Source of the DNA: a virus
Taxonomy: Duplodnaviria; Heunggongvirae; Uroviricota; Caudoviricetes
Reading direction: 5' to 3' (one strand)
IMG/VR virus record: IMGVR_UViG_2698536428_000011
Length of the DNA stretch: 2,349 nucleotides
Both the position numbers and the translations under genes were made by a program. The number at the start of each line of letters is the position of its first letter. Position 1 is the first letter of the stretch. Below the pieces are notes generated by a model. The model was not told where the DNA came from and ran no database searches. It saw only the letters and a list, made by a program, of their open reading frames with translations. Below, piece by piece: positions 1 through 2,349 of the stretch.

Positions 1-555
1 TCATTTATCTCCGACCGGAAACTTCTTATACAAAGTCGATACGCCAACATCATAAATGATCGCCACCTTCTGGCGAGGAACTCCTGATGCAATTAGTCGC
101 CCGGCCTGCGCCCATTGTTCTGGTGTAAGTTTGGGACGACGTCCACCAATTCGTCCCTGTGCGCGAGCAGCTTCCAGTCCAGCTTTTGTTCGTTCAACAA
201 TCAGTTCTCGTTCCATTTCAGCCAGGGCACCCATCACATGAAAGAAAAAGCGCCCCATTGGGGTACTAGTATCAATTGAATCCGTCAGACTACGAAAGTT
301 GATGCCTCGTTCGCGCAACTCCTCAACCAGAATGACCAGATGCCGCATACTACGCCCCAGCCGATCCAGCTTCCAGACAACCAGAGTGTCACCTGCCGAT
401 AATGTCCTGAGCAGTTTTTTCAGTCCAGGCCTTTCGGACTTTGTACCGCTTATCTTGTCTTCAAAAATCAGCTCGCATCCTGCACAGTTCAGCGCATTAC
501 GTTGTAGATCTGTGTTCTGGTCATTTGTTGACACACGTACATAGCCAATAAGCAT
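1..555 (-). CDS. pin: Serine DNA invertase, Pin/Gin/Cin/Hin family site-specific recombinase
   Basis: ORF track 1..591 minus. Translation has the serine-recombinase N-terminal catalytic motif GYVRVSTNDQ (Ser codon at 529..531) and a C-terminal helix-turn-helix-like region (GRRPKLTPEQWAQAGRLIASGVPRQKVAIIYDVGVSTLYKKF). Start placed at ATG 553..555 (MLIGYVRVS...), which has GGGAG 7 nt upstream, rather than the in-frame ATG at 589..591. Stop TGA at 3..1. Symbol given from recalled similarity to e14 Pin, not from a search. Confidence 0.9.
   Translation of the reverse strand: MLIGYVRVSTNDQNTDLQRNALNCAGCELIFEDKISGTKSERPGLKKLLRTLSAGDTLVVWKLDRLGRSMRHLVILVEELRERGINFRSLTDSIDTSTPMGRFFFHVMGALAEMERELIVERTKAGLEAARAQGRIGGRRPKLTPEQWAQAGRLIASGVPRQKVAIIYDVGVSTLYKKFPVGDK
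405..475. promoter_or_regulatory. Candidate Fis-dependent recombinational enhancer inside the invertase 5' coding region
   Basis: In Hin, Gin and Cin systems the enhancer lies within the 5' part of the invertase gene and has two Fis sites about 48 bp apart. Here GCAGTTTTTTCAGTC (411..425) fits the G-N13-C, AT-rich-centre Fis pattern, and a second A-tract element (457..472, GTCTTCAAAAATCAGC) sits about 47 bp away but matches only partly. Position and motifs are suggestive only. Confidence 0.3.
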
Positions 556-609
556 GGTAGATCTCCCTGACAAAAGCAGGAATGATGCCATTTGCTCGTT
601 ATTTCTGCA

Positions 610-635
610 TTTTCATAAACGTTGGTTTGGGAGAA
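610..635. repeat. Inversion crossover site, invertase-proximal (pix/gix/hix-like 26-bp site)
   Basis: Imperfect dyad TTTTCATAAACG-TT-GGTTTGGGAGAA. Its right half-site is the exact reverse complement of the left half-site of the site at 2326..2349. The 16-mer TTGGTTTGGGAGAAGC (622..637) recurs inverted at 2324..2339. AAAC/GGTTT arms around a 2-bp core are typical of Hin-family crossover sites. Confidence 0.75.
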
Positions 636-995
636 GCGGCAAAACGAAATGTGGGAACAGGGGAAAATCAGATACCGGACATGGCTTCATTTAGTGGGGT
701 GAGGGATTATTACGGAAAACAACTTTTGCCAGGAGGGTTGATACTTCAGTGGCTGACGATTCCATCAAGTGCAGCAGCCAAAGCTGTAACACTGAATAAT
801 GGTAATTATCAGCTGTCAGGCTATAAATGGCCCCAGTCATTTGGTGTCCTGTTTGCTGTGTTTGCTACAAAAGTTTCTGGCTCGACTAACGAAGCATATG
901 CAATCTCAGTTAATCGTCACTCTACCGATGTAATTGTCACCTGGAATGCCCGTAAGGCTGATGATGTCCACATTTTAGGAGTTGGGAAATTATGA
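610..995 (+). CDS. Tail-fibre C-terminal variable cassette, silent copy (Sv'-like); no independent start expected
   Basis: Plus-strand frame is open from the crossover site (ORF track starts at ATG 582 in the invertase leader) to TGA 993..995. The crossover site encodes the junction peptide NVGLGEA, matching LENLGLGEA on the other arm. Ends in an ATGA stop/start overlap with the downstream Tfa-like gene. By analogy with Mu S/S' and e14 it would be expressed only after inversion fuses it to the constant fibre N-terminus. Confidence 0.65.
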
Positions 996-1411
996 AAATG
1001 AAATGGTCCCCATCTGTTCAGGGATTTTTCTCTGAAAATAACAGCGATATTCCCGATGATGCTTTCGATATTGAAGATGCTCTTTATTATGAACTTATGA
1101 ATGGTCAGAGTACGGGGAAAATTATTATCAATAACCCGGATAACTACCCTGTACTTACTGAATATCCAGCGAAGACACAGGAACAGGAAATAGCTGAAGC
1201 GGAGGGAATGAAAAGTATACTTATTGAACAGGCCAACGAATACATGAACAGTAAGCAATGGCCTGGTAAAGCCGCTATTGGTCGTCTGAAAGGTGAGGAA
1301 CTGGCGCAATATAATTTGTGGCTGGATTACCTGGACGCACTGGAACTGGTCGATACTTCCGGTGCGCCAGATATTGAATGGCCTACGCCTCCGGCAGTTC
1401 AGGCCAGATGA
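992..1411 (+). CDS. Tail-fibre assembly protein (Tfa / gpU-like chaperone), silent-cassette copy
   Basis: ORF 992..1411, 139 aa. ATG overlaps the upstream stop (ATGA at 992..995), with AGGAG at 976..980. C-terminus ...[19 protein letters not shown] carries the conserved Tfa C-terminal motif (VDTS-APDIEWP). N-terminal region ([23 protein letters not shown]...[14 protein letters not shown]) resembles Tfa-type chaperones. Confidence 0.8.
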
Positions 1412-1646
1412 CGTCCGGCGCGGTGCTGGTATCTGATTCCATCACCGCGTCGATATTACCAACATCATATTCAGTCATTTCCGGTTCCGGTGGTGCTATA
1501 AACTCTCCGTCAGAATAGAACCAACCGACGCCTGCATCTATATCATCAATATTTATAATTTCGCAGTTAGAGAATAAATCACCCTCTCCATCCCAGATAA
1601 TAATATTTTTCACCACGCCATGTTCAATCAGAGCAAAATTACTCAT
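1383..1646 (-). CDS. Short Tfa-like tail-fibre assembly/chaperone protein, copy in the currently fused cassette
   Basis: ORF 1383..1646 minus, 87 aa. ATG overlaps the stop of the upstream fibre frame (TGATG), with GAGGAG 8 nt upstream. C-terminus ...[18 protein letters not shown] carries the Tfa C-terminal motif. Much shorter than typical Tfa proteins, so the functional call is tentative. Confidence 0.6.
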   Translation of the reverse strand: MSNFALIEHGVVKNIIIWDGEGDLFSNCEIINIDDIDAGVGWFYSDGEFIAPPEPEMTEYDVGNIDAVMESDTSTAPDVIWPELPEA

Positions 1647-2349
1647 CAGGCATACTCCTCAACAATAACTATTCCCGGGGCACCGTCACCTCCCGATTGA
1701 GCCTCACTTCCGGCAGGTGCGCAGGCTCCGCCTCCGCCAGCACCAAAGCCCTCAGCTTTACCACCACCACGTCCGCTGAATGATGAAGAACTTGCACCAC
1801 CTATACCGCCTGAACCTAGTGGTGTATCCCCCCCGGTACCACCTGCAACAGCTTTAACAGAGATAACCATTGCTCCTGGTGTTTTTGCACTACAGCGAAA
1901 TGCTCTTAGTACAGTACCGGACGATGTCGGACTGGCACCCCATGAAATACCCTGAATATATGATGTGTTTGCAGATGCTCCCCCCGCGCCACCGCCTGTA
2001 CCACCCGGTGCAGTTATCAGGGAACCGAAATAAGTTGTGCCACCTTCACTACCTGAATTTCTTCCGGCTCCCCCCCTTTACCTGCAGCACCGATAATAAC
2101 GTTGACTTCGAAATCATTATCAACCTCGAAAAATGCTTCAATAAATGCACCGCTCAATCCAGCTCCGGCTGTTGCCTGCTGATTTGCTGTTGTTTCAGGA
2201 ACCCCACCGCCGCCGCCACCGCCACCAGAGGCAATGACCCTTATCTTTTTTGTCCCTGGTGTTGGGATATATTTTCCAGAGCTTTTAAAAATATTCGTGT
2301 TTAACAAACGACCAGAGAATCTGGCTTCTCCCAAACCAAGGTTTTCGAG
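1646..2349 (-). pseudogene. Tail-fibre C-terminal variable cassette (Sv-like), partial at window edge, reading frame broken at a G7 tract
   Basis: One minus-strand frame is open from the window edge through the crossover site (LENLGLGEARFSGRLLNTNIF...SGGGGGGGGV...GAAGKGGEPEE...) to TGA at 2019..2017. A second frame is open from 2077 to TGA at 1648..1646 and encodes Gly-rich fibre-like sequence (...TAPGGTGGGAGGASANTSYIQGISWGASPTSSGT...GGTGGDTPLGSGGIGG...EEYA) coupled to the Tfa-like gene. The frames meet at G7 on the minus strand (C7 at 2070..2076); one extra G would give a continuous cassette of about 234 codons. Could be a true frameshift, programmed or slippage-based decoding, or a homopolymer sequencing error. 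Confidence 0.55.
2326..2349. repeat. Inversion crossover site, invertase-distal, truncated by window end
   Basis: TTCTCCCAAACC-AA-GGTTTTCGAG (last 2 bp of the 26-bp site would lie beyond 2349). Its left half-site is the exact reverse complement of GGTTTGGGAGAA at 624..635, placing it in inverted orientation to the 610..635 site. The minus-strand fibre frame reads through it in frame. Confidence 0.75.

Follow-up and report, generated by a model that had tools for sequence, protein, structure and literature searches.

A probable Pin-type DNA-inversion switch with an in-frame joint in a prophage tail-fibre gene of Escherichia coli

Two identical sequences in inverted orientation, both lying within fibre reading frames and one of them beside a gene for a DNA invertase, raise the question of whether the DNA between them can be turned round so that a single fibre gene is given alternative C-terminal ends at an unchanged joint. 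This question was posed by a stretch of 2,349 nt, referred to here as the window, which over its whole length is 100% identical to the chromosome of Escherichia coli JNEC-KY208 (source locus L001). RefSeq annotates this part of the JNEC-KY208 chromosome with the site-specific recombinase pinE, a tail fibre assembly protein and fragments of phage tail proteins. Our analysis leads us to conclude, with high confidence, that the window holds a Pin-type (Hin/Gin/Cin/Pin, 'Din') DNA-inversion switch belonging to a prophage tail-fibre gene, in which the invertible segment adjoining pinE measures ~1.72 kb. The coordinates of its parts are collected in Table 1.

Table 1. Parts of the predicted switch, by position in the window (position 1 is its first base).
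Feature	Position	Strand	Remarks
pin (pinE) DNA invertase gene	1..555	-	184 aa, start MLIGYVRVST
Pin-proximal 26-bp recombination site, pixR type	610..635		outer half-site 610..621, core TT 622..623, inner half-site 624..635
Left copy of the exact 16-nt inverted repeat	622..637		core, inner half-site and 2 nt
Variable fibre arm 1 (...GVGKL*)	624..995	+	here unjoined to the constant part; preceded only by a 13-codon leader from ATG 582
Tail fibre assembly chaperone of arm 1	992..1411	+	139 aa; Pfam Caudo_TAP E 2.6e-23; phrog_188 E 2.3e-51
87-aa ORF 3' of the glycine-rich arm, probably a small chaperone	1383..1646	-	Caudo_TAP C-terminal match weak
Variable fibre arm 2, glycine-rich (...IVIVEEYA*)	1646..2337	-	fused in frame with the constant part in this orientation
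Right copy of the exact 16-nt inverted repeat	2324..2339		reverse complement of the left copy
Constant-part-proximal site, pixL type	2326..2349 + 2 nt past the window end		inner half-site 2326..2337, core AA 2338..2339, outer half-site 2340..2349 + 2 nt
Last bases of the fibre constant (N-terminal) part, ...L-E-N-L	2340..2349	-	remainder beyond the right window edge

An inversion switch of this kind depends on a small serine recombinase, a protein of ~185-190 aa whose N-terminal part is a resolvase catalytic domain and whose C-terminal part is a helix-turn-helix (HTH), and the Pin protein of the window has this composition. Pfam searches of its 184 residues returned Resolvase over residues 3-135 (E 1.1e-51) and HTH_7 over residues 138-180 (E 3.4e-14), its PHROG match is to DNA invertase (E 1.5e-97), and it is 96.7% identical to PinE of K-12. 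The catalytic Ser9 lies within MLIGYVRVSTNDQ (YVRVST). The basic residues of helix B are found in PGLKKLLR as K46, K47 and R50, one residue offset from positions 47, 48 and 51 of Hin; basic residues of this GLKKLLR type are conserved among DNA invertases (eLife 2013, PMC3798978). The start at 555 (MLIGYVRVS), with GGGAGA before it, is the one used by K-12 PinE and by the RefSeq annotation. The pin frame is also open for 12 codons further 5' (556..591, minus strand), which would give 196 instead of 184 aa. Enhancers of the Din family are bound by Fis, act in cis and normally lie in the 5' part of the invertase gene, with two Fis sites ~47-48 bp apart. A Fis motif scan of the 5' part of pin, made with a motif too degenerate to be decisive, recognised no convincing Fis-bound enhancer. 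This very degenerate motif picked out one good Fis-core-like 15-mer, centred at 527 and ~95 bp from the core, while the only G...C 15-mer near the expected Fis spacing, centred at 478, has a GC-rich middle.

The invertase would act on a pair of inverted sites. As the earlier note had reported, the 16 bp TTGGTTTGGGAGAAGC at 622..637 return as their exact reverse complement, GCTTCTCCCAAACCAA, at 2324..2339, and the inverted repeat grows to 21 nt when one mismatch is allowed (617..637 / 2324..2344). Separated exact 16-nt inverted repeats were found in 0 of 1000 shuffled windows, a control that counts separated arms only; with self-overlapping palindromes included, the figure is 18 of 300. The identity between the two arms takes in every nucleotide, synonymous positions included, and ends 2 nt past the inner half-site. 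Alignment to the hix, gix, cix and pix sites, which had been proposed as a check, was carried out with the individual published sites of PMC3241671 (Table 3), leaving out the 'dix consensus' string, whose text was incomplete. The reverse complement of 610..635 reads TTCTCCCAAACC-AA-CGTTTATGAAAA and agrees with published pixR at 26/26 positions; 2326..2351, whose last 2 nt come from the source genome (L001), reads TTCTCCCAAACC-AA-GGTTTTCGAGAG and agrees with published pixL at 26/26. The hix, gix, cix, mix, bix and nix sites share 13-21 of 26 positions with those of the window. Within the window sites themselves, the two half-sites match as a dyad at 8/12 and 9/12 positions, and the core dinucleotide, written from inner to outer half-site, is AA in both. 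Equal core dinucleotides let the ends religate after rotation. Strand breakage and exchange in Din-family sites take place at the two central bases (PMC3241671). Because the window sites are identical to published pixR and pixL, it follows from this homology that the cores should be 622..623 (TT) and 2338..2339 (AA).

Both sites are read through in frame. The codons for N-V-G-L-G-E-A occupy 618..638 of the plus-strand ORF 582..995, and the minus-strand frame from 2349 passes through its own site as ...N-L-G-L-G-E-A. The earlier note had thus read the shared junction N-[V/L]-G-L-G-E-A correctly on both arms and erred in its coordinates, since 610..635 is the 26-bp site and 610..637 that site plus 2 nt. 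The core TT provides codon positions 2-3, the first base of the codon coming from the outer flank (C on the constant side, giving Leu; G621 on the pin side, giving Val). The inner half-site, GGT TTG GGA GAA, amounts to exactly 4 codons (G-L-G-E), and two further bases common to both arms (GC) fix the Ala. Since the core, the inner half-site and these two bases are common to both arms, the joint on the constant part reads ...LENLGLGEA in either orientation. Moreover, because it is the outer flank (with G621 or C before the TT core) that decides between V and L, a fibre made from the constant part always has Leu at this position and Val never occurs in it. The statement that inversion leaves the junction residues unchanged accordingly holds for LENLGLGEA; the Val that it included belongs to the pin-side flank and is absent from the fibre. 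This Val is confined to a short pin-proximal ORF from ATG 582, which has 13 codons before the core and lies beside the pin start. Upstream of its site, the left-arm frame consists of just this 13-codon leader abutting the pin start, without a fibre constant part.

The earlier note had made its interpretation hang on whether the constant part of the fibre gene is in frame with LENLGLGEA at the right edge of the window, and the source genome bears this out. There, 339 bases to the right of the core, lies the start of the constant-part ORF, which reads MAKNDF... and continues as RFSGRL into the glycine-rich arm; its translation is in frame over the 113 aa upstream of the site (L001 8338..8676), and these correspond to the N-terminal end of the tail fibre family phrog_11303 (positions 1-113 of 231, E 6.6e-65). 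The two arms correspond to C-terminal ends. Arm 1 matches positions 413-534 of the 534 in phrog_2557 (E 2.4e-33) and has a weak match, below cut-off, to Pfam Gp53-like_C; in strain G1/2, its fusion with the constant part makes a protein of 220 aa. Arm 2 in its intact form matches positions 433-636 of the 636 in phrog_6202 (E 1.5e-54) and Pfam Gly_rich_2 (33 bits, above cut-off). A tblastn search with the glycine-rich arm against deposited phages gave no match, to which the low-complexity filter of BLAST may contribute, as PHROG families do match. The arrangement is that of the Mu G and P1 C segments, with a constant N-terminal part outside, two convergent C-terminal arms inside and a chaperone gene after each.

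The chaperone that follows arm 1 is 49% identical to TfaP of K-12. The N-terminal part of the ORF that follows arm 2 is covered by phrog_14370 (function unassigned) and the C-terminal part by phrog_3792; its Tfa C-terminal motif is limited to the last ~22 residues, which show 87% identity to the final 23 aa of TfaE from K-12. The source genome annotates only the last 24 codons of this ORF, as an 'incomplete phage tail protein', whereas it is annotated in full in other genomes (WP_021533315.1). The chaperone genes converge and share 29 nt at their 3' ends (1383..1411), as do tfaP and tfaE in K-12, and the stretch 1256..1454 encodes the shared C-terminal motifs of both chaperones on opposite strands.

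Comparison with other genomes provided naturally inverted copies of the segment. Several megablast matches span just 617/622..2344, the stretch between the repeat arms. Strain G1/2 has the same segment flipped, at 99.5% identity and with flanks of the same kinds: its constant flank, ...ctctcgaaaacctt, continues into GGTTTGGGAGAAGC-ggcaagacg (arm 1), and its pin flank, ...ttttcataaacgtt, into GGTTTGGGAGAAGC-cagattctc (the glycine-rich arm). The flipped segment, with the other arm on the constant flank and the glycine-rich arm on the pin-side flank, is present in strains G1/2, Ec1117, 20Y000092 and PCP06235. The protein at the inverted joint reads ...LENLGLGEA followed by AARRNVG..., as against RFSGRL... 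after the same residues here. Among ten loci, the glycine-rich arm is on the constant part in L001, L003, L005 and L009 and arm 1 in L002, L006, L007 and L008; opposite orientations occur within one prophage type both for the e14/Mu-like prophages (L003 versus L002) and for the P2-like ones (L005 versus L006). Both orientations with unchanged flanks are therefore found between genomes, and the 64-nt joint predicted for the window locus after inversion is matched 64/64 in strain M-17. These sequences show directly the sites, the frames in which they are read, the fused proteins and both natural orientations. Inverted copies and fusion proteins that read both ways uphold the earlier note's central claim, that inversion swaps C-terminal domains at a fixed in-frame joint. 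Its further claim, that the recombination point was precisely defined, stands for the cores at 622..623 / 2338..2339 through pix homology, whereas the genome comparison gives 16 nt only. The change of partner always falls between base 621, where the flanks differ (G/C) just beyond the core, and base 638, where the arms first diverge; the comparison thus brackets the exchange to the 16-nt identity, and homology to biochemically studied sites narrows it to the 2-bp core.

The joints differ strongly in how often they are met. At >=80% coverage, the 64-nt joint of constant flank and arm 1 was found in 780 complete E. coli genomes, many of which may have fixed, non-invertible fibre genes, including one for a gp53-like protein encoded elsewhere in the K-12 chromosome. 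The joint of constant flank and glycine-rich arm was found in 4. The constant-flank sequence as such occurs in ~1500-1700 E. coli genomes.

A mechanism for the switch can be proposed on the model of related invertases. Pin dimers would bind the two inverted 26-bp pix sites ~1.7 kb apart, and the sites would assemble with a Fis-bound enhancer into an invertasome, as described for the family (PMC3798978). By analogy with Hin and Gin, four strands would be cut at the central AA/TT core with a 2-bp stagger, after which one pair of subunits would rotate by 180 degrees and the ends would religate, leaving the segment inverted. Either orientation would provide the constant part, ...LENLGLGEA, with one or the other receptor-binding arm, namely arm 1 (gp53-like) or arm 2 (glycine-rich), and each arm would be served by its own assembly chaperone encoded after it. 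The chemistry of cleavage, a crossover at exactly these 2 bp and the need for Fis and an enhancer are thus carried over from the family and are presumed to apply here, and inversion of the segment in JNEC-KY208 itself is predicted. For the homologous P segment of K-12 e14, inversion with in-frame fusion of two fibre ORFs has been demonstrated experimentally (PMC4272514; PMC12529663).

The glycine-rich arm bears on whether the switch still works in this prophage. Arm 2 of the window has a 1-nt deletion, with C7 on the plus strand (G7 on the coding minus strand) at 2070..2076 where L002 and L003 have G8, and with G7 the frame stops once 106 residues of the arm have been read. The fibre in the present orientation would hence be truncated unless G7 is an assembly error. 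We found 1-nt indels in 4/8 copies of the glycine-rich arm; those that were located lie in homopolymer runs (C, A, G), and some assemblies have several. L005, which has the same orientation in another prophage context, also has G7. Slipped-strand phase variation was considered for the difference between G7 and G8 and set aside: because other copies carry 1-nt indels at several other positions, the located ones in homopolymer runs, an assembly error is at least as likely as slippage.

A frameshift in the very arm that is joined to the constant part, together with the indels in half of the copies from other genomes and the lack of a recognised enhancer, might indicate that Pin and its sites have merely persisted in a decaying locus whose segment no longer inverts in this prophage. 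We regard such decay as very unlikely, since pin encodes a full-length, two-domain protein 96.7% identical to PinE, both sites agree with functional pix sites at 26/26 positions, close relatives show both orientations in the same context, and the located indels, being in homopolymer runs, may be assembly errors; besides, other Pin paralogues of K-12 act in trans on the same sites (PMC12529663). A quite different account would regard the 16-mer as no more than a conserved fibre coding motif (ENLGLGE) and would attribute the two arrangements to homologous recombination or to independent acquisition of cassettes. Conservation of the block before the joint between otherwise different constant parts would suit this account, as would the large number of E. 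coli genomes (~1500-1700) with the constant-flank sequence. Against it, the nucleotide identity includes synonymous positions and stops 2 nt past the inner half-site, and the repeat is inverted, adjoins an invertase gene and forms part of 26-bp sites with dyad half-sites and an exact match to published pix. The whole 1.7-kb segment, moreover, is 99% identical yet flipped between genomes with the flanks unchanged, and 16-21 bp are too short for efficient RecA recombination. Taken together, these observations make the coding-motif account scarcely credible.

Another possibility concerns the slot beside pin, which the inversion switch as described above would leave silent. The ORF 582..995 (plus strand) is open from ATG 582/585 and joins the 13-codon leader to arm 1 in a protein of 137 aa. 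If both slots were expressed, translation from ATG 582/585 would yield the arm beside pin as a short, free receptor-binding protein that blocks receptors against other phages, in the manner of StfE2. This idea draws on a K-12 chimera of the leader and a gp53-like arm ('StfE2'), which reportedly blocks T2 adsorption (PMC12529663), and it agrees with the conservation of the leader in the window, in strain G1/2 and in K-12 stfE; in addition, K-12 StfP has Gp53-like_C, the domain that arm 1 matches weakly. But the leader coincides in part with the pix site and with the region 5' of pin, and its conservation may stem from those alone. Past the leader, arm 1 lacks BLAST similarity to the K-12 arm. 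A scan of the window for promoters and terminators gave counts not above shuffle expectation, with no promoter-like site upstream of the start at 582. Expression from both slots therefore appears to us rather unlikely. The extended proposal, in which the pin-side slot would be a second expression site for a 137-aa receptor mask against other phages and the G8 tract possibly a slippage-prone on/off control, we judge improbable. Were both slots expressed, the inversion switch would also be a host defence switch.

How closely does the Pin switch of the window resemble those already described? The nearest relative is the P segment of K-12 e14 (pinE, stfP, tfaP, tfaE and stfE, with pixL and pixR), with which it shares 96.7% identity in the invertase, 93.5% in the DNA of pin and the adjacent site, both 26-bp sites, the order of constant part, arm, chaperone, convergent chaperone and arm, and pin, the 29-nt chaperone overlap, and the junction peptide up to LENLGLGE. 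Its 16-mer ends in GC, whereas the e14 repeats end in GG (PMC12529663), the last base being the sole difference. The contents of the segment are unlike: the arms of e14 are of the Gp53-like_C and Collar-domain types and those here AAKRNVG... and glycine-rich, with no protein similarity between the two sets past the junction, the second chaperone has 200 aa in e14 and 87 here, the segment is 1797 bp long in e14 and ~1.72 kb here, and within it only 1256..1454, encoding both chaperone C-termini, matches K-12 DNA (85%). The fibre N-terminal part and the baseplate cluster differ as well. The source locus lies beside yfhH/mltF, with a baseplate cluster unlike that of e14 (ymfQ-stfP...pinE-mcrA), and the prophage around the window is not e14. 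In the strict sense of the e14 Pin system, therefore, the locus has the invertase and the sites and lacks the e14 location and the e14 cassettes.

The same logic governs the G segment of Mu (Gin) and the C segment of P1 (Cin), where a serine invertase acts on 26-bp sites with a 2-bp core and the crossover falls inside the fibre gene; as here, a constant N-terminal part is combined with alternative C-terminal parts, each with a chaperone. The gix and cix sites agree with those of the window at only 17-20 of 26 positions; at its core, gix has GA where the window has AA (PMC3241671). The Hin/H segment of Salmonella, from which the mechanistic model is taken (PMC3798978), has a recombinase of the same subclass and the same 26-bp site architecture, with hix sites that agree at 16-20 of 26 positions; Hin, however, flips a promoter and does not swap coding ends. 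Cassettes are shared with P2-like elements. In Cartapus, an Escherichia phage of the Peduoviridae (P2-like), the DNA of arm 1 and its chaperone is 96% identical to that of the window; after it come a second, convergent chaperone, an alternative arm other than the glycine-rich one, and a Gin-like invertase. The P2-like prophages L005-L008 have the same two arms as the window. In P2-like modules, the constant part is that of a long H-type fibre (473 aa in all, with a Phage_tail_fib N-terminal domain), the invertase has 188 aa, and the outer half-site on the constant side is ttctcacatacc, giving LTYLGLGEA, unlike the window.

At least three unrelated tail modules were observed with the two cassettes of the window, at 97-99.5% identity across the segment. 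One is the baseplate-wedge/spike cluster of the window near yfhH (constant part L001 8338..8676), another is e14/Mu-like ymfQ-stfP (constant part L002 3717..4007), and the remaining one is the P2-like I-H-sheath module with its 188-aa invertase and the joint LTYLGLGEA (L005-L008). The constant parts of L001 and L002 differ at their N-termini and then converge on a common block before the joint.

The Pin tail-fibre switch of the window is an already known system, a piece of textbook biology that the earlier note described correctly, and its cassette set and context make the locus at most one further member of the known Pin-type switches. Passages in PMC12529663, PMC3241671 and PMC4272514 date the principle of the in-frame fibre switch to the 1980s, with Mu, P1, e14 and p15B. 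The value of the finding lies mainly in a correct annotation, with sites that are base for base the published pix sites. Two modest additions can be made to this: a single pair of cassettes is found at the conserved ...LGLGEA joint of three or more different tail modules, and an extra locus is available for testing the recent claim of an anti-phage protein from the 'silent' slot. A crossover site that is itself read in frame makes fibre cassettes freely exchangeable, and the switching of fibre tips by inversion is a form of host-range bet-hedging for a phage or for a tailocin-like prophage remnant.

Follow-up and report, generated by a model that had tools for sequence, protein, structure and literature searches.

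A widely conserved 29-bp tail-to-tail coding overlap at the centre of a Pin-type invertible tail-fibre segment

The 29-bp overlap between two convergent chaperone-type reading frames in a 2,349-nucleotide stretch of caudoviral DNA (IMG/VR record IMGVR_UViG_2698536428_000011, hereafter the window) forms the centre of a prophage switch that changes host range by inversion; such a centre is ordinary and widely conserved, and constitutes no new phenomenon. We are confident that it represents the junction in the middle of an invertible switch of the Pin/Gin type, of the kind found in the P segment of e14. The arrangement, pointed out in an earlier note on this DNA, is not peculiar to the window: K-12 e14 has it annotated between tfaP and tfaE, and as a standard and very common prophage feature it does not warrant being flagged as unusual. 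We regard the overlap as already known on the strength of public annotations, without a published description: a full-text literature search found no paper discussing it, and the words 'overlap' and 'terminator' are absent from the 2025 paper on PinQ and e14.

The overlap itself, as described in the earlier note, is borne out by the ORF table (992..1411 on the plus strand, 1383..1646 on the minus strand), with 29 bp coding on both strands (Table 1). Neither frame has an earlier in-frame stop, and sequencing error is excluded because the window is 100% identical to the complete genome NZ_AP045181.1 and the junction recurs in thousands of independent assemblies. The placement of both conserved C-terminal motifs in and around the overlap was likewise accurate, the plus-strand motif reaching 2 nt into it and the minus-strand motif 11 nt, which correspond to its W-P codons.

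Table 1. Features of the window and their coordinates
Feature	Position	Strand	Description
pin (pinE-like) serine DNA invertase gene	1..555	−	Resolvase E 1.1e-51, HTH_7 E 3.4e-14
Alternative tail-fibre tip ORF	585..995	+	Predicted to be silent in the present orientation; phrog_2557 E 2.7e-41, weak Gp53-like_C match
Left inverted repeat, crossover site	617..637		21 nt, 95% complementary to 2324-2344
Tail fibre assembly gene, TfaP-type	992..1411	+	139 aa, stop TGA 1409-1411; 'long-tail' C-terminal end
Hairpin A	1328..1373		In plus-strand gene codons Y-L-D-A-L…G-A-P-D-I; 17 pairs, 1 bulge
C-terminal motif of plus-strand gene	1352..1384	+	From codon-by-codon display
Pseudo-palindromic core	1379..1406		28 nt, TGGCCT-N8-CCGG-N8-AGGCCA; two-fold axis between 1392 and 1393
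Dual-coding overlap	1383..1411	both	29 bp; from ORF table and codon display
Chaperone-like ORF	1646..1383	−	87 aa, stop TAG (complement of 1383-1385); 'short-tail' end WPELPEA*
C-terminal motif of minus-strand ORF	1433..1401	−	From codon-by-codon display
Hairpin B	1416..1452		In minus-strand ORF codons D-A-V-M-E-S-D-T-S-T-A-P; inverted repeat; 10+3 bp stem in plus-strand RNA fold
Glycine-rich tail-fibre tip	1646..2344	−	Predicted expressed orientation; Gly_rich_2 E 8.6e-6
Right inverted repeat, crossover site	2324..2344		Inverted repeat pair with 617-637

The window consists of a Pin invertase gene and a ~1.7-kb invertible tail-fibre segment between inverted repeats. In the identical genome, PGAP names the gene at 555..1 'pinE: site-specific DNA recombinase', and the constant fibre part lies past the right repeat (CDS 6326..6676), the repeat itself marking the boundary with that ORF. 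An invertible switch is expected to show an adjacent serine invertase, short bounding inverted repeats of which one lies within the fibre gene, two opposed cassettes of fibre tip and chaperone, and both orientations among genomes; all of these were found, the last of them across genomes (the window and NZ_AP045181 against CP060083; L116 against L117). In CP060083 and others, which match 617-2344, the segment is turned the other way round with respect to pin; matches in flipped-state genomes start at 617-622 and end at 2344, and the assemblies L116 and L117 differ by the flip alone. Strain G1/2 represents the flipped state, and in it the constant fibre part runs in frame into the tip ORF at 585..995.

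The two cassettes, each formed by a fibre tip and its cognate chaperone, face each other tail to tail. Pin inverts the 1.7-kb segment between the 21-bp repeats, which brings into the expressed position whichever cassette then adjoins the constant fibre gene (minus strand, beyond 2344 on the right). Judging from the anatomy of the segment and from the Mu and P1 switches, expression is probably limited to the joined cassette. The picture of two convergent units active together therefore had to be abandoned in favour of alternative cassettes of a Pin-invertible segment, and the overlap would carry no collision cost because the two chaperone genes would not be transcribed toward each other simultaneously. 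Both chaperone starts overlap the stops of their fibre genes (ATGA at 992-995 for the 585..995 tip ORF and tfa; TGATG at 1644-1648 on the other strand), which suggests translational coupling. The glycine-rich fibre gene is frameshifted, with a C7 run at 2070-2076 against C8 in relatives (a 1-nt gap against two relatives), and is intact, at 244-245 aa, in strain G1/2 and L116. Because the frameshifted gene is the one in the expressed orientation, the strain of the window may no longer have a working switch.

Gene order and invertase are those of the K-12 e14 P segment (stfP-tfaP / tfaE-stfE, by pinE), in which tfaP (1208132..1208545) and tfaE (1208517..1209119) are annotated with a 29-bp tail-to-tail overlap. 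The junction DNA is nearly identical over ~145 bp (about 1307-1452), with few mismatches, and the protein tails are identical, the short one reading WPELPEA*. In contrast, the cassettes differ: the plus-strand Tfa of the window is 50% identical to K-12 TfaP, its partner is an 87-aa ORF with another N-domain instead of the 200-aa TfaE, and its fibre tip is glycine-rich and frameshifted in this strain. The baseplate genes beside the segment also differ between the identical genome and K-12 e14. What the window shares with junctions of the e14 type is the 29-bp overlap, the core TGGCCN7CCGGN7GGCCA, a long tail WPTPPxxQAR* and a short tail WPxxPEx*. The same overlap length between two annotated tail fibre assembly genes, with the same palindromic core, is found in two P2-like temperate phages that have an invertase, Escherichia phage Cartapus (OV696611) and 'P2' (NC_041848), and in Shigella phage SfIV, the last having lost its invertase side to an IS element.

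The earlier note had suggested a comparison with e14, Mu and P1 for a similar overlap, which is present in the first and absent from the other two. The Mu G segment (S-U / U'-S', gin) and the P1 C segment (cin) resemble the window in having a serine invertase, inverted crossover sites and tail-to-tail cassettes of tip and chaperone, and their Tfa proteins end (W/F)P-x-x-P-x*, like those of the window. However, their U and U' genes do not overlap and are separated by a 28-bp spacer, whereas the window has no such spacer. The Mu/P1 spacer contains a perfect GC-rich hairpin (AAGGCCCG-ATAG-CGGGCCTT) with z −4.7/−5.1, which on one of the strands is scored as an intrinsic terminator. A Fis-dependent recombinational enhancer, which in switches of this type sits in the 5' part of the invertase gene, is annotated in P1 cin.

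Read directly from the sequence, the palindromic core encodes W-P-x-x-P on either strand around a shared CCGG. It recurs in diverged junctions from Citrobacter, Limnobaculum, Yokenella and Trabulsiella, as well as in pattern-scan matches, and within the overlap plus-strand codon positions 1/2/3 lie opposite minus-strand positions 1/3/2. The length of 29 bp arises because the long-tail gene, which has CAG at the symmetric-stop site of the short-tail gene ending in WPELPEA*, reads three further codons, Q-A-R (the antisense of the W-P codons of its partner), to a TGA. A Citrobacter relative has the 20-bp form, which a single C/T difference (TAG against CAG) produces.

Exactly 29 bp were scored in 149 of 151 convergent Tfa pairings, many junctions in this survey being counted from both strands. 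One exception (L012) overlaps by 20 bp and the other (L017), scored as 59, is an alignment artefact that becomes 29 after hand correction. A pattern based on the palindrome, independent of protein similarity, returned 119 matches, of which 84 have exactly 29 bp and rarer forms of 14, 20, 26 and 32 bp share the same core. With both counts taken together, the arrangement is far beyond chance. Of the 5426 complete E. coli genomes surveyed, 2108 (~39%) carry the 121-bp junction, with up to 7 copies per genome. Positions 1251-1400 of the window are common to 94-96% of related loci and positions 1401-1450 to 81%, with matches averaging ~90% identity and sharing figures for 1200-1411 inflated by the partial selection of these loci on plus-strand protein similarity, whereas the cassette flanks are common to only 4-12%. 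The junction would thus be inherited as a unit common to otherwise mosaic cassettes, because the conserved Tfa C-terminal module is encoded there and the variable N-domains would move with the fibre tips. Tfa chaperones are modular, with a variable N-terminal fibre-binding domain and a conserved C-terminal module (PMC9608196), an architecture that would account for a junction kept while cassettes vary. The overlap marks the conserved linker at which tail-fibre host-range cassettes swap, and is in this respect relevant to the annotation and engineering of phage host range.

The absence of space for a terminator between the convergent genes, pointed out in the earlier note, stands literally, as there is no intergenic spacer, but a hairpin lies within the codons of the partner 4-9 nt past each stop. 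Hairpin A begins 9 nt past the stop of the minus-strand gene in the leftward transcript, and hairpin B 4 nt past the stop of the plus-strand gene. Both are stable, with energies close to −23 kcal/mol in the window and between −19 and −30 kcal/mol among relatives (−23 to −29 kcal/mol for hairpin A across relatives). Transcripts leaving the active chaperone gene would run antisense into the silent cassette. There the hairpins (1328-1373 for leftward and 1416-1452 for rightward transcripts), Rho acting on RNA that is not being translated, or both, would probably halt or trim them. A promoter scan gave nothing at the junction, and promoter-like matches were not in excess (5 against 3.9±2.1 in shuffles), and an Rfam scan of the window returned no families.

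A possible, though rather unlikely, alternative is that the junction is itself a selected nucleic-acid element, in which the hairpins, perhaps with the core, supply the bidirectional terminator that the junction lacks, or a 3'-end stabiliser, in place of the Mu/P1 spacer hairpin, and constraint is exerted jointly by protein, partner protein and RNA structure. The stability and position of the two hairpins agree with it, as does the conservation of pairing in hairpin A, where 86.4% of cells pair, against 30-45% with the partner slid, and 41 cells carry changes in both partners, compared with 18.8±4.6 after shuffling (0/500). Wobble:wobble pairs of this hairpin switch between C:G and T:A and between A:T and G:C, every Leu TTG faces an AAx codon (3/3), and the hairpin would account for the invariant wobble sites 1369 and 1372. 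Hairpin B, in TfaE-type relatives, pairs better as antisense read-through RNA than on the other strand (88.3 against 78.6% of cells; −20.2 against −13.4 kcal/mol). Moreover, Cartapus, a P2-like temperate phage with an invertase, has at the corresponding place, inside the coding sequence of the partner and 4 nt past the stop of the other gene, a terminator-like 12-bp stem with a T-run. The window, however, has a hairpin and no T-run there: the sequence 3' of the hairpins (AUAUUACC on the plus strand, AAUCCAGCC on the minus strand) contains no U-tract, and a scan for intrinsic terminators (GC-rich stem-loop with U-tract) found none at 1320-1460 on either strand. Both of the more robust covariation measures for hairpin A were non-significant (both-side pairs 5 against 3.8, 73/500; pair types 18 against 17.7), RNAalifold recovered its inner 6 pairs alone, and, the sequences being related, a few inherited haplotypes can mimic covariation. 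The core, folded alone, was no better than shuffles on the plus strand (z −0.34) and modest on the minus strand (z −2.28), and no core hairpin is claimed. For the hairpins, support from covariation is no more than suggestive.

Two further proposals on the hairpins were not retained. Specificity of hairpin A to convergent pairs is unsupported, as part of it, compensatory TTG/AAx changes included, persists in tfa genes that have no convergent partner, which also argues against its being an element proper to the overlap. Compensatory changes between window-type and Cartapus-type hairpins were dropped because the protein-motif alignment shows differing registers (D-A-V…S-T-A-P against A-V-D…S-T-A). 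In its broadest form, the proposal would place the overlap at the centre of a composite selected element whose two conserved, embedded hairpins shield both the silent cassette and the invertase gene downstream against read-through from the tail operon, which we consider doubtful. If it were true, the Tfa C-terminal codons would be under triple constraint, from their own protein, the partner protein and RNA structure; embedded hairpins doing the job of the Mu/P1 spacer terminator are the point of possible experimental interest.

The description of the overlapping frames as two chaperone genes holds in full for the plus-strand gene and in part for its partner. The plus-strand protein matches Caudo_TAP (PF02413; E 2.6e-23) over profile positions 17-130 of 131, scoring 83.1 bits where the Pfam gathering cut-off is 22.1 bits, and it also matches phrog_188 (E 2.3e-51). 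The minus-strand ORF, at 17.3 bits, falls below this cut-off, residues 68-86 alone matching profile positions 113-131, and it is therefore classed as chaperone-like with a Tfa C-terminal tail rather than as a member of the family. NCBIfam gave no matches for the three proteins tested. The 87-aa ORF comprises a small N-domain (aa 1-56), which matches phrog_14370 (E 1.7e-8), and a shortened Tfa tail, with Tfa-type matches confined to aa 65-86. Of the conserved C-terminal module of Caudo_TAP chaperones such as TfaMu, it keeps the last ~20 residues. Judged by these matches, it is a putative chaperone without most of the conserved Tfa helical region.

These same properties could be read as decay, the ORF being a TfaE-type remnant, the plus-strand tail alone functional and the window devoid of real dual coding, but we find this improbable. 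In the identical genome PGAP treats the 3' end of the ORF as a pseudogene fragment; there and in strain G1/2, 1383..1454 carries the label 'phage tail protein, incomplete, missing N-terminus'. The likeness to Tfa is restricted to the last ~20 aa and lies below the Pfam cut-off. Compared with a 132-aa relative (P0006), the ORF lacks some 45 aa of the conserved helical region, and the fibre gene upstream is frameshifted in the window. Nevertheless, the 87-aa frame is open from its ATG, which is preceded by a GAGGAG Shine-Dalgarno sequence 8 nt upstream and overlaps the fibre stop through TGATG, and the whole ORF is called as a protein by PGAP in NZ_LR882050.1. Its N-domain matches that of P0006 in addition to phrog_14370, and both P0006 and an 88-aa relative (P0003, 104 member sequences) directly follow intact glycine-rich fibre genes, even where a convergent tfa is absent. 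In K-12 and in many phages, finally, the same 29-bp overlap joins tfaP and tfaE genes whose full length is beyond doubt.

The proposal that changes in the overlap are constrained by two proteins at once was upheld by the variation among 76 unique junction sequences, in which 4 of the 29 overlap columns are variable, compared with 19 of 30 wobble columns in a more upstream part of the plus-strand gene (1262-1351) and 6 of 7 in the motif of the minus-strand gene (1412-1433). Reduced variation in the overlap was also found in an earlier set of 53 sequences (Fisher p≈0.001). Almost no change in the overlap is neutral, because each wobble position lies opposite the second codon position of the partner, and the near-absence of variation fits a dual-coding constraint, of which the junction offers a tidy natural case in antisense. 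Low variation extends ~16 nt to the left of the overlap (1367-1382), and dual coding is therefore not the sole constraint; hairpin A covers 1367-1373 only. Recent common descent with homogenising prophage recombination, acting without dual-coding selection, is a very improbable source of the fixed length and low diversity: the several junction copies within a genome, the clear mosaicism around a junction common to unrelated cassettes and the haplotype-like dimorphisms among flanking polymorphisms speak for it, but recombination alone would not give so sharp a drop in wobble variation on a 29-nt scale, and junctions from other genera, with many substitutions, have kept the spacing of the core and, in most cases, an overlap of 29 bp.

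The earlier note had claimed a 29-bp tail-to-tail overlap between two convergent chaperone genes, one on each strand, with the conserved C-terminal motifs of both proteins in and around it. The ORF table, in which the two share 1383..1411, confirmed the overlap, and a codon-by-codon display placed the motifs at 1352-1384 (+) and 1433-1401 (−). Neither ORF truly ends sooner, there being no earlier in-frame stop, and sequencing error was excluded because the junction recurs in thousands of independent assemblies and the window matches the E. coli JNEC-KY208 chromosome at 100% identity. Within the overlap, plus-strand codon positions 1/2/3 lie opposite minus-strand positions 1/3/2, so that every wobble base is the second codon base of the partner.

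Features of the invertible segment and of the junction between its two chaperone genes
Feature	Coordinates	Strand	Remarks
Serine invertase gene	555..1	−	Resolvase, E 1.1e-51, and HTH_7; PGAP name pinE
Inverted repeat pair, 21 nt	617-637 / 2324-2344		95% complementary; delimits a 1.7-kb segment
Fibre-tip ORF	585-995	+	within the segment
Caudo_TAP chaperone gene	992..1411	+	E 2.6e-23; 139 aa, stop TGA 1409-1411 (ORF table)
87-aa ORF	1646..1383	−	stop TAG, complement of 1383-1385 (ORF table)
Glycine-rich fibre tip	about 2344..1646	−	within the segment, alongside the 87-aa ORF
Pseudo-palindromic core	1379-1406		axis between 1392 and 1393
Hairpin A	1328-1345 with 1357-1373	leftward	9 nt past the minus-strand stop; 17 pairs, one bulge
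Hairpin B	1416-1425 with 1443-1452, plus three inner pairs	rightward	4 nt past the plus-strand stop

The window represents an invertible host-range switch of the Pin type. To the right of the segment, on the minus strand, the source genome carries the baseplate genes along with the constant part of the fibre gene. Other genomes match exactly 617-2344 flipped relative to pin, the plus-strand cassette being there fused to the constant fibre part. The flip of a related P2-like switch segment is likewise the sole difference between two assemblies (GCA_041094415.1 and GCA_041094315.1), whose contigs are of equal length (604,560 bp) and hold the switch in opposite orientations. One of its cassettes has an 88-aa ORF with a 152-bp gap after it, and the other lacks a chaperone gene. 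The two chaperone genes of the window do face each other, as the earlier note described, but belong to alternative cassettes; judging from this anatomy and from what is established for Mu G and P1 C, they would not be transcribed against each other simultaneously.

The closest known system is the P segment of e14, whose junction is homologous and essentially identical to that of the window. The K-12 annotation gives tfaP at 1208132..1208545 (+) and tfaE at 1208517..1209119 (−), that is, the same 29-bp overlap, which is also annotated in phage Cartapus, a P2-like phage and SfIV. The overlap is already known from public annotation, where the K-12 reference and numerous phage records show it outright, although our literature search turned up no paper discussing it. 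As switches, Mu G and P1 C operate in the same manner, with a spacer hairpin in place of the overlap; the comparison with Mu U/U' and P1 that the earlier note proposed showed no similar overlap, the genes lying 28 bp apart. Their spacer contains AAGGCCCG-ATAG-CGGGCCTT, which folds much more stably than shuffled sequence (z −4.7 and −5.1) and passed the terminator scan on one strand only, so that the scan does not establish a bidirectional terminator. The same hairpin occurs in inverted orientation in the two loci compared (L008 2504-2531 in Mu, L115 7320-7347 in P1).

From ~1307 to 1452 the DNA aligns to K-12 with few mismatches; identity of the plus-strand protein to TfaP is just 50%, and the minus-strand ORF has only its tail in common with TfaE. 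Among related loci, 1251-1400 was shared by 94-96% and 1401-1450 by 81%, at ~90% identity on average, against only 4-12% for the cassette flanks, the left half of the shared tract being affected by retrieval of these loci with the plus-strand protein. As Tfa architecture is modular, with a variable N-domain and a conserved C-terminal module (PMC9608196), the junction represents the conserved part of a mosaic. An overlap of exactly 29 bp was scored in 149 of 151 convergent Tfa pairings from loci fetched with the same protein, many junctions being scored from both strands. The exceptions were a Citrobacter junction of 20 bp (L012) and one locus (L017) scored at 59, where the alignment had run past a stop; hand correction gave 29, in agreement with a display of the junctions. 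A search for the core pattern that did not depend on protein matches returned 29 bp in 84 of 119 matches, a few further Tfa-like junctions at 14, 20, 26 and 32 bp, and a remainder of chance matches in GC-rich contigs. Of 5426 complete E. coli genomes, 2108 carried the 121-bp junction, in at most seven copies per genome, usually annotated as 'tail fiber assembly protein (x2)'. A 1634-bp contig labelled 'MAG: Planctomycetia bacterium' (JABTVC010000021.1) encodes a Tfa C-terminus of enterobacterial type (58% identity), which probably reflects contamination or mis-binning.

The core reads TGGCCT ACG CCT CCGG CAG TTC AGGCCA, and both of its strands encode W-P-x-x-P, the central CCGG being common to the two distal Pro codons. 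The minus-strand gene stops two codons past its distal Pro (WPELPEA-stop), its TAG lying antisense to the P-T codons of the partner (cCTAcg). The mirror position in the plus-strand gene is CAG, so that this gene continues for three codons, Q-A-R (antisense to I-W-P of the partner), before it reaches TGA. In the 20-bp form (Citrobacter sp. Awk 4, near 3330-3360) TAG occupies the mirror position and the later stop is retained; a single C/T difference therefore separates the two forms. Since Tfa genes lacking a convergent partner end in WPxxPxx-stop, the three extra residues seem to be a side effect of the overlap and not to add a function. Despite many substitutions, junctions from Limnobaculum, Yokenella, Trabulsiella and Citrobacter retain the core and an overlap of 29 bp, with long and short tails at times swapped between strands.

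The proposal that two proteins constrain this stretch at once was supported. Among 76 unique ungapped junction sequences, which are mutually related, only 4 of the 29 overlap columns varied (two of them in more than one sequence), against 19 of 30 wobble sites in 1262-1351 and 6 of 7 in the minus-strand motif at 1412-1433. Fisher tests on a first set of 53 sequences, likewise related, gave p=0.0013 for wobble columns and 0.0046 for all columns. The low-variation zone begins at ~1367, 16 nt left of the overlap, and thus includes a stretch outside the dual-coded region (1367-1382); the quiet of 1367-1373 is accounted for by the 3' arm of hairpin A, and the quiet wobble sites 1375 and 1378, outside this hairpin, are too few to interpret.

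The absence of room for a terminator, also proposed previously, held insofar as the junction has no terminator-like site: neither a terminator scan at the junction nor an Rfam scan of the window gave a match. Yet a stable hairpin lies just past each stop, built from the partner gene's conserved C-terminal codons. Hairpin A reaches −23 to −29 kcal/mol in relatives. In 45 diverse sequences its pairing held in 86.4% of cells, against 30-45% with a slid partner, and both arms carried changes in 41 cells, compared with 18.8±4.6 for shuffles (0/500); the two measures resistant to relatedness were not significant (5 vs 3.8 pairs, 73/500; 18 vs 17.7 pair types). Wobble:wobble switches occurred at Asp/Ala (C:G 24, T:A 13) and Ala/x (A:T 44, G:C 10, T:A 2), Leu TTG stood opposite AAx codons only (3/3), and hairpin B showed switches of the same kind. 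Hairpin B pairs more fully and more stably when read as antisense, read-through RNA (88.3 vs 78.6% of cells; −20.2 vs −13.4 kcal/mol). This covariation is suggestive, not conclusive, and a selected RNA or DNA role for the hairpins, though possible, is in our view doubtful. Rho acting on untranslated antisense RNA would, on established knowledge, be an adequate alternative. That the hairpins embedded in coding sequence act as a terminator, the only reading with some novelty, seems unlikely. In Cartapus the rightward hairpin, a 12-bp stem with a T-run after it, lies within the coding sequence of the partner and passes the terminator scan; K-12 gives only a weak match. Against a terminator role, the window lacks a U-tract, part of hairpin A is kept in solo tfa genes, and RNAalifold recovers inner pairs only. 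A promoter-like match directed at the junction (CTGAAA-18-TATAAT, 10/12; 1286-1315, +) lies within the plus-strand tfa gene and recurs in Cartapus (L005 2795-2824); it is a consensus match only, the total promoter-like count being not above shuffles.

The 87-aa ORF is a mosaic of a phrog_14370-type N-domain (residues 1-56, E 1.7e-8) and only the last ~20 Tfa residues, residues 68-86 alone matching Caudo_TAP at 17.3 bits, below the 22.1 cut-off. A 132-aa relative (P0006), encoded downstream of a Gly-rich fibre gene, combines the same N-domain with a full Tfa C-region, including ~45 residues of conserved helical region absent from the 87-aa ORF. In a P2-like switch that has a 152-bp gap instead of a convergent tfa, an 88-aa relative (P0003, 104 member sequences) comes directly after an intact Gly-rich fibre gene. 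PGAP treats the ORF inconsistently, its 3' end being a pseudogene fragment in two genomes and the whole a protein in a third. Given the phrog_14370 N-domain, the position of both relatives after Gly-rich fibres, a GAGGAG Shine-Dalgarno and a start overlapping the fibre-gene stop (TGATG), the ORF in all likelihood encodes a genuine short cognate chaperone that owes its tail to the conserved junction. In the expressed orientation the adjacent glycine-rich fibre gene is frameshifted by a C7 run at 2070-2076 (G7 on the coding strand), perhaps as a true pseudogene, through a tract prone to slippage or by a sequencing error in the homopolymer; in two close relatives the run is C8 and the ORF intact.

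Follow-up and report, generated by a model that had tools for sequence, protein, structure and literature searches.

A guanine tract in the invertible glycine-rich fibre tip of an Escherichia coli prophage is probably a frameshift hot spot

Can the tip of a prophage tail fibre that is already exchanged by DNA inversion also vary through slippage in its own repeats? This question is raised by a 2,349-nt stretch of DNA, here called the window (that is, the whole stretch that was analysed), in which the reading frame of a glycine-rich fibre tip breaks at a run of seven G residues. The original prediction, made from the sequence alone, was that several slippage-prone tracts are concentrated in this tip and that such repeats would allow length or frame variation independent of inversion. 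We have examined these tracts one by one in homologous copies of the tip, and find that one of them is clearly hypermutable.

The window is 100% identical to positions 1379230–1381578 (reverse strand) of the chromosome of E. coli JNEC-KY208 (NZ_AP045181.1), and its host prophage of ~42 kb looks complete, with genes for integrase, replication, lysis, terminase, head, sheath, tube, baseplate, fibre, and invertase. The gene annotated as the serine DNA invertase pinE occupies positions 1–555 on the minus strand (Resolvase, 1.3e-51; HTH_7, 3.7e-14). The crossover sites of the invertible segment lie at 617–637 on the left and at 2324–2344 on the right, the latter being a 21-nt inverted repeat of the former with 95% complementarity. 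Cassette A, the alternative one, reads on the plus strand (585–1411) and consists of a fibre C-terminus (585–995) and a tail-fibre assembly protein (992–1411), with domain matches to Caudo_TAP (2.6e-23) and, weakly, to Gp53-like_C. Cassette B, on the minus strand (1646–2349), encodes the Gly-rich fibre C-terminal part, made up of a TNF-like domain and a glycine-rich domain (PF21722), and is frameshifted. Directly downstream of it lies an 87-aa open reading frame (1383–1646, minus strand), probably a small fibre-assembly chaperone, which has a weak match to the C-terminal part of Caudo_TAP (E = 0.005, below the curated cut-off) and whose position is conserved in all loci.

In the window, cassette B is joined to a 117-aa constant fibre part located just beyond the right end, that is, it is in the expressed orientation. 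Of the copies of the Gly-rich cassette, 16 adjoin the invertase, as against 35 that continue the constant part, and strain UC4224 and its derivative UC4315 have the cassette in opposite orientations. The segment is a Din-family invertible switch, with each of the features looked for in place: as in the known members of the family (the Mu G segment with Gin, the P1 C segment with Cin, the e14 P segment with Pin, and the Min system of p15B), a serine invertase adjoins the segment, the crossover sites are short and inverted, two opposed cassettes each combine a fibre C-terminus with an assembly gene, and both orientations occur in nature. Unlike in the classical systems, where inversion alone varies the host range, one cassette here has a homopolymer frameshift as an extra layer. 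The Gly-rich cassette is found on at least three prophage backbones, and the constant fibre part of the window's prophage is 97% identical to that of the Escherichia phages vB_EcoM-683R1, 611R5, and 606R2.

The sole frame break of cassette B is at the G7 tract at 2070–2076 (minus strand; C7 on the plus strand), in line with the predicted G7/C7 run at this place. The open reading frame upstream of the tract is in frame 0, and the native frame 3' of the tract is open as far as the stop codon at 1646–1648. In intact cassettes the tract is G8 and reads AAA GGG GGG GGA (K-G-G-G). The window therefore carries a −1 allele, and the shifted frame runs into a premature stop 17 codons past the shift (2017–2019, minus strand), giving a product of 219 aa when counted from the fibre start outside the window; this exact product (P0135) is present on 6 other contigs. 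When one G is added to the tract, the result is a 343-aa protein identical to P0015, which is present on 67 contigs. The in-frame C-terminal remnant of the cassette appears as a 74-aa open reading frame (1646–1870, minus strand) that is called as a gene only if the upstream part is frameshifted. It is found on 50 contigs, in 110 blocks, and its presence was used to mark frameshifted copies.

With its frame repaired, the cassette matches the Pfam family PF21722 (Gly_rich_2) at 33.1 bits, as compared with a curated gathering cut-off of 24.3, and the match spans cassette residues 25–228, corresponding to profile positions 9–224 of 226. Searches of NCBIfam and of PDB sequences with the cassette gave no matches, nor did a blastn search with the cassette DNA for distant relatives in the phage collection. 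The AF2 model of the repaired 343-aa protein has pLDDT values mostly above 90 (block means 66–98) over residues ~121–343. Its Foldseek matches include the fibre protein gp24 of cyanophage Pam3 (7ypx_A, E = 5.7e-9, TM 0.45 for the query and 0.60 for the target; also 7yfw_a), tail-tip proteins of mycobacteriophage Bxb1 (E ~1e-8), and the glycine-rich domains of ALK/LTK (E ~1e-3); among known systems, the ALK/LTK domain and S16 gp38 stand further off. In the Pam3 fibre, N-terminal helices are followed by a TNF-like domain and then by a glycine-rich domain in which glycine-rich motifs are stacked; -GGGGxGG- is found in its central loops, and the variable distal tips are the proposed receptor binders (PMC9608196). 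The fibre analysed here and Pam3 gp24 (PDB: 7YPX, 7YFW) share the N-terminal helices, the TNF-like beta domain, and the glycine-rich domain with -GGGGxGG-, and both have a small gene directly downstream, for a chaperone in Pam3 and a putative chaperone here. They differ in that the sequence identity is only ~24%, that the host here is enterobacterial, and that the domain here rides on an invertible cassette exchanged among at least three prophage backbones. Judged by family and modelled fold, cassette B is predicted to encode the tip with which a short tail fibre of the prophage, of the PF21722/Pam3 gp24 type, binds its receptor.

When 30 homologues are aligned, the columns of GGGGxGGG and GAGGGG show little or no variation, and the Gly8 run of the window aligns with the conserved (V/I)GGGGxGGG motif; the K-G-G-G-A-G stretch at the frame-break tract belongs to a more variable segment. 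Because the Gly runs are conserved glycine-rich motifs of the PF21722/Pam3-type domain, they are primarily structural, and the use of GGG codons for Gly gives rise to G homopolymers. Among 34 intact copies of equal length, 24 of the 226 codons are polymorphic; of these, 13 vary only synonymously and 11 change the amino acid, which suggests purifying selection on the intact cassettes.

We compared tract lengths in a total of 57 full-length copies of the cassette (loci are given by their L numbers). The cassette is carried by 35 of 5426 complete E. coli genomes, 27 of which were fetched, and additional copies came from contigs with the 74-aa remnant frame, from contigs with intact P0015, and from pattern scans of IMG/VR and metagenomes that were anchored on the flanks of the tract and admitted any tract length from 3 to 14. 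The frame-break tract at 2070–2076 proved to be polymorphic, with the states G5, G7, G8, G10, and GGTGGGGG, the last being a synonymous interruption (GGG to GGT) that marks one clade. G8 is the modal length (18 of 26 complete genomes other than that of the window itself, and 15 of 18 scan matches) and gives a continuous open reading frame in copies that have no other lesion. G7 is carried by the window and by L013, L020, L021, L029–L032, and L034–L037, G10 by L033 and L038, and G5, an in-frame loss, by L026. All 10 loci sampled via the 74-aa remnant frame are shifted at 2070–2076 and nowhere else, by G7 in eight cases and by G10 in two. The tract has an in-frame length in all 18 pattern-scan matches and in ~31 of 34 other complete genomes; the out-of-frame count is zero for the scan matches and three for the 34 genomes, two of these three being suspected of sequencing error. 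Since in-frame lengths dominate the unbiased samples, out-of-frame alleles are a minority.

How often the tract has changed can be read from a haplotype table that includes all substitution sites in the cassette. On the window's own cassette haplotype, nine copies have G7, seven have G8, and two have G10, with no other substitution. L032 (G7) has the same haplotype as L009 and L068 (both G8), and L020 (G7) the same as L065 (G8). Read in this way, the table contains at least four credible independent length changes, on at least three haplotypes that also carry G8; all of these fall on one site, as compared with 24 polymorphic codons over the 226 of the intact, equal-length copies. Within the window's prophage type, the comparison can be extended to 3.1 kb. 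One 3.1-kb haplotype includes both G7 (L029, L037) and G8 (L040, L041) with no other differences, and a second, two SNPs away, is found with G7 only, in the window and in L030, L035, and L036; L034, one SNP from the window's 3.1-kb haplotype, also has G7. The G7 allele is heritable, and the co-occurrence of G7 and G8 on one 3.1-kb haplotype is compatible with reversion. Tract lengths are not identical in all homologues: at 2070–2076 they differ on identical haplotypes, and because the length varies among otherwise identical cassettes, frame variation independent of inversion does occur.

The other repeats behave differently. The second G7 tract, at 1828–1834 (minus strand; C7 on the plus strand), is in frame within GGTGGD as predicted (ACC GGG GGG GAT, T-G-G-D) and is essentially invariant, being G7 in 55 of 57 copies and G6 only in L013 and L021. 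As both exceptions are assemblies with 4–6 single-base homopolymer deletions, which look like sequencing error, credible variation was not seen at this tract, and here the proposed length or frame variation is not supported. A G6 tract that the original prediction had not listed (1980–1985, minus strand; GCG GGG GGA, A-G-G) is G5 in L006, L013, and L026 and G6 in the other copies; the G5 of L006 may be a genuine single event. The eight consecutive Gly codons at 2203–2226 (minus strand) form hexamer repeats of the GGTGGC type, with a 6-nt unit repeated 3.8 times according to TRF. Their position and number are as predicted; the codons, GGT GGC GGT GGC GGC GGC GGT GGG, are of the GGY type in seven cases, and the last is GGG. 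This run varies rarely and always in frame, with 7 codons in L012 and L016, 10 in L031, and 8 in the other intact copies, and it is 24 nt long in all 16 scan matches that span 2203–2226. A (GGT)3 repeat (1760–1768, minus strand; G-G-G), likewise not listed before, has an in-frame 3-nt deletion in one genome, L011. As only the tract at 2070–2076 is clearly hypermutable, the notion of several tracts as variation devices is an overstatement. A steep rise of slippage with the length of a run would lead to just such a pattern, a hot spot at the longest homopolymer together with rare in-frame changes in the repeats.

In the reading that we prefer, to which we give a probability of roughly 0.75, the tract at 2070–2076 is a genuine hot spot of slipped-strand mispairing, and this has put the fibre tip of the window out of action. 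The G8 run, the longest G run of the intact gene, would be prone to such mispairing and has changed its length repeatedly and independently in E. coli populations. In the window's −1 (G7) allele, the frameshift and the stop 17 codons on remove most of the tip in the expressed orientation, and the outcome would be an off state of one fibre type that is independent of inversion. The shorter G7 and G6 tracts are essentially stable, the GGY repeat now and then gains or loses whole codons, and the G7 tract may still be long enough to revert in principle. We infer replication slippage as the mechanism, and the truncated fibre is presumably non-functional. General decay of the prophage was considered as a cause of the frameshift and rejected, since the 42-kb prophage is intact in all its other genes: the fibre gene is its sole pseudogene, and a single IS2 insertion is located elsewhere in the prophage.

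It should be noted that homopolymer length belongs to the class of base calls that is most prone to error in any technology, and the G7 of the window might be a miscalled G8 in a strain whose gene is intact. Under-calling of homopolymers is common, every 1-bp change in the complete genomes is a deletion, and L013 and L021 combine G7 with 3–5 other single-base homopolymer deletions each, so that both were discounted. (A screen for private indels over 2.7-kb loci confirms the extra deletions of L013 but misses gaps that are shared or differently placed, such as those of L021, whose error-suspect status rests on the tract comparison of complete genomes.) Against a miscall in the window, at least 8 further assemblies, which come from different projects and include short-read drafts, have the same G7; five G7 assemblies have the window's exact 3.1-kb haplotype or are one SNP from it; the exact truncated 219-aa product recurs on 6 contigs; and the ~90 kb around the site, made up of 50 kb of neighbouring core genome and the remaining 40 kb of the prophage, contain zero other frameshifted genes. 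The G10 alleles, by their existence, have a source other than under-calling. We therefore consider a miscall in the window very improbable. That the runs are ordinary Gly coding with no meaningful variability in any of them also seems improbable to us, if somewhat less so: this is true of 1828–1834, which is invariant outside the error-suspect assemblies, and largely true of 1980–1985 and of the Gly8 run, and the Gly runs do coincide with conserved structural motifs, but it fails at 2070–2076, where five length or sequence states occur on identical backgrounds. A further possibility is that the frame is restored during expression, through slippage during transcription or a −1 shift of the ribosome at the G7 run, either of which would yield some full-length fibre. 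As read from the sequence, a −1 shift on GGG GGG G would regain the native frame; the zero frame, however, has no canonical X XXY YYZ heptamer, and such restoration is hardly to be expected. Programmed recoding at the G7 run was rejected on the same ground and because G8 is the common allele, which speaks for G7 being a mutant and not a programmed recoding site.

A stronger version of the slippage hot spot is that the G8 tract is an evolved contingency locus, kept by selection as a reversible on/off switch of the glycine-rich tip. It would then form a second stochastic layer beneath Pin inversion, with three states of the locus (fibre A, fibre B on, and fibre B off). This proposal calls for G runs in excess of chance. 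In dinucleotide shuffles of the whole window, the two G7 runs seen compare with an expectation of 0.43, and two or more turn up in 22 of 200 shuffles, which is not significant. As this shuffle is too blunt, it was replaced by a permutation of synonymous codons that keeps the protein unchanged. With the cassette's own codon counts, the G runs of the intact allele (8, 7, and 6) are over-clustered (P = 0.006 for three runs of at least 6; P = 0.002 for the total number of bases in G runs of at least 6), and in the 50 kb of neighbouring core genome, G/C runs reach a length of 6 or more only 3 times and never a length of 8. With the Gly codon usage typical of E. coli, the enrichment becomes marginal on the same measures (P = 0.04–0.08). 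Selection for a switch is also favoured by the occurrence of both contractions and expansions (G5, G7, G10), by the four or more independent events without linked substitutions, by a prophage that is otherwise intact and has a constant fibre part close to those of isolated phages, by the presence of G7 in the inverted orientation as well (L031, whose prophage is of the window's type, and L032, which has a P2-like backbone), and by a precedent from phages of Campylobacter (Sorensen et al., 2021, Cell Rep 35:109214, as cited in PMC10877375). Set against this, off alleles are rare in unbiased samples; six more distant Gly-rich homologues from IMG/VR, which match the cassette in Gly content and match or exceed it in GC, are nearly devoid of long G runs, so that the tract lacks long-term conservation; one clade has lost the tract through the synonymous GGG to GGT change, and 0 of its 9 sequenced copies are frameshifted there; and tract state and cassette orientation show no association. 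An evolved switch is on this balance doubtful, and the picture of two nested stochastic devices, in which Pin inversion picks the tip and a hypermutable G8 tract toggles the glycine-rich one reversibly, is put forward only tentatively. In that picture, an intact E. coli myovirus prophage of the inducible type would govern its single tail fibre by both devices, and the tract would be a polyG contingency switch of a phage receptor-binding gene in an enterobacterium proficient in mismatch repair. A slippage hot spot that has inactivated this copy of the tip remains our preferred reading.

How does the tract compare with known phase-variable systems? In a host proficient in mismatch repair, G8 is among the shortest tracts that behave as a switch. 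In Campylobacter phages, polyG switching has reportedly been demonstrated by experiment, in the 2021 work of Sorensen and colleagues, and their host is known for pervasive polyG phase variation. The hypermutable polyG tracts of Campylobacter Fletchervirus phages (Sorensen et al., 2021, as cited in PMC10877375) resemble the one studied here in that a G homopolymer lies in a receptor-binding gene and its length sets the frame, with on and off states as a result; for receptor-binding genes of phages, a homopolymer that sets the frame is to this extent already known. The present case differs in its E. coli host, its temperate phage, the purely comparative nature of its evidence, the minority status of the off alleles, and a tract that is not conserved in relatives. 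Bacterial contingency loci based on simple sequence repeats, such as those of Neisseria, Haemophilus, Campylobacter, and Bordetella (for example, PMC1891110 and PMC5084427), likewise combine an intragenic homopolymer with length polymorphism in near-identical strains and with product truncation by frameshift; the fibre-tip tract, a putative switch at most, is known from sequence comparison. What appears to be new, in a modest sense, is a tract of this kind in the fibre of an E. coli temperate phage, inside an invertible cassette common to three prophage backbones, together with comparative evidence that its length has changed time and again.

Even on a conservative reading, 2070–2076 is a site of recurrent and heritable frameshifts in a fibre cassette that is widely shared and present on three prophage backbones, and a glycine-rich domain of the Pam3/ALK type, predicted to bind receptors, circulates as an invertible cassette among enterobacterial prophages. 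Should switching at the G8 tract be fast enough to be useful, the host range of E. coli prophages, or their tailocin-like killing range, would vary beyond what surveys based on inversion record, and annotation would go on mistaking a fibre in its off phase for a dead pseudogene. The length of the tract is best confirmed in the reads before this fibre is declared intact or defective; in the 27 genomes inspected, PGAP fragments the fibre gene in those that are frameshifted or otherwise damaged.

As shown by comparison of individual fetched loci (L-numbers), the Gly-rich cassette encoding the C-terminal fiber tip (1646–2349, minus strand) is carried, at 96–100% identity, by three different prophage backbones: the myovirus type of the window, with Phage_Wedge1 and a 117-residue constant part (L001); an e14-like type, with ymfQ/stfP (L002/L004); and a P2-like type, with tail protein I and a 1743-bp fiber gene (L003/L007/L010 and others). 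The companion cassette and the tfa genes likewise differ among the three backbones, and the recurrence of one cassette in such different company implies that cassettes are exchanged at the crossover sites of the invertible segment (617–637 and 2324–2344).

Inversion of the segment can be followed in a pair of related strains, UC4224 (L007) and UC4315 (L018), the latter described as a mutant of the former (i.e., a laboratory derivative and its parent). The segment lies in opposite orientations in the two: in UC4224, the 1743-bp fiber gene is joined to the Gly-rich cassette, whereas in UC4315 the cassette adjoins the invertase. Inversion is therefore active on laboratory timescales. Three draft contigs (L035, L036, and L037) break off on or close to the right crossover site, about 450–480 nt upstream of the 74-residue ORF (1646–1870, minus strand) that represents the C-terminal remnant of the cassette; contig ends at this location are expected if the sequenced culture yielded reads of both orientations.

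Roughly a third of the complete genomes fetched have a disrupted cassette. In strain EC23-1020 (L008), a nonsense substitution at a window-equivalent position of about 2285 (AAA to TAA; F-stop) inactivates it, and in L010 it is inactivated by a deletion that shortens an A6 tract to A5 (window-equivalent 2246–2251), so several routes lead to cassette disruption. The copy in L027, which is degenerate apart from this change, carries a 17-nt insertion (ATATTACCAACATCATA) between window positions 1753 and 1754 that matches window positions 1453–1469, in the neighboring 87-residue ORF, exactly and in inverted orientation. Two isolates from one study, strains G6/7 (L016) and G1/2 (L004), are distinguished by a substitution cluster and a 3-nt deletion where the Gly run begins (window positions about 2221–2236), with VIASGGGGGGGG changed to VINFCGGGGGG and the remainder of the cassette near-identical; local repair or gene conversion may have produced this difference, or it may be an artifact of assembly.

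The 87-residue ORF (1383–1646, minus strand), a probable small fiber-assembly chaperone, is convergent with the companion Caudo_TAP assembly gene (992–1411, plus strand), and the 3′ ends of the two genes overlap by 29 nt (1383–1411). Both proteins have a similar terminal motif of 10 residues, which suggests that the short ORF retains a conserved Tfa C terminus.

Beyond the window, about 1.1 kb past pinE, the intergenic stretch that separates yfhH from a hypothetical gene contains a C8 run (L001 3202–3209), which would provide a natural control tract for the slippage rate in the same genomes. The early region of the otherwise intact prophage is interrupted by a copy of IS2 (L069 11413–12641); the prophage may therefore not be inducible in this strain, although its structural module is complete.

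Follow-up and report, generated by a model that had tools for sequence, protein, structure and literature searches.

A one-base-short G run splits the fused tail-fibre tip gene of an invertible host-range module in an Escherichia coli prophage

The invertible fibre module and its prophage

The window analysed here, by which we mean the whole 2,349-nt stretch of DNA, is the reverse complement of NZ_AP045181.1 near position 1379230 (from position 6001 onwards of the locus we call L001), in E. coli JNEC-KY208, a clinical STEC O91:H14 isolate (PMC13534694). The source is a prophage of ~40 kb with a contractile tail, located between yfhL and yfhH, whose gene order runs from the integrase through replication, lysis, head and contractile-tail genes to the baseplate (J/gp47, Phage_Wedge1). 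Across the 43 kb checked of the JNEC-KY208 prophage, frameshifted or pseudogene annotations were found in 0 of 56 features, and the prophage looks otherwise intact.

The window itself is a host-range module, namely a Pin-type invertible segment that carries two opposed cassettes, each consisting of a fibre tip and a chaperone. Its features are as follows, in window coordinates:

1..555, minus strand: pinE-type serine DNA invertase, 184 aa, intact (Resolvase PF00239, E 1.1e-51, and C-terminal HTH_7 PF02796, E 3.4e-14; annotated pinE, WP_000904973.1)
582..995, plus strand: silent alternative fibre-tip cassette (weak Gp53-like_C match; phrog_2557)
617..637, no strand: crossover site, invertase-proximal inverted-repeat arm (21 nt, 95% complementary to 2324..2344)
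992..1411, plus strand: tail-fibre assembly protein (Tfa) of the silent cassette, 139 aa (Caudo_TAP, E 2.6e-23; phrog_188; annotated WP_000782981.1)
1383..1646, minus strand: 87-aa gene, putative mini tail-fibre chaperone (weak C-terminal Caudo_TAP match, E 0.0054; phrog_14370, phrog_3792)
1646..2077, minus strand: Gly-rich tip cassette, 3' part, displaced by one base; residues 204-343 of the intact fibre (reading frames)
1828..1834, minus strand: second G run (G7) in the same gene, the internal comparison for the variable G8 site (constant in clean assemblies)
2017..2349, minus strand: Gly-rich tip cassette, 5' part, in frame with the constant N-terminus (reading frames)
2070..2076, minus strand: G7 homopolymer (C7 on the plus strand), one base short of the consensus G8 (homologue comparison)
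2204..2227, minus strand: (GGT/GGC)8 block encoding Gly8 (sequence)
2324..2344, no strand: crossover site on the constant-region side, other inverted-repeat arm (21 nt, 95% complementary to 617..637)

This layout has the elements of a serine-invertase switch: the recombinase lies beside the segment, the crossover sites (617..637 and 2324..2344, at a distance of 1686 nt) are inverted relative to each other, the cassettes are opposed, and both orientations exist among genomes. The coding part that the silent cassette would contribute to a fusion spans the crossover site at ~617 to position 995. On the other side, the constant 5' part of the fibre gene occupies L001 5674..6024, of which the portion outside the window (5674..6000) encodes 109 aa. 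The Gly-rich cassette abuts this constant part and is the one currently joined to it, so that the cassette with the frame break described below is indeed the fused one, as an earlier note on this DNA had stated.

Several smaller observations concern the module's genes. The pin ORF reaches 12 codons further upstream than annotated, to an ATG at 591 that overlaps the start of the silent-cassette ORF; annotation starts the gene at 555, with the conserved motif MLIGYVRVS. The 87-aa gene (minus strand) and the 139-aa Tfa gene (plus strand) are convergent, with 3' ends that overlap by 29 nt (1383..1411), and the last ~20 residues of each product resemble the Tfa C-terminal motif, while phrog_14370, a PHROG of unknown function, matches the first 56 aa of the 87-aa protein. 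A promoter and terminator scan returned nothing exceeding shuffle expectation.

The Gly-rich cassette, at least 97% identical and flanked by the same crossover sites, is present in three phage backbones (loci L001-L013): the Phage_Wedge1-type myovirus at yfhL represented by the window's own locus, e14-like elements with YmfQ/StfP (L002, L003 and L013), and P2-like prophages, where gene I and the sheath gene flank it (L004-L012). Among these backbones the constant N-terminus varies in length from ~100 to ~450 aa, and tip cassettes evidently move between phages as modules.

A frame break within a single 343-residue fibre

On the minus strand, the frame entering at 2349 begins LENLGLGEARF..., continues as LENLGLGEARFSGRLL...GAAGKGG, and then runs into an out-of-frame 17-aa tail, EPEEIQVVKVAQLISVP, before ending at a TGA at 2019..2017, with a TAA immediately after it at 2016..2014. 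The downstream frame has its final upstream stop (TAA) at 2080..2078, is open from 2077, and ends at the TGA at 1648..1646, which overlaps the ATG of the 87-aa ORF in the arrangement TGATG. At the G7 run the zero frame reads AAA GGG GGG GAG, whereas the normal G8 version reads AAA GGG GGG GGA. Adding one G at the run in silico gives a single continuous cassette of 234 aa, reading ...GAAGKGGGAGRNSGSEGGTTYFGSLITAPGG... and ending in the TGATG. As sequenced, the truncated fused product is 219 aa long, with the break at residue 203, and in broken alleles an orphan 74-aa ORF (1870..1646) gets called. The earlier note had placed a frame break at the G7/C7 run (2070..2076), with the entering frame stopping at 2019..2017, the downstream frame opening at 2077, and one extra G sufficing for a continuous fibre tip; the reading frames bear out every one of these positions and statements. 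Close homologues depart from the window exactly at this run (G8 vs. G7), so the position of the break on it is not a matter of chance.

Four lines of evidence identify the two frames as one gene. The repaired fused protein, at 343 aa, is 100% identical to a protein present on 67 public contigs (P0001). The Pfam family Gly_rich_2 (PF21722) gives one match to the repaired cassette, at residues 28-231 and profile positions 9-224 of 226, which scores 32.8 bits against a gathering threshold of 24.3 and spans the break; as sequenced, this domain is divided between the two frames. Alignments of the repaired cassette to PHROG tail-fibre families reach the extreme C-termini of those families, and an AlphaFold2 model places residues 121-343 in one beta-rich domain with pLDDT mostly 85-97. 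Foldseek with the modelled residues 121-343 of P0001 retrieved the cyanophage Pam3 fibre (7ypx_A, E 3.8e-10) and also the Bxb1 tail tip (9d93).

As a side observation, weaker Foldseek matches (E ~1e-3) related the tip domain to the glycine-rich/TNF-like ligand-binding domain of the human ALK/LTK receptor kinases. None of the NCBIfam models covers the fibre, the chaperones or the silent tip. Searches with the cassette DNA among deposited phage and plasmid genomes gave no match, nor did tblastn of the cassette against phages, for which low-complexity masking is the probable cause.

The other half of the module has no such break: the silent cassette, its Tfa and pin are all intact. In-silico inversion at the crossover sites produces an open fibre of 236 aa that differs by one amino acid from the protein of L017, a locus in which the same prophage is found naturally in the inverted state. 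At the level of reading frames, this bears out the earlier claim that nothing is broken in the silent cassette and that a complete fibre could be had by inversion. The companion claim, that the fused cassette is truncated and uncoupled from its chaperone, stood in part. The product is cut to 219 aa, and the TGATG coupling is lost, since ~370 nt separate the premature stop from the 87-aa gene; strict dependence of that gene on coupling, on the other hand, did not stand, because it has its own GAGGAG Shine-Dalgarno sequence 8 nt upstream of the ATG and therefore need not be silent.

Two further sets of genomes bear on orientation. In UC4315 (NZ_CM168048.1, locus L009), reportedly a mutant of UC4224, the cassette lies beside the recombinase and is silent by annotation, while UC4224 (NZ_CP104472.1) and UC4316 (NZ_CM168047.1) were read as fused solely from the query start of their matches; if that fused state holds, the segment appears to have inverted between the UC4224 parent and its laboratory derivative UC4315. 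Orientation taken from the query start of a match proved unreliable, as the silent L013 locus starts at query position 2, and such assignments were kept out of the statistics. Separately, in the commonest fused arrangement with an intact G8, represented by L025 (4587..4940; GCA_025526875.1), pin diverges after ~77 codons and no resolvase gene is called, so that this lineage seems locked in the Gly-rich orientation.

Tract length and its history across genomes

Next, we compared the length of the run across genomes. Among 35 complete E. coli genomes that carry the cassette, 23 have G8 with identical flanks and a further 6 have a site of G8 length with one mismatch to the G8 query; G7 is found in 4 (JNEC-KY208, OkiPb01677, C21 and 89-3156), and the remaining 2 are messy. 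A pattern scan open to any run length gave G8 in 14/14 hits, made up of IMG/VR records (9/9) and metagenome contigs (5/5). Taken over these unbiased samples, the tract is in frame at 43 of 49 sites (29/35 complete genomes and 14/14 viral or metagenome contigs). With G8 length in 29/35 genomes and 14/14 contigs, G8 is the normal and ancestral state, from which the window has lost one G. The earlier note had considered both G8 and G5 as possible ancestral lengths, and the 35 genomes and 14 contigs point to G8.

The one-mismatch genomes are UC4224, UC4315, UC4316, ECE218, ECE228 and Z1322HEC0005. In UC4315, where the letters were read, the site is GGTGGGGG, produced by a synonymous G-to-T change (GGT), and this interruption should stabilise the frame against slippage.

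Broken alleles also occur in other public assemblies. Only a broken gene leads gene callers to predict the 74-aa orphan ORF (P0135); 50 contigs and 110 index blocks carry it, and at the ten such places that we read, the run was G7 in eight and G10 in two, the latter in SPAdes-style metagenome assemblies; G10 is likewise out of frame. The exact 219-aa truncated product is on 6 contigs, a figure whose comparison with the 67 contigs of the intact protein is lineage-biased, as 20 of 24 read contigs with intact P0001 are the one truncated-pin arrangement for which L025 stands. For annotation, the 219-aa and 74-aa ORFs that appear in dozens of assemblies should be taken as the two halves of a single 343-aa fibre.

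Cassettes that are at least 99% identical differ in run length, with G7, G8 and G10 all represented, and we used linked polymorphisms to count the changes. Within the backbone of the window's prophage, two SNPs separate haplotypes X and Y. All X loci (the window, L016, L020, L021 and L022) have G7; among the Y loci, G7 is found in L015, L023 and L017, the inverted one, and G8 in L025-L029. Haplotype Y is probably ancestral, because all other backbones agree with it at one of the two SNPs. If the run went from G8 to G7 once and the SNPs arose afterwards, all G7 isolates of this backbone are accounted for. Recurrent slippage inside the window's backbone was accordingly rejected as a reading: G7 is here a clonally inherited allele, and inversion has occurred since, as in L017.

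Because one event explains the window's own backbone, independent events were counted across backbones only. Others are seen as G7 in P2-like backbones (fused in L011, silent in L018) and as G10 in a variant backbone (L019, L024), and G7 in total spans three backbone/orientation contexts. These comparisons give at least three independent events at one site, in both directions, which is a modest number. The two G runs nearby, G7 at 1828..1834 and G6 at 1980..1985, do not vary in clean assemblies.

Two additional patterns were noted. An apparent rule that the run is broken only when the cassette is fused, drawn at first from five broken alleles that were fused and five silent ones that were G8, was refuted by the silent G7 alleles of L017 and L018. 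In L017 the Gly8 block is also longer by 6 nt (GGTGGC, two extra Gly), inserted in frame at what corresponds to window position 2227, so that the fibre gene shows repeat-length variation of a second kind.

Probable slippage at the run, competing explanations and known systems

We consider it probable that replication slippage at a mutational hot spot has given rise to a heritable null allele of one of two receptor-binding tips. At least three events at one site and in both directions, next to neighbouring G7 and G6 runs that stay constant, argue for a length-dependent slippage hot spot, and slipped-strand length variation, which the earlier note had listed among several possibilities, is supported by the G7, G8 and G10 alleles. 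In the sequence of steps we propose, the G8 run in the Gly_rich_2 tip gene would lose one G, most likely by replication slippage, shifting the frame after residue 202 and bringing in a stop 17 codons later. What is left is a 219-aa stump made of the constant part plus roughly one third of the tip domain; with ~60% of that domain lost, it is presumably non-functional, and the remaining 432 nt of the gene would be left untranslated or weakly translated. The G7 allele is heritable, as several independent assemblies share it on one haplotype; a reverse slip could in principle restore G8, and Pin-mediated inversion would swap in the intact 236-aa alternative fibre together with its Tfa.

A much less likely and weakly supported reading is that the run is an evolved contingency locus, in which G8 has been selected as a reversible ON/OFF switch of the Gly-rich tip on top of Pin inversion. 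This would spread the bets of a lysogen population, or of a burst, over three states: fibre A, fibre B and no fibre A. Such a locus would be an in-frame homopolymer of ~7 or more with length polymorphism among near-identical sequences, and both features are found here: the G7/G8/G10 polymorphism is recurrent and bidirectional, occurs in near-identical cassettes of several backbones, and affects the longest run only, the nearby G7 and G6 runs being stable in clean assemblies. Precedents include tracts of 7-11 G in Fletchervirus receptor-binding protein genes and contingency loci in T2/T4 (PMC12633550; PMC10877375). Over-representation of the tract beyond composition, however, was not seen in shuffles, in homologues at 40-50% identity or in interrupted alleles. 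When synonymous Gly codons of the fibre gene are shuffled, 17% of trials contain a G run of 8 or longer (P = 0.17), so that a long G run is unremarkable in a gene so rich in glycine; the GGG triplet is not conserved across the protein family; homologues at 40-50% identity have no run at the site, and 3/4 of them are without any G run of 6 or more; and synonymously interrupted alleles such as that of UC4315 exist. In addition, G7 seems fixed in a clonal haplotype rather than flickering, no OFF-to-ON reversion is documented, and most tracts in the unbiased samples are in frame (the 43 of 49 given above).

Ordinary decay of a defective prophage, with the lost G as the first of many inactivating mutations and the run playing no special role, is in our judgement unlikely. 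During lysogeny, prophage structural genes are not under selection, and it fits this explanation that G7 is clonally inherited in the window's backbone and that pin is truncated in a related lineage. The rest of the prophage, however, has no pseudogenes from integrase to baseplate (0 in the adjacent 43 kb checked), and decay, another of the possibilities in the earlier note, is not evident there. Moreover, the same site has been hit independently in other backbones, also in the opposite direction (G10), which indicates a site-specific hot spot and not random decay.

We regard it as very improbable that G7 is a sequencing or assembly error, in which the true genome would have G8 and a long-read assembler would have under-called the homopolymer. 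Homopolymer errors of long reads do typically run from G8 to G7, and four noisy assemblies (89-3156, C21, ET761 and PCP06235) have several homopolymer deletions in the same gene, this run included; these are probably error-laden, whereas those of JNEC-KY208 and OkiPb01677 are not. The JNEC-KY208 genome is a Hybracter hybrid assembly of Illumina 2x150 and ONT V14 reads (PMC13534694), its G run is the sole indel in the cassette relative to the consensus, and frameshifted genes are absent from the adjoining 43 kb. The exact truncated protein and identical G7 DNA also recur in independent assemblies, SPAdes-style drafts among them, and L016, L021 and L022 are 100% identical to the window across the full 1.7-kb invertible segment, G7 included. 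A short-read-polished assembly and the same G7 allele in draft assemblies therefore leave little room for the sequencing error that the earlier note had allowed for, although formally the culture may contain both G7 and G8, or the consensus may be an artefact. As a control for homopolymer calling, we considered and rejected an intergenic G8 in L001 (9496..9503, between the prophage end and yfhH), since that run is itself length-variable among E. coli genomes (matched spans of 67-72 nt for a query of 71 nt).

Least probable of all is programmed recoding, in which -1 ribosomal frameshifting or transcriptional slippage would let G7 be read through, so that the gene makes a truncated as well as a full-length fibre by design. 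The shift needed is indeed -1, in agreement with the earlier note, and a G7 run can permit low-level P-site or RNA polymerase slippage, so that incidental slippage at a low level may occur. The zero-frame context quoted above, however, lacks a canonical X XXY YYZ heptamer; folding of the 85 nt downstream is not more stable than that of shuffled sequences (z = +0.59); and the out-of-frame arrangement is the minority. With no frameshift signal and an in-frame G8 as the rule, we reject programmed recoding.

Taken together, these results suggest that the pseudogene annotation of this prophage tail fibre reflects a real and recurrent slip at a G8 run, not an artefact or general decay, and that the phage retains an intact alternative fibre one inversion away. 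In this locus, phage biology gains a candidate that is cheap to test, namely a receptor-binding protein of a temperate coliphage that may vary through a homopolymer; most documented examples so far come from Campylobacter phages, with T-even phages adding others in different genes. If the run were a contingency locus, inversion and slippage switches would be stacked on one host-range module, with at least three adsorption phenotypes; if the tract is merely a hot spot, the result is ordinary.

The nearest relatives of the module as a whole are the Gin/Cin/Pin/Hin switches, which act on the G segment of Mu, the C segment of P1 and the P segment of e14. Like these, it has a serine invertase beside a segment of ~1.7 kb, inverted crossover sites, and two opposed cassettes of tip plus Tfa that fuse alternately to a constant N-terminal gene part. 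Unlike the classic examples, it pairs a Gly_rich_2 tip with an 87-aa mini chaperone, has a short constant part (109 aa), shares its cassette among three phage backbones, and carries the frameshift as an extra layer.

For the break itself, the closest parallel is the stf gene of phage lambda PaPa, where a frameshift relative to Ur-lambda abolishes the side fibres while the phage remains viable (Hendrix & Duda 1992, as cited in PMC12617516). In both cases, a one-base frameshift splits a fibre gene into two ORFs upstream of a chaperone gene; the lambda mutation, by contrast, is fixed in a laboratory lineage, whereas here the change lies at a G8-run site, recurs among wild isolates, and touches just one of the two tips that inversion can bring into use.

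Homopolymer-driven frameshifts are known from other phages. In T2/T4, homopolymer runs in ORFs give reversible polymerase-slippage frameshifts (Gomez, Barrick & Waters 2025 preprint, PMC12633550), and the same work reports that homopolymers of 6 or more are under-represented in coliphage tail-fibre genes (0.77x). Those phages are lytic, with loci in agt and rIIA, while the run described here is in a prophage tail-fibre tip. Fletchervirus phages of Campylobacter have hypermutable polyG tracts in their receptor-binding genes (Sorensen et al. 2021, Cell Rep 35:109214, as cited in PMC12633550 and PMC10877375). The window's run resembles these tracts in its size class (7-11 G), in its place within a receptor-binding or tail-fibre gene, in that slippage would shift the frame and turn the protein ON or OFF, and in having natural length variants. 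It differs from them in belonging to a temperate coliphage prophage, in being a single variable run, in a tract that is unconserved in homologues, and in a gene that is also under an inversion switch. Set beside all of these systems, the sole unusual element of the locus is a slippage-prone run stacked on an inversion switch.
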